Notes: generated by a model not told the origin, from the sequence alone. DNA of 64,000 bases from an uncultured archaeon (GCA_000965745.1 CP009479.1:1344001-1408000); one strand, 5' to 3'. Counted from the first letter of the stretch, positions 1 to 64,000 are shown. Translations and numbers: made by a program.

Positions 1-189
1 CTGATACTGCTGGATTCAAGCAGGCCAAATTTGGTTCCAACCACGGAAGTTAACGCGGTCTCCAACATCGTTTACTCTGCCAATACGTCTAATGTGGATA
101 CTGTGATCATAAACGGCAGGGTGCTCAAGCACAATGGCATCCTTTCCTACGAAAAAATGGAAGAGGTGAGAGAATCCCGTTTCAACTGA
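1..189 (+). CDS. Amidohydrolase family (MTA/SAH deaminase-like), 3' partial
   Basis: Frame 1 reads LILLD...NIVYSANTSNVDTVIINGRVL, typical of an amidohydrolase C-terminus; TGA at 187-189; start lies outside the window. Confidence 0.75.
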   Translation: MILLDSSRPNLVPTTEVNAVSNIVYSANTSNVDTVIINGRVLKHNGILSYEKMEEVRESRFN

Positions 190-265
190 AATTAATAATA
201 TTTTTATAATAAGATAAATTTGATAAACTATATAAAGCGACACTATATTACGTGAGTGAAATACT

Positions 266-655
266 ATGAGTTGGCAAGACGTTGAAGTCAGAGAACTTAA
301 AGTCGGACGATACATGCTTATTGATGATATACCATGCAAAATCATGGAAATTACAACTTCTAAGCCAGGAAAACACGGTGAAGCCAAGGCAAGAATAGTT
401 GCCATAGGTATATTCGACAGCCAGAAAAAGAGTGTTGTATTTCCGGTCAAGCACAAGGTAAAGGTTCCAATAATCGAGAAGAAGAATGCACAAGTCCTTT
501 CCATAGCTAACAATGAGGCTCAGCTAATGGACAGCGAGACCTTTGAAACGTTCATAATTCCAATAGAGCCAGGCGACGAGAACAAGATCAAAGCCGGGAC
601 GGAGGTATCCTATTGGGAGACCATGGGAATGAGAAAAATAATGCTCCAGAATTAA
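266..655 (+). CDS. eif5a: Translation factor aIF5A
   Basis: Hypusine motif [10 protein letters not shown]. Confidence 0.97.
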
Positions 656-1518
656 GTGGTTATTTCACCCACAGAAAGATCCCGGATGCTATCTCTTCGT
701 ACGAGGATTCCAGGTATGCGGTCTTCGGTGTTCCATTCGACAACACATCAAGCTACAGGAGAGGCTCCAGGCTGGCTCCTGACTATGTCAGGCAGGCATA
801 TGGGAATCTGGAGTCTTATGACGTGGCATACAATGTGGATTTTACAGAAGTTCCCGTCTGTGATCTTGGCGACCTCGGGGAATCAGAAGATGTCCGCGAA
901 GTAGTCGACGAGGTTGAATACGTTTCAGGAAGGATCCTCAAAGACGGCAAGATCCCGGTAATGATTGGCGGGGAGCACTCGATAACCGTGGGCGCGGTGA
1001 GAAATCTCAAAGGCTCATCCATGATCATAATTGATGCCCACTCAGATTTCAGGGACAGCTACATGGGCAATGAATTAAACCATGCATGCGTAACGAGACG
1101 GGCCCTTGACATCCTCGGCCCGGACAGAATAGTTTCGATCGGGACGCGATCCACGTCAAAAGAGGAGTTTCTTTCTGGCAGGAAAGACGAAGTATGGTTC
1201 CTTCCAGCTTCAGAAGTGAGAAAGAAAGGGATAGAGTCGCTGTTTCCTGAGATCGAGAAGTTTCTCGGGGAAAAAGTGTACTTTTCAATAGACATGGATG
1301 GCATTGACCCGGCATACGCTCCAGGGGTGGGAACTCCTGAGCCATACGGACTGAAGGATACGGACGTTCAGTTCCTTGTACGAAAGCTTTCAAAGAAGAC
1401 GTTGGCATTCGACGTCGTAGAAATGACTCCGGTATATGACAATGGGAACACGTCAGTTCTGGCTGCAAAACTCATCCAGGACTTCATCGGCAGCAGGGAA
1501 AGCAAGAAAACCTTCTGA
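613..1518 (+). CDS. speB: Agmatinase (ureohydrolase)
   Basis: GGEHS, DAHSD and [16 protein letters not shown] motifs; TTG start preceded by GGAGGT at 601-606. Confidence 0.93.
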
Positions 1519-1648
1519 TGCAGACCCGGTTCCGTGGGCTATAATCCCAGATTCCGCCCACTCGCCATTTATTCCTGAAACAACTTTTGGAAAGTGCGTA
1601 TCGGTAAAATCAGATTAAATGAAGGTAAAACTGGAGTTTAGAAAAATT

Positions 1649-2179
1649 TTAAAGGCCCAGTCTTCCAGCGAGCTCTTTTCCTTTGGTTATCTCTATCCTG
1701 CATGGTGTAGGCAGTTTGAATGAAGCTTTATGCAGTGCGTCTCTCAGCTTCTTTGCCTGATCAGGATTTGATCTTGCAACCATTATCACATCATTGCTGT
1801 GAACTCTTGCTGCAGTTCCAACCGGTCGACCAAAAGCAGCTCTCATTCCACTGGATATTCTATCTGCACCGGCACCTGTGGCCATTTTGTGCTCCCTTAT
1901 CACCTGATGGGGGTAAGGCCTGATGTGCAGAAAGTAGTTTTCTGAACCTGTAATTTCAGTCATTTTCCTGTTAATGGAAATCCTGGCCGCTTCAAGAGCA
2001 ATGTGTCTTATCTGGCAGGATTCTTCAGCTACGAGCCTCATCTCGATCTCAAAGTCTTTCTTCTGGTTTCCCTGTATGAAAGTGGTGATCTTCGGATAAG
2101 GCACACCGCCCATGAATTCTCTCCTGGTATATGCAGGACCGGATATTTTTGTGTACATTCTTGCCGGTTTTCTTGCCAT
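1649..2179 (-). CDS. rpl10e: 50S ribosomal protein L10e/uL16
   Basis: MARKPARMY, GADRISSGMRAAFG. Confidence 0.97.
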   Translation of the reverse strand: MARKPARMYTKISGPAYTRREFMGGVPYPKITTFIQGNQKKDFEIEMRLVAEESCQIRHIALEAARISINRKMTEITGSENYFLHIRPYPHQVIREHKMATGAGADRISSGMRAAFGRPVGTAARVHSNDVIMVARSNPDQAKKLRDALHKASFKLPTPCRIEITKGKELAGRLGL

Positions 2180-2318
2180 TAATATCCCATGGACAATTCA
2201 AATGAATATAAAAAGAGAACGATATGCGCTGTGCTTTTGAGTATGGATGATAACTGCATGCTTATATTTTAATAAATGCGAACAAAGGTAATTATACCTA
2301 AACGGGATTTTGGTGAAT

Positions 2319-2480
2319 ATGAACCGAAAGCCCATAATAGATGTAACACACATTTCTGCCCGCGGCACATCATACAGGATCACACTCCCCAAGAAGATAG
2401 TCAAGAGGCTTAACCTCAGCGAGGATGACATAATCGCATTCTTTGACGACGACGGGGTAAAAATAGATAAAATACAGTGA
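2319..2480 (+). CDS. Small AbrB/MazE/SpoVT-type DNA-binding protein (53 aa, not in ORF track)
   Basis: MNRKPIIDVTHISARGTSYRITLPKKIVKRLNLSEDDIIAF; SD GGTGA at 2312-2316. Confidence 0.8.
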   Translation: MNRKPIIDVTHISARGTSYRITLPKKIVKRLNLSEDDIIAFFDDDGVKIDKIQ

Positions 2481-2554
2481 AATCAGGAATTTACCAATCA
2501 GTCTTTCAGATTATTTTCAGAAAGGGTTATCAGCTTATTTAAAATCGGGACCGA

Positions 2555-3658
2555 ATGTCAGGAGACGGGAAAATGAGCGATTCTTTCAGGTTGCTGGCTT
2601 CCAGCATCCTATTTTCCGTGGGCCTGTTCAGCCTGACATTCAGTTTTCCCCTCATTGCGGCCTCATACCATTACAGCTACTCATTTATCGGGTTCCTGGG
2701 AGTAGTTCTCGCAATACCTTTCATAGTTATCGCCGGAATATATACACGGCTTGATTTCAAGTACCTGAGGCCGGGAACCATATTTTCCTATGCAGGATCG
2801 GTAGTCATAGCAGTCCTTATGATCTTTAGAAACGAGCACACTTTCATTTATATCTACGTGACCGCCAGCCTTGTTCAGGCCTTCTGGTGGATAACTTCTG
2901 AGATATCACTTAGCCTTGTGCAGGGCGAAGGCAATGCAGAGAAATACTCTGCAGGATGGGGCGTGCCAAATGCAGTAGTGCCTATAATTGCCGGGATAAT
3001 CGTTCAGTATCTTAGCTTTGACATATTGTTTGTCATATCAGCCGCATCCTTTGCACTGGGCCTCTTCTTTATCCCGAAATATGAATTCAGGCCTGTAAAA
3101 GTCAGATTTTCAAACGTGAAACTGAGGTACGTGGCCTCACTTCTATTCGCAGGAATTTCAATGGGTTTCATATTCTTCGTGATAGTTCCTGTCCTGAAGT
3201 ACTACGGCATTAGCTACTCAATTATCGGAATAATTGTGGGCATTTTCGGAGCTTCATCTGCGGTCGGGTACATTCTGCTCAATTTCATGAAGGACAAGAC
3301 AGTGAAATTCTATGCAGTTCTATCCTCGGTTCTCGTGTTCCCGACTTTTATCTTTGGCATAAACCATCATGTCATCCTCGTTTCAGTTCTCATGGTGTCA
3401 ATGGGCCTCGGAACATCAGTGGCAATGTCAAAGATACTGGCCTACGTGTCAGGCTCAGCTTCAGTCAGGCTTGGTGTCTTCTATTACGAGACAGTGTTCG
3501 GCTTAGGGGCCATGATAGGGTCCTTCGGAGGCGGAATACTTTTTCAGTATTTCGGGGGCTCCTCAATTATAATACTGTTCATCCTGCCGATCATATACGT
3601 AGTGGCCTTGCTGGTGTTTGATCGCAAAAATGGTGGAAGAGATCCTGTACCGAACTGA
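2555..3658 (+). CDS. MFS transporter
   Basis: About 12 hydrophobic segments in two repeated halves. Confidence 0.75.
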   Translation: MSGDGKMSDSFRLLASSILFSVGLFSLTFSFPLIAASYHYSYSFIGFLGVVLAIPFIVIAGIYTRLDFKYLRPGTIFSYAGSVVIAVLMIFRNEHTFIYIYVTASLVQAFWWITSEISLSLVQGEGNAEKYSAGWGVPNAVVPIIAGIIVQYLSFDILFVISAASFALGLFFIPKYEFRPVKVRFSNVKLRYVASLLFAGISMGFIFFVIVPVLKYYGISYSIIGIIVGIFGASSAVGYILLNFMKDKTVKFYAVLSSVLVFPTFIFGINHHVILVSVLMVSMGLGTSVAMSKILAYVSGSASVRLGVFYYETVFGLGAMIGSFGGGILFQYFGGSSIIILFILPIIYVVALLVFDRKNGGRDPVPN

Positions 3659-3661
3659 AAC

Positions 3662-4807
3662 TCAACTCTGATAGTTTCTTGACCTTATGAGCCTTATATT
3701 GAATTCCCCGACGGCATCCCTGTCTATCTGGTGGTGACAGTTCTTGCACTCTAGGGACAGGTCATCCTTCAGGCTGAAGGTAAAATTCCCGCAGCTGGGG
3801 CAGGCGCTCCTCACCCAGAAATTCTCAGGTTTGAGCATTTCCCTGCTGCTTCTGGGAAGGATCTGTTCGGGCTGCTGGTCCTGCACATTACCTTCATCAG
3901 GGTGCGGAACAGGCTCGCTCTGCCGGGCGGCCCTCTCTTGCGTGGCTTTGCTGAAAAGGGTTATGAAACTGTAAACCCCCACGAGGGACCAGACTATCAG
4001 AAACCCGTACATTATGTATGGCACAAGCGGGATCTGGTTCAACTGGAGTATGATGTTGAACTGTGAAACCGTAAAACCGGAAACGATAGAGCGCAAGAGC
4101 CCGAACCTGATGTAAATGTAATTCATTACAAAGAAGCTCACGAAGTTCAGTATTGATGACCCTATGTCCACGGAGGTAAGAAGCGAAGCTATGCCTGCGG
4201 CCAGTACGATCACGGGTAGCTCAGCCTGTTTTAGACTCCGGTCCGGGTTAAGAAAAGCTTTCAGGCTGAGTTTCCTGCTGAAAGAAAGGTACAGTAATGT
4301 TAGTGCAGAAATGGGCAGAAATTGAACTATTATTGATTGTGAAACGGTTGAGCCTATGAAAACGAAGTTCTGAGCCGGAAGGCTCATTCTGAGAACAGGA
4401 TCATTTGCATAAGAGGAGCTTATCTGAGGAGAAATGAGGGATAGAACAAGTTCTATCAGGATGAATATTGAAAGGTACCTGAAGAAGGAAACCCTGTTGG
4501 ATGGCCTCACCCCAACTGACAGGCCTTCTCTTCCAACGAAGAGTGTGGCTATGGAGCCTGTAACTATGACGGCGCTTATGGCAAGGAGAATATAGATAAG
4601 CATCGGGTTTGCTGTCAGATCCAGCAGGAAATAACTGTATGGATTCAACGCCGATATTTCTCCTGTGGACGAGATGGTCCCGGGGAGAAGGGCATAGAAC
4701 GAAATGATAGCTGAAAGAATCCCAAAAACTCCAAACGCGAACAATGCTCTGGCAAAAAGATGCCCTATCAGGTCAGTCCTCGGAGATGGGATTTGCTCGT
4801 CATCCAT
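3662..4807 (-). CDS. Polytopic membrane protein with C-terminal Zn ribbon (possible degenerate CPBP fold)
   Basis: About 8 TM segments, then CPSC...CKNC. Confidence 0.7.
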   Translation of the reverse strand: MDDEQIPSPRTDLIGHLFARALFAFGVFGILSAIISFYALLPGTISSTGEISALNPYSYFLLDLTANPMLIYILLAISAVIVTGSIATLFVGREGLSVGVRPSNRVSFFRYLSIFILIELVLSLISPQISSSYANDPVLRMSLPAQNFVFIGSTVSQSIIVQFLPISALTLLYLSFSRKLSLKAFLNPDRSLKQAELPVIVLAAGIASLLTSVDIGSSILNFVSFFVMNYIYIRFGLLRSIVSGFTVSQFNIILQLNQIPLVPYIMYGFLIVWSLVGVYSFITLFSKATQERAARQSEPVPHPDEGNVQDQQPEQILPRSSREMLKPENFWVRSACPSCGNFTFSLKDDLSLECKNCHHQIDRDAVGEFNIRLIRSRNYQS

Positions 4808-5090
4808 TAATAATACATCGAAGCGATATTATTATTGTTTTCTGAACTGTGCAAAAGTGTATTGCCGTGCCAATGCAACTTGTTTGTCCAACAAGCTAAA
4901 ACTTTGAGGCAGGCACTTTTCTTTTGCTAAACAGTGTTCCAACCGTTCCAGTTTCTCCTTTATATATTGATAGTTTCCCGCTCGAAACTACCGCAATAGT
5001 TAAGAAGCAATATTTATATTCATTAATATGCAAAAGGCGCGCTGCGTCCGCATCGTCTACAGAGACAGCTATATCACCTCATTCAGGAGA

Positions 5091-5636
5091 ATGATAAAAA
5101 ACAAGCTGGTTCTTGCCTCTTTTGTTCTGATTTCTTTGGGCATCATCCTGTTCGCTATATCTCTGCAGCAGGCTCAAGTCATCGATTCCAAGCTCATCCA
5201 AACAGGTTCCGTTGCCGTCGACAACAGTTCATATTCAAGCGTTTACTTTGGGGAACCTGCAAACCTTAACTCAACACTCACGTTCGTAATCCCTTCAAAC
5301 CATGCTGTTCAGTACAAGATTTACAGCATCAACAACTATACGGTGAATTTCCACGCCAAGACTTCCATTGCCCTTGTCTCCGAGGGCTATGCTTTCAATG
5401 GCACCAAAGTCGATGTCAAACCCGTATCCAACCCTCAGGGACAGGAATATATGATGATGCTCAAATCAAACAACGGAGCCTCGTTTAAAGTCTATGCAGA
5501 CATCACTGCCAATATATTTCTGGCTGAACCCTCAAACAAGAATGTAGGCGGTCCTGGTGTGATGTTTGGAATGGTCGGGGCAGTTTTGCTCGCAGCAAAA
5601 ATATCTTTCATATACGGGCAGCTGAAAACAATTTGA
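5091..5636 (+). CDS. Hypothetical membrane-anchored protein
   Basis: N- and C-terminal hydrophobic helices around an S/N-rich domain; start could be 5028. Confidence 0.65.
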   Translation: MIKNKLVLASFVLISLGIILFAISLQQAQVIDSKLIQTGSVAVDNSSYSSVYFGEPANLNSTLTFVIPSNHAVQYKIYSINNYTVNFHAKTSIALVSEGYAFNGTKVDVKPVSNPQGQEYMMMLKSNNGASFKVYADITANIFLAEPSNKNVGGPGVMFGMVGAVLLAAKISFIYGQLKTI

Positions 5637-5671
5637 TTTGTCAAATAAATTTTGGAGGGAATGGATCCAAC

Positions 5672-6385
5672 TCATTCCAGAAATACAGAGATCCTCTTGC
5701 TTATCTTTCCTTTTACCAGTGAAGTCTTGAACTTGACTGTTCCAACCTCGCTGGTGTTTTTCACATTTGTTCCAATCTCATGCTGCAACGGCAGGTCTCC
5801 TATCTTCAGCACCCTGATCTTGTCAAAGTCAGGAACCTCGTTCTTGCTAATGGCCATGAGATCGCTGTCATTCTGGAACTCTTCCTTTGAGAGGTAGAAT
5901 GTCTCGGTATCGAGGCCGCTCTTCAATGCCTTGTTGGCCTCATCCTCAAGAGATTTGACCATTTCCTCGCTGATTTCGTCAACCCCGATATCAATCCATG
6001 CCTGGTCCTCATAAGTCTGGTTTATTCTGTTTGTGGCCCTATAGAGGCGGAATGCAAGAGAAGTTATAACCTTCAGAGCTGTCCTGAACTTCATGTGCTG
6101 ATATCTTATGTCCCAGTTGATTACCTGGTGTACCGGCTTCCCTTTTACGTCTTCTGAATAGGTGTCAAGAGACATAATGTGGACTTCATTGCCATCTGAC
6201 CATACATCATTTATCGGGTATGTCCTGCCATCAATGATTACCTGCCCCTTGTCATTAGGCTGTCCTCCACCGGTGGGGTAAAAGACAGTCCTGTCTACAA
6301 TAAGATCGGTGAATTCGAACCATTTAACGGTGCCATCGCACTCCTTCAGATAGGCATCGTCAAGATAGAGAAGCTCTGTATCCAT
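5672..6385 (-). CDS. AlaX-M-like alanyl-tRNA editing domain protein, Zn ligands degenerate
   Basis: TELLYLDDAY, DRTVFYPTGGGQPND, NVKNTSEVG; HxxxH and CxGxH are replaced. Confidence 0.85.
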   Translation of the reverse strand: MDTELLYLDDAYLKECDGTVKWFEFTDLIVDRTVFYPTGGGQPNDKGQVIIDGRTYPINDVWSDGNEVHIMSLDTYSEDVKGKPVHQVINWDIRYQHMKFRTALKVITSLAFRLYRATNRINQTYEDQAWIDIGVDEISEEMVKSLEDEANKALKSGLDTETFYLSKEEFQNDSDLMAISKNEVPDFDKIRVLKIGDLPLQHEIGTNVKNTSEVGTVKFKTSLVKGKISKRISVFLE

Positions 6386-6568
6386 ATGAGCTTGATTGCC
6401 CCTTTTTTTATTAATCTTTTCTGATTGGCTGAAATCATGAGACAAATTTTCCCCTGGAACAGGATAGTGACCATGGCGCATTCATCAGGTCAGTCCCATG
6501 GGTTTTGCTTTACAATTCCGGCTAAAGATTATTATGCCCCATAAGACTAATTCAGAGGATCAAGCTCA

Positions 6569-7285
6569 ATGGTGAATGAATGCATCCTCATGGAGGGAAT
6601 TACAAAAACTTACGATAAGAACGTGGCTCTCAGCAACATGAATATGCGGATACCCTGCGGCGAGCGATATGCTCTTTTAGGGCCGAATGGGGCCGGCAAG
6701 TCAACCACTCTGAAGCTCCTGGTTGGCCTGCTTTTCCCGGATCAGGGAGAAATAGGTATAATGGGAAATGACCCCCGCTCCATGGGGGCAAAGGAAATAA
6801 TCGGGTACCTGCCCGAGGACGCGTCTCCGTATGTAAACCTGTCAGTCAGGGAGAATCTTGAATATCTCGCTTCACTCCGGGGGTTGAGCGACATCAGGGA
6901 GAGGGCGGACGATCTCATGGACACACTCGATCTGCGGGAGTATGAGAAGTATAAGGTCAACAAACTCTCGCGCGGGAACAGGCAGAAGCTCTCGATTGGG
7001 CTCTCTATTATCCACAAGCCCAAGGTTGTTTTGCTGGACGAACCATTGAACTATCTGGACATACCCACGCAGGAGGCAGTAACGTCGCTTTTCAACTCGC
7101 TTGATGCAACGATTCTCTGTTCCACGCATATAATGTCCATTGCAGAAAAGCTCACGGAGAATATACTTATAATTGCCAAAGGGAACGTTGTGTGGAGCGG
7201 AAGCATGAATGACCTCAGGTCCCTGGGTACTGAAGAGGAATCGGTTGAGCACATTGTGTCGAAGTTGATGGTCAATGTTCGGTAA
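6569..7285 (+). CDS. ABC transporter ATP-binding protein
   Basis: [19 protein letters not shown]. Confidence 0.93.
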
Positions 7286-8687
7286 GATACTCCTGTTCCT
7301 ACTGCGGACACGGTTCACAGCCCCTTTTCTCATTCTTATTGCGGTTTTCATAACGTATGATACTTTCATATCGCTGACTGTATCAGGAACATCTTCCCAG
7401 TTCTCTTTCCTCCTGGTCTTTTCATTCTTCCTCTTCCTTATGAACATGCTGATATTTTTCGGCACATTCGGGGGGAGCAAATCAGACAGGGATTTTCTGT
7501 TTGCCCTGCCTTTGCCCCGGAAGGAACTAGTTCTTTCCATGTATATTACGAGGTTTCTCTCAATAGGGATAATCTTCGTATTCGTTATTGGTTACATAGT
7601 TCCGGGAATATCCGGAACTCTTTCAGACAAGATTCTCATTATTTTCAATATTGTCCTTGGATCTTTGCTTCTGACAGCCGTTGCAACTGCAGCCACCACT
7701 CTATCCGTCTCAAGGAAGGCGGTTCTTGCACTCGCATTCACTCTATGGGGTGCACTTGCAATACCTTACATAGGGTTCCCGTACTCGTACCTTTCAGCCC
7801 TGAGCGGGCACCTGCTCTACGGAACAGTCCTTATGGTGGCCGTGAGCATTCCCATGAATTTCTTCGCCCTTAGAAGAGTGTACGATGTTGAGCTTGGCAC
7901 AGCAAAGAACACACTGACATCCTCTGCCGAAATGAAGGGGAAGTCAACCAGATTCGGTTCAAGCCCTTCCAGGAGCATATTGAAGTACTACTTCACAAAC
8001 ATCAACATATCCGGGAGGACAAACATGGGAGGAAATGTCACGGTCACTTCCAGGGGTTTCAAGCTCAGGAACGGAATGCTCTTCACTACCATGCTGGCAG
8101 TTGTATACTTTGTGATCGCCTCCAGGTCTGTTCCATCCGGGGGCCTTCCCGTGAACATGGTTATATTCCTGGCTACCGGTTACCTGGGCGTATTTGCCCC
8201 TCTTATACTGAGCATGGGGGTTATCTCCTTTGAACGGGCATGGCTTTCTTTTGTAGCTGTTCCAACCAGCTTCTATATGAGGAACGTGCTCATCAGTAAA
8301 CAGTTCCAGGTTTTTGCCCTCCTTTCACCTTTCACGGCAGCCAGCATTGTAATGCATTTTTACGGGCTCCAGGGCGCATTTAACTCCGCGGTAGTTTCGG
8401 GCATACTGGCACCTGCTTCGGTTTCCATATTTCTGTACCTTTCAACCAAGGTCACAGTGGTGCAGATAAAGGACACTGAGATGATGCCTGCAAGGTACAG
8501 CATAAGGCAGATGCTCCAGATTATGCCTACGCTCCTGCTGTTTGTCCTGGCCTACCTGTCCGCACTTCTTCTGGAAGTGGCAATAGCCTCCTCAGCCATA
8601 GTCCTTGCCATTTCAGCATTGCTGATGTTTAACAGAAAGATGTGGGAAAAATCTGCAAGCAAGCTAACGGAAAGGGGATTTGTTTGA
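7275..8687 (+). CDS. ABC-2-type exporter permease
   Basis: About 12 TM segments; overlaps the ATPase gene. Confidence 0.75.
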
Positions 8688-8757
8688 TGCATGAGGTTTC
8701 GCAAGATGCATCTGAACAAGTGATCAACTATTTTTACAGGATACCTATTACTGTCCG

Positions 8758-10044
8758 TTGCTCAAAAACGAACTTGACTTTCTTTACGGCCTTATGAGGG
8801 AGGGCGTAAAGCTTGATCTCAGCATCATGGGTTTATTCTCGGAACTAGTAGGCCACCCTGAGCTGGAATTCAACTCCTTCCACGTTGCAGGCACAAACGG
8901 CAAGGGATCAACAGCATCATTTATCTACAACATCTTGAGGCAGAAATACAGGACGGGCCTTTACACTTCCCCGCACCTCGTCAAATTCAACGAAAGAATA
9001 ATCTTCGGTCTTGACCAGATAGACGACGAGTACATCGGCAACTTCATAAGCAAATACAGAAAAACTATTCTCGATCTTGCCGGAACCAACAGGAACCCGA
9101 CATTCTTTGAAACCACTACCCTTCTGGCTTTCAAATACTTCGCAGACATGAAAGCTGAATACGCTGCTGTCGAAGTGGGCCTTGGCGGGCGGCTCGATTC
9201 TACAAATATCATAACTCCTGAAATAAGCATCATAACCCAGATAGGCTACGAACATGCGGACAAGCTCGGATGCTCACTTACTGCCATAGCCACCGAAAAG
9301 GCCGGAATAATCAAGAAAGGGATACCTGTGGTGCTCTCCGACGAAAAGCCCGAAGTCCTCAAGACTATAAAATCAATAGCAGAGGCCAGGGGTTCTGAAT
9401 TGTTTCTCGCTCCTGCTGAAAGCAAAGTCAAAAAATTAAGCATCACGGAAGAGGGAACGAGGTTTACGCTTGTGACTGATAACGACAAATACGAAATCGA
9501 GACCACGATTCTGGGAGATTTCCAGGTGCGCAATATTGCCACTGCGGTAGTAGCCCTTGAACACAGCAATGCTGAATCACTGACAGCGAAAGACGTGGAG
9601 AAGGGCATACACGAATCAAGATGGCCTGCAAGGGTCGAAGTAATAAAATCCAGCCCCAAGGTCGTGATCGATTCTGCACACAACCCCCCTGCGGCATTCT
9701 CACTCGTGAAGACATTCAGAAAAGTCTTCAGGAAGAAGCCTCTTCTCGTCGTGGGGATGCTTTCGGACAAGGATGCTTATTCCTACCTTTCGGTCCTGAA
9801 ACAGCTATCTGACAAGATAGTGTTTACCTCACCCAGGGAGGAGCACAGGGCAATGGACCCCGAAAAGATGAACCGGCTCTATGGCGGGATGTTCCGGAAC
9901 TCGCTTGTAGTGAAAGACCCGGTTGAAGCATACGAATATGCCCTTGGAAAATCAGGTCTTATACTGGTCACAGGCTCCATGTACCTGGTTGGGCTTATAA
10001 AAGGATATGAGAATGGAGAGGTCATGCCGTATGATCTTAATTAA
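8758..10044 (+). CDS. folC: Folylpolyglutamate synthase/dihydrofolate synthase
   Basis: HVAGTNGKGST, EVGLGGRLDSTN, DSAHNP. Confidence 0.93.
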   Translation: MLKNELDFLYGLMREGVKLDLSIMGLFSELVGHPELEFNSFHVAGTNGKGSTASFIYNILRQKYRTGLYTSPHLVKFNERIIFGLDQIDDEYIGNFISKYRKTILDLAGTNRNPTFFETTTLLAFKYFADMKAEYAAVEVGLGGRLDSTNIITPEISIITQIGYEHADKLGCSLTAIATEKAGIIKKGIPVVLSDEKPEVLKTIKSIAEARGSELFLAPAESKVKKLSITEEGTRFTLVTDNDKYEIETTILGDFQVRNIATAVVALEHSNAESLTAKDVEKGIHESRWPARVEVIKSSPKVVIDSAHNPPAAFSLVKTFRKVFRKKPLLVVGMLSDKDAYSYLSVLKQLSDKIVFTSPREEHRAMDPEKMNRLYGGMFRNSLVVKDPVEAYEYALGKSGLILVTGSMYLVGLIKGYENGEVMPYDLN

Positions 10045-10127
10045 TTTCTGGTAACATTCATGGTTAGAAACGTGGTGTAAAAACTCTTTTGTACTTTCCA
10101 AGATTATGCTATTTTTGCTGATGATTC

Positions 10128-11450
10128 ATGGATAATCCTTTCTTTAAATATGCAGGAAAAAAGAACTTTCTCGTGGGCGATTTGTCCACGCTCGGCGGCT
10201 CATTTCAGCCGGAGTCGCTACCCCATCGGGAAAGTCAGATAGAGTTAATGGCCAATACACTGAGCAGTGTTATTAGGGGCACAAGGCCCTCCAATATACT
10301 GCTGTACGGGAAGACAGGATCTGGAAAAACATCAGTGGCAACCCATGTTACAAAGATGCTAAGGGAAGCGACAGATGACGGAGTCAAGGTATATTATGTA
10401 AACTGCCAGATTTACGATTCGCCCTATTCAATCATGGTTTCGCTGGTGAATATGCTTGCTCCTAACCAGGAGAATGAAATACCTCCGCTGGGATGGCCGC
10501 AGGACAGGATATATCTGGAACTCGTACGGAGAATCAACCGAATGGGAAAGTATGTTATCCTCATACTTGATGAAATTGACAAGCTTATTAAGAAGAATGG
10601 TGGCGACTCGCTTTATGTTCTCCTTAAGCTGCTGGACGACTCTGCAGGCTCAAGGACTTCCATAATAGGCATAACAAATGACACTAGCTTCATGGACGGT
10701 CTTGATGCAAGAGTTCGCAGCAGGCTGAACCAGGAGAGTGTGCTTTTTCCACCTTACAATGCCTCCGAATTGAGGGACATTCTAGTATACAGGCTTGCGG
10801 ATATAGTAAAACAGGGGTCGGTCGAGGAAGCAGCCATAAATCTTTGCGCTGCTATTGGGGCTCAGGAGCATGGTGACGCGAGGAAAGCCATAGATCTTAT
10901 GAGAATATCTATTGAGATGGCAATAAGGGCAGATAACCCCGCAGTTACAGAGGATGAGGTAGTGAAGGCAAGGGGAAAATTCGAGATGGATGTTATGAGA
11001 GAAGCGGTGACAACACTGCCCCTTCAGTCAAAGGTTCTTCTGTTGAGTGCGGTGATAACTCAGGAGCTTGACAATTCTCAGATGGTTACAGGGGAGATAT
11101 ATGAGAATTACAAGAGCATATGCAACGAGCTTGGATTCATGCCTTTAAGCACGAGGAGGATAAGCGATATCCTGTCAGAACTGGAGGACTTCGGCCTACT
11201 TACGGCCAAGACAAAGAGCATGGGAAGGTATGGAAGAACACGTTGGATCAGGGTTATTGGGGATTACAAGTCGATAAAGAGCCACCTTCTTGAGGATGAT
11301 CATCTGTCTACTTTCAGCGGAGGGGGCTTGATGAGGCAGACTAGAATCTCCAGCGCATCCGACGAGAAGGATGAATGGGGTTATATGAAAGCAACTGACA
11401 TTGGGGACAAACTTAGTGATCTAGCCAATTCTACGCTTGCAAATGACTGA
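10128..11450 (+). CDS. cdc6: Orc1/Cdc6 replication initiator
   Basis: GKTGSGKT, LDEID, EHGDARKAIDL, winged-helix GRYGRT. Confidence 0.95.
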   Translation: MDNPFFKYAGKKNFLVGDLSTLGGSFQPESLPHRESQIELMANTLSSVIRGTRPSNILLYGKTGSGKTSVATHVTKMLREATDDGVKVYYVNCQIYDSPYSIMVSLVNMLAPNQENEIPPLGWPQDRIYLELVRRINRMGKYVILILDEIDKLIKKNGGDSLYVLLKLLDDSAGSRTSIIGITNDTSFMDGLDARVRSRLNQESVLFPPYNASELRDILVYRLADIVKQGSVEEAAINLCAAIGAQEHGDARKAIDLMRISIEMAIRADNPAVTEDEVVKARGKFEMDVMREAVTTLPLQSKVLLLSAVITQELDNSQMVTGEIYENYKSICNELGFMPLSTRRISDILSELEDFGLLTAKTKSMGRYGRTRWIRVIGDYKSIKSHLLEDDHLSTFSGGGLMRQTRISSASDEKDEWGYMKATDIGDKLSDLANSTLAND

Positions 11451-11489
11451 ATTCTACCTCTGAAAAGGAAGGGATGTATATGTGCGCCC

Positions 11490-12122
11490 TCAAACTTTTC
11501 TGAATATGTAGCACATGTCGTCGGCAATATGGTAGAGGTTGAGCCCGTATTTCTTGCAGAAGTCGTACGGCGCATCACTCCAGTTGAAATTGTCAATAAT
11601 TATGAGGAATCTTTCAGATGCGTGCCCCATGAAGGTTTCCAGCTCAAACTCGACGTGCTGGTACGTATGGTCAGAATCATGAAAGAACATATCTACAGGT
11701 GACAGCCTTCCTATCTCTTCCGGGAGAGTCTTGGATGAGTCGCCAAGGATCAACTCCCATTTTTCACGCAGCTCGTTCGGTACTAACGCTCCCACAGGTA
11801 TCGGCTCATCTTCACCGAATTTCACTCCGAGGTCAAAACTGACAAGCCGCCCCTCCGTACCCTTCATAGCGCTGAGTATAGCCGTTGCTGTTGTTCCTGG
11901 CCCAACTCCGGTCTCAACCATGACCCTGGGGTGCATCAGCTTTACTGCCGCATACATGGACCTCAATTCATCATATGATACCTGCCAGTAGTTCTTGCCT
12001 CCAACCCTTGAATCCACGTAATCAACAACAGATTGGGCTTCCGATTCCAGCTCATGGAATCCCTGCTCATCCGTTCCAAGAAATTTAAGGAAATTATCTC
12101 TTTCCGAGGTCCTGTTTGTCAA
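11490..12122 (-). CDS. Class I SAM-dependent methyltransferase (Methyltransf_24-like)
   Basis: VETGVGPG, FFHDSDH. Confidence 0.8.
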   Translation of the reverse strand: MTNRTSERDNFLKFLGTDEQGFHELESEAQSVVDYVDSRVGGKNYWQVSYDELRSMYAAVKLMHPRVMVETGVGPGTTATAILSAMKGTEGRLVSFDLGVKFGEDEPIPVGALVPNELREKWELILGDSSKTLPEEIGRLSPVDMFFHDSDHTYQHVEFELETFMGHASERFLIIIDNFNWSDAPYDFCKKYGLNLYHIADDMCYIFRKV

Positions 12123-12804
12123 TTTTTATCACTTCTTCAACTTCGGGGACTATCACATTTACCTGGTGTTTTTCCTCGGTTTCCTTCTTGAATTTCTGCG
12201 GGTCTGCCTTTATCAGATCGAAGGTATTGTAGTGCATTGGTATAAAGTATGGCGATTTCAGGAGCCCGGCGGCATAGGTAGCTTCGTATTCGCTCATCGT
12301 ATAGAATCCCCCTATCGGGAGGAGGGAGATGTCAGGCTTGTACAGGTCAGATATTATGCTCATGTCGCCGAAAACCCCTGTATCTCCGGCGTGGTATACC
12401 GTAATGCCGCTGCTTATCACCATTCCGGCTGGATTCCCTGCATACTTTCCATCGAGGCTCGAAGAATGAAGGGCAGGAACAGCAGTTACTCTTATGCCGT
12501 CAACCTCAGTGGACCCACTGTAGTTGATCGCCCTTATGTCCAGATGTTTATTTTCAGAATTGAGCATCCATCCAAGTTCAACAAAAGTCACTATCGGAGC
12601 CTTATTTTTGCTTGCGATCTCAACAGCGTCACCAAGATGGTCCGAGTGGCCATGTGTAACAACGACAAGGTCTGCCTTGATATCATCTTTCTTTATCTTT
12701 GCCATAGGATTGCCTTCGATGAAGGGATCGACGACAACTTTCTTTCCGAAATCCAGCGTAAAACAAGCGTGTCCATGCCAGGTTATTTCAACTTTATCGG
12801 CCAT
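12094..12804 (-). CDS. Metal-dependent hydrolase, MBL fold (UPF0173)
   Basis: THGHSDH, HAGDT, PMHYNTF. Confidence 0.9.
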   Translation of the reverse strand: MADKVEITWHGHACFTLDFGKKVVVDPFIEGNPMAKIKKDDIKADLVVVTHGHSDHLGDAVEIASKNKAPIVTFVELGWMLNSENKHLDIRAINYSGSTEVDGIRVTAVPALHSSSLDGKYAGNPAGMVISSGITVYHAGDTGVFGDMSIISDLYKPDISLLPIGGFYTMSEYEATYAAGLLKSPYFIPMHYNTFDLIKADPQKFKKETEEKHQVNVIVPEVEEVIKIDKQDLGKR

Positions 12805-12965
12805 ATTTTAGAAATATACGATTATATTTATTTATTGTTGCTAAACCGTGCGTCTGGTGCACACCGTCTCTTTCTTCATGGACAAGACGGAACTCGCGGA
12901 AAAGTAATAAGGCCATGGCCTGGGAAATGAGCATAGGTATATTATAATCGTAATAATGGCGGGTT

Positions 12966-13151
12966 ATGCCAACAATAGAAATTACAGCCAGGCAGATGGA
13001 TGATGAGCAGAAACGCAATATCGCAAAGGGATTCGCTAAAGTCCTGATCGACAATGGAGTTCCAGAGAAGTCCATTACCATTCTGTTCAGACATATATCT
13101 GACAAAGATATAGCAAAAGGGTCCGGGGCATTCCCGTATTGGGAAGAGTAA
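12966..13151 (+). CDS. 4-oxalocrotonate tautomerase family protein
   Basis: N-terminal Pro after Met, 61 aa. Confidence 0.8.
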   Translation: MPTIEITARQMDDEQKRNIAKGFAKVLIDNGVPEKSITILFRHISDKDIAKGSGAFPYWEE

Positions 13152-13247
13152 CTCTTAACAGCCCTTCTTTGAACTTTCTATTTTATTTTGGTTTTTCTAA
13201 GTTATGTAGAAAGATAACTAAAAATTTTAGCTGGCCATTAACCCATC

Positions 13248-13832
13248 GTGAATGAGATCTTTGTGGCACTTTCCGGAATAGTACTGGGGGTCTCCTTGGC
13301 TGGTCCACCTGGCCCGGTAACTGCCATTATGGTGAGGAGATCTGCCGATAGTATCCTCAAAGGGGTTTACGTGGGGTTTGGCGCCATGTCTGCGGATCTT
13401 GTTCTCATGCTTCTTACCTTCTTCTTCCGTTCCAGGGTAGATCTTTCCGCTTACGATCCGTACATTTTCCTCCTGGGCTCTTTCTTCTTTATCCTGATCG
13501 CAGCATTCATCGCCAGGTCTAAGGACAACTCTTCCACCAGAAAATACAATTCGGGATATCTTGCAGGGTTGAGTGTAGGGCTCATAAACCCGATGCAGAT
13601 AGGATGGTGGCTTACCGCTGGACTAGGTTTTTATACGCAGTTCGGGCTTCTTCCCTTCTACTTCCTCTTTGTTGGAATAGTATTCTGGATACTCTTTCTA
13701 TCAATACTTGTGAACAGATTTTCAAACAGGTACGGAAGATATGTGAACATTGGCATAAAAATATTCAGCGTTTCAGCCTTGAGCATATTTGGAGTATATT
13801 TTGGATACCTTGGAACAATGGCCTTTATTTGA
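13248..13832 (+). CDS. LysE family exporter
   Basis: LAGPPGP, INPMQIGWW. Confidence 0.85.
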   Translation: MNEIFVALSGIVLGVSLAGPPGPVTAIMVRRSADSILKGVYVGFGAMSADLVLMLLTFFFRSRVDLSAYDPYIFLLGSFFFILIAAFIARSKDNSSTRKYNSGYLAGLSVGLINPMQIGWWLTAGLGFYTQFGLLPFYFLFVGIVFWILFLSILVNRFSNRYGRYVNIGIKIFSVSALSIFGVYFGYLGTMAFI

Positions 13833-13860
13833 ATCAAAATAAAAAAAAGAATTAAAGAGT

Positions 13861-14787
13861 TTACTGTATCACTCTGTCCCTGAAAGTTTCAACCGGGTCG
13901 ACAAGTGTTTTTCCATCAGGGCTGGCAATCACCTGGCTTGACGGAGGGTTGGAAAAGTATTCAGGGAGGTTCTTCTCAAGCCTCTTTGTAAATGGCGGGA
14001 CCGTCCTGTTGTCAAAGAAAACTCCGGTTGGTATCTTTTCGTCCCATTCCAGTCCCTTGTTGTAGGCTTTGGTGAATTTCTCCTGAAGGGATGAAACATT
14101 GTCCTCGGTAACTATCGGGTCCCATGAATCCTCATCTTCCAGCTTATAGACCCTGTTCCTGTACCAGTCCATCGTGTTGATGTTGTTGTATGTCGGACAT
14201 GGCTGAAGTACGTCTATGAGTGCAGAACCTTCATGCTGCATCCCTTTTTTTATTATCTCTTTCAACTGTTTGATGTCCGAGGTGAAACCTCTTGCTACAA
14301 AGGTATACCCTGATGTCAGCGCGAGTGCAATTGGATTCACCTTGCTGAACATGTTCGGCCTGGGAAGGCTTTTTGTCTGCTCACCAAGTGCAAGTGTCGG
14401 AGCAGCCTGTCCCTTCGTAAGGCCGTAAACTGCATTGTCATAAAGAATCACAGTTAGCCCCGTGTTTCTTCTTCCTTCGGCAACAAAGTGCCCGGCCCCT
14501 ATGCTCATAAGGTCTCCGTCCCCTCCTGTCACAAGGACATTCAGGTTGGGGTTGGCAAGCTTAACACCAGTAGCATAAGGTATGGCCCTTCCGTGAAGTG
14601 TGTGGACACCCGCAATATTCAGGTAGTGGGGGGTCTTTCCTGAGCACCCTATACCGGATACTGCGATTACATCGTTAGGATCCAGGTTCAATTCTCCAAG
14701 CGCCTGCGTAAGGGCACTTACTATTCCAAAGTCCCCGCAGCCAGGGCACCAGTCTATAGCTACGTCATTTCTATAATTATGCGCCAT
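13861..14787 (-). CDS. 2-oxoacid:ferredoxin oxidoreductase beta subunit
   Basis: WCPGCGD, GIGCS, GDGD TPP motif. Confidence 0.95.
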   Translation of the reverse strand: MAHNYRNDVAIDWCPGCGDFGIVSALTQALGELNLDPNDVIAVSGIGCSGKTPHYLNIAGVHTLHGRAIPYATGVKLANPNLNVLVTGGDGDLMSIGAGHFVAEGRRNTGLTVILYDNAVYGLTKGQAAPTLALGEQTKSLPRPNMFSKVNPIALALTSGYTFVARGFTSDIKQLKEIIKKGMQHEGSALIDVLQPCPTYNNINTMDWYRNRVYKLEDEDSWDPIVTEDNVSSLQEKFTKAYNKGLEWDEKIPTGVFFDNRTVPPFTKRLEKNLPEYFSNPPSSQVIASPDGKTLVDPVETFRDRVIQ

Positions 14788-16675
14788 TTTGCAACACCAC
14801 CATATGTTCTTTTGCTCCAATCAGGTTCTTTACAGCCCTCAGGATCTCATCCTCAGTCATGTGCCTTCCGTTATACTTCAGTATGCTGTCTTTTATCTCA
14901 AATCCAGTGTGCTGTTCTATAACTCTTGAAGCCTGGCCAAGCATGTTGCTCTCCACATTCACTACTCTCCTTGCCTTTGTCAGGACATCTCTAACGAAGT
15001 TTGTCGGGAATGGCTCAAACATCTTGAGGTAAAGCAGGTTTGCTTTGATCCCTTCTTCTGCAAGATCATCAATCACGTCGAGTATGGGCCCTTTTTGGCT
15101 TCCCCAGGTAACAAATGTTACATCTGCATCTTTAGATCCAAGTAGCTCCACCCTTTCTTCAAGGGGAATCTCCTTCTCGGCAGTCTTTATTTTCTTGAAA
15201 CGCTTCTCCATCATCCGGTCACGAATCTCAGTATCCTCAGTGACATGGCCTTGCTCGTCGTGCTCGTCCCCGGTCATCCAGAAAATGTTCTTCCCGAAAA
15301 CGCCCATTGGAGAGACTCCGTCCTCATTGTCAAGCGAATATCTCTTGAAATCCGCGTTCTCTTCGACTCTTACGCCGTTCTGGACACCCACTTTGTCAAC
15401 ATCAATATTCGGAACCATGTCAAGGGTATTTGCCAGGTTCTTGTCAATGAGGTGAATTACTGGAAGCTGGTATCTCTGTGCGTAGTTCAGTGCCTTGATG
15501 GCATCATAGACGCACTCTTCCACATCGCCGGACGAAAGCACTATTCTTGGGAATTCACCGTGGCCTGTGTTGAGGGCAAAGAGAAGATCCGACTGGCCAT
15601 TCCTTGTGGGAAGTCCTGTGCTGGGACCTCCTCTCTGGTAAAGTGTAACAACAAGAGGGACTTCATCCATTCCCGCAAAGGAAATTGCCTCCGCCATGAG
15701 TGAAAAGCCAGGCCCGGATGTGGCCGTTGAGCTCCTGACGCCTGTCAGGGCTGCCCCAATTGCCATTGTAATCGCTGCAAGCTCATCCTCGGTTTGAACT
15801 ACAACTATTCCTCCCTTGGCCAGCTTAGAATGCTCCTCGGACAGCCACTTTATGTTTTCGTGCTCTTCAATGATGGTGCTTTCATCACTTGCGGGAGTAA
15901 TAGGATAGTATGTCTGGAACCTGAGTCCCCCCATTATCTTGCCTATTGCAGAACCATCATTTCCCGTTATCAGAAGTCTTTCCTTCGACTCCCTCTTTTC
16001 GAGATGTATTCCGTTTAACTTGTTCTCTTCCACAAATTCGTAGGCTGCGCCCACTACATCAATGTTCGATGGGACGACCTTCTCCTTCGACGCAAAAATA
16101 ATCCTTATGGCTTTTTCAGCGAATTCCCGGTCAATGCCGGAGATTGCAAGTGTGATTGCCGACCCAAGGGTATTGTAGTACCTGGAAGGCGTCCCTTCCT
16201 TCACCACTGAAGTCACAATCTTGCTGAAAGGTATCGCAATTGGGATCCCGCCCCTATCCTTCATGTACTTGATTGAACCTGTAACATCGGGTGAATAGCC
16301 GTTTGCTTCAAGTGTCTTTCTTATCCTTCCCGCTGTGTCGTTTGTAATCATCCTGGCCTTTGAAAGCTCAGAGCCTTCGAAGCTGGAGTCGTAGATGATC
16401 TTTGTATTTTCACCGACATCCTCTATATGCTCGAAAATGGTGTCGGAATCGAGTGCGACAAGAACATCAAGAGGATATCTAAGGGATCTCGGCCTTTCTT
16501 GCTTTACCCTCATGTGGGTATAGCTGTGCCTTCCCTTGATATTTGAATGGTATTCTCTTACACTGAAAACGTTATAGCCAGCATAGGCGAAAGCCCTGCT
16601 TACCATGTTAGAGGAGGTATCTATACCCCCACCTTGAGGTCCCCCGATCGTGAGACTAATGTCTACTTTTGACAT
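14777..16675 (-). CDS. 2-oxoacid:ferredoxin oxidoreductase alpha subunit (gamma-alpha fusion)
   Basis: YPITP, TATSGPG, RGGPSTG. Confidence 0.95.
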   Translation of the reverse strand: MSKVDISLTIGGPQGGGIDTSSNMVSRAFAYAGYNVFSVREYHSNIKGRHSYTHMRVKQERPRSLRYPLDVLVALDSDTIFEHIEDVGENTKIIYDSSFEGSELSKARMITNDTAGRIRKTLEANGYSPDVTGSIKYMKDRGGIPIAIPFSKIVTSVVKEGTPSRYYNTLGSAITLAISGIDREFAEKAIRIIFASKEKVVPSNIDVVGAAYEFVEENKLNGIHLEKRESKERLLITGNDGSAIGKIMGGLRFQTYYPITPASDESTIIEEHENIKWLSEEHSKLAKGGIVVVQTEDELAAITMAIGAALTGVRSSTATSGPGFSLMAEAISFAGMDEVPLVVTLYQRGGPSTGLPTRNGQSDLLFALNTGHGEFPRIVLSSGDVEECVYDAIKALNYAQRYQLPVIHLIDKNLANTLDMVPNIDVDKVGVQNGVRVEENADFKRYSLDNEDGVSPMGVFGKNIFWMTGDEHDEQGHVTEDTEIRDRMMEKRFKKIKTAEKEIPLEERVELLGSKDADVTFVTWGSQKGPILDVIDDLAEEGIKANLLYLKMFEPFPTNFVRDVLTKARRVVNVESNMLGQASRVIEQHTGFEIKDSILKYNGRHMTEDEILRAVKNLIGAKEHMVVLQNGA

Positions 16676-16968
16676 ATGTTTCACGTTATTTCTTACTAAT
16701 TAAAAAACTTTTTAGAACTTCATTTTTCGCAGAGTCTGTGTTTTACAAAACTGTCGGGTGATGACATTTTTTTAAACTCCTTTGTTCAAATTATCCGGAA
16801 ACTATCAACAATCTACGAAAACCGAATGTGAAACCATAGTTTTTAGGGGACTGGATGTAGTAGCGTATTTATGTATCTTACTAATAACCCGTAGCGTAAA
16901 ATCCGGACGCGTACACCTCCATAGATCGATGGGGCGCATGTTGCAGGGATTTGAGTGGTGAATAAGAA

Positions 16969-17502
16969 ATGATGGTAGTTACAGGAATGCCTGGTGCAGG
17001 AAAGGACGAGTTTATAAAAGTAGCCAACGCACTGGGGATCAGAGATGTCCACATGGGCAATTCTGTTAGAAAATTTGCCGAGCAAAGCGGTGTCGTTTCG
17101 AACGATAACGGCATCGGAAAATTCGCTACAGATGAGCGAAACAGGTACGGTATGGACATCTGGGCAAAAAGAACTGCAGCGAATATTGAAGACCCTGTGA
17201 ACACGATAGTGGACGGTCTCAGAAACTATGAGGAACTGGAATTCTTCAAGAATGAATATAAGGACCTCAAGGTCATAGCTATCTTTGCAAACAGAGATAA
17301 CAGGCTTACAAGGATATTGAAGAGGGGAAGGGAGGATGACATCAGAAACATGTCTGAACTGATCCGCAGGGACGAGCGCGAACTCTCATGGGGGATCGGC
17401 AACGTCATCGCCCTCGCTGACTTCATGATGTTAAATGACTGTTCCCTTGAGAATTTCAGGTCCAGGGCTGAAGAATTCATTAAAAAGAAGATATTAAAGT
17501 AA
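16969..17502 (+). CDS. P-loop kinase, UPF0200/dephospho-CoA kinase-like
   Basis: TGMPGAGK, DGLR, RDERELSWG. Confidence 0.8.
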   Translation: MMVVTGMPGAGKDEFIKVANALGIRDVHMGNSVRKFAEQSGVVSNDNGIGKFATDERNRYGMDIWAKRTAANIEDPVNTIVDGLRNYEELEFFKNEYKDLKVIAIFANRDNRLTRILKRGREDDIRNMSELIRRDERELSWGIGNVIALADFMMLNDCSLENFRSRAEEFIKKKILK

Positions 17503-17505
17503 GGA

Positions 17506-18312
17506 TCATTTTGCAGTTATGATTCTGCTCATATAATTTACTAAGGAGTCGTAGAAGATTTTTCCGGTCCCGTACTCATTATCCCTTTCTGTACCAATCA
17601 TCTGGTATCCATAATACACCCTTTCCGGATGTGGCATGAGGCCGATGACATTTCCGGCTGTGTTGGTTATCGAGGCGATTGACTGAACGGAACCGTTGGG
17701 GTTCCAGGGGTATTCGTCAGAAGTACCGTCTTTATTCGTATATTTGAATAGAATCTGATCATTTTCTATCATGCGTGGAAGGTTATTTTCCTCATCCTTT
17801 ATGACAACTCTTCCCTCTGCATGTGCGACAGGTACCTGATACGGCCTGCCTTCTTCGAATTTTTCAGAGAATATTTTGTTTGATCCCACCCTCTTCATGT
17901 AGGTAAAGCGGCATTCAAACCGGTTTGATCTATTGAAAGTCAAGGTGACAGTTTTCTTCCAGTCTCCATCAAGATCGGGCAGCATACCTGTCTCGGCAAG
18001 AACCTGAAACCCGTTGCATACTCCTATCAGAGGTTTTTCTTCCTCGATAAATCTGCGCAAACCTTCTCTGGATGAATCCATGAGCCTGGCGGCAAAAATT
18101 GCACCGCCTCTCACGTAATCTCCAGCAGAAAATCCGCCAGGTATTATGGCTCCATCAAAATCATCGAACGATATTGTTCCTCTGCTGAGGTCATTGATAT
18201 GGACATATTCCGGTGAAGCACCGCTTCTTTTGAATGACAGGAGGGCCTCTTCCTCGTTGTTGGTACCCTCCATCCTAATTACGGCAACTTTTGGAGAATA
18301 TGCGCTATCCGT
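17506..18312 (-). CDS. purQ: Phosphoribosylformylglycinamidine synthase subunit PurQ (apparent ACG start; first ATG at 18273)
   Basis: PGGFSAGD, GVCNGFQ, MPHPER; KVAVIR strand lies upstream of the first ATG. Confidence 0.92.
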   Translation of the reverse strand, partial: TDSAYSPKVAVIRMEGTNNEEEALLSFKRSGASPEYVHINDLSRGTISFDDFDGAIIPGGFSAGDYVRGGAIFAARLMDSSREGLRRFIEEEKPLIGVCNGFQVLAETGMLPDLDGDWKKTVTLTFNRSNRFECRFTYMKRVGSNKIFSEKFEEGRPYQVPVAHAEGRVVIKDEENNLPRMIENDQILFKYTNKDGTSDEYPWNPNGSVQSIASITNTAGNVIGLMPHPERVYYGYQMIGTERDNEYGTGKIFYDSLVNYMSRIITAK

Positions 18313-18461
18313 TACTGTCCGCCTCTTCTCTCCTTGGCCTTGAACCTTAGTTCAGTGTACCCGCATTTTCTGCATCTCTTTGCGGTCGGGGCGTTTCTAG
18401 CATCGCACCTCATGCATATTTTCTTGTTCAGTCTTCTTTCAATTGCTTCTGCGAATGGCAT
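18312..18461 (-). CDS. rpl40e: 50S ribosomal protein L40e (not in ORF track)
   Basis: [44 protein letters not shown]. Confidence 0.95.
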
Positions 18462-18551
18462 GATTGTTCAACCTTTTATGTCATGTCCCGCCTTAATGGC
18501 AAAGGAACATGAATAGCGATAGTTACAGGGTATATATGGATTTAGCATTTG

Positions 18552-20120
18552 TCATATGATTCTAGGGACAATTATTTCCCACAACAAAAGGAAGATTACA
18601 ACTATATTCAGAACCCCCATAATCCTGTTAAGAACACTTTCTTTACTGAGGAACGATAGCGATTTCCTTCTTCCTGCTATCAGGAAAGTATCCTTGAAGA
18701 ACTGGTTCCCGTCAAGTATCAGCAGAGGGAGAGCATTTGTAACCCCAAGAAGTATGTTGACCCAGTATAACCAGAAGAGCATGTTGACCGTTCCCCAGAA
18801 CAATCCTGCATTGAACGGGGTGTGGAATAGCTGTGTAAGATGGTGTGGAACCGGGGAAAAGCCGGAAAGGGGCAGGGAAATGGACGACAGAAAACCATAC
18901 CAGGGGTCAGTGAATATGCTGCTCAGAAATATGACAGGCTTAATGTCACTGAGGGATACGCCTGTCAAACCGAGATAACTCGAAGTAACACCTATGAAGC
19001 TCTGGTTCTTGTACACATCTTTGTTTGCCGTTGGATCGAATTGCGAGTAGTATGAATACTTTGTAACTGTAGTCAGGTTAAAATTGTCCACAGTTTTAAC
19101 GAACCCCTGTGAGCTTTCGTTGTAGCTGACAGTTACTATGTGGACAGTGGTTCCTGGTGTGATATTGTCCAGTGTATTCTCCATCCCGTTTTGATTATAG
19201 ACTATGCTTCCATTGATTGAATATATAATGGAACCTGTTTTTATTCCCACTTGGCTGGCAGGGAAATCCTGGAGTGTGGATAATATGTTGACACCTGACG
19301 GGTACTGGATTGTCCTCACTGAGGTACCATTAAATACCTCCATGGGAACGAGCTTCCCCGGGGTTATGTTTGAGTTGGTGAACATATTGTTAAGGGCTAG
19401 TCCCGAATAATTCCCATAGGCAATCAGCTCTTCGCCAGGGTGAATGAGGGACTGGTAGGGCTGATCCGATGAAACCCCCTGGATGTAGACCCCCTGGTGG
19501 ATAGGTTGTGCCGCAGGCATCATGACCGCTGATAGAATAAGTACCATGGCGATTCCCAGCACTATATTGATTCCGGCACCTGCGCCAAATATTCTTCTCC
19601 TGACAACAGGGTCAGACTTCGTGATCTCTTCCTCGTCAGGCTCAACAAATGCTCCCATTGGAACAACAAAAAAGAGTATCCCCACTGAATTGACTTTGAG
19701 CCCATGCTTCCTCGCTACTATGCCATGAAAAACCTCATGTATTACAACTGAGATAGCAAAAGCTGGTATTCCGTACGTCACCGGAATTATCGGGTTGACT
19801 CCGGGAATGCCGAGATAATAGGTCAGGGGAGTGCTAGCTCTTACAGTTAGCGTAGTGCTTAGGTAGGCACCATAGAAGAGGAAGAAAATTGCAAAAATTC
19901 CAGTCGCGAGTACCAATGCAACTGAGAAACGCGAAAAACCTATGGCAGGAAATTTCTCAGCCACCCGGTCGAGGATACCACGGCGCTTTATTGCCTTTAT
20001 CATAAGAAGCGGTCCAAGAAGAGAGATCCTCTTACTCTTCTTGATAAAAGGGGATAGTATCATCAAAAGTATTATCCATGCAAAAATTACAATAATGGCA
20101 ATAAGGAGACCGTTAACCAT
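18552..20120 (-). CDS. Site-2 (M50) intramembrane metalloprotease with PDZ-like domains
   Basis: HEVFH, GAFVEP, NALPLLILDG. Confidence 0.9.
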   Translation of the reverse strand: MVNGLLIAIIVIFAWIILLMILSPFIKKSKRISLLGPLLMIKAIKRRGILDRVAEKFPAIGFSRFSVALVLATGIFAIFFLFYGAYLSTTLTVRASTPLTYYLGIPGVNPIIPVTYGIPAFAISVVIHEVFHGIVARKHGLKVNSVGILFFVVPMGAFVEPDEEEITKSDPVVRRRIFGAGAGINIVLGIAMVLILSAVMMPAAQPIHQGVYIQGVSSDQPYQSLIHPGEELIAYGNYSGLALNNMFTNSNITPGKLVPMEVFNGTSVRTIQYPSGVNILSTLQDFPASQVGIKTGSIIYSINGSIVYNQNGMENTLDNITPGTTVHIVTVSYNESSQGFVKTVDNFNLTTVTKYSYYSQFDPTANKDVYKNQSFIGVTSSYLGLTGVSLSDIKPVIFLSSIFTDPWYGFLSSISLPLSGFSPVPHHLTQLFHTPFNAGLFWGTVNMLFWLYWVNILLGVTNALPLLILDGNQFFKDTFLIAGRRKSLSFLSKESVLNRIMGVLNIVVIFLLLWEIIVPRII

Positions 20121-20266
20121 CTGAACACAGATTTATGTAACCATAATAACGTTTTTCATAAATATTATGGGGACGTAGTTTGTAAATTGTCTGCCTATTG
20201 TTGTATTGACACGGAATTTTTCGACAATAGGTGAATTAAATTTCAAATATATATACCAAACGTCGA

Positions 20267-20278
20267 TTGTCTAGACAA
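20267..20278. promoter_or_regulatory. Perfect 12-bp palindrome TTGTCTAGACAA, candidate operator
   Basis: Lies in the divergent intergenic region upstream of fbp. Confidence 0.4.
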
Positions 20279-20319
20279 CTCAACAAAAAACTTTTAGTAT
20301 TTGTGACCATAATAAAACC

Positions 20320-21477
20320 ATGAAGGTAACAATATCCCATATAAAAGCAGATATAGGAAGCCTTCCGGGTCACACTACCGTTCACCTGGATGTTCTTAAC
20401 GAAGTAAAAAATTACGTTGAAAAAAATGGAAAAGGAATCCTAAGCGACCATTACATAACCTTTGTCGGTGACGATATACAGATCACTATGATTCATGACA
20501 AGGGCATAGACAGTCCCGAAGTTCATGAACTTGCCTGGAACGCATTCAAGGCAGGAACAGCAGTAGCAAAGAAACTAGGGCTTTATGGAGCTGGCCAGGA
20601 TCTATTGAAAGATTCATTCTCTGGTAATGTGAAGGGGATGGGACCTGGTGTGGCAGAAATGGAGATTACCCCTAGAAAGTCGGAACCTTTCATAATCTAT
20701 ATGATGGACAAGACAGAACCGGGTGCATTCAACTATCCTATATACAAGATGTTTGCAGATCCATTCAACACCCCCGGGCTTGTAATCGATCAGAACATGA
20801 ACAGTGGCTTCATATTCGAAATCTGGGACATTATAGAAGGCAAGAAGATTTTCCTTGAAGCGCCTCAGAAGAGTTATGATATACTCGCAATGATTGGTTC
20901 CAAGAGCAAATATGTCGTGAAGCGGGTCATAACCAAGGAAGACCATGAAAAACTTCCAGACGAGAATGTAGCTGTAATCTCTACAGATAAACTTTCATTC
21001 ATAGCCGGAGAGTATGTCGGCAAGGATGATCCAGCAGGTATTGTAAGGATACAGTCTGGCCTTCCTGCATCTGGCGAAGCGCTTGAGGCATTTTCGCACC
21101 CGTATCTGGTTTCCGGTTGGATGAGGGGATCACACAACGGTCCGTTGATGCCAGTGGGCCAGAAGGATGCAAAGATGACAAGATTCGATGGGCCGCCTAG
21201 AGTAGTTGCCCTGGGTTTTGTAGTTAAAGATGGAAAACTTTCAGGCCCAGTGGACATGTTTGACGACACGGCATTTGACGGGGCAAGGCAAAAGGCTGTC
21301 GAAATGACAGACTATCTAAGAAGAATGGGTCCATTCGAGCCACACCGGCTTCCTGAGGAAGATATGGAATATACGTCTCTTCCAAGAGTCCTCGAGAAGC
21401 ACAAGTCACATTTTGAGCCTATTGAAAACGCCCAGAAAAAGAAGGAGATCAGAGTCGGCACAAAGGATGTCGACTAA
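20320..21477 (+). CDS. fbp: Fructose-1,6-bisphosphate aldolase/phosphatase (FBPase class V)
   Basis: KADIG, GAGQDLL, YVGKDDP, GWMRGSH. Confidence 0.95.
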   Translation: MKVTISHIKADIGSLPGHTTVHLDVLNEVKNYVEKNGKGILSDHYITFVGDDIQITMIHDKGIDSPEVHELAWNAFKAGTAVAKKLGLYGAGQDLLKDSFSGNVKGMGPGVAEMEITPRKSEPFIIYMMDKTEPGAFNYPIYKMFADPFNTPGLVIDQNMNSGFIFEIWDIIEGKKIFLEAPQKSYDILAMIGSKSKYVVKRVITKEDHEKLPDENVAVISTDKLSFIAGEYVGKDDPAGIVRIQSGLPASGEALEAFSHPYLVSGWMRGSHNGPLMPVGQKDAKMTRFDGPPRVVALGFVVKDGKLSGPVDMFDDTAFDGARQKAVEMTDYLRRMGPFEPHRLPEEDMEYTSLPRVLEKHKSHFEPIENAQKKKEIRVGTKDVD

Positions 21478-21484
21478 TCCGTTT

Positions 21485-23488
21485 TTATTTTGTCTCTATT
21501 TTTTCCTTGACATAATCCCTGACATCATAGAAGTAGATGTTATCGTACGGGCATGCCTGGAGGCATGACCCGGACCCCACGCATTTTGAGCTCTTGAAGT
21601 ACCCCTGTTTTATGAACTGTGAAGCAAGGTCGCCCAGACCAACCTCACAGTTCGTCACACAATCCTTAGTGGGGCATGTGACGCATGTCTGTGGACTCCT
21701 GACCTTGAGCTTGAACAGCCCTATCCTGCTGAAGAAACCCACGAACGTGCCCGTGGAACACCACCCATAACGCCTGCACGGGCTCATTCCGACGAAGGGG
21801 ATGGAAACAAAGAATATGTACCAGAGGAAGTTCCACACAAATGTGGTGTAGAATCCTGCTGTATCTATGCCAAATATGGTCAGCCCCGGAATGGATGTAA
21901 CAGAATAATATGAAATAACAGAGAACAGTATCGCAATGATCCATGAATTGTATGCTACCGTGAGCACAGAATCCTTGTACCTGCTTCCAATGTGTTTCCT
22001 GCTGAACTTGGACTCATAATTGTACGATATCATGCTCTGCCCGAGAGTGCCCCCGTACATCACTGCAGAAGGGCACAATGTGCTGCAGTAGCTTCTCCTC
22101 CCGAAAAGGAGCGCCAGGACCGCGAATATCACGTAGCTGAATACTATTCCAAAAACAAGGATGGGCAGAAAAGGCCCAAGCTCTCCTATGTTGGGCCAGA
22201 GTGGAAGCTTATAGGCCGACGATCCAAATAGGAATGTCCACCAGTCGCTCTGGAACCAGACAGTCCAGCCCCAGTATGCTGACAAGGCAAGGATTAGATT
22301 CCATTTCTTCTCCTTCCATTGGACATTCATCATCCTTATCACAACAAGTGTGCTCATCTCTAACCCCATTATGGTCCAGAACCATGGTGTGTCAGCAACT
22401 GCGCCTATGAAGTATGGGATTTCAACCAACATAGAAAGTGGAGAAAATTCGTTTACTCCTCCAAGATAATTGGAGAATGAAACCAGGTTTCCAAGTCCAC
22501 CCGGTTTGGCGGGAACGTAGAAATGGAACACTATGGCTGCAGAAAGGAACCATTCTGATATAAGGGAAGCCGATAAAATCCAAAAAAGAAATTTCTTGTT
22601 CTTGCCCCAACCTAATCTTTTTTCCCTCTCTTTTGTATCATTCAGGGAGCTCTTGAAATAAAACGCCATCCCCGCAACCATCGAGGCTGCAAAAAAGGAC
22701 CAGCTCAACCCGAATGGCCTTACAAACACCGTTCCTAGGAAAATTCCCAAAGTCATAAGGACAAAAATCAGGAAAAGATAGCTCAAATCACTCATTTCAC
22801 GGTTTGTGAGTGTCAATTTTCCCCGGGCAACCATTTCGAAAAGAATGGTCATAAATATTATCATGGCAGCAGCCTCAGTGAACAGCCCAGGCCCCACAAA
22901 TGAAGTATTCCCTGCAAGTACCGGGGAAAGAACCGCCATTGCCAGAAGTGAGAGTAGGATATTGCGGTGACTGCTTCTTGGCTTCACGGTAATGAGAAAA
23001 ACAGCCATCTCCACAGCCATCGGAATGATAAAGAGATACCCATTGATCCCAAGACTCATGAAATTTAAGAAGTCAAGGCCCAGATTACCACTCGGATATT
23101 GCATTCCGAATGCAAGGTAATAGACCAGGATGCCCATTGAAATTTCATTCCACAGAAGCAAGAGGATGAAGGTATTTTTTGCTTTTTGATTGAAAAGAAA
23201 GCTTTTCTTGGAGATTGCGAACCAGAATATGAGTATGATGGCAGCGGACATGGAAAGCATGGAAAAATTTACTGCGACAATTGTGTTCAGAAAAGTCCTT
23301 GCAGTGGCTACGTAATACGTTATTGAATTCAACATGCTCGCCATCATCACGAGCAATACAGTTACGAGTGCCCAGCTCTTGAAGTTGAATTTATCCCTGT
23401 TTCCGTGTGTGTATATTATAATGTATGAGATGAAAAGAGTCATCACAATCTCTATCACGGCAACAAAAGCTAGATCTCTCATCCACAC
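21485..23488 (-). CDS. Polytopic membrane protein with C-terminal 4Fe-4S ferredoxin domain (NapH/CcoG/FoxG-like)
   Basis: Many TM segments; YCSTLCP, CVTCPTKDCVTNC, KCVGSGSCLQACP. Confidence 0.8.
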   Translation of the reverse strand: MWMRDLAFVAVIEIVMTLFISYIIIYTHGNRDKFNFKSWALVTVLLVMMASMLNSITYYVATARTFLNTIVAVNFSMLSMSAAIILIFWFAISKKSFLFNQKAKNTFILLLLWNEISMGILVYYLAFGMQYPSGNLGLDFLNFMSLGINGYLFIIPMAVEMAVFLITVKPRSSHRNILLSLLAMAVLSPVLAGNTSFVGPGLFTEAAAMIIFMTILFEMVARGKLTLTNREMSDLSYLFLIFVLMTLGIFLGTVFVRPFGLSWSFFAASMVAGMAFYFKSSLNDTKEREKRLGWGKNKKFLFWILSASLISEWFLSAAIVFHFYVPAKPGGLGNLVSFSNYLGGVNEFSPLSMLVEIPYFIGAVADTPWFWTIMGLEMSTLVVIRMMNVQWKEKKWNLILALSAYWGWTVWFQSDWWTFLFGSSAYKLPLWPNIGELGPFLPILVFGIVFSYVIFAVLALLFGRRSYCSTLCPSAVMYGGTLGQSMISYNYESKFSRKHIGSRYKDSVLTVAYNSWIIAILFSVISYYSVTSIPGLTIFGIDTAGFYTTFVWNFLWYIFFVSIPFVGMSPCRRYGWCSTGTFVGFFSRIGLFKLKVRSPQTCVTCPTKDCVTNCEVGLGDLASQFIKQGYFKSSKCVGSGSCLQACPYDNIYFYDVRDYVKEKIETK

Positions 23489-23688
23489 GCTGATTTCAAA
23501 TTAATTAATAAGTATCACGCAAAGTTAGCAAAACCGACTTTCGAACTAAATACATAGTTTTGTGCAGTCCTGCGCTCATGTCCAGCAAAATAGTTATTTA
23601 AAATATTTATAGAGTAGGGCAACTCGGTGTTTTATAGCCTATTTTATCCCGAGAAAACTTAAATAAGTTATAACGATCGGACGGTTAT

Positions 23689-23937
23689 ATGCATACAGGC
23701 ACAAAAATTATGACGATTTTCGGAGCTATATCCACCATCGTCGGTTTTATTTCTTTCTATGTCTTGTCATATGCATTTTCCCGCTTTTTCGTAGGGGAAC
23801 CTGGACAGATTACTGCTGAGAACGCGACTTATTTTGTTGCAACAGGCATAGCAGTTGGTTTCTTCACGATAGCCATGGTGATTTACCCTATATACAAGCA
23901 TGGCGACCGCTCGCATGAATGGGAGGACTATAGATGA
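23689..23937 (+). CDS. Small 2-TM protein, probable oxidase accessory subunit
   Basis: First gene of the oxidase cluster; two hydrophobic helices. Confidence 0.65.
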   Translation: MHTGTKIMTIFGAISTIVGFISFYVLSYAFSRFFVGEPGQITAENATYFVATGIAVGFFTIAMVIYPIYKHGDRSHEWEDYR

Positions 23938-23963
23938 AAGGTATGACAAGGGGGTTATTATAA

Positions 23964-24410
23964 GTGGAAAAGAAAACGAAGATAGAAGCAATATTCATGC
24001 TTCTGATCATAGTGATTCTTGGGATATTTGCAGCGCAGCAAGCTTATGTTTCAGCTCATGAAATCCCTAATTCAATCGCGACACAATATAAGGGAAATGA
24101 GTCTGGTGCAACGCAGATACATGTTATAGGTGCGCAATGGAGCTGGACCTTCATATACGCAAACGGGACAAAAAGCGTGGACAATCTGACACTGCAAGCA
24201 AACACTACGTATCAGCTAGTAGTCACTTCTCAAGATGTTATACACGACCTCTATATAGGTCACATTGGCGTACAGATTTACGCTGTCCCTGGGCAGACCA
24301 ACACGTTGACATTCACAACCCCAAATCACCCGGGCCAGTATTTCTTTGAATGTGTAGAGTACTGCGGAAAAGATCATTACCTTATGAGGGGAATAATGAC
24401 GGTGACCTGA
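23964..24410 (+). CDS. coxB: Heme-copper oxidase subunit II (CuA)
   Basis: QWSW, DVIH, CVEYCGKDHYLM. Confidence 0.93.
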   Translation: MEKKTKIEAIFMLLIIVILGIFAAQQAYVSAHEIPNSIATQYKGNESGATQIHVIGAQWSWTFIYANGTKSVDNLTLQANTTYQLVVTSQDVIHDLYIGHIGVQIYAVPGQTNTLTFTTPNHPGQYFFECVEYCGKDHYLMRGIMTVT

Positions 24411-24411
24411 A

Positions 24412-26100
24412 ATGAGCACACTATCAATACTGATTGAAACAACAGTAATATTATCGGTTGTTTTCGTTGTTCTGGCTTATTTATATTATAAGCTGAGTAC
24501 TGCCAAAATGAGTCTCTCAAAGGCTGCAGATGCCAAGGGTTACGAGGACTCTGAATCTTACGTTACAGACATGATGGCAGGCAAACCGAGAAGACTCGAC
24601 TGGTCAATTTTATACATGAATGATTCCAAGAGCATTGGGCTCAGGTTCATATTTGCCTCTCTGATTTTCCTCTTTATAGGGGGTGCTTTTGGCGTCATGA
24701 TGAGGCTCAGTCTTACTGAACCAGTGCCTACCATCATACAGCCTGAAGTGTACAATGTTCTATTGACTGAGCACGCTACAATAATGATCTACCTGTTCAC
24801 GGTAGGAATGTCGCTGGGATTAGGGTTCTATCTTATCCCAACACAGATAAAAGCAGTCAGGGACAATATGGGAAATATCACTTCCGTAGCATTCTGGCTG
24901 TACCTTGTGGGTGGCATATTCTTCGTTATCTCAAGATCTGCATTCAGGTGGTACCTTTATCCTCCACTTTCGCTTCAACTTGCCCCATACGGTGCAGGAT
25001 CGGATGCCTGGTTGGGCATTCTTGCTATGGAGTTGATATTCATCGGAATATCGATGGCTAGCATAGTGGCGTTGAAAATAATCTTCCTTGACAGGTCCAA
25101 GGAAGTTCCTCTGAGCAGGTTGCCGCTTTTCACCTGGTCGATCGTGTTCACTCTCATAATGCTTATATCTTCTGACCCGCCAATAATGGTAGCTCTCGGA
25201 ATGCTGTTCTATGACTATTTCAACCCGGTCTTCTTTACGGCTGGCTCGCACAACGTTTTGCTATTCACAGACCTGTTCTGGTTCTGGGGGCATCCCATCG
25301 TGTATATAGCCATACTTCCCTTCTTCGGGATAATCTACGAACTTCTTCCAAGGTTCTCCGGGACGAAGATATACAGTTACAATTCCGGAGTGTTTGGCCT
25401 GGGCCTTCTTATGGTTCTCAGTGAACTCGTATGGGGGCACCATTTACAGAATTCCGGGCTTGGCCTCAACTGGGACCTCTTCTTCTCAATAGCATCCTTT
25501 GCTGTTGTAATACCCTCTGCAATAACTGTGTTTAACTGGATAGCAACACTTTGGACTGCTACTAGTATCCGCCTTACGACACCAATGATACTCGTTCTTA
25601 ACGGTATAATAGATTTCATAATCGGCGGTATAACCGGAGTTATGCTTGCCAACACCAGCGTCAACGAGATTCTACATGGAACATACGCAGTTACTAGCCA
25701 CTTCCATTATGTGTTTGTTGGAATCTCTTTAGGTATTACTCTGGCAGCATTCTACGTTCTATTCCCGACATTTTCTGGAGGAAGAACATACGATGAAAGA
25801 CTGGCAAGATGGAACGCATATCTTGTTGCATTCGGGTCTCTGTTAATGTCAACCTCCTGGGCAATAGGCGGATGGCTTGGCATGCCAAGGGCAGTGGATG
25901 GTTATTTTGCATGGTTTCAGCCATACCAGGTCGGAGCAATCATCGGCGGAGTAATTATTGGAATAGGGATGCTGGTATTCCTTTACAACATAGCAGTAAG
26001 CTGGTGGAAGGCCCCGTCTACTGACATGGACAACATAATAGAAAACCCGCCGGAAATCCCATCAGACACTTCCGGTGGGGCTATCGGAGGAGGAAGATAA
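24412..26100 (+). CDS. coxA: Heme-copper oxidase subunit I
   Basis: WGHPIVY, WGHH, HFH and helix II His. Confidence 0.95.
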   Translation: MSTLSILIETTVILSVVFVVLAYLYYKLSTAKMSLSKAADAKGYEDSESYVTDMMAGKPRRLDWSILYMNDSKSIGLRFIFASLIFLFIGGAFGVMMRLSLTEPVPTIIQPEVYNVLLTEHATIMIYLFTVGMSLGLGFYLIPTQIKAVRDNMGNITSVAFWLYLVGGIFFVISRSAFRWYLYPPLSLQLAPYGAGSDAWLGILAMELIFIGISMASIVALKIIFLDRSKEVPLSRLPLFTWSIVFTLIMLISSDPPIMVALGMLFYDYFNPVFFTAGSHNVLLFTDLFWFWGHPIVYIAILPFFGIIYELLPRFSGTKIYSYNSGVFGLGLLMVLSELVWGHHLQNSGLGLNWDLFFSIASFAVVIPSAITVFNWIATLWTATSIRLTTPMILVLNGIIDFIIGGITGVMLANTSVNEILHGTYAVTSHFHYVFVGISLGITLAAFYVLFPTFSGGRTYDERLARWNAYLVAFGSLLMSTSWAIGGWLGMPRAVDGYFAWFQPYQVGAIIGGVIIGIGMLVFLYNIAVSWWKAPSTDMDNIIENPPEIPSDTSGGAIGGGR

Positions 26101-26101
26101 T

Positions 26102-26713
26102 ATGGAAGGAAACAAAGCAGGTGTGGGCGTTGTAATAATAATTGCCATTGTGGTAGCATTAAGCTTCTCTTATGTGCTTACAACTCCTACCGGATCACAG
26201 AAACAGACAATACCTTCAAACCCGGCTTATACAAACACTACATATCTATGGGCCGATGCAGCGGGCTGGAATTTCAACCATGGCGTTGTAAACCCAACAT
26301 TGAACTACACAGTCGGTACAGTTGTTACATTCAAGGTCACTGAAGCAGATACTGCTCCGCATACTCTCACGATAAACCCCGGAGGGTCTGTGTCGAATCC
26401 AATCAGTGGAGAGAGCAGGAGTGGGGCATACACCGTCCTGTCAATAGCTCAGATAACGCAAACAAAGGGACATCAGTCACAGGGCCAATTTTACTTCAGC
26501 AAACCGGGAGTCTACACCTATTGGTGCACGGTTCACCCGACAACAATGGTTGGTTTGATCTATGTCAACTCAACCTCTGGTTCTTCATCAGCAACAGTGG
26601 CTCCTCAATCAGTCCTTTCAGGACCGTCAAACATTAATCCTAATCTGCAATACAGTTCGTACTTGGATATGTACACCATATCTGGTACAGCTGGTGGAAC
26701 GTTTGAACTTTAA
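26102..26713 (+). CDS. Membrane-anchored cupredoxin (blue copper protein)
   Basis: N-terminal TM; APH and YWCTVHPTTM type-1 Cu ligands; SD GGAGGAGG upstream. Confidence 0.85.
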   Translation: MEGNKAGVGVVIIIAIVVALSFSYVLTTPTGSQKQTIPSNPAYTNTTYLWADAAGWNFNHGVVNPTLNYTVGTVVTFKVTEADTAPHTLTINPGGSVSNPISGESRSGAYTVLSIAQITQTKGHQSQGQFYFSKPGVYTYWCTVHPTTMVGLIYVNSTSGSSSATVAPQSVLSGPSNINPNLQYSSYLDMYTISGTAGGTFEL

Positions 26714-27569
26714 GCAATTTTCAAAGCTTTCAAAACTGGAAATCACGATGCTGATAGACATCGTGGCAATAGCTGCGTTTCTATCAGTACCAGATTCTTT
26801 TGGAAGAATTTTATTTATAATTCCACTTATCGTTTCCGGCACGCTCGCTTCCATGTCTGCGTCAATTATCAATAATGCATATGACACAGACATCGACACA
26901 GAAATGAAGAGAACCAGCTACAGAAACGAGATTATCAACCCCGATAATCGCGCATTTTATGCCGGCATTGCAACAGTTATGCTGGGAATTTCCATGGCTG
27001 TTTCCTACTACTTCCTTAATCTCCTGACCATGCTATTCATACTGGGGGGATTCCTCAGCTATGTATTCCTCTACACAATATTCCTGAAGAGAAGGACCAC
27101 CTGGAACATAGTGATAGGTGGAATAGCAGGAAGTTTTCCAGCCCTTGCCGGCTGGGCGGCATTGATGAATGACGTATCTCCTACATCTCTCTTCATAGCA
27201 TTCCTTGTATTCCTTTGGACACCAACACACTTCTGGAGTCTCGCTACCGGAAACCTGGATGACTACAGAAACGCAAATGTGCCAATGCTGCCAGCCGTTG
27301 TAGGGATCAAGAAAGGTGGTTTCTGGATCCTGGCAAACACAGTAGTTCTCGTAGCGTATTCGATAATACCGTTCGTTATCCCATCAATTGTAGTAGTGGG
27401 AATCCCATACTATTTCATTGCCGCAATAATGGACGTGATGATGATCTACTATGTTGCAAAACCTTATTTCGGGAACTCTGGAAAAGGCTACAGGGCGGCA
27501 TTCCATTTTTCCAATATGTATCTGCTGCTCATTCTTGTATCAATATGGTTTGCACACGTCACAGTCTGA
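26703..27569 (+). CDS. cyoE: Protoheme IX farnesyltransferase (heme O synthase)
   Basis: DTDIDTEMKRT, LKRRT, WTPTHFWSL; start codon uncertain. Confidence 0.92.
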   Translation: MNFKQFSKLSKLEITMLIDIVAIAAFLSVPDSFGRILFIIPLIVSGTLASMSASIINNAYDTDIDTEMKRTSYRNEIINPDNRAFYAGIATVMLGISMAVSYYFLNLLTMLFILGGFLSYVFLYTIFLKRRTTWNIVIGGIAGSFPALAGWAALMNDVSPTSLFIAFLVFLWTPTHFWSLATGNLDDYRNANVPMLPAVVGIKKGGFWILANTVVLVAYSIIPFVIPSIVVVGIPYYFIAAIMDVMMIYYVAKPYFGNSGKGYRAAFHFSNMYLLLILVSIWFAHVTV

Positions 27570-27627
27570 ACTTCGATCAGCCACGTATTGGTGAGGCGCA
27601 AGGTGTGAAAACTCAATTGGGGAGAGC

Positions 27628-28263
27628 ATGTCCAAGATGATTTCAAAGAAACTTAGATTCACATTTTTTATTTTGCTCGAACTGGTTCTGTTCGCACTTT
27701 TCTACATAAATCTCTACCTTACGGACTCATCATTGCCTTTCTATCTCTACGTAGGCCTGTTTCCGCCTATTCTTTTCTTTCTTGTATACATAAGCGAGAG
27801 TTCAAGGAAAGAACTCAAAAAACTGCTTCTTTCAAAGGACATGATAGTACTGTTCGCTGTGATTTCGGTATGGATCTACATCTATGCCCTGGACAAACTG
27901 TCAATTCCCTATATATTCTCGACCCTCTATTTTCCGGTGTTAATCGAGGAGTTGAATTTCAGGTATCTCATAACCAGTTATCTCTCGGAAGTCATGAGTC
28001 TTCCAAGGGCAATAGTGGTTCAGGCCTTTCTATACACCTTGCTCTATGCAAGCTACATAATCGTCCTTCCCGGCTCGTATCCAGGGATATACGCCCCTCT
28101 GTTCATAATAGATATGCTTTCTGTGGGTTTGATTTACGGAGCAGTCTACTACATCAGGAGAAACCTGTATATCGATATATCGTTCCATCTTAGCCTTTGG
28201 CTTATGGCTGCGGTCATCCCGTTTTTACTGGTATGGATACCTTATACATTTGCCCCTACTTAG
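27628..28263 (+). CDS. CPBP (CAAX protease/Abi) family membrane protein
   Basis: EELNFR motif and C-terminal His. Confidence 0.7.
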   Translation: MSKMISKKLRFTFFILLELVLFALFYINLYLTDSSLPFYLYVGLFPPILFFLVYISESSRKELKKLLLSKDMIVLFAVISVWIYIYALDKLSIPYIFSTLYFPVLIEELNFRYLITSYLSEVMSLPRAIVVQAFLYTLLYASYIIVLPGSYPGIYAPLFIIDMLSVGLIYGAVYYIRRNLYIDISFHLSLWLMAAVIPFLLVWIPYTFAPT

Positions 28264-28270
28264 TGTGTAT

Positions 28271-28669
28271 CTAAGAAATGAGTTTCCTGAATTCTTCTGG
28301 GACCTTCATTTTCTTGCCGGAGCCATCCAGGAGGACTCCAACAGTGTTTCCCTCTGCAAAAGGGAATCTCGGGGCGTCCAGGTCCTCCAACATGTGTGAA
28401 AAAGTGAAGCTAGTTGTGCCAACCCCTGTAATTTTTGTCACGATCTCAACTCTGCTGTTCAGGTAGATTGGTTTTTTGTAATCCACCTCCGAGTGAACTA
28501 TGACAAATCCTGCATTGCTGGGGTCAAAGTTCCCAAAAAATCTGGTTATGTAGTCAACTCTCCCCATCTCGAAATAAGTAAGGTGGATCGCATTATTTAC
28601 GTGGCCAACACTATCTAAGTCTTTGAATCTTATCTGCAAACTGATTCTCGATACACTTTCACTCATCAT
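28271..28669 (-). CDS. Acyl-CoA thioesterase (hotdog fold)
   Basis: DLDSVGHVNN. Confidence 0.9.
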   Translation of the reverse strand: MMSESVSRISLQIRFKDLDSVGHVNNAIHLTYFEMGRVDYITRFFGNFDPSNAGFVIVHSEVDYKKPIYLNSRVEIVTKITGVGTTSFTFSHMLEDLDAPRFPFAEGNTVGVLLDGSGKKMKVPEEFRKLIS

Positions 28670-29270
28670 AGAGGAATTTCTTTATTAGACTAAAAAATTG
28701 CGAGGTCTTTTTCAGGTAATGGACATGATCGGCACCCTTGATAATGTGAAGATCAGATCCTGCTATCAGATCATGATATCTTCTGCCAAACGATAATTCT
28801 ATAGTACTATCTTCTGATCCCCATATTATGTGCACTTGACCATCTATTCTGTAGAGATCGCCTCTCAAAGCTTCAAAACCGGCTGGCGCTATTACAATTA
28901 TTTCCTTCACAAGACCGGGGAAGTCGATAATGGATCTTATGGCGATTGCACCCCCCATTGAAGGCCCAATAATTATGACCCTGTTGATTGCCAGCTTCTC
29001 GCAGAAATCCTTTACAAAAAGTGACGATGGGGAGTAGTCAGCACTGCTGAAAATGTATTTCTCATTCTCTTCTGAGAGCCCGAAACCCGGGAAATCAACC
29101 GCATAGGTGTTGTAGCCCCACTGGTGAATTTTTCTAAGGGCATCTATCTCTGCCCAGTTCCTGGAAGTGAATCTCATGCCATGAAGCAGAAGGACATTCT
29201 CTCGGGCCTCCCCGACTTCATGCCTGTAAAACACCCTCTTTCCACCAAGCTCGATATACTTCTCTTCCAT
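28659..29270 (-). CDS. Alpha/beta hydrolase
   Basis: LLHG, DFPGFG, GPSMGG, WGSED. Confidence 0.9.
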   Translation of the reverse strand: MEEKYIELGGKRVFYRHEVGEARENVLLLHGMRFTSRNWAEIDALRKIHQWGYNTYAVDFPGFGLSEENEKYIFSSADYSPSSLFVKDFCEKLAINRVIIIGPSMGGAIAIRSIIDFPGLVKEIIVIAPAGFEALRGDLYRIDGQVHIIWGSEDSTIELSFGRRYHDLIAGSDLHIIKGADHVHYLKKTSQFFSLIKKFLYDE

Positions 29271-29399
29271 GATGACAGAAGGATAAGACGGTCCATGATT
29301 AGAATACTTCTATTGATCTTGAAATGGGACATAACAGGGAAGAAGGGGAGTGGAAAAATTTGCAAAGAGTTAGTAATAAGGAAGCATTGAGGTTACAGA

Positions 29400-31232
29400 A
29401 TGCATCTTAAGCAATCCTCACTTGATTTCTACGCCTTTACCAACTATTACAGGGAGAAACTGGTAAACTCATTCATCAAGAAGATATACCAGATCGGTCC
29501 CAGTGAGTATCTATTTCAACTCTACAGATCGGATACCAAAAAAGTGCATCTCTTCATCTCGCTGACAAAAGGGATCATGTTTCATGAGGCAGAAAGGCCC
29601 GGTGAAGCTTCTCCTCTTGCCTTGAGCCTCAGAAGGATGCTGTCTGAAAGGAGAATCACTGGAATAGAGCAGATAAACTTTGACAGGGTCGTCAAGATCA
29701 CCCTTCACACAGGGCAGGAACTTATTCTGGAATTATTCAGGGAAGGCAACCTTATCATAACAAACAACGGCCTAATCGAATACGCATTCAATCAGAGGGA
29801 ATGGAGAAACAGGAAAATCATACGCGGTGAGCCTTACAAGCCTCCTATGGACACCAACCCACTTGATTTTACAGATGAAGAATTTCTCGAAAAGCTAGGT
29901 AACAGCAAAGCCTCAATCGTCCAGACCCTGGCAACCCGCTTAAGCCTTGGTGGTGAGAACGCAGAGGAGGTGGTCTTCAGGCTTGGGATAGACAAGGACA
30001 CGCCGGCCAAAGAATCAACTCATAGGATGAAGGACCTCAGGAGAATGATAAACGAGCTTCTGCAGGAATCAGTACAGGGAAAGGCCTATCTTTACGAAGA
30101 AGAGAGTGTAATATCGCCGGTTGAACTCAAACACATAAGAACTCCGGCAGACAAGGCCTATGAAGATCTGAGTGACGGATTCTCCCACTATTTACTGGAG
30201 TACGCGGAAGCGGATAAGGAAAAGACCCCAATGGAGAGGAGAATTGACTCACAGAGGAGGGCCATAGGGCAGTTCAAGGAAAAGCAGGAAGAACTTGCCG
30301 CAAAAGGAACAATAGTAATGAGGAATCTCCAGCTGGTCCAGAGTATAATAAAAGAACTCAACAAGAGAATAAAAAATGAAAAACTCGACAGCATAACGAT
30401 AGTTCAGAACCAGAAGGTTGAATCTATAGATCCCGTCAAGAAGATAGCAATAATCGAGATCGAGGGAACTCCAATCGAAGTTGATTACACAAAATCAGCC
30501 GGTGAAAACGGGAATAGGCTTTTCTCCACCTCCAAAGACTTCAGGAACAAGATCTCGGGGGCCCTGACCGCGATCGAAGACACAAAGAAGAACATCATCC
30601 TTGAGCAAGAGAAGCCAAAGAAGAAGAAGAGGATCAAGCAATGGTTCGAGATATACCACTGGTTCTACTCCTCAGAGGGTTTCCTGGTTATTAGCGGCAG
30701 GGATGCCAGGACGAACGAGAAAATTGTGAAGAAGCATCTCAAGGACCACGATCTTTACATGCATGCAGACTTCTACGGCGCGCCAAGTACTATAATAAAG
30801 GTGGAAGGAGAAAGCAAGCCAACTGAAAAAACCCTGCGGGAAGCCGCCTCATTCGCAGTGTCATTCTCCAGGGGCTGGGCTGCAGGAATTGCAAACGGTT
30901 CGGCTTACTGGGTGTATCCCTCTCAAGTCAGCAAGACCCCTGAATCCGGAGAATTCATCGCAACCGGATCATGGGTGATCAGAGGGAAGAGAAACTACGT
31001 TCTGGATGTGCCGCTCTCACTTGAAATAGGGCTCATAGAACTCAAGAATGAAAAAGTTCCGATGATCTGCCCGACTGGAGTTTTTGAAGAGGATAGCACA
31101 AAAATTGTGCGCATACTGCCAGGAGGGGAGAAAAGGCCAGTCGCAGCCAAGCGGATATCAGAAATGCTCGGTGTTCTCCGGGAAGAGATCGAATCCATTC
31201 TGCCTCCAGGGAGTACGCGCATTCTGGAGTAA
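29400..31232 (+). CDS. rqcH: NFACT/Rqc2-family ribosome quality-control protein
   Basis: FDRVV, LELF, GRDARTNE, SKTPESGEF. Confidence 0.9.
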   Translation: MHLKQSSLDFYAFTNYYREKLVNSFIKKIYQIGPSEYLFQLYRSDTKKVHLFISLTKGIMFHEAERPGEASPLALSLRRMLSERRITGIEQINFDRVVKITLHTGQELILELFREGNLIITNNGLIEYAFNQREWRNRKIIRGEPYKPPMDTNPLDFTDEEFLEKLGNSKASIVQTLATRLSLGGENAEEVVFRLGIDKDTPAKESTHRMKDLRRMINELLQESVQGKAYLYEEESVISPVELKHIRTPADKAYEDLSDGFSHYLLEYAEADKEKTPMERRIDSQRRAIGQFKEKQEELAAKGTIVMRNLQLVQSIIKELNKRIKNEKLDSITIVQNQKVESIDPVKKIAIIEIEGTPIEVDYTKSAGENGNRLFSTSKDFRNKISGALTAIEDTKKNIILEQEKPKKKKRIKQWFEIYHWFYSSEGFLVISGRDARTNEKIVKKHLKDHDLYMHADFYGAPSTIIKVEGESKPTEKTLREAASFAVSFSRGWAAGIANGSAYWVYPSQVSKTPESGEFIATGSWVIRGKRNYVLDVPLSLEIGLIELKNEKVPMICPTGVFEEDSTKIVRILPGGEKRPVAAKRISEMLGVLREEIESILPPGSTRILE

Positions 31233-31237
31233 AGCCT

Positions 31238-32161
31238 CTATCCTTTCAGAATTTTCTTGAGGTCCTCTATTGCAGACACGTCCATGGGGTCTATCTTTCT
31301 GAGATTGGCTAGATGGTAAGTGAGATAGTCCCCATAATGTATGAGGTAGAACATCTTTTCAACAAGGGATTCCCCAGGTGTTTCCACGTGCTCAAGCTCA
31401 ATACCTGAAACACGGCCTGTTGCATGGATTCTCTTTGTTATCCTGTTGTCGGTTGAGCAGCCAAAGGTGTAGAACCTGAATTGATCCTTCCTGTAAGTCT
31501 GTTTCAACGGGATTATTTCATTATGATCGAGCTCCGGGAAGTAGTTTGAAAAAGCCATCACCTTTGCATTCTCGTTGAACTGGGTTTTCCAGCGGTATGC
31601 AATTGATCGGTATGGTGAAAATCCATATACGACTGGAATCAGCTCCCGCTCAAAGATCTTTTCAGCTTCCTCCTTTATCCATTCATTTCTGCTGTCAAGG
31701 TCATCCAGGAGATCTCCAGCCTTCCGAATTGCTTCTGAACTAACCTTCAAGAAGCTGTTAATCAGCGGCATGAGCATGTATCCCAGCGAAGATCTTGGCT
31801 GGAGGCCTGAGGGGACTTTGATTACGTTCTCAACAATACTTTCCAGCTCCCCCCCGGAAGTCAAGGCGCTGACGCTACAGCCTCTCTGTATGGCCTCTCT
31901 GGTCGCCGCAATCACCTCTTCCGTATTCCCGGAGTAACTCATTGCCACAAACATGGTCTTCTCATCCGCAAACTCAGGAATGTGGTAATCATCAAGTGCG
32001 AAAACGGGCTTGTCTGTGTACATCTCCTGAAATATCTTGCCGGCGATGCCGGACCCTCCCATGCCGGCTATAACGATTTTATCATAATTTCTTGGGATTT
32101 CTAGCTTCTCTTCAAAAAAAACCTGTTTTTTCAGATTTTTCAGTTCATTGAGAAAATCCAT
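31238..32161 (-). CDS. Bifunctional phosphoglucose/phosphomannose isomerase
   Basis: GMGGSG, SYSGNTEE, QPR, NENAK, PELDHN. Confidence 0.92.
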   Translation of the reverse strand: MDFLNELKNLKKQVFFEEKLEIPRNYDKIVIAGMGGSGIAGKIFQEMYTDKPVFALDDYHIPEFADEKTMFVAMSYSGNTEEVIAATREAIQRGCSVSALTSGGELESIVENVIKVPSGLQPRSSLGYMLMPLINSFLKVSSEAIRKAGDLLDDLDSRNEWIKEEAEKIFERELIPVVYGFSPYRSIAYRWKTQFNENAKVMAFSNYFPELDHNEIIPLKQTYRKDQFRFYTFGCSTDNRITKRIHATGRVSGIELEHVETPGESLVEKMFYLIHYGDYLTYHLANLRKIDPMDVSAIEDLKKILKG

Positions 32162-32270
32162 GGACGACAATATGCATTGCTGTTTAATTATTTATTTCAA
32201 TATTGCTGCTACTCGCTAAATGACATTACAATGCGGTCTTTCAGCAGTTTCCAAGGGCTATGAGCGAGAA

Positions 32271-32378
32271 CTACATGAAGAACGTGAATATTACGTAAAC
32301 AAGGAATGCTGCAACGGGTGTTACAATAGCGGCAATTATGAGTAACAACTTGATCTTTGTAGAGCGATCCATGGTCAT
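32271..32378 (-). CDS. 35-aa single-TM microprotein (not in ORF track)
   Basis: MTMDRSTKIKLLLIIAAIVTPVAAFLVYVIFTFFM; TTATATAT about 25 nt upstream, fitting a leaderless mRNA. Confidence 0.55.
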   Translation of the reverse strand: MTMDRSTKIKLLLIIAAIVTPVAAFLVYVIFTFFM

Positions 32379-32418
32379 TATTATCTGAGTTTATTATATA
32401 TAACTATTGTCCGGACTT

Positions 32419-33195
32419 TCAACGATAGCTGTGGGCACAAAGCATCCCAAAGTACTCTTCTATGTAGCTGTAATCTAATTCCAGCCTCCTTTCACTTTTC
32501 TCCAGAAATGACGTGAGCACTAGTAAATTCCAATAGCTATCCGGTTTGGCATTTGAAATTAATTTATCATCCATCTCGACAAGTGGTGTGAAATCATTGG
32601 AAACAATCGCCTCTTTTACTATGTCCTCGTATGTTGAACTTTCTTCCGAATAACCATAGGGGCCATTCGGTGAATGCGTATGCGATTGATCTGCACTTAT
32701 TATCAGTGAAACGGATTTTTCGTACTGATCTATTGAATCGAAGAGTTTCCTGCCAAATCTCCGAAGCTTTTTGCGATCGCTTATTCTAGACTGACCTATG
32801 TAAACTATCGGCCTGTCCCGAAAGAACTCAAGCGGTATAAGAGTCCCAAAATCCAGTGGAAATACTGATTTATCGCCCTGAACTGTTACATAGCCGACCT
32901 CTTCACAGTCCCCTCTGGAATTTTCAATGATCAGTTCAGTCAATGGCCTTTCGTTGGGTAAGGCCCTGTGAAGGTTCTTGGTCTTGAGCCCAAACCAGCC
33001 TTCGAACCTCTCTGTGTTAACAACAGGGATGCTATTGGAAAGTCTCACGCCGTGTGGACTTGCAATAACAAGAACATCTGAACCGTCGTTTCCCGTGACT
33101 TTTCCGATAGTTTCATTCATTCTTTCAGACCCGGTGCCCGGCCTGTCTAAGATCTCGTCTCCATGTGGCAGCAAGTATATGTTTTTAAGAGGCAT
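32419..33195 (-). CDS. LigB/MEMO1-like extradiol dioxygenase-fold protein
   Basis: PHG, SPHG, LDFGTLIPL, SADQSH. Confidence 0.75.
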   Translation of the reverse strand: MPLKNIYLLPHGDEILDRPGTGSERMNETIGKVTGNDGSDVLVIASPHGVRLSNSIPVVNTERFEGWFGLKTKNLHRALPNERPLTELIIENSRGDCEEVGYVTVQGDKSVFPLDFGTLIPLEFFRDRPIVYIGQSRISDRKKLRRFGRKLFDSIDQYEKSVSLIISADQSHTHSPNGPYGYSEESSTYEDIVKEAIVSNDFTPLVEMDDKLISNAKPDSYWNLLVLTSFLEKSERRLELDYSYIEEYFGMLCAHSYR

Positions 33196-33453
33196 ACCAC
33201 CTCATCGGGCTTTTCAATATTTCTTTTTCCACATGCTCCCTGCAAGCAATGGGAAATAACCCGGGTAGGGGCGCACCTATGGTAATCGCTGAATATTGCT
33301 TCAACCTCTCCGTAACGCTGGAAAGGCAGTTCCTACTGATCAAAGTGTTTATATTCTTTCTTTAATTTACGGGACATCCAAAATAGGATATGGTTAAATA
33401 AGTCCTTATATTTTGGTCTTATCTAGCGATAGCAAACAGTTAGGTGAAACTAA

Positions 33454-34728
33454 ATGGCAACACAAAAACCACACATAAATCTGGTTACGATCGGTCACGT
33501 AGATCACGGAAAGTCTACTCTTGTAGGTAGGTTGCTCTTCGAGCATGGGGAAATTCCTCAGCACATAATTGATGAGTACCGAAAGCAGGCCGAAGAGAAG
33601 GGAAAGGCAACTTTCGAGTTCGCCTGGGTTATGGATAAGTACAAGGAAGAAAGAGAGAGGGGAGTTACAATAGACCTCGCTCACAGAAAGTTTGAAACTG
33701 ACAAATACTACTTCACACTTATTGACGCACCTGGCCACAGAGACTTTGTCAAGAACATGATCACTGGAACGAGCCAGGCAGATGCAGCAATTCTTGTTGT
33801 TTCATGCAGAGACGGAGAGGGTGTAATGGCCCAGACAAGGGAACACGCCTTCCTTTCCAGAACCCTCGGTGTTCAGCAGCTTATAGTTGTACTGAACAAG
33901 ATGGATGCAACTCAGCCGCCGTACAGCCAGGACAGGTACAACAAAGTTAAGGAAGATGTAGAAAAGCTCCTGAAGAGTATTGGATACAAGGACGTTCCCA
34001 TTATACCAATCAGCGGTTATAAGGGGGACAACATCCTGAAGAACACTGACAACCTGAAATGGTTTTCAGGACCGACACTTATGCAGTCTCTTGATACCCT
34101 AAAGGTTCCGGATAAACCCGTTGACAAGCCGCTCAGGCTTCCGATCCAGGATGTATATTCAATCACTGGAATTGGAACTGTTCCTGTAGGCAGAGTTGAG
34201 ACAGGCATCCTCAAAGTGAATGACAAGGTCACATTCCTTCCTGCAAACAAGCAGGGAGAGGTAAAGTCTATTGAAATGCACCATGAGAACATTACAAAAG
34301 CAGAGCCTGGTGACAACGTTGGATTCAATGTGAGAGGAATAGGAAAGAACGACATCAGGAGAGGAGATGTTTGTGGGCCTCAGGCCAACCCGCCAACCGT
34401 GGCGAAAGAATTCACTGCCCAGATAGTTGTTCTCAACCACCCGAGCGTTATAGCTCCCGGGTACAAACCGGTATTCCATGTCCATACAACACAGATTGCA
34501 TGCAGAATAGAACAGATCCTACGGACACTGAACCCCAAGGATGGAACAACTCTCAAGGAAAACCCCGACTTCATCAAGACGGGAGATATCGCAATCGTAA
34601 AGGTAATACCAGATCACCCATTTGTTATAGAGAAGGTCAAGGACATCCCACAGCTTGGTCGATTTGCCATTAGAGATATGGGCCAGACCGTTGCTGCGGG
34701 TCAGTGTGTTGACCTCGTTGCAAAGTAA
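33454..34728 (+). CDS. tuf: Elongation factor 1-alpha
   Basis: [21 protein letters not shown]. Confidence 0.98.
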
Positions 34729-34733
34729 GGTGA

Positions 34734-35054
34734 ATGGACTTGGCGTCATACAGAGCAAGAATATCACTGAGCGGCACTGAACACAAGATCGTTGATGTCG
34801 TATGCGATGAGATCAAAGGAATAGCTAAGAGAACCGGCGTCGAAGTTCATGGACCTGTTCCACTCCCTACAAAAAGATTGGTGGTTCCTGTCAGGAAAAG
34901 TCCTGACGGCGAAGGATCATCAACCTGGGACAGATGGGAATTGAGAATCCACAAGAGACTCATTGATGTGGACGCAGATGAAAGAACTCTAAGACAACTC
35001 ATGAGGATTCCGATCCCTGATGGCGTTCAGATCGAAATCCAGATAAAGAGTTGA
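34734..35054 (+). CDS. rps10: 30S ribosomal protein S10
   Basis: [22 protein letters not shown]. Confidence 0.97.
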
Positions 35055-35139
35055 GCCAGGCATTCCAGGATATAACCGATACCATATCCTATCATTATTT
35101 TTTCAATATAACCGAATTTTTTTTTGGGGCCTAATTGCA

Positions 35140-36120
35140 CTAACTTATTGCTGCATATTCATAATTCGTTTTCGAGGCTCTCAACGAAACAAGTTCAACA
35201 CAGATCAAGGCAAAAATAGCGACGATACCCAGAGGGTTTCTGGTCAAATCGACAACCAGCCCGAATAGCATCATAGGAGCGGTAAGGCCTATGGCCAGCA
35301 CCGCACTGGCTCTTGGGGATTTTCCGCGAATCCTGGTGATAATGAACCAGTATGCCACCACAGAACCCAGGATAAGTTCAACATTTAGTATTACTGGAGG
35401 CAGTGCGGTCTGCAGTCTCGGAAGAGCAACGATGAAAGGGAAGAACAGCAACCCCGCAATCAGGAGCTTGGCGTTGATTCCCCCGCGGTGCAACTTTCCC
35501 GGTGCGAACAAATTATTGGGGACCCTGCGGGAAAGATATGTGAGTATCCCTGCCGATGCAAACAAGGCCACAGAATATATGAAAGGAGGCCGGTGTGGCA
35601 ATATCGCGTCAAGGACCGTCAAGGTGAACAGGTACAGCGAGAGAATTGTTATTATCCCCTTCCTTCCCGTAATTCTGAAGTTGTTCATCCCGGGCCATAT
35701 AAGCCTGCTGAAAAGAATAGGAAGCGCTATGCTGAAAGCAGCATGGAAGATGCTGATCTCTATTGCCCACGTTGTATTGACGCCCAATACCCTCCCATAC
35801 GATCCAAATACCCCAACAGTTGAATTCACAGGATCAAAGAACGTATGGGCGGCCACGCCTTCCTCCAGAATTCCGTAAGCTATTCCAAGCATCAGTATGG
35901 TGGGCCACCCTTTTCCCCAAGCAACGGCCGCTTCTCTTATGAGTATTACTCCACATCCGTAGATTCCAAAAAGGGTTGGAATACTGAAAAAGAAAAACGA
36001 TCCCGGGTCCGTGACAATTTTCGTAAGTGGGGTCGCACCAGTCACGAATTCGGCAATAGTGATAGAGGTCAGGGCAAGAAAGATCGCCAGTCTTCCCCTA
36101 TTCATGGCGGTAAATTCCAC
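35140..36120 (-). CDS. Hypothetical polytopic membrane protein
   Basis: About 10 TM segments; YGILEEG motif. Confidence 0.7.
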   Translation of the reverse strand: MEFTAMNRGRLAIFLALTSITIAEFVTGATPLTKIVTDPGSFFFFSIPTLFGIYGCGVILIREAAVAWGKGWPTILMLGIAYGILEEGVAAHTFFDPVNSTVGVFGSYGRVLGVNTTWAIEISIFHAAFSIALPILFSRLIWPGMNNFRITGRKGIITILSLYLFTLTVLDAILPHRPPFIYSVALFASAGILTYLSRRVPNNLFAPGKLHRGGINAKLLIAGLLFFPFIVALPRLQTALPPVILNVELILGSVVAYWFIITRIRGKSPRASAVLAIGLTAPMMLFGLVVDLTRNPLGIVAIFALICVELVSLRASKTNYEYAAIS

Positions 36121-36169
36121 ATCCTTCTTATAACTCTATGCCGGTTAATAAGGTGCGAAAATTGCCGCA

Positions 36170-36799
36170 TCATGGAAAGACCGCATAGAGCAGAAGGGCC
36201 ACTGGAACGGTAAGCAAATACGGAAAAACAGTTGAAACCACATACTTAATCTTCCGGTCGTTCTCTCCAGTGAATCTGATGAGTTGCATAGGCAATACGA
36301 AAATTGCAGCATAGACGATTATGGTGACGGGTATTGAGACGATGAAACCTGGAATGTTGTGGAGAAACACTAAATTGCCACCGTATTCAAAAAGAAGCCC
36401 ACCAATCCCTGCAGATACCAGGGCCTGCCCTTCAGTAAAATAAAACCTGCGGGAGAGAAAAAAGTACCACACAGTGAACCAGACTGCCCACTCGCAGGGA
36501 ACTATGATTATGTCAAACATCAAGTCGGGAACAGCTATTTTGTTTCCAAGGCTGTAGACATAGATTTCCTCAAACACAGAAACCAGTAATGCCAAGGTAA
36601 TGAATACGCCATACCTTCCGAATTTCAAGGGCTCAAAAAAACTCCTGATCTTATTCTTCTGCACGTAGACAAACCCGCCGTACCCGACCCCATAGGTCAG
36701 GGAAAAAACAACGTTACCCCAGTCCCCGGTAATAGATAGTACCAGTATGGAAATTGAAAACCAGACGAATAGGACTTTCCATCCCAAGCTCAACGTCAA
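36170..36799 (-). CDS. Hypothetical polytopic membrane protein
   Basis: About 7 TM segments; FEEI and LFEY; TTG start chosen downstream of a TATA-like box, uncertain. Confidence 0.65.
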   Translation of the reverse strand: MTLSLGWKVLFVWFSISILVLSITGDWGNVVFSLTYGVGYGGFVYVQKNKIRSFFEPLKFGRYGVFITLALLVSVFEEIYVYSLGNKIAVPDLMFDIIIVPCEWAVWFTVWYFFLSRRFYFTEGQALVSAGIGGLLFEYGGNLVFLHNIPGFIVSIPVTIIVYAAIFVLPMQLIRFTGENDRKIKYVVSTVFPYLLTVPVALLLYAVFP

Positions 36800-36992
36800 A
36801 CAAGCAGCACAGGGAATACAGGGATAAAATATAATTCCGGATGGCATGGGCCGAACCATGTTTCTGTAAGATCGAGCGGAACACGATTGCATTATTTGTG
36901 CCTTATACTACAACCCGGTGCGAAAACTCTGTGGGTACGGTTATATAAGTAATTCTTATATCCTCTTGTCAAAATCACTAAGGTGTCATACA

Positions 36993-39197
36993 ATGGGTAG
37001 AAAAGAAGACAATATCGCTAAGGCACAAAAATTGGTAGAAAGACCTGAACGAATCAGGAATATGGGTATTGCTGCTCATATAGATCACGGTAAAACGACT
37101 CTGAGTGACAACCTGATAGCAGGAGCAGGAATGATGAGCGAAGATCTTGCAGGAAAACAGCTTCTGCTGGACTACGACGAGCAGGAACAGGCAAGGGGAA
37201 TCACAATTAACGCTGCAACCGCATCGATGGTTCACGATTACGACGGAGATGAGTATCTCATCAACCTTATAGATACTCCAGGTCACGTAGACTTTGGGGG
37301 AGATGTCACCAGGGCAATGAGGGCAGTTGATGGCTGCATTATTGTGGTAGATTCCGTGGAAGGTGTAATGCCCCAGACCGAGACCGTAATAAGGCAGGCC
37401 CTCAGGGAGAGGGTAAAGCCTGTGCTTTTCATTAACAAGGTTGACCGTCTCATAAACGAGCTTAAGCTCAACGAAGAGGAAATGCAGAAAAGGTTTGTCA
37501 AACTGATCACTGATGTCAACAAACTTCTGGCAAAATACTCTCCGGACGAATTCAAGCAGTCCTGGCAGTTAAACGTTCAGGACGGAAAAGTCGCTTTTGG
37601 ATCAGCATACAACAACTGGGCTATTTCGGTCCCTGCCATGAAAACATATGGCGTAACGTTCAAGGACATATTCCAGCTTGTCAAGGACGGGAAGCAGAAG
37701 GAGCTTGCTAAGAAGGCCCAGCTCCACAGAATTGTCCTGAACATGGTTATCAAGCACCTTCCTGACCCGAAGGAATCTCAGAAGTACAGGATACCCCAGA
37801 TCTGGAGAGGAGATGAAGACACTCCTATTGGAAAATCCATGATGGGGTGCAGCAGGTCAGGCCCTGTTACTATGATGATAACCAAGATAATTATCGATCC
37901 GCATGCAGGGGAGATAGCAGTAGGGAGGATCTTCAGCGGAACCCTCAGAAAAGGTAGCGAAGTATACGTATCCAGAGGCGGGACGCAAAAATACAAGGTA
38001 CAGCTCCTTTCCATGATGGTTGGGCCCGACAGGATACAGGTTGAAGAAATGCCGGCCGGAAATATAGCCGCAGTTGTTGGTATTAAGGCAGCCATTGCAG
38101 GATCAACTGTGTCACAGGAGCCAGAAATGGAGCCTTTTGAACCCATGACCCATTACACTGATCCCGTTGTCACACTCGCTATAGAAGCAAAACACACCGC
38201 AGATCTTCCGAAGCTCATTGATGTTCTGAGGAACGTTTCAAAAGCAGATCCATCCATCCAGGTCGATATCAACCAGGAAACAGGGGAGCACCTTATATCA
38301 GGCATGGGAGAACTGCACCTTGAAATCACAATGTACAGGATACAGCACGATTACAAGGTCGAGGTTCAGACATCAGACCCGATCGTTGTTTACAGGGAAA
38401 CAATAGAGGGCAGGGGCGGTCCATTCGAAGGAAAATCACCCAACAAGCATAACAGGTTCTACTTTGAAGTCGAGCCGCTTGATGAGACCCTGGTCCAACA
38501 GATAAAGGAAGGGAACGTACCACAGGGCTCCAAGTTCAAGGACAAGAAGGCACTGATCGAGCTTCTCCAGGAAAACGGGCTTACCAGGGAAGAGGCGAGG
38601 GGTCTGGAGCTTGTAGAGGGCATGAACATCCTCACTGATGTCACGAAAGGTATCCAGTATCTTGATGAAACCATGGAACTTCTGCTTGAATCATTCAAGG
38701 AAGTCGTATCCAAGGGGCCATATGCGAATGAAAGGGTGTATGGAATCAAGGCGAGACTTGTCGATGCCAAGCTCCATGAAGATAGCATCCACAGAGGGCC
38801 AGCACAGGTTATTCCCGCAGGCAGGAACTCCATATACGGGGCAATGTGCCAGGCAAGAAGGATTCTCATGGAGCCTGTCCAGAAAGTCTTCATCAACGTT
38901 CCACAGGAAATAATGGGCTCTGTGACCAACGAGATACAGCAGAGGCGTGGTGTTGTTGAGGAAATGAACCAGGATGGGGACGACATTGTCATAATAGCAA
39001 GGGTTCCCGTCTCCGGAATGTTTGGATTCGCTTCAGCAATAAGGAGCGCTACTGGAGGAAAGGTCCTCTGGAACTCTGAAAATGCAGGGTATCAGAAAGT
39101 CCCACCTGAACTTCAGAATGAAGTTGCATCAAAGATCAGGGAAAGAAAGGGACTTAAGCCTGAGCCATACGGTGTGGAATATTACGCCACACTCTAA
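36993..39197 (+). CDS. fusA: Elongation factor 2
   Basis: AHIDHGKTT, DTPGHVDF, diphthamide site HRGPAQ. Confidence 0.98.
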   Translation: MGRKEDNIAKAQKLVERPERIRNMGIAAHIDHGKTTLSDNLIAGAGMMSEDLAGKQLLLDYDEQEQARGITINAATASMVHDYDGDEYLINLIDTPGHVDFGGDVTRAMRAVDGCIIVVDSVEGVMPQTETVIRQALRERVKPVLFINKVDRLINELKLNEEEMQKRFVKLITDVNKLLAKYSPDEFKQSWQLNVQDGKVAFGSAYNNWAISVPAMKTYGVTFKDIFQLVKDGKQKELAKKAQLHRIVLNMVIKHLPDPKESQKYRIPQIWRGDEDTPIGKSMMGCSRSGPVTMMITKIIIDPHAGEIAVGRIFSGTLRKGSEVYVSRGGTQKYKVQLLSMMVGPDRIQVEEMPAGNIAAVVGIKAAIAGSTVSQEPEMEPFEPMTHYTDPVVTLAIEAKHTADLPKLIDVLRNVSKADPSIQVDINQETGEHLISGMGELHLEITMYRIQHDYKVEVQTSDPIVVYRETIEGRGGPFEGKSPNKHNRFYFEVEPLDETLVQQIKEGNVPQGSKFKDKKALIELLQENGLTREEARGLELVEGMNILTDVTKGIQYLDETMELLLESFKEVVSKGPYANERVYGIKARLVDAKLHEDSIHRGPAQVIPAGRNSIYGAMCQARRILMEPVQKVFINVPQEIMGSVTNEIQQRRGVVEEMNQDGDDIVIIARVPVSGMFGFASAIRSATGGKVLWNSENAGYQKVPPELQNEVASKIRERKGLKPEPYGVEYYATL

Positions 39198-39322
39198 TTT
39201 TTCCCTCTTTTTCACGATCCAAAACCCCCATTTTATTCCAGTCTTTCTAGCAATCTTATTTCCGCAGAAATGTTGTCAAGGACATAAAAAACATTAATTA
39301 CTGGCAATAAGTTGCCAAAACT

Positions 39323-40345
39323 ATGCAAGCTGCCTGTATGGACTGCGGTTCCAAAAGAAAGAATCTTGAGCATAGGTGCGTTGAATGCGGAGGTCTTTTC
39401 GAACTTCTCCCGGATTTTAAATACATGGAGAGAATGGAAAGCAATTTTCCATATATCAGTGAGTGGCTATCCATCGGCGAAGTAGTGACTCCAATCGTGT
39501 CCAGGGGAGACCTATCATTCAAGCTGGATTATTTCTCACCAACTTACTCTTACAAGGACCGTGGTGCAAGGTCCCTTCTGTCCTACCTAAGAACAGAATC
39601 GAGAAAAAGTGGATTCCACTCAATAAACGAGGACTCCTCCGGGAATGCAGGAGCTGCTATCTCGGCTTATGGGTCTGTTTCGGGCTTCAATGTCAACATA
39701 TTTGTACCTGAACGAACGTCACATGCAAAAATTGGCCAGATAGCCTCATATGGTGCGAATATCGTCAAGGTGCCCGGTTCAAGAGAGGATGTCCAGGCAG
39801 CTGCCGAAAGGGCTGAAGGAGTGTATGCGAGCCATGTGCTGATGCCTGAATTCAGGGACGGGATCAGAACACTTTCGTATGAAATATTCAAACAGTACAG
39901 CGGAGACATTCCAGATCATGTTTTTGTTCCGGTTTCGGCCGGAACCTTGCTCTTAGGGCTTTACTCAGGATTTAAGCACCTTCTGGAGAGCAATGAGATA
40001 AAAAGGATGCCGGGAATAGTTGCTGTTCAGACCGAACAGGTTTCACCCCTGTGCTCACGGAAATCAGGAACCGATTTTAACCCGGACAGAAAGGTTGACT
40101 CCGTGGCTGATGCCCTTGTTTCAATGAAGCCGCCTCTGATTGTCAATATGATGGAAGCCGTAAGGGAAGGAAGTTGCATCACTGTTTCAGAGGAAGAGAT
40201 AATTTCAGCTAGAAAAGACCTTTCCGGAATTGGGATGTATGTTGAATACAGCTCGGCTACAGTTTATGCGGCTTACAAAAAGAAAAACTTTGAGGGGAAA
40301 TCCCTCCTTGTCCTTACAGGGAACGGGCTTAAGAATGTCCCATGA
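39323..40345 (+). CDS. Threonine synthase-like PLP enzyme
   Basis: SYKDRG, DSSGNAG, LTGNGLK. Confidence 0.85.
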   Translation: MQAACMDCGSKRKNLEHRCVECGGLFELLPDFKYMERMESNFPYISEWLSIGEVVTPIVSRGDLSFKLDYFSPTYSYKDRGARSLLSYLRTESRKSGFHSINEDSSGNAGAAISAYGSVSGFNVNIFVPERTSHAKIGQIASYGANIVKVPGSREDVQAAAERAEGVYASHVLMPEFRDGIRTLSYEIFKQYSGDIPDHVFVPVSAGTLLLGLYSGFKHLLESNEIKRMPGIVAVQTEQVSPLCSRKSGTDFNPDRKVDSVADALVSMKPPLIVNMMEAVREGSCITVSEEEIISARKDLSGIGMYVEYSSATVYAAYKKKNFEGKSLLVLTGNGLKNVP

Positions 40346-40350
40346 TAAAA

Positions 40351-40800
40351 TTACGCAGGTATTACAGGGTCCGGACTTTCAACACCATAACTCTTTCCAT
40401 TGATTGAGAACTCATATGTGATCTCGGCTCCCCCTTTTCTGGCGAGAATAGAAACAGAACAGTACTTGGAGAGAGACAGGTTGATTGCCTTTCTGACCTT
40501 TGCCGGGTCAAGATTTCCAGTGAGCGTGTATTTTATGTTCGCCCTTGTGATCAACTTGGGAGGCTCCTCGTTTCGGTCAGCCTCGACTTCCACTGAATAC
40601 GTTTTGAGATCCTCTCTCATTTTTGACAGAATGTTGACAACATCATCGCTGGAGCAGGCACCCATTGCGAGAAGCACGAACTCTGTCGGTGAAAAATTGC
40701 GGGCATTGTCCGAAATTGAGTTCTTGATGTTGACGGCCCCTTTGCCCTCAACAGTGCTGACAAACCCTTCTTTCTCGTCAAGTCTGAAGGATACTTTCAC
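40351..40800 (-). CDS. OsmC family protein
   Basis: SPTE...GAC, KYCSV. Confidence 0.88.
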   Translation of the reverse strand: MKVSFRLDEKEGFVSTVEGKGAVNIKNSISDNARNFSPTEFVLLAMGACSSDDVVNILSKMREDLKTYSVEVEADRNEEPPKLITRANIKYTLTGNLDPAKVRKAINLSLSKYCSVSILARKGGAEITYEFSINGKSYGVESPDPVIPA

Positions 40801-40831
40801 TTAAACCAACCTCCCATGTTGACCGACCTTA

Positions 40832-41422
40832 TCAATCGTTCTGAACCTTTTGCAGAGATTTCCCCAGTTCCTTGAGCAGATTAAGAACTGCAGTGAGGCC
40901 TGATGCAATCTCAGGATCCTTGGTCATTGCCAGCAGTCTCATCATGGACAGTTTTTCGGGGTTTTTAGCTCCTGTAACCATTGAGTCAACGAGACCCTCT
41001 GAATCGAAGAGCAGTGCCTTCAGTGCGTCAGAAGTTGTCTCCCTGGAAAGTGCATACATAACTCCCAGTATGGTATTGGCAGATTTCAGAACACCAGTTG
41101 TAAACTCCCTTGAGGAGAAGAACTTGCCTATGAATTCCACATCCGAAGGAAGGTAATCCCCTGATATCCGGTCGATGAAGTCAACGATTCCGGCCTGCTT
41201 CAGCTTTCTGAACATTACAAGCATTGACTGGATCGCATCCCTGCTCTCAACTAACTCCATGATCAAGGGCTCAAGGTCATCACCATCTTCATCCTCGAAC
41301 TCTGCAACCTCGTTTTTGGGAGTTTGCTCTACAGCCTGCTTTGGACTCTCCTCACTGGCAACTTCTTCCTTCTGCTGCTTCTCTTCCTGTATTTTTTCAT
41401 CAGTTGATTTGTTTTCAGCCAT
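40832..41422 (-). CDS. DUF1641-domain protein
   Basis: C-terminal LLAMTKDPEIASGL...LKELG; sits downstream of the SQR-like gene. Confidence 0.75.
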   Translation of the reverse strand: MAENKSTDEKIQEEKQQKEEVASEESPKQAVEQTPKNEVAEFEDEDGDDLEPLIMELVESRDAIQSMLVMFRKLKQAGIVDFIDRISGDYLPSDVEFIGKFFSSREFTTGVLKSANTILGVMYALSRETTSDALKALLFDSEGLVDSMVTGAKNPEKLSMMRLLAMTKDPEIASGLTAVLNLLKELGKSLQKVQND

Positions 41423-41433
41423 AATCTATCTCC

Positions 41434-42576
41434 TCACAATATCCCCCTTACAACTCCAGAGAAGTAGGTATCTGATGATGCCCACTTGAGCAGGTAATCT
41501 GCCTTGCTTGCAAAAGAAACTCTCGGCTCCTTCTCGTATGAGAAATAAAGGCTCAAAGCTCGGTCGTCTCCCACCATGGTCGTCCAGTACACATCCCCGT
41601 TGTATTCCTTGTCGTAAGGGTTACCCACAAGCTCGTGGGTTATTCTGCTTGCAAGGAATTCTGCCTGCGATTTTGCAGAAGCCCCTGATTTTGCCACAGG
41701 GATGTTGGCAGTGTCTCCAATTGCGAATACATCGTCATAATCCTTGTAGTTAAGCTTGTTCTTGTCCACAAGGACAAATCCATCTTCTCCGGCAAGGCCT
41801 GAATCTCCAAGGTACCTCTGGCCTTTGTGTGGTGGAACCAGGACAAGAAGGCCGTATTTAGCTGAATCCCCGTCCTTTGAAGTGAGCTCTTTGTTCTTTG
41901 CGTTTACGGAGCTTACTTTGAAGTTTGTAACCAGGTTGATGCCCTTTTCTTCGAACTTGGCCTCTACATGGTCTGAAACGCCTTTAATATCAAAAGCCCT
42001 GTCCGAGGGGGACAGAAAGTGAATGTTAGTCTTATCCCTTGTACCGTTTCTTCTCAAGTATTCATCAAGCATCATGGCAAATTCAAAAGGACCAGGAGGG
42101 TATTGGAACGGTCCATCAGGCTGCCCTATGACAATATCCCCTGACCTGAACGTCTTGAGATGCTCTCTCAGGTTCAGAGAATCCTGAAGACTGTAGAAGT
42201 GTTTAGCCTCTCCTTCATATCCTGGGATGTCCTCATAGGCAAAACGGGTACCTGAGGCAAGGACAAGGTAGTCATAACTGTATGTTCTCCCCGATGTTCC
42301 AGTCAGAGAACGCTGCTCTATGTTTACGTTCGCTATTTCATCCTCTATGTAGTCCACACCATGGTTGAAGAGGAATCTTGTCTCTTTTACACTATCCTTA
42401 TATCTTTTCAGACCTACGGGAATGGTTATCCCATCTGACTTGAAATAATGCGTTGTGGATTTGCCAACAACAGCTATACTTGCTTCTCTAGGTCTCAAAA
42501 GGAACCTGAGCTTGTTGGCTAGCATTATCCCAGCGCTTCCGTCTCCGACAATAATTATTCTAGTTGGGGCAAACAT
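41434..42576 (-). CDS. SQR/FCSD-like FAD-dependent oxidoreductase lacking all cysteines
   Basis: GDGSAG, YDYLVLASG, PPGPFE, FAIGD, KSG. Confidence 0.85.
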   Translation of the reverse strand: MFAPTRIIIVGDGSAGIMLANKLRFLLRPREASIAVVGKSTTHYFKSDGITIPVGLKRYKDSVKETRFLFNHGVDYIEDEIANVNIEQRSLTGTSGRTYSYDYLVLASGTRFAYEDIPGYEGEAKHFYSLQDSLNLREHLKTFRSGDIVIGQPDGPFQYPPGPFEFAMMLDEYLRRNGTRDKTNIHFLSPSDRAFDIKGVSDHVEAKFEEKGINLVTNFKVSSVNAKNKELTSKDGDSAKYGLLVLVPPHKGQRYLGDSGLAGEDGFVLVDKNKLNYKDYDDVFAIGDTANIPVAKSGASAKSQAEFLASRITHELVGNPYDKEYNGDVYWTTMVGDDRALSLYFSYEKEPRVSFASKADYLLKWASSDTYFSGVVRGIL

Positions 42577-42843
42577 TCACATTTCACCTGCTATTTTTTT
42601 CACAGCTACTTCGTAATATCCTTCTCTCTCAAAGTCGCCTAAAAATTCATTTCCCGATTTTCTGGCCCAGGCTCTGCAGTCAACCTTCACGCCTTCATCC
42701 GTGGAATAGACAGATATGATGTCTCCGGCTGCGAGGTTCTTGAACTCGTCAATCAATCTCAAAAGAGGTCCGGGACACGGAATACCCCTGGCATCAACGA
42801 CTTTGTCGGGCCTGAGAGAAGGGCTACTATCCATCGCACTCAT
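42577..42843 (-). CDS. tusA: TusA-family sulfur carrier
   Basis: DARGIPCPGP. Confidence 0.88.
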   Translation of the reverse strand: MSAMDSSPSLRPDKVVDARGIPCPGPLLRLIDEFKNLAAGDIISVYSTDEGVKVDCRAWARKSGNEFLGDFEREGYYEVAVKKIAGEM

Positions 42844-43105
42844 ATTATAAACTTAATAATAGTATTTTCGGGCTATCTTTATTAAAATCAGCAATAGGGC
42901 ACAACAGCTTTCGACAGCCATCATGGAGACTAAACATCTTTTCATCTTGTGCCATTGATAACAGTATAAACTGGCTTAACTACTTCCGCAAATCCGTAAA
43001 TTTTGACAACTTATACTGCGGCATTCAAACATTTTTGTACGGCCGATCGCAGTTGACTCAACCAACCGCATGTAAAGAATATATATCGAGTCAAGATTCG
43101 GAGAC

Positions 43106-43408
43106 ATGGATTCCCAGTTCAGAGTCGTTTCCAAGGAAAAAAATTCTATCGTATTCGAAATGTTGAACTACGACAACACATTGTTAAGGCCACTTGTTGA
43201 AGAGCTCCTCAGGGACGAACAGGTGGAAGAGTCAAGGTATTATATCAAGCACCCTGTTATAGATAACCCACAGATTTTCATAAAGGTGAAGACAGGTAAG
43301 CCGCAGGCTGCACTCAAGCGTTCACTCAAGAAGCTGAGCAAGATCTATGAGAACCTGTCTACTGAATTGGCCAAAGAATTAAAGGAACAAAACGGAAAGC
43401 AGGCCTAA
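43106..43408 (+). CDS. rpoL: RNA polymerase subunit L (Rpo11)
   Basis: DNTL, YYIKHP pattern; size fits. Confidence 0.85.
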   Translation: MDSQFRVVSKEKNSIVFEMLNYDNTLLRPLVEELLRDEQVEESRYYIKHPVIDNPQIFIKVKTGKPQAALKRSLKKLSKIYENLSTELAKELKEQNGKQA

Positions 43409-43416
43409 TCTCGAAA

Positions 43417-44394
43417 GTGATGAATGATCGTTTTTTTGTAGAATTCAGCCGTGAGAATTCAGAAGCGGCAAAATTTGAACTTCTGACTGTTGAAAAGTCA
43501 TCTCACAGTTTCACAACAGCAGTTCTCGAGGATCAGTTTGCAATAGTCGAGGGACGTCCTGATTATATTATGGACTGTTCATTCGTAAACTATGTTTCGA
43601 AGATTCTAGAACAAAAGGAAAGTTACCATGATTTCACAGATACTTATTTACCCGAGGGTAGCTTCTTCACACGGGTAAAAGACTTCGATGCATGCCACAA
43701 CGCCAACTCTGAACCGGAAATAGGAAGGATCATCAAGGGAGACCACACTGTAACCTTCAAGAATCCCGATTTCAAAGTAAGGGCAATTCATGCAGGGAGC
43801 TGGTATCTTTCAGTTGTAGTCTACGAGAAAGACAAAAAATCCATGGAAGCCAGAAGAGCCCCACTCCGGCCATTCTTCTCACCAATAGCAATTCATCCCA
43901 AGTACGCTAGATACCTCGTTAATACAACAGAAACAAAGCCCAAGGACACTATTCTTGACCCGTTCTGTGGCACAGGAGGCATACTCCTCGAAGCAGGACT
44001 GATGGGCAGGAGGATCAAAGGCAACGACTTCTCCTTAAACATGGTGAAGGGTGCAAGGCTCAACCTGAAATATTTCAATCTCAAGGATTATACAATTCTC
44101 AACAGGGACATAGCGGACCTGGAACTCGATACTAGCGTGGACGGTATTGCTACCGATCTCCCTTATGGAAGGAATTCCAACATGAAGGCAGAGTCCTTGA
44201 GAGACCTCTACAGGACGGCGTTCGCAAAGTTCCATGAATTGCTCAAGCCCGGGGGAGTGGCGTCCATTATAATTTCGGACACTGATCTGCTCGTGTTTGC
44301 AGACGGCTTATTTGAATCTGGCAAGATCGTGGGTGTACCTCAGCACAGGTCACTTACAAGATATTTTGTGCATTTGAAAAAGCTAGATACTTAA
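43417..44394 (+). CDS. tRNA m2G10 methyltransferase (Trm11/TrmG10)
   Basis: RPFFSP, DPFCGTGG, TDLPYG, HRSLTR. Confidence 0.88.
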   Translation: MMNDRFFVEFSRENSEAAKFELLTVEKSSHSFTTAVLEDQFAIVEGRPDYIMDCSFVNYVSKILEQKESYHDFTDTYLPEGSFFTRVKDFDACHNANSEPEIGRIIKGDHTVTFKNPDFKVRAIHAGSWYLSVVVYEKDKKSMEARRAPLRPFFSPIAIHPKYARYLVNTTETKPKDTILDPFCGTGGILLEAGLMGRRIKGNDFSLNMVKGARLNLKYFNLKDYTILNRDIADLELDTSVDGIATDLPYGRNSNMKAESLRDLYRTAFAKFHELLKPGGVASIIISDTDLLVFADGLFESGKIVGVPQHRSLTRYFVHLKKLDT

Positions 44395-44436
44395 TGACCA
44401 GTTAAGTTTATGTAGAAGAACAAATATACCAAGCAG

Positions 44437-44973
44437 ATGTCAGAGGAAGCATGCACTATGGATTCCTTAACTGATCCTATTTCAGAAGAGTTGAACAACT
44501 CAAAAATGAGACAGGCCAAATTCGGCGCAATAATGGCTGAGAAATCTATGAAAACAATAGAGTCCCTGCTGTCTGAGGTGTCTTATTACAAAGACCAGGT
44601 CATAAGGCAGAGGGCGGAAATTGACAATTATGTAAAAGCCAAAGAAAGGGAGGTAAAGAACATCCAGGAATATGCCAACAGGGACCTCATAAAAGGTTTG
44701 CTTCCGATCCTCGATTCAATTGACTCCGCACTGCTCAACGAGCCCGACTCAAAGGTTGCCGGGGTTGTGAGAGGACAGATATTAAAAATACTGTCGCAAT
44801 ACGGGTTCAAGCCAATCGAGGCAAAAGGAATGAAATTCGATCCATACTTCCATGAAGCAATTTCGGTCACCGAGAACGGGGATGACGGAATGATAGTGGA
44901 GGAGATACAGAAAGGTTACATGCTAAAGGATAACGTAATAAGGACATCGAAAGTAATTGTAGGAAAGAGGTGA
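44437..44973 (+). CDS. grpE: Nucleotide exchange factor GrpE
   Basis: [18 protein letters not shown]. Confidence 0.93.
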
Positions 44974-44978
44974 ATATT

Positions 44979-46835
44979 GTGGGAAAAATAATAGGAATTG
45001 ATCTTGGAACAAGTAATTCAGCAGCAGCGGCTGTTATCTCTGGGAAGCCGACCATAATCCCTAGTGCTGAGGGGGTCTCAATTGGCGGAAAGTCATTCCC
45101 CAGTTATGTGGCAATGACCAAAGACGGGGACCTTCTGGTCGGTGAGCCTGCCAGGAGGCAGGCATTACTGAATCCGGAAGGAACAGTATACGCTGCCAAA
45201 AGGAAGATGGGGACCGATCATAAGTTCAACATTTTTGGTAAGGAATACACTCCGCAGCAAATATCTGCATTCATACTGCAGAAGATAAAAAAAGATGCTG
45301 AGGCATTTCTTGGGGAGCCTGTCACAGAAGCAGTAATAACCGTGCCAGCTTACTTCAATGATAACCAGAGGCAGGCCACAAAGGATGCAGGATCAATAGC
45401 AGGTCTTGAGGTAAAAAGAATCATAAATGAGCCCACGGCGGCGTCACTCGCTTATGGGATTGACAAGTCGGACCAGTCGCAGAAGATTCTCGTTTTCGAT
45501 CTTGGAGGTGGTACGCTTGACGTCACCATAATGGACTTTGGAGAGGGCGTCTTTGAAGTCGTATCAACATCGGGAGACACAAATCTTGGCGGAACCGACA
45601 TGGACGAATCAATAATCAAGTTCCTCGCAGAGGATTTCAAGAGCAAGGAAGGAATAGACCTTCTTAAGGACAGGTCTGCGTATATAAGACTCAAGGACGC
45701 AGCTGAAAAGGCTAAGATTGAGCTTTCATCCTCAACAACAACGGAGATCAATATTCCTTATATCTCGGCTACCCAGGACGGCCCCAAACATCTCCAGTAC
45801 AATCTTTCCAGAGCCAAGTTCGAGGAACTCATTGCACCGATAATCGAGAAGGCAAAGGCACCAATAGACGATGCCTTGAAGGCAGGCAATATGGGCAAAG
45901 ATGACCTGACAAGAGTAATCCTGGTCGGTGGCCCGACGAGAATACCACTCGTGCGCAAGTTTGTTGAGGACTACATTGGCCAGAAGATTGAGGGCGGTGT
46001 CGATCCGATGGAGTGTGTCGCAACGGGGGCAGCTCTGCAGGGAGCAGTAATCTCAGGAGATATCAAGGACATAGTTCTTCTTGATGTTACACCGCTTACT
46101 CTGGGCATAGAGACCCTCGGCGGTGTGGTAACTCCTCTTATTCCAGCCAACACAACCATTCCGGCAAAGAAGTCCCAGACATTTACTACAGCGGCTGATA
46201 TGCAGACAGCAGTGACAGTTCATGTGGTTCAGGGGGAAAGGCCCATGGCAGCAGATAACGTATCACTGGGGATGTTTAATCTGACTGGAATTCCTGCGGC
46301 CCCAAGGGGCGTTCCACAAATAGAGGTAACATTCGATATAGACTCAAACGGGATTCTGAACGTGTCTGCTGTTGACAAAGGTACCGGCAAGAAGCAGAGC
46401 ATATCTATAACTGCCTCTAACAAGCTTTCCCAGGACGAAATAGACAAGATGAAAAAACAGGCAGAAGAATACGCAGAGCAGGACAGGAAAAAGAAAGAAG
46501 AGATTGAGCAGATTAACAACGCTGAAACACTGGCTTACACTGTTGAAAAGACAGTCAACGAGGCAGGGGACAAGATAGATGAAGACACAAAAACCAGGAT
46601 TCAGGGCTCTGTGGCAGACCTAAGGAAAGCGATATCTGTCAATGACCTAAACAAGGTCAGGGAGCTCAGCGACTCACTTACCAAGGAGATACAGGAAATA
46701 GGCTCCAAGATGTACCAGCCTTCAGGAGAAGAGCAGGCGGCATCAGACGAATCGTCTCAGGAAGCTGCGGGGGACCAGCAGAAAGATGAAGGCGATGAAA
46801 AGGTAGTGGACGCTGAGTATCAGGACAAAGAGTAA
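44979..46835 (+). CDS. dnaK: Chaperone DnaK
   Basis: [15 protein letters not shown]; SD GAGGTGA before GTG at 44979. Confidence 0.98.
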
Positions 46836-46854
46836 ACAAAGATTGATGAATTAA

Positions 46855-47964
46855 ATGCCAAGGGACTATTACGAAGTACTCGGAGTTTCAAAGGGCGCGT
46901 CTCAGGATGAGATAAAGAAGGCTTTCAGAGCCTTGGCTAGAAAATACCATCCTGACGCCAACCCGAACAATAAAGAAGCAGCGGAAGAGAAATTCAAGGA
47001 GATCGGGGAAGCATACGAAGTACTATCAGACGAAAATAAGAGGCGCATGTATGACCAGACAGGGTCGGTCGACTTCGGCTCAGGGAGGCAGGATTTCAGA
47101 TGGGAGGACTTCTCACACTTTAATGACTTCGGTGACCTCGGCGATATATTCAAGACTATATTTGGCGGTGGAGGGGGCGGTTTTGGAGACTCCTTTTTCA
47201 GTGGTTTCCATGACAGCGGACCGGACCTTGACATGGCCGTCCAGATAAAGGTAAACCTTGAGGATGCCTACAAAGGGTCTAAGAAGAGCGTCAAGTACAG
47301 GAGAAATGCCAGCTGTGATGCTTGCAAAGGCACAGGAGCCAAGAACCAGAAGCTCACAACGTGCAAAACGTGCAATGGATCAGGTCAGCAGAGGGTTGTT
47401 CAGGGCCAGGGATTCTTCAGGATGGTATCGGTAACCACTTGCCATGCCTGCAATGGAAAGGGAAGAATACCTGTAGAGCCGTGTTCCGTATGCAAGGGAA
47501 ACGGTTCAAACCCAATTACAGAGGACCTCTCCATAAGCATTCCAAAAGGGGCTGTGGACAACCTCAGGCTTCGTCTCAAAGGGAAGGGGCAGTCACACAA
47601 CGGAAGGACAGGCGACCTGTATGTGATATTAAGGGTCGAGGAAGACAGATCGATCAGGCGAAGGAATGACGATATCATAGTTGACAGATCGGTAAGCTTC
47701 CCTCAAGCAGCTCTCGGAACTGACATGGATATTGACATATTCGGCAACAGTTACGACCTGAATGTTCCGCCCGGAACACAGCCTGGCGAGATTCTGAGGA
47801 TAAAGGGGGCTGGAATGCCCAGACTTAATTCAAAGGGGTCAGGCGACCTGCTGGTACGTGTAAACGTTGAAGTACCAAAGCATCTCAACTCCAAGCAGAA
47901 GGATCTTGTCAAGCAGCTCATGGAAGAGTTTGAAAAGAAAAAAGGCTGGTTCCACAACAACTGA
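46855..47964 (+). CDS. dnaJ: Chaperone DnaJ
   Basis: HPD, G/F region, four CxxCxGxG repeats. Confidence 0.98.
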
Positions 47965-48010
47965 ACTCACCTTTTTGGGCAAGACTCAGTTATGCTCCAG
48001 TTCACGGTTA

Positions 48011-48199
48011 TCAACACAATGGGGTAAAAGGAACATCTCCACACACTACAAGGAAAGCAAGAGATACCAGAATAGCAAAGGGGCTGGTGCCGGAAGTTCC
48101 GGGCAAATATCGCTGCTCGACTGCCAGAATCACCAGAGAAATAATGAAAGCTGCAATCGTCGCCCTTCTCTCATTCCTCAAGGTAGGGCTTGTTAACAT
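48011..48199 (-). CDS. Possible small 2-TM protein or gene remnant
   Basis: Hydrophobic 62-aa ORF in an otherwise empty gap; no recognised family. Confidence 0.3.
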   Translation of the reverse strand: MLTSPTLRNERRATIAAFIISLVILAVEQRYLPGTSGTSPFAILVSLAFLVVCGDVPFTPLC

Positions 48200-48406
48200 T
48201 CTTTGAGTGGATTCCTCACACTTCGGGATTCTTTTTACACGCTTCTTATATTTTTATACTCAGGTATGTGCTATTCTGACGGTGGTAGAAAGATATTTTG
48301 CGGGGGAGCTGTCCCCAGCGGAAGCCCTGACTGATTGCAGGTATCAAAGCCCAATAACACCTGCAGCACGGAAAAATATAAATGCATACAAAATAATGGT
48401 TTAGCA

Positions 48407-48859
48407 ATGAAAGTACTAATTGCCTTTGACAATTCCCAGGCATCCAAAAACGCGCTCAACTTCGCCCTTAAAATGAAGCCTGTTGTGGACGAGTACTATA
48501 TCGCATACGTAACGCCGACAGTAATCGGCGCAGGCCCAACCTTTGATGCGTATGTTCCCGCGTCAGTTTACCAGAGGCAAGAGCAGACTGCGGATAACGT
48601 TCTGAACATGGCTCGTGAACTAATGGAAAGGCGCGGAGTCACCGCAACATTCCTGAAACTTGATGCTTCGGGAGACCAGGTGGCAAGAGTCATAGTCAAC
48701 ACCGCCAAGGAAAATGGTGTTGACCTTATAATCACAGGAACCAGGAAGCTGGCTGGCCTCAGTAGGGTTCTTCTCGGATCGGTGAGCACAGAAATAATCA
48801 AACTTTCTGAAATTCCAACACTCGTCGCGCCACCCGTGGAGGAAACTGAGAAAGAATGA
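48407..48859 (+). CDS. Universal stress protein
   Basis: VLIAFDNS, DLIITG, LLGSVS. Confidence 0.9.
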   Translation: MKVLIAFDNSQASKNALNFALKMKPVVDEYYIAYVTPTVIGAGPTFDAYVPASVYQRQEQTADNVLNMARELMERRGVTATFLKLDASGDQVARVIVNTAKENGVDLIITGTRKLAGLSRVLLGSVSTEIIKLSEIPTLVAPPVEETEKE

Positions 48860-48899
48860 CACGTTTTTATATCTCTCCAGCATAAAGGGGTAGATTTGG

Positions 48900-49127
48900 A
48901 TGGGAAGTATCAGACCTTCAAGCATTAAGAGAATCGCAGAAGAATTTGCCGAAAAACACCAGGACAAGTTCAATGAGGACTTCGAGAACAACAAGGAAAT
49001 CATAAAGCAGTCTATCGGCGGAATCTCCAAAAAAACCGGCAACCTCATAGCTGGGTATATCACCAGGTATGTAGTCAAGAAGAAAGAGAAACTGCAGAGA
49101 GAAATGGAAGAAAACGTGGTTGCGTAA
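48900..49127 (+). CDS. rps17e: 30S ribosomal protein S17e
   Basis: MGSIRP, DFENNK, IAGYIT. Confidence 0.95.
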   Translation: MGSIRPSSIKRIAEEFAEKHQDKFNEDFENNKEIIKQSIGGISKKTGNLIAGYITRYVVKKKEKLQREMEENVVA

Positions 49128-49241
49128 GTATTCCACGAGACTGAATTTTTATTGTTTTAACAAAATTGAGCGGGAAATCCCCTTCCGAAAGGGAGGGGAT
49201 TAAAGCGAAATCCTTATGGTTGATAAGGAAATAGTATAACT

Positions 49242-49664
49242 ATGTCCTATGACCTCGACAGGGGGGCTCATTCGGTTTACTCCCTATATTACCACTTCAT
49301 TCAGGTGGTGAAGTACCGGAGGGAAGTTTTCGTAAATGATGAGCTTGTGGATTTCCTCAAAACAAAGGTCAGGGAGATAGCGGATAGATTCAGTGTCGAG
49401 GTTGTTTCAATAGAATGCGACAGAGATCATTTCCACATGCTCTTCAAGGGAACGCCCGTTCTGAGGATCACTGAATTTGTGAATGCAGTGAAGACCATCA
49501 CATCGAGGGAAATACAGAGAAGATTCCCCGAAGTGAAGAAGGTTCTGTGGAAGGGCAAAATGTGGTCACCCTCCTACTTTCTGGCGACATCGGGGCAGGT
49601 AACATTGCCTGTAATGATGAAGTATGTTGAATCGCAGGAGGCTAAGAGAACTGAAAGCGTATAG
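49242..49664 (+). CDS. tnpA: Y1 HUH transposase TnpA
   Basis: DHFH (HUH), WSPSYF, KYVESQ catalytic Tyr. Confidence 0.95.
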   Translation: MSYDLDRGAHSVYSLYYHFIQVVKYRREVFVNDELVDFLKTKVREIADRFSVEVVSIECDRDHFHMLFKGTPVLRITEFVNAVKTITSREIQRRFPEVKKVLWKGKMWSPSYFLATSGQVTLPVMMKYVESQEAKRTESV

Positions 49665-50856
49665 GTTCAGGCTGTACCCGTCTGCGGAGCAGGAAGAAAT
49701 GCACAACGAACAGCTGGAACTCTGCAGACAGTTGTACAACTCATTCCTGCTGGAACGAAGATACGCATACAGGGGATCAAGGAAATCCCTCACGTACAAC
49801 CGTCAGCAGAACGAGATACCTGAACTGAAGAATGCTTTTGAAGAATACAAAGAGATTCACTCACAGGTACTGCAGGATGTTGCCAGAAGGGCGGATCGTG
49901 CATACCAGAACTTTTACCGAAGAGTGAAGGAGAAGAAGCAGGGAATCAAAAAGAAGGCCGGATTCCCAAGACTGAAAGGAATGGGAAGGTACAGATCACT
50001 GACCTATCCACAATCAGGTTTCAGGATCATTGAGAACGGCCATCTCAAGATCTCAAAGATCGGAAGAGTGAGAATGTTCATGCACCGTGAGATTGAGGGC
50101 GAGATCAGGACACTCAACATCTCACGTGACAGCACAGGAAAATGGTATGCTTCATTCTCGGTGAAGCAGGAGATTGTTGCCTTCCAGCCAGAGAAGACGG
50201 GCAACAGCATCGGGATCGATGCTGGGCTGTTGCATCTTGCAACGATGAGTGACGGCACCGTGATCGATCATCCAAAATTCCTGAAGAAGGGAGAGAAGAG
50301 GATCAAAAAGGCACAGAGAAAACTGTCACGCAGGAAGAAAGGTTCAAACAACAGACGGAAGGCAAGGATGAATCTCTCGAAACAAAATCAAAAAGTGAAA
50401 AATCAGAGAGAGGACTTTGCACACAAGCTGTCAAGCCAGATCGTGAAGAACAATGATCTGATCGCCTTCGAGAACCTGAACATAACAGGAATGATGAAGA
50501 ACCATCATCTGGCAAAGGGCATAGCGGATGCTTCATGGAGCACCATCGTACAGTACACAACCTACAAGGCTGGGAGTGCCGGTAAGAGTGTGGTGATGGT
50601 TGATCCAGGAAACACGTCAAGAGAATGCTCGAATTGCGGATACGGTAAGGAATCGATGAAACTATCTGAAAGGACGTTTCACTGTGATTCCTGCGGCTAT
50701 GAGATCGACAGGGATCTCAATGCAGCGATCAACATCCATAACAGAGGATTGGAAAAGGTAGGGAGGGGCACTCCCGAAGTTACGCCTGTGGAGACTGGAG
50801 TCCAACTATCCTTCCGGATGGTTCAGCCGGTCAGGGAAGCAGGAAGCCCCGTCTGA
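49624..50856 (+). CDS. tnpB: RNA-guided endonuclease TnpB
   Basis: KAYRFRLYP; RuvC D (GIDAG), E (FENL), D (DRDLNAA); Zn finger CSNC/CDSC. Confidence 0.95.
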   Translation: MLNRRRLRELKAYRFRLYPSAEQEEMHNEQLELCRQLYNSFLLERRYAYRGSRKSLTYNRQQNEIPELKNAFEEYKEIHSQVLQDVARRADRAYQNFYRRVKEKKQGIKKKAGFPRLKGMGRYRSLTYPQSGFRIIENGHLKISKIGRVRMFMHREIEGEIRTLNISRDSTGKWYASFSVKQEIVAFQPEKTGNSIGIDAGLLHLATMSDGTVIDHPKFLKKGEKRIKKAQRKLSRRKKGSNNRRKARMNLSKQNQKVKNQREDFAHKLSSQIVKNNDLIAFENLNITGMMKNHHLAKGIADASWSTIVQYTTYKAGSAGKSVVMVDPGNTSRECSNCGYGKESMKLSERTFHCDSCGYEIDRDLNAAINIHNRGLEKVGRGTPEVTPVETGVQLSFRMVQPVREAGSPV

Positions 50857-50892
50857 TAGGGCGGGGAGGATGTCACCAGCTGGGGACAGCAT
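50730..50892 (+). ncRNA. Predicted omega/reRNA overlapping the tnpB 3' end and right end, with guide taken from the flank
   Basis: Established TnpB biology; boundaries inferred. Confidence 0.55.
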
Positions 50893-50954
50893 CAGCTTTT
50901 AATAAAATGGCGGGAAAAAATAATAACGCCTCCCGCAATATACGAGTGATTGTC

Positions 50955-52121
50955 ATGGAGGATGTTTATATTGTATCCGCCAAAAGAACGCCGATCGGAA
51001 AGTTCGGCAAATCCTTATCCCGCCTCACTGCACCGGAACTTGGAGCCAAAGCAATATCCGGTGCGATAAAAAGCACACAGTTGCCTTACGAAAATGTTGA
51101 TGAGGTGATAATGGGGAACGTTATACAAGCCGGAGTAGGCCAGAATCCTGCAGGCCAGGCATCCCGGCTGGCGGGTCTTAGTGATGTAGTTACAAAATTC
51201 ACTGTCAATGCAGTATGTGCTTCCGGTATGCTTGCAATTGAGTCGGCAAGCAGGGAAATAGCACTCGGGGAGAGAAACATAGTGGTAGCCGGAGGAATGG
51301 AAAGCATGAGCAATGCACCGTTTCTTCTGCCACCCTACCTAAGGTGGGGTCCGAGGCAACTGTTTAACAAGAATTACAAGATCGATGATGCCATGCTTAC
51401 CGATGGTCTCATGGACGCATTCTATTTTGAGCATATGGGTCTTTCAGCAGAAAAAACCGCTGCCAAGTACGACCTTACAAGAGAGCAGGCTGACCAGTTC
51501 TCTGTTGAAAGCCAGGAGAAAGCTCTCAAGGCGACACAGAACGGAACTCTGAAAAAAGAACTTGTTGAAATGGAGGAGCTGCAGCAGGATGAGGGGATTA
51601 GGGAAACCACGACTGAATCGCTTGGAAAACTGGTCCCTGCATTTGAAAGAAAGGGCATTCTTACAGCAGGGAATTCTTCTCAACTTTCAGACGGCGCTTC
51701 CGCACTTGTGCTTGCTTCGGGAAGGGCGGTGGAAGAGAATAACCTGAAGCCGATCGCCAGAATTCTGGGCTATGAATCTGCTTCTCTTGACCCCAGGGAC
51801 TATGTCATTGCACCCATCCCGGCAACAAAGAAACTCATGAGCAAACTGGGCAAGGATGTCAGTTATTTCGACCTTGTGGAGCACAACGAGGCTTTTTCTG
51901 TAGCATCAATTATTGTCAGGGACGAATTAAAAATACCAAAGGAGATATTCAATGTGAATGGGGACGCTATCGCTTTGGGCCATCCGCTCGGGAACAGCGG
52001 ATCGAGAGTTGTTGTAACTCTGCTGAATGCCCTGAGGGAGAAGAAGCTTTCCAGGGGGTTGGCAACACTCTGCCACGGAGGGGGCGGAGCCCATTCCATG
52101 GCTATTGAGGTGATTGAATGA
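50955..52121 (+). CDS. Acetyl-CoA acetyltransferase (thiolase)
   Basis: VCASG, NEAF, GHPLG, CHGGG. Confidence 0.95.
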   Translation: MEDVYIVSAKRTPIGKFGKSLSRLTAPELGAKAISGAIKSTQLPYENVDEVIMGNVIQAGVGQNPAGQASRLAGLSDVVTKFTVNAVCASGMLAIESASREIALGERNIVVAGGMESMSNAPFLLPPYLRWGPRQLFNKNYKIDDAMLTDGLMDAFYFEHMGLSAEKTAAKYDLTREQADQFSVESQEKALKATQNGTLKKELVEMEELQQDEGIRETTTESLGKLVPAFERKGILTAGNSSQLSDGASALVLASGRAVEENNLKPIARILGYESASLDPRDYVIAPIPATKKLMSKLGKDVSYFDLVEHNEAFSVASIIVRDELKIPKEIFNVNGDAIALGHPLGNSGSRVVVTLLNALREKKLSRGLATLCHGGGGAHSMAIEVIE

Positions 52122-52954
52122 AAGTAACCGTAATAGGAGCAGGAACAATGGGAAATGGTATAGCACAGGTCTTTGCACAGGGTGGAAACGAAGTAGTGCT
52201 TACAGATATTGTAGAGCCGGTACTGGAAAAGGCCAGGGACACAATAGCAAACTCCCTTGAACGGCTTTCAAAAAAGGGTCTGATCAGTGAGACCCCGGAC
52301 CAGGTGAAGAGGAGGATAACCTTCACAAAGTCAATTGATGACGGAGCGGGATCAGACATCTACGTTGAGGCAATAGTCGAGAAGGTGGAACTCAAGAAGG
52401 ACATACTTCAGAAGATAAATGAGATGGCAAATGAAGATTCAATCATAGCCACAAACACCTCTTCGATCTCAATAAACTATCTGTCCGGTTTCGTGAAGCA
52501 TCCAGAGAATTTTCTGGGCATGCACTTCTTCAACCCTCCTCCGGTCATGAAACTCATTGAAATAGTAACGGGCGTAAGGACCTCAAAGAAAGCGGTTGAA
52601 AAAATTCAGGAGATCTCAAAGGACCTGGGGAAAGAACCTGTTGTCGTGAAAGACTACCCGGGATTTGTTGCAAACAGGGTCCTCATGCCTTTGCTCAGGG
52701 AAGCCATAGTTGCCTATGAGGAAGGTGTTGCCTCCAAAGAGGACATAGACAAAACCGTGAAGTTGGGGCTGAACCACCCCATGGGCCCGCTTGAGCTGGC
52801 TGATTTTGTGGGTCTTGATGTGACCTACGATGTAATGAAGGTGCTATACGACGAATTCGGTGACCCAAGGTACAAGCCGCCGATCACACTCAGAAACATG
52901 GTAAACGCGGGTCTCCTCGGAAGAAAGACAGGGGAAGGCTTCTACAAATACTGA
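52118..52954 (+). CDS. 3-hydroxyacyl-CoA dehydrogenase
   Basis: GAGTMG, TNTSS, MHFFNP, PMGP. Confidence 0.95.
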   Translation: MKVTVIGAGTMGNGIAQVFAQGGNEVVLTDIVEPVLEKARDTIANSLERLSKKGLISETPDQVKRRITFTKSIDDGAGSDIYVEAIVEKVELKKDILQKINEMANEDSIIATNTSSISINYLSGFVKHPENFLGMHFFNPPPVMKLIEIVTGVRTSKKAVEKIQEISKDLGKEPVVVKDYPGFVANRVLMPLLREAIVAYEEGVASKEDIDKTVKLGLNHPMGPLELADFVGLDVTYDVMKVLYDEFGDPRYKPPITLRNMVNAGLLGRKTGEGFYKY

Positions 52955-52964
52955 AGGTGTCAAA

Positions 52965-53705
52965 ATGAAGTACATTACAGTTGAAGATATGGGAAAAATA
53001 ACTCTGGCAACGTTGAAAACCGACAATCCTCTTAACCCTTTGAACATAGAGATTCTCAGGGAGATTGGAGAGGCTGTCAGTAACTCCAGGAATGTCGTGG
53101 TCCTGAACAGTGAAGGCCGGGCATTCTCGGCCGGAGCCGACATCAAAAACTTTACAAAAATGAACGCCAATATGGCCCACAGGTTTGCAAGCGAAGGCCA
53201 TGACATCATGAACGGCATAGCCTCTGCAGACGTGCCAGTGATAGCTGCGATACATGGATACGCTCTCGGTGGCGGTTTCGAGCTCGCACTGGCATGCGAC
53301 TTCAGGGTTTCGACCCCGGATGCAAAGCTGGCTCTTCCCGAGATAACTCTCGGAATACTCCCTGGATTTGGTGGAACCCAAAGGCTTAAGGCAATTGCGG
53401 GTGAGGGAAGGGCGCTCGAACTAGTCTCAACAGGCAGGACGTTTACCGGACAGGAAGCCAAGGAAATGGGGATCGTGAACAGGATCTCGACTGACCACAT
53501 GGAAGAAGCCATGGAGCTTGCTGAAGAACTTTCTGAGAAACCCCCGCTCTCTCTTAAATATGCGAAGGCTCTGATAAGGGCGCCTCCAGATGAGTTCTAC
53601 GAAGATGAGAAAGAGAAATTTGGAGTGCTGTTTGAATCAAAAGACAGCAAGGAAGGATTTGATGCTTTCCTGAACAAGAGAAAGCCCAAGTTTAAAGGAG
53701 AATAA
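52965..53705 (+). CDS. Enoyl-CoA hydratase
   Basis: FSAGAD, GGGFE, PEITLG. Confidence 0.93.
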   Translation: MKYITVEDMGKITLATLKTDNPLNPLNIEILREIGEAVSNSRNVVVLNSEGRAFSAGADIKNFTKMNANMAHRFASEGHDIMNGIASADVPVIAAIHGYALGGGFELALACDFRVSTPDAKLALPEITLGILPGFGGTQRLKAIAGEGRALELVSTGRTFTGQEAKEMGIVNRISTDHMEEAMELAEELSEKPPLSLKYAKALIRAPPDEFYEDEKEKFGVLFESKDSKEGFDAFLNKRKPKFKGE

Positions 53706-53718
53706 AAAAAGTCTCTGA

Positions 53719-54741
53719 TCACACAAGAGTAATGGCAGCTTCAGGGACCTCAATAAAATATCTCATATTTTCCTCAAATTCCTCTTCTGTGAATAGTCCC
53801 TTTTCCTTATACACCTTTTCATATTTTTCGGCGCTGTCCGGGAATACTGTAAGTATGTTTCCCTTCTCGACAGTTTCGGCCAACTTTCTTGCGCCTGCAA
53901 GGTTTGCCCCGGATGAGGTTCCAACAAACACTTTATGGTTACGCAGAAGGTACCTCACTTCCCTGTATGACTCTTCTTCTGTTACCGTTATGAAATCGTC
54001 TATAAGATCGAGGTGCTCATCAATAAGTTTCCTCTCCTTTGCCTTTTCGTAGTTCCTTATGCCCTGTATGTAGCTGTCAGGATGACTCTGAACTGCATAC
54101 ACCTTTGCCTCATGATTCCTGCTTTTGAGGTAAAAGGAAAGGCCGGTGAGCGTTCCTCCAGTGCCCATTCCGATTGCAGCATACTCTGGCACAAGCCCCG
54201 TCGCCTCCTCGACTTCAGGACCGGTGGTATAGAAGTGGGCGAGCATATTGGACACATTTCCGTGCTGAAACAGGTTGAAATATATTTCAGGATTTTGCCT
54301 TGCCTTCTCCCTCGCCTCATGAATTGCGTTTCCTGTGCTGCTTCTTGACTCTGGAGTCCCGTCATCAAGGGTTTCTATGACAGTGGCACCGGTATCCTTC
54401 AGCCTGTTCTTTGTTCCCTCACTTATTCCCGGTGGTATTATTATTTCAGCCTCAATGCCCAGGTCCTTGGCTATGCTGGCTATGGCTATCCCTGTATTGC
54501 CTGAGGTCCCCTCGACAACGATCCCATCGTCTTTGAGGAAGCCATCATATTGAGCTTTCTTTAGCATGAAAAATGCTGCCCTGTCTTTTACGGATTTGTA
54601 TTTGTTAAAGTATTCAAGCTTGGCATAGATTGAAACATTCTCCTTTACCGGAATTTTGAGAATGGGCGTTCTTCCTATGCCCATTGAATAAGCTTCCTCT
54701 CTGATTCTCTTGTACACAGCTTCTTCAGCAGGATTGAGCAT
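53719..54741 (-). CDS. Cysteine synthase family PLP enzyme
   Basis: SVKDR, TSGNTG, GTGGT, SSGAN. Confidence 0.9.
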   Translation of the reverse strand: MLNPAEEAVYKRIREEAYSMGIGRTPILKIPVKENVSIYAKLEYFNKYKSVKDRAAFFMLKKAQYDGFLKDDGIVVEGTSGNTGIAIASIAKDLGIEAEIIIPPGISEGTKNRLKDTGATVIETLDDGTPESRSSTGNAIHEAREKARQNPEIYFNLFQHGNVSNMLAHFYTTGPEVEEATGLVPEYAAIGMGTGGTLTGLSFYLKSRNHEAKVYAVQSHPDSYIQGIRNYEKAKERKLIDEHLDLIDDFITVTEEESYREVRYLLRNHKVFVGTSSGANLAGARKLAETVEKGNILTVFPDSAEKYEKVYKEKGLFTEEEFEENMRYFIEVPEAAITLV

Positions 54742-54950
54742 TCTGATGGGATATGATCGCGCACTTATTATTCTTATTGAAGTCAAAATTGTTAAATCAG
54801 GCTAGCAACCGGCGGTAGATGAATTCAGATTTTTTAGTAATAGATTTAAGAGATGACTTATTAGATATGTACTGGGGCCTATGAATTTGCATATTATAAA
54901 AATACTTATATATATGAATTCGCCTTATAGACATGACAATTGTCTGACAA

Positions 54951-57900
54951 ATGATTGATATGATGATTGAAAGCCTTGAACTGGATAACTTCAAATCGTT
55001 CGGAAATAAAAGGAAGATTCTTTTCCGGAAAGGATTCACCGTCATAAGCGGTCCGAATGGAAGCGGCAAGAGCAATATAGGCGACTCAATGCTCTTTGTC
55101 CTCGGAGTCCGCTCTTCAAAGGCTGTAAGGGCAGACAGGCTTGCTGACCTGATACACAAGGCTTCCAGCCCTAACAGGCAGAGGGATACCTGCAAGGTCA
55201 CAATCACATTCAACAGTGAAAACCCGGAACTTTCAGAGGATGAAAAGAGGATCAGGCTCACGAGGGAATTGATTTCCGATACCGAAAGTTATCATTCAAA
55301 TTATTACATCAACGGGGAGAGGGTCAGGCACTCCGACGTTGAAAGGCTACTAGACTCACTGCACATATATCTTGACTCATACAGCTTTGTGCTGCAGGGT
55401 GACATCAACAACATAATAAAAATGAGCGGGATCGAAAGAAGAAAACTTCTTGAATCCATCTCCGGCATCGAGAGTTTCGACGTGCAAATAGACAAAGCAA
55501 AATCCGACATCGAAGCGATATCCGGAAACCTGACAAAACTCGAAATTATGCACGAAGAAGCCCAGCGACGACTGGAAGAACTCAGGATAGACAAGGAAAA
55601 TGCTGAAACTTTTAACTCCTATTCACAGAGAATAAAGGACATGAGGGCCACCCTTCTTGGATATGACCTGAACAGGCTGAACAGGGACGTTGAGTCAGTT
55701 GAGACTCAGATTTCCAGCCTTACCTCAGAGATTGACACTTTAAACCTTGAGAACTCAGGCCTCCAGGAAGATGTGGAATCAAAAAGGTCCACACTCAAAA
55801 AGCTCGAGGAGGAAAGAGAAGCGATCTCCGGTTCTGAGCTAGGGGAGATAAGGCAGCACATTGCGGATCTGAGGGTAAAAATCGCTGAGTTCAGGATGAA
55901 GAAGGATGACAGGGGCGAGCAGATCCACAATCTTCAGGAAGAGGTATCCAGCAGGGATAGCCAGTCCGAGGAGATCAGGAAAACAATTTCGTCCAAGAGT
56001 GATGCACTGGAATCCAGGGAGTCGGAACTCATGAGAATTCAGGACGAAATGAGGCGCATAGAAGAACAACTTTCCAAAATGAGGATAGAGTTCAGCGATT
56101 CCACAAAATCAGCAAAGAAGTTTCAGGAGAGGCTTGTGGAGATTGATGCAAGCATAGACAACATCAATTCACAGAACGATGCTGTCAGGGAGAAATATAA
56201 CGAACTAATCCAGGAAAAATCAAAGATCATGACTGAACTGGTCTCCCGTGAGGAAAAGAGAAAAGATCTCGAATTCCAGATTAAGGATGCCCAGTGGAGG
56301 CTTAAGGACATATCGGGAACCGACCAGACCAAGAGGAAGACGCTCCAGGACCTGAGAAAGCAGTACTATGAAGTCAAGAATGAGCTGGAGGAAAACCAGA
56401 AAGCAAAGGAAGCTGCCAAAGACAGGCTTTCTATCCTTTCAAGGGAATATGACAAACTTACCATGAGCATGCAGGGGTCAAGAGGCGCAGGATCGAGAAC
56501 CCTCTCATCAATCATAAACGCCAGAAACCAGAACATGATTGATGGCATTCATGGCCCCATCAGGGACCTCATAAGCTTTGATGAGAAGTACAGAAGTGCC
56601 GTAGAATCAACTGCAGGAGGCAGGCTTAACGCTGTTGTTGTTGAGAATGACCAGGTGGCCCAGGAATGCCTGGAATATCTGAGGAAAGAGAAGATAGGCA
56701 AACTTACATTTCTGCCGCTTAACAAGTTAAGTACAGGCCGGCCAAGGGGAAAGGCAATCATTGTGCATGGGTCAGACGGCTCACTTGGCTATGTGTTTGA
56801 GCATATATCATATGAGAGCGTATATGAGGCTGCTGTCTGGTACGCTTTTCAGGATACGGTTATAGTTGACACTGTCCAGACTGCAAGAAAGTACATGGTC
56901 GGTGTAAGGCTTGTTACCCTTGGAGGGGATATTTTTGAGGCAAGCGGCGCCATCACAGGTGGTTATAATGAAGCACGGAAGAGCAATGCCGCCACGGAAT
57001 CCAAATTATCACAGCTTTCCTCCGAAATTAACGGCCTCAATGAAGAATTAAGCATTCTGAACCCTAAAATAGAGGATGGCAAACACCTTGTGGACCAGCT
57101 TACCACAGAAATGACGGAACTTTCAAAGGAAGAAGGGTCAAAGACCAAAGAGATAGATCAACTCAGGGAGATAGCGGAGAAGGCGGAAAGACAGATCGAG
57201 GGGGTTGACTCACAGGTTGCAGAGTCTGAGGAATCCCTTCGAAAAACTGAAAACCACCTCAAGGCGCTCAATGAAGAAATGCTGGAGAACGGCGACAAAA
57301 TAGACCAGCTTTCAAAGGAGAAATCAGAAATCCATGAGAAGTTGAAATCCCTGTCTCCCGAAACCGTAGAGCTCCAGAGCGACCTGGAGAGGACTTATGC
57401 CTCACTAAGAACCGACGAGCAAAGCATGCTGGATGGTATTTCATCAACAAGATCAGACTTGAAACATATGGAGGGGGACCTCCAGGAAAATGCGAAGCTG
57501 ATAGGTAACAGCACCAATCAGATCGTCCAGCTGAAAGATGAAGTCAATGTCCTGCAGGATCGGATCTCTGAACAGAATACTGAACTTGAAAAATACAGGA
57601 AGATCGAAGAGGAAATGGACCAGAAGACAAAAGAGCAGACAGAGAAGATCCATGCAATAGAGAATGAGGTCGAAAGGATAAGCGGCAGGATGGAGGGAAA
57701 CAAGTCCCTGGTTTCAACAAAGCATGATGTCATTATCACTCTAAGCTCAAGGCTTGAAACTTACAGGACCAAAATTACGGAAATAGAGGAGCAACTGGCC
57801 GAGACCGGTGGAACTGCAATTCAGGAGAAACTTTCAATTACGGAAATAAAAGGCACGATAAGCGATCTTGAGAACAGGATTGAGCAGCTCGGGCCGATAA

Positions 57901-58499
57901 ACCACAAAGCGATTACTGAGTTTGATGAGGTTAGTGTTGAATGTTCAAACATTTCAGAGGAGATGACCAGGCTGAAGGAAGAAAAGAAAAGCCTTGAGGA
58001 TTTGACCGAGAAGCTAAACGAGCAGAAGAAGACAATTTTCCTCAATCTATATCACGCCATAAACCAGCACATGAACGAGATATACGCAACACTTTCGGCA
58101 GGCGGCGAAGCACAGCTGGTACTTTCTGATGAGCTTGACCCGCTGAACGCAGAAGTTTCTATCAGGGCAAGGCCGAAAGGGAGAAACTTCAGCAAGCTCC
58201 ACTCACTTAGTGGCGGGGAAAAGAGCCTGACTGCTCTTTCGTTTATAATGGCTGTTCAGAGAATAAACCCGTCCCCGATATACTATCTTGACGAGGTGGA
58301 CATGTTCCTTGACGGAGCAAACGTGGAAAGGATCGGCAAGATGTTCAAGAGCAACTCCTCAACTTCGCAGATTCTTGTTGTATCGCTGAGGAAAGCGATG
58401 CTGAAATATGCTGAAAACATCATCGGTGTCACAAGTTTCGACGAGGAAAACACTGAAGTATTCGAGAAATCTCTCGGGACTGAACCGGAGGTGTTCTGA
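54951..58499 (+). CDS. smc: Chromosome segregation protein SMC
   Basis: GPNGSGKSN, hinge domain, LSGGEK, LDEVD. Confidence 0.97.
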   Translation: MIDMMIESLELDNFKSFGNKRKILFRKGFTVISGPNGSGKSNIGDSMLFVLGVRSSKAVRADRLADLIHKASSPNRQRDTCKVTITFNSENPELSEDEKRIRLTRELISDTESYHSNYYINGERVRHSDVERLLDSLHIYLDSYSFVLQGDINNIIKMSGIERRKLLESISGIESFDVQIDKAKSDIEAISGNLTKLEIMHEEAQRRLEELRIDKENAETFNSYSQRIKDMRATLLGYDLNRLNRDVESVETQISSLTSEIDTLNLENSGLQEDVESKRSTLKKLEEEREAISGSELGEIRQHIADLRVKIAEFRMKKDDRGEQIHNLQEEVSSRDSQSEEIRKTISSKSDALESRESELMRIQDEMRRIEEQLSKMRIEFSDSTKSAKKFQERLVEIDASIDNINSQNDAVREKYNELIQEKSKIMTELVSREEKRKDLEFQIKDAQWRLKDISGTDQTKRKTLQDLRKQYYEVKNELEENQKAKEAAKDRLSILSREYDKLTMSMQGSRGAGSRTLSSIINARNQNMIDGIHGPIRDLISFDEKYRSAVESTAGGRLNAVVVENDQVAQECLEYLRKEKIGKLTFLPLNKLSTGRPRGKAIIVHGSDGSLGYVFEHISYESVYEAAVWYAFQDTVIVDTVQTARKYMVGVRLVTLGGDIFEASGAITGGYNEARKSNAATESKLSQLSSEINGLNEELSILNPKIEDGKHLVDQLTTEMTELSKEEGSKTKEIDQLREIAEKAERQIEGVDSQVAESEESLRKTENHLKALNEEMLENGDKIDQLSKEKSEIHEKLKSLSPETVELQSDLERTYASLRTDEQSMLDGISSTRSDLKHMEGDLQENAKLIGNSTNQIVQLKDEVNVLQDRISEQNTELEKYRKIEEEMDQKTKEQTEKIHAIENEVERISGRMEGNKSLVSTKHDVIITLSSRLETYRTKITEIEEQLAETGGTAIQEKLSITEIKGTISDLENRIEQLGPINHKAITEFDEVSVECSNISEEMTRLKEEKKSLEDLTEKLNEQKKTIFLNLYHAINQHMNEIYATLSAGGEAQLVLSDELDPLNAEVSIRARPKGRNFSKLHSLSGGEKSLTALSFIMAVQRINPSPIYYLDEVDMFLDGANVERIGKMFKSNSSTSQILVVSLRKAMLKYAENIIGVTSFDEENTEVFEKSLGTEPEVF

Positions 58500-59317
58500 T
58501 GGAAACGGATCAGGTGCTGAGAGATATAGTGGTCCAGGGAACCTTGCTTGATTACAACACCGATGTGTATGCATCCATAATGAAGAAAACCAAGGATTCA
58601 CGGGAATTCTCGGACCCTTTCGCCAGGCTTGTGGCCTCTACATTCAAGCTATGCGAGGAGGGTGTCATAGATCCGTGGAATGTTGATCTTCGAGGTTTTT
58701 CCAAAATATTCATATCAATAATTGACGAGACGTTCGATCGGTTTGGCATGGCTGGGTACCTGATAGGTCAGGCATGGCACATTCTTCTTGAAAAAACGGA
58801 AAGGTCCGTTATGAAGAGGCAGCAGCTGGAGGTCCCGGAAACCTACGTTGAAGAGGGCCCGGATGATGGGATGGAGTCTCCCGTGCTTGAATTTGAGCCG
58901 CGAGCCCTTGAGCTTTCTGAACCGGTCAAGCACAGGGAAAAGAGGCAGGTAATGCTTGTGGAACTGCTTGAGGCAATGCGTGTTGCGGTAAGGAAGGAGA
59001 GGAAGAGAGTTCACACAACCCGGCAGGAAAAGGAAGAATTTGACGCCACAGCCATGGAGGAGATAATATTCGAACTTCACGCCGAAGAACCTGAGAAGGA
59101 AATTGATAACACCTACGAAAAAATACTCTCGCAGTTCGCAGATCAGTTCTACATTGAAGAAATATGGGGAAGCAGCGTGGAGGACAGGTGGGGCTTTTTT
59201 GTATATTGCCTGTTTCTCATGAGGGAGAAGAGGATCATCCTGAAACAGGAAGGCGCTTTTGGGAAAATCTCCATCCAGCGTATCGCGAGGCCGGATGGGC
59301 AGGTCATCAACATTTGA
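58499..59317 (+). CDS. scpA: Kleisin ScpA
   Basis: IDPWNVDL, C-terminal LFL...QEGAFGKI; TGATG overlap with smc. Confidence 0.88.
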   Translation: METDQVLRDIVVQGTLLDYNTDVYASIMKKTKDSREFSDPFARLVASTFKLCEEGVIDPWNVDLRGFSKIFISIIDETFDRFGMAGYLIGQAWHILLEKTERSVMKRQQLEVPETYVEEGPDDGMESPVLEFEPRALELSEPVKHREKRQVMLVELLEAMRVAVRKERKRVHTTRQEKEEFDATAMEEIIFELHAEEPEKEIDNTYEKILSQFADQFYIEEIWGSSVEDRWGFFVYCLFLMREKRIILKQEGAFGKISIQRIARPDGQVINI

Positions 59318-59351
59318 GCCTGCTAGGTTGCCAGGAGGAAATCTGCTTTCC

Positions 59352-59600
59352 ATGAAAGATGACGGCACCCTCAGTGCATCTGAAATATCCGAGTACTCAT
59401 TTTGCAGTGTGGCTTGGTACATGGATTCAAACGGCTATCCAAGGAGCACAATATCTTCCAAAAGGATGGAGAATGGCAGGAAAATGCACAAGAAGCTTGA
59501 GCCGAGGTACAAAAGGGTAAGCATTGCTGCCAGACTGTCGATTGCTGCCATTGTTCTACTTTCAATAATATTGGTGGCCTTTGCCGCAGGGCTGATCTGA
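59352..59600 (+). CDS. Cas4-like nuclease N-terminal half with C-terminal TM helix
   Basis: LSASEISEYSFCSVAWY, GRKMH, then a hydrophobic helix; AGGAGG at 59333-59338. Confidence 0.75.
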   Translation: MKDDGTLSASEISEYSFCSVAWYMDSNGYPRSTISSKRMENGRKMHKKLEPRYKRVSIAARLSIAAIVLLSIILVAFAAGLI

Positions 59601-60116
59601 GTGGATGCTTATGAGATATACGCGATCCTCTTTCTTCTCATAATGCTCTTTGTGATAATGTCAGCCGTCCTTTCCCGCTCCAGAAAGAAATTTGCAATGC
59701 CCGATGGAAAGGCAGTATATGGAGACCTCATGGCTGAGGGGAAAATCCTGAGATCACGAAGGTACGGCCTAACGGGAAAGCCTGACAAGATTGTGCAGAA
59801 CGGGAAAGAAGTGGTGCCCTACGAGTACAAGTCAACAGATGCTGTAAGGCCCAGGGAGGGGCACATGCTCCAGATGGCCGCATACTTTGTGATACTGGAG
59901 GAGAACTTCCCGGGCTCAAAGGTTGAATACGGCATACTGAAGTACAAGAATTATGCATTCAGGATTGAAAACAGCCAGCGGCTCCGGGAAGAGCTCTTCA
60001 ATGTAATGGGCAGGATAAGGGGGAACCTTGGGATGCCTGAACCCAACCATAATAATCCGGGAAGGTGCGTATATTGCAGTTTCCGTGGAACCTGTTCAAA
60101 AAAGTTAATTAAATGA
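59601..60116 (+). CDS. Cas4-like PD-(D/E)XK nuclease C-terminal half with N-terminal TM helix
   Basis: GKPD, EYKS, QMAAY, CVYCSFRGTC. Confidence 0.88.
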   Translation: MDAYEIYAILFLLIMLFVIMSAVLSRSRKKFAMPDGKAVYGDLMAEGKILRSRRYGLTGKPDKIVQNGKEVVPYEYKSTDAVRPREGHMLQMAAYFVILEENFPGSKVEYGILKYKNYAFRIENSQRLREELFNVMGRIRGNLGMPEPNHNNPGRCVYCSFRGTCSKKLIK

Positions 60117-61159
60117 GACAGTATGTGCGCTGGTTCATGGATAAACTAGAACTCCTAGCCAGAAACATGGTGGAAGTGATCACGGAAGCTGAAGCCAAGG
60201 ACGCACTGGAATCAGGGAGGAACAAGGCATACATTGGTTTTGAGCCTTCAGGTCTGCCGCACATCGCCACGGGGCTCCTCTGGCCAAGAAAACTTAACGA
60301 TCTTATAGAGCTTGGGCTGGACACCACCGTACTCCTTGCTGACTGGCATGCCAAGGTGAACGACAAGCTCGGCGGAGACCTTTCCAGGATTCAGGAGAGT
60401 GGCCGCCTTCTCCTGAAGAGCATGAAGGTTATGGGCCTCAGCGACAAGGTCAAGTTTCTCTGGACAAGTGACATGGTTTCGGACCCGGAATACTGGAGCA
60501 CACTCCTAAACGTGGCAAAAACGGCCAATCTTTCACGCATAAGGCGCGCCCTGCCAATAATGGGAAGAACCGAGGAGGATGCGGACAAAGATTTCAGCAA
60601 GTACATCTATCCTCTAATGCAGGTTACAGACATTTTCTACATGGACCTGGATTTTGCTTTTGGCGGAATGGACCAGAGGCACGCGCACATGCTCGCCAGG
60701 GACGTGGCAGAAAAAATGGGCAGAAAGAAAGTTATATCTGTGCACGGCCCCCTCCTTGGAAGCCTTACCGGGACGGGCAGGATGGATTCATTCAAGAAGA
60801 TGTCAAAGAGCGACCCTAACTCAGCAATATTCCTTTTTGATCCTCCTGAAAAGGTGAGGTCCAAGATAAAGAAGGCATACTGTCCAATCAAGGAGGTAGA
60901 AGGGAACCCCGTAATGGACATAATACGACACATAATAATGCCGTATTATGGGGAGAACTTTTTGATACGTAGGCCTCCGCAGAAAGGTGGTGAAATTTCC
61001 CCAGAAACATATGGCGAGCTTGAGAAGCTATATGTCAATGGCGACATCCATCCGGTTGATCTCAAGAACGCGGTCTCTGACGCACTAAACGAAATGATAG
61101 CCCCGGCTAACAGGCTCGTCGAAAGAGAAGAGATTGATCTGAGCAATTTCCAGGTCTAG
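60113..61159 (+). CDS. tyrS: Tyrosine--tRNA ligase
   Basis: YIGFEPSG, YPLMQ, GGMDQ, KMSKS; start may be 60137. Confidence 0.95.
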   Translation: MRQYVRWFMDKLELLARNMVEVITEAEAKDALESGRNKAYIGFEPSGLPHIATGLLWPRKLNDLIELGLDTTVLLADWHAKVNDKLGGDLSRIQESGRLLLKSMKVMGLSDKVKFLWTSDMVSDPEYWSTLLNVAKTANLSRIRRALPIMGRTEEDADKDFSKYIYPLMQVTDIFYMDLDFAFGGMDQRHAHMLARDVAEKMGRKKVISVHGPLLGSLTGTGRMDSFKKMSKSDPNSAIFLFDPPEKVRSKIKKAYCPIKEVEGNPVMDIIRHIIMPYYGENFLIRRPPQKGGEISPETYGELEKLYVNGDIHPVDLKNAVSDALNEMIAPANRLVEREEIDLSNFQV

Positions 61160-61170
61160 TGTGCCTCATA

Positions 61171-61338
61171 CTACTTGATTTTTTCAAGTACTATTGATTC
61201 ACCATCAAAATAGAATCCCAGAATGTCTTCAGGCTTGACGTTCAATTTCTCTGTTACTTTCTTTGGAAGCGTTATCCTAAGAGAACTACCCCTTTTTGAA
61301 ACGTGTGATACATCCAGCAATACTTTTTCTTCGTTCGT
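61171..61338 (-). CDS. Small AbrB/MazE/SpoVT-type DNA-binding protein (not in ORF track; start ACG 61338 or TTG 61320)
   Basis: LLDVSHVSKRGSSLRITLPKKVTEKLNVKPEDILGF; paralog of 2319-2480. Confidence 0.75.
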   Translation of the reverse strand, partial: TNEEKVLLDVSHVSKRGSSLRITLPKKVTEKLNVKPEDILGFYFDGESIVLEKIK

Positions 61339-61435
61339 AAATATATATTTGATATTAACTACTTAAATGAATCGCATTACTTTTAAGATTCAAAAAAGTT
61401 GCAATATTTCTTAAACTGCTATTATTTCGGAGTTG

Positions 61436-62455
61436 TCAAAAGAATGAGTCAAGATTGGCCTGCGAAGTTTTCCCGAATGCCTTCTCAAGAGTATCAAGAT
61501 AAGGTGTTACACGCCCCTCAGAGAAGTTGTGCTCTTCACACAGGAACCTCAGTATCCCTTCTCTGTCCGGTTTATTAAAGGTGAGGTCAAAGTCTGTTTT
61601 TACATCGGGGTTCATGAAAATTTCTATGATTCTGTCCTGGTTCTCTATCTCCTGATCCTTCTCCTTCAGCACAGTTGCAATGTCTCCATGCTTCTTTATC
61701 AGCTTGAGTGCAGTCTTGGGGCCTATACCCTTGATCCCCCTGTTGAAATCTGTCCCAACCAGGATACCTATGTGAATAAGCTGCTCCAGAGTCACTTCAT
61801 TCTTTTTCAGCGTCTCTTCGAGCTCAATGTATTCTGGCTGAACATTGACGTAAATATTCCTTCCGGGCACTTTTCTCCTGCCAAAAACAGCAAAGTTTCT
61901 GAGAATACGTGCTGCACCGAACAGCAGGCAGTCATAATCCTGAGATATGACGCCATTGACCTTTCCTACCTTGCTCATGTACGAAGCCTGTGCTTCCCCT
62001 TCGGAAGGCGCTTCAACATAGGGGAGCCCCATCAGTGACAGAAGTTCCATAGTCTCTGAAACGATCTCGCCGCTTACGTAATTTATACGCGATGAAAGCG
62101 ATCTCACACGGGCCGAATCTCCTTCTTCCCTTGCCTGGGCTAGCTCAATCCTTGCTTTCTCCTTGGCAAGTTTTCTTTCCTCGATTGTTCTGTTCTTCAG
62201 AACCGCAGGTTTTCCGTCAAAAACATAGACAGGCCTTATCCCGCTGTCGAGCATGTTTATGGTTCTATAGAAAAGGCCAGATAGATGTGAAGTTACTCTC
62301 CCCTGACTGTCCATCAATGGAGTTCCATCCGGCTGCCTTATGCTGCTCAAAAACTGGTAAAGTATATTGTAGGCATCAACTGAAAAGGTTGAGCCGGAAT
62401 GTTCCCTGAGTGATGTTTGATGTTTGACCACTAGATCTGATATGTCTACGCCCAT
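61436..62455 (-). CDS. fen: Flap endonuclease 1
   Basis: MGVD, YVFDG, EGEAQ, GTDFN, PIP box QANLDSFF. Confidence 0.97.
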
Positions 62456-62457
62456 GT

Positions 62458-63156
62458 TTATCCCTCACAGTTTACTCCATAATCCACTATCCTGTATTCC
62501 GAACTGTTGCCTTCAGGTATGGACCTGTGCTTTGATACTGAAATTCTTCTTTTCCCTCCCGGAAGTTTCTCGAGCTGGTATATGGCCTTCATTGAATGGT
62601 CTATGAGGAAGCCCCCGAAAGGATGGAGCAGTTTTGAATCCATGTCCTGGTAAATCTGGTTGGTGATAAGTACCGGGACATTTCCCCTTAGGGCGATGGA
62701 TGAAAGGAGGCCCAACTGTTTCTGGAATCCCGCTGATCTGGAAGCAGCATCCGCCGTCTTTTCCAGCCTGAAATATTCAGTGAACGAATCCACGATCACA
62801 ATGCCTATCTTCCTGCTCTTTTCGAGCATTTTAAGTACCCTCATTATCGAGAGTTCCTGGTCATCAAGTGAGGAGACTCTGTAAAGCATAAGGCTCTCCG
62901 ACGGCTCACTTGAACCACCGCAGATCTGCATGAACCTGTCCGCGGAAAAACCTTCAGTGTCCAGAAAGACAGCAGTCTTGTCGTTCTTTATGGCTGCAAG
63001 CGCGAAAAGCATTGACATATTGCTCTTGCCTGATCCACCTTCACCGTAGAGTTCCGTTATTACCCCGCTTTCGAGGCCACCATTCATGAGTGAGTCAATG
63101 CAGCTGACTCCCACTGGTAGCTTCTCCAATTTCTGTGCGGGGTCTATTTTCTCCAT
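62458..63156 (-). CDS. radB: DNA repair protein RadB
   Basis: [15 protein letters not shown] motif. Confidence 0.92.
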
Positions 63157-63190
63157 ATTATCGTAATGTTACTGATATATAAAACCAGTT

Positions 63191-63886
63191 TCAGGTCATG
63201 TCCAGGTAAGCTTTGACGATCAGCCCGGCAAGGGCTTGAAGGTCATTTGACTGCAGTGTTGCTGTGGCATGACGCCCTACTTCTTCCTCTGTGGGGTTGA
63301 ACCCAACCGAAAAGGCAGAATTGTTGAACATCGGCACGTCATGGATGGAATCTCCAACGCTAACTGTCCTTTCACTACTTATTTTGAGCTCTTTCTGCAA
63401 TTTCCGGACAGCCAGATCTTTTCTGAGTGGATCCACAACTGCAACTCCTTTTGGCTGTATAATTCCCTCTGAATCGGTATTCAGATAATTCACGTATGTG
63501 AAATCGAAATGAAAGGTTCCGTTTATCCTGTCGGAAAGCCATGAAATGCCACCAGAGATTATCGCCAGGGTTGACCCATAGCCACGGAGGGTCTCCATGG
63601 ATTCTCGAAGATTGTCTCTCAAAGGGATGGTGTTGAGTATATTCACTATGTCCTCTCTCCTTATCCTTCCCAGCTTTCGGTTCCAGAGGCGGACATCGCT
63701 CTCAAGAAATGTCTCATAACTTATCTCCCTGTTTTTGAAAAGCTCGTAATTCTTCCTGTTATTGACCCCTATCCTGTCGTGGACATACTGCCAGCTGCTC
63801 GAGTGCTGAGTCAATACGCCATCCATGTCGAAAATGATAAGGGTCCTCTCCTGTCTACTCACTTTTGAGGTATATTCATAACGCAT
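63191..63886 (-). CDS. HAD-IB phosphatase (phosphoserine phosphatase-like)
   Basis: FDMDGVL, ISGG, VGDSIHD. Confidence 0.85.
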   Translation of the reverse strand: MRYEYTSKVSRQERTLIIFDMDGVLTQHSSSWQYVHDRIGVNNRKNYELFKNREISYETFLESDVRLWNRKLGRIRREDIVNILNTIPLRDNLRESMETLRGYGSTLAIISGGISWLSDRINGTFHFDFTYVNYLNTDSEGIIQPKGVAVVDPLRKDLAVRKLQKELKISSERTVSVGDSIHDVPMFNNSAFSVGFNPTEEEVGRHATATLQSNDLQALAGLIVKAYLDMT

Positions 63887-63914
63887 TAATCAGCCTTTTT
63901 GATATTTTGGAGTT

Positions 63915-63959
63915 GGGACAGGCAGGCATTCTGCTTTAATAGGGCGGGGAGGATGTCAC
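63915..63959 (+). mobile_element. Orphan IS605 right-end remnant
   Basis: ATAGGGCGGGGAGGATGTCAC at 63939-63959 is identical to 50856-50876; no transposase upstream. Confidence 0.8.
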
Positions 63960-64000
63960 CGATCAATAGGACTTGGAGAAAACCGACTTCTTCCCGTCAG

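Follow-up and report, generated by a model that had tools for sequence, protein, structure and literature searches.

A predicted membrane-anchored, two-gene Cas4-family nuclease outside CRISPR loci in archaea and Chloroflexota

Two short genes downstream of smc and scpA

The window (the whole 64,000-nucleotide stretch of DNA analysed here) contains near its end a row of plus-strand genes that starts with smc (54951..58499; 1182 aa, Pfam SMC_N and SMC_hinge). Overlapping smc by 1 nt is a 272-aa ORF (58499..59317, +), which has no Pfam or NCBIfam match at any threshold; a profile of 12 of its orthologues recovers the ScpA structures 6IVH (E 8e-7) and 5XNS (E 4e-3) together with the C-termini of cohesin Scc1. 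This ORF is a divergent kleisin that standard annotation would miss, and we call it scpA. It ends 34 nt before the first of two short genes, ORF A (59352..59600, +; 82 aa) and ORF B (59601..60116, +; 171 aa, GTG start), and the stop of B is in turn overlapped by 4 nt (ATGA) by the start of a gene for a class-I Trp/Tyr-type tRNA synthetase (60113..61159, +), here labelled tyrS. All five genes are on one strand, with overlaps or the 34-nt gap between them. Just downstream of tyrS and convergent with it are fen1 and radB (61436-63156, minus strand), which form with smc-scpA a DNA-metabolism block conserved across the family.

ORF A has the sequence GGAGG at 59334-59338 on the 5' side of its ATG (59352), a start kept as MK[DEPS]DG among the relatives compared in the same genus, and it terminates with a TGA at 59598-59600. 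Its translation contains the strings SASEISEYSFC, which ends in the only cysteine of the protein (Cys18), and GRKMH, which ends in His46; these N-terminal elements are followed by a single predicted C-terminal transmembrane (TM) helix at about residues 57-82 (59520..59597, +), the last ~25 residues being hydrophobic (KD 2.98). Four Lys/Arg residues occur in the 15 residues that precede this helix and none afterwards, and as the protein stops at the end of its helix it has no extracellular tail. ORF A alone aligns in register with positions 3-44 of the Cas4 model TIGR00372 (E 2.7e-4, under the cut-off) and with positions 4-47 of the PADLOC Cas4 model (E 2.3e-5), so the Cas4 N-terminal homology that an earlier reading of the sequence alone had assigned to it is recovered by profile comparison. 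A profile of 24 A proteins compared with the PDB gives as its top, statistically weak match residues 9-54 of 8D3L, a type I-C Cas4 (E 0.19), an alignment that is in register for the Cys, a Trp and the G-x-x-x-H motif, with Gly42 and His46 of A aligned with the GQHLH segment of 8D3L. In 24 A/B pairs drawn from two domains of life, A is invariant at Ser10, Cys18, Trp22, Gly28, Gly42 and His46. Sequence clusters of A-like proteins belong to no Pfam family and are named 'hypothetical protein'.

ORF B has the converse layout, with one predicted TM helix at about residues 6-24 (59616..59672, +; KD 2.96), no Lys/Arg before it and five in the next 15 residues, beginning with the string SRSRKK, and thereafter a Cas4 catalytic core. 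This core contains the motifs GKPD (59-62), EYK (75-77), QMAAY (91-95) and CVYCSFRGTC (156-165), the last of which holds all three cysteines of the protein (Cys156, Cys159 and Cys165). ORF B scores above the cut-offs of both Pfam Cas_Cas4 (PF01930; E 6.5e-9, 36.5 bits, cut-off 22.7) and TIGR00372 (68.1 bits, cut-off 65), and a profile of B proteins matches 8D3L, 4R5Q, 7MI4 and 4IC1 in the PDB. The residues of the RecB-type motifs, namely Asp62, Glu75, Lys77, Gln91 and Tyr95, are invariant in alignments of 16 and of 24 sequences, and over the 24 pairs from two domains of life the invariant set of the core also includes His150 and the three cysteines. All motifs that the sequence-only reading had listed for the two ORFs are thus present in the translations as described.

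The A/B junction, family distribution and gene neighbourhoods

A and B share one frame in the window: in the translation of 59259-60119 a single TGA, the stop of A, directly abuts the GTG start of B (TGA-GTG, 59598..59603, +). Three more species of the genus, and one more genus, likewise have the halves in frame; there the stop occupies the same codon (TAA, TGA, TAA and TAA) and a TTG, GTG or ATG directly follows it. In 11 other genera of the family A and B are in different frames, with a spacing that ranges from a 7-nt overlap to 4 nt apart and junctions such as TGATG and ATGA, an arrangement of stop and start that commonly marks translational coupling. Comparisons within the genus gave a dN of 0.18-0.34 with dS saturated, and dN/dS is at most 0.13 for both halves; both are under purifying selection. 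Three other soil-metagenome studies provide contigs across the junction, two of which have a depth of 136 and 107; the TGA is unchanged in them, and the only two differences that they show, 59579 C>T and 59684 A>G, are at third positions and are synonymous by codon reading. As a separate observation, one relative (L008:1440-1540, +) has no ATG, GTG or TTG near the junction in the frame of B and shows a run of six T there, which could reflect a homopolymer error in this MAG or an unusual start codon.

A pattern search with the B alignment over 185,579 species genomes yielded 80 loci, which are distributed over Thermoplasmata, many Methanothrix/Methanotrichaceae, one Methanoregula MAG and the Chloroflexota (Anaerolineae, Chloroflexia, Oscillochloris, Roseiflexaceae and Thermanaerothrix). 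By script, 74 of the 80 show a B ORF with a TM helix at its start and, directly on its 5' side, a separate A ORF with one C-terminal TM helix, the TM segment of B being scored as two in three of these loci; the remaining six comprise one false motif match and five contig-edge cases or regex misses. No fused form was encountered in these 80 loci, and a Chloroflexota locus read by eye confirmed the split layout. The gap between A and B in Chloroflexota can reach 30-170 nt. A search of 1.84 billion cluster representatives with the A profile gave 1564 matches at E<=1e-3, of which 630 also pass E<=1e-10; the best 150 are all 65-139 aa long and matched end to end.

These data bear on two accounts in which A and B would not be two genes. 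The shared frame with its single TGA, and the occurrence of unsplit membrane forms in the same class (see below), are what would be expected if a Cas4-like gene with a TM-hairpin insert had been broken by a nonsense mutation or by an assembly error. We regard this account as scarcely credible, given that four further species, at saturated synonymous divergence, retain the stop at the same codon and always have a start codon next to it, that the split is kept in 74 of 80 loci across two domains of life, that both halves are under the constraint noted above, and that independent metagenome contigs contain the same TGA at considerable depth. A different account holds that, in this genus, obligatory read-through or recoding yields the functional protein, a single 254-aa chain with a two-TM hairpin. 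The absence of any spacer between the in-frame halves, in the window's genus as in one further genus, would suit it, and in such a fused chain the soluble parts would stay together on one side of the membrane; the different frames of the halves in 11 other genera of the family and the distances between them in Chloroflexota speak against it. Moreover, no single recoded codon is involved, because the stop is TGA in two of the in-frame species and TAA in three. Obligatory read-through therefore appears improbable, and the in-frame layout in this genus would also allow some read-through product to be made in addition. A and B are, instead of a broken gene, a real and conserved two-gene split.

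In a sample of the class, 119 of 151 genomes gave a match. In most families of the class the match is a single ORF of ~330-350 aa, whose N-terminal motif and core, the same as in the pair, are separated by about four TM helices; the split form was found in 10 of the 19 genomes of the window's family and as a second copy in one other family; one whole family of the class gave no match in 19 genomes. A family of the same order provides genomes in which a split pair (A of ~100 aa and a B frame of 195 aa) occurs together with a fused four-TM copy (L131-L133 with L017 and L020; genomes G028, G032 and G035), so both forms can coexist as paralogues. In a quick maximum-likelihood tree of the C-terminal core (75 rows, 144 columns, LG+G4) all membrane forms group apart from the five canonical Cas4 sequences included (98 SH-aLRT). 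The fused forms constitute one clade (99 SH-aLRT), the B protein of the window is placed within a clade of 19 split forms (98), and the Chloroflexota split forms make up another (95). The pair in the window is thus not a recent local fission of the fused gene of the class. In this tree the fused clade branches from within the split forms, on a backbone supported by only 85-88, and a single clade of all split forms is not rejected by the AU test (p 0.35).

The order smc-scpA-A-B-tyrS is retained in 38 of 38 loci of the window's lineage, in which the identity of ScpA falls to 31-45%, and fen1 and radB come next wherever a locus reaches that far. Together with the 74 two-gene loci this substantiates the expectation that the halves co-occur in relatives. 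The smc-scpA linkage is absent at the Methanothrix, Chloroflexota and fused-form loci, and it constitutes a weak functional hint because it is part of a larger stable housekeeping block with tyrS, fen1 and radB; the gene order may reflect ancestry instead of function. Nine of the 19 genomes of the same family, listed as 97-99% complete, gave no match with the query used, and the pair is therefore dispensable. In a same-family genome without a match to the pair (L160:1204-1473, minus strand) scpA and tyrS are still adjacent, with a gap of ~380 nt that holds an open frame of 89 codons (stop to stop) with a TM helix at its end, no cysteine and no Cas4 motif; this small frame could be what is left of a degraded A gene, or it could encode a small membrane protein with no relation to A.

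The neighbourhoods in other lineages are of different composition. In Methanothrix the pair is flanked by trm5 (divergent) and an unassigned 244-aa gene. In Anaerolineae we observed a recurring same-strand row (L111:6755-11852 and L112:6888-11507, both minus strand) of ssb, a translin-like gene, A, B, nadK (NAD kinase), a B-box zinc-finger gene and an ATPase gene, the product of the last being a 577-587-aa SMC_N/AAA_23 ATPase that looks recN-like. In five families of the class a protein of ~600-880 aa with Lamin-tail (LTD) and PLD-like domains is encoded directly upstream of the fused four-TM gene (L141:5850-7955 on the minus strand, L148:2449-4584, L146:2580-4628, L149:1921-4560 and L144:2032-4626; nearby in L154 and L155), on the same strand as the fused gene and with an overlap of up to 25 nt. 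The LTD+PLD protein matches PLDc_2 (E 1.6e-37) and is DrmC-like in PADLOC. Several of these proteins have a signal-peptide-like hydrophobic start and, at the end, a TM helix with a basic tail, so they are probably extracellular and membrane-anchored, and could be an outside partner, perhaps a nuclease, of the Cas4 on the inside. No homologue of the LTD+PLD protein was found in the window's genome with the query used.

CRISPR components are present elsewhere in this genome. Matches to cas1 lie at genome positions 1251493, 1601730 and 2223667, none of them in the window, and no tandem array was found in its 64 kb. The cas1 gene at 1251493-1252362 is adjoined by a canonical Cas4 gene (1252458-1253039; TIGR00372, 128.8 bits), and the A/B pair, at genome positions 1403352-1404113, is ~150 kb from the nearest cas1. 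The earlier description of the pair as lacking CRISPR thus stands for the window, which has neither cas1 nor array, and needs amending for the genome, which has a CRISPR-Cas system with a Cas4 of its own elsewhere. Given this canonical Cas4 beside a distant cas1, the A/B pair is a second, non-CRISPR (solo) paralogue.

Predicted assembly of one nuclease from two chains

A virtual read-through of A and B matches PDDEXK_1 over 1-246 of 247 (E 6e-13) and TIGR00372 with 85.2 bits; when used as a single sequence to search PDB sequences it gave chance matches plus 7MI4 at E 0.88. Its AlphaFold2 model, made from a 20-row alignment (pLDDT 79.5), contains a long helical hairpin at residues 33-113, and residues 2-254 of this model superpose on the Cas4 domain of 7MI4 with Z 16.7 (rmsd 3.0, 180 aligned), the corresponding Z values being 15.8 for the Cas4 domain of 8D3L and 11.3 for 4IC1 (SSO0001). 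In the Cas4 structure matches the range of the model extends from residue 1 or 2 to residue 253 or 254, and the next fold matches are to Exo5, AdnAB, MGME1, SSO0001, ACE1, AddB and Dna2. Since the Cas4 models and the fold are both matched across the two halves, both halves are needed to cover one Cas4 domain.

The distribution of the functional residues agrees with the earlier proposal that neither half is complete. The 1+3 arrangement of cysteines consists of Cys18 on A and Cys156, Cys159 and Cys165 on B, and the four cysteines of a Cas4 are found only when A and B are taken together. According to the summary given in PMC13621843 the metal ligands of SSO0001 are His62, Asp99, Glu113 and Lys115; by alignment, the equivalent of His62 is on A and those of the Asp, Glu and Lys are on B, which additionally holds the QxxxY motif, and all of these positions are invariant in the 24 pairs.

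The TM segments of A and B are not conserved in sequence over the 24 pairs, which suggests that they are plain anchors. Averaged over these pairs, A has 3.25 Lys/Arg in the 15 residues before its helix and 0.2 in its tail of ~3 residues; B has 0.08 in its N-terminal tail of ~3 residues and 3.6 after the helix. By this positive-inside pattern both soluble parts are predicted to be cytoplasmic, with almost nothing exposed outside, and the two domains would accordingly be on the same membrane face, as the sequence-only reading demanded of a functional pair. A cytoplasmic placement of the soluble parts is also what an Fe-S enzyme requires.

Complex models of B with A as the partner gave ipSAE values of 0.85, 0.85 and 0.87, the best of three controls being 0.00; in calibration, 58 of 80 solved complexes reached the mark used, and so did 2 of 110 mismatched pairs. 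At least 82% of the contacts are common to the runs, with a partner pLDDT of at least 74. In the modelled interface the TM segments pack against each other (B 6-28 with A 52-78), residues 4-25 of A are packed on residues 56-60, 85-98 and 132-165 of B, the Cys region included, and residues 45-46 of A are near residues 77-78 of B. The models support a binding of A to B, and in them the contact of A 15-25 with B 144-165 would let the four cysteines converge. The proposed assembly of the two chains is supported at the level of prediction. As the pair amounts to a structurally solved fold divided in two, the pass in the complex model may come from this likeness, and both the fold and the complex models may score well simply through resemblance to solved single-chain Cas4.

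Based on these observations we propose, with considerable confidence, that A and B are real, translationally coupled genes, and that their products are the two subunits of a single PD-(D/E)XK nuclease, which is membrane-anchored and belongs to the non-CRISPR (solo) members of the Cas4 family. Under this proposal A would insert with its N-terminus in and its C-terminus out, B would insert in the opposite sense (N-out/C-in), and the two helices would pack together as an antiparallel hairpin. Through its cytoplasmic N-terminal segment A would then dock on the core of B and thereby complete a four-Cys Fe-S cluster that bridges both chains, as well as the metal-ion active site, and the product would be a DNA nuclease of the Cas4 type, fixed to the inner side of the membrane.

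Possible cellular roles and comparison with known systems

As to what such an enzyme does, our leaning is guesswork from its context and is directed towards a housekeeping role, such as the processing of DNA ends near the membrane in repair, segregation or the handling of incoming DNA. Housekeeping or repair-type end processing at the membrane is our tentative first choice, short of an even chance; an action on incoming or scavenged DNA, in defence or uptake, ranks behind it as a reasonable possibility, and some quite different function is a minor one. The suggestion of the sequence-only reading that the enzyme processes DNA entering at the membrane is accordingly speculative. One specific form of an action on incoming DNA would be a gatekeeper, in which foreign DNA would be degraded on entry by the tethered nuclease and the tether would keep this enzyme away from the chromosome. 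An enzyme at the inner membrane face would be well placed for this, one Chloroflexota locus has TumE and PemK-type toxin-antitoxin genes as neighbours, and solo-Cas4 relatives act with Argonaute against plasmids according to work cited in PMC12501428. Nevertheless, the pair in the window's lineage belongs to a stable housekeeping block and to no variable defence island, its neighbours in Anaerolineae are ssb, the translin-like gene, nadK and the recN-like gene, and PADLOC returns only generic Cas4 and DruK-like similarity, which makes a gatekeeper function rather unlikely. Still less can be said for CRISPR adaptation in trans, in which the pair would trim prespacers for the Cas1-Cas2 of the CRISPR locus in the same genome. 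The pair does belong to the Cas4 family by HMM and fold, and the genome does have a CRISPR-Cas system, but that locus has its own canonical Cas4 beside cas1, the pair is encoded ~150 kb away in a block kept in all 38 loci, and the membrane forms constitute a clade apart from the sampled canonical Cas4; we therefore consider this role very improbable.

A broader and distinctly speculative proposal, which we consider rather unlikely, goes further. The heterodimer, with an Fe-S cluster and a metal site each placed across two anchored proteins, would be active only at those sites and times at which the anchors are paired at the inner face, would act on DNA that touches the membrane, and would represent a widespread, unrecognised DNA-processing route in archaea and Chloroflexota. 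One candidate substrate would be incoming or scavenged DNA, in view of the probably secreted LTD+PLD enzyme encoded directly upstream of the fused relatives; chromosome ends handled with SMC-ScpA or RecN are the other candidate.

Cas4 and its solo relatives are generally regarded as soluble enzymes made of one chain. The forms described here point to a large, always membrane-embedded branch (at least 630 A-subunit clusters at 50% identity), whose carriers include most families of one archaeal class along with Methanothrix and many Chloroflexota, and which is split in many lineages. The pair provides a testable handle on solo-Cas4 function, namely action on DNA at the membrane, and would be a natural example of two membrane proteins that have an Fe-S cluster and an active site in common, with ligands on two chains. 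The current labels, 'CRISPR-associated protein Cas4' for B and 'hypothetical protein' for A, are misleading. A literature search for membrane-anchored, membrane-bound, split or transmembrane Cas4, with most subscription journals outside its reach, found no paper that describes such a form, in agreement with the earlier statement that a split, double-anchored form has no known characterised precedent; among papers that combine Cas4 with 'transmembrane helices' none seems, by title and abstract, to describe the family of the pair.

With canonical Cas4 (PF01930/DUF83, TIGR00372, COG1468; 7MI4 of the type I-G Cas4/Cas1, 8D3L of type I-C, 4IC1 of SSO0001 and 4R5Q of Pcal_0546) the pair has in common a PD-(D/E)XK core with its Asp, Glu-x-Lys and QxxxY, an N-terminal helix with the first Cys and a His, and a C-terminal CxxCx5C. 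Canonical Cas4 is, however, one soluble polypeptide, whereas the pair consists of two chains that are cut after the His-bearing helix and have one TM helix each, so that the 1+3 Fe-S ligands and the active site are divided between them. Unlike the CAS-Cas4 of adaptation modules, the pair has no cas1, cas2 or array beside it. In this respect it resembles Solo-Cas4, defined as Cas4 genes outside CRISPR-cas loci (Hudaiberdiev et al. 2017, PMC5704561): it too is a Cas4-family gene outside cas loci in archaea and Chloroflexota, and its place in the smc-scpA-A-B-tyrS / fen1-radB block is outside both cas loci and mobile elements. The same phylogenomic survey states that all Cas4 members have four cysteines, and membrane or split forms do not come up in its main text. 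The Solo-Cas4 of M. mazei is described as a high-oligomeric single-chain nuclease (PMC12501428), and the text of that paper does not mention membranes.

The closest relatives are the fused membrane Cas4-like proteins of ~330-350 aa (L017-L020 and L115-L130), which have the same N-terminal motif (..EK[YF].YCP..WW, G..xH) and core, belong with the pair to the same clade apart from canonical Cas4, and show no CRISPR link in the inspected loci. They differ from the pair in being one polypeptide with about four TM helices, in a clade of their own (99 SH-aLRT), while the pair has 1+1. The pair is placed in this membrane-embedded clade by its TM helices, which lie between the His-bearing N-terminal segment and the core, and by its grouping in the tree. 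More distantly, the nuclease domains of AddB, AdnAB, Dna2, Exo5 and MGME1 have the same fold class as the read-through model (Z 9-13), but they are soluble enzymes or parts of large soluble helicase-nuclease machines, and the pair has no helicase domain. In AddB and Dna2 the nuclease domain is stapled by its Fe-S cluster, which links an N-terminal segment to the C-terminal part; in the pair this staple would join two separate membrane proteins.
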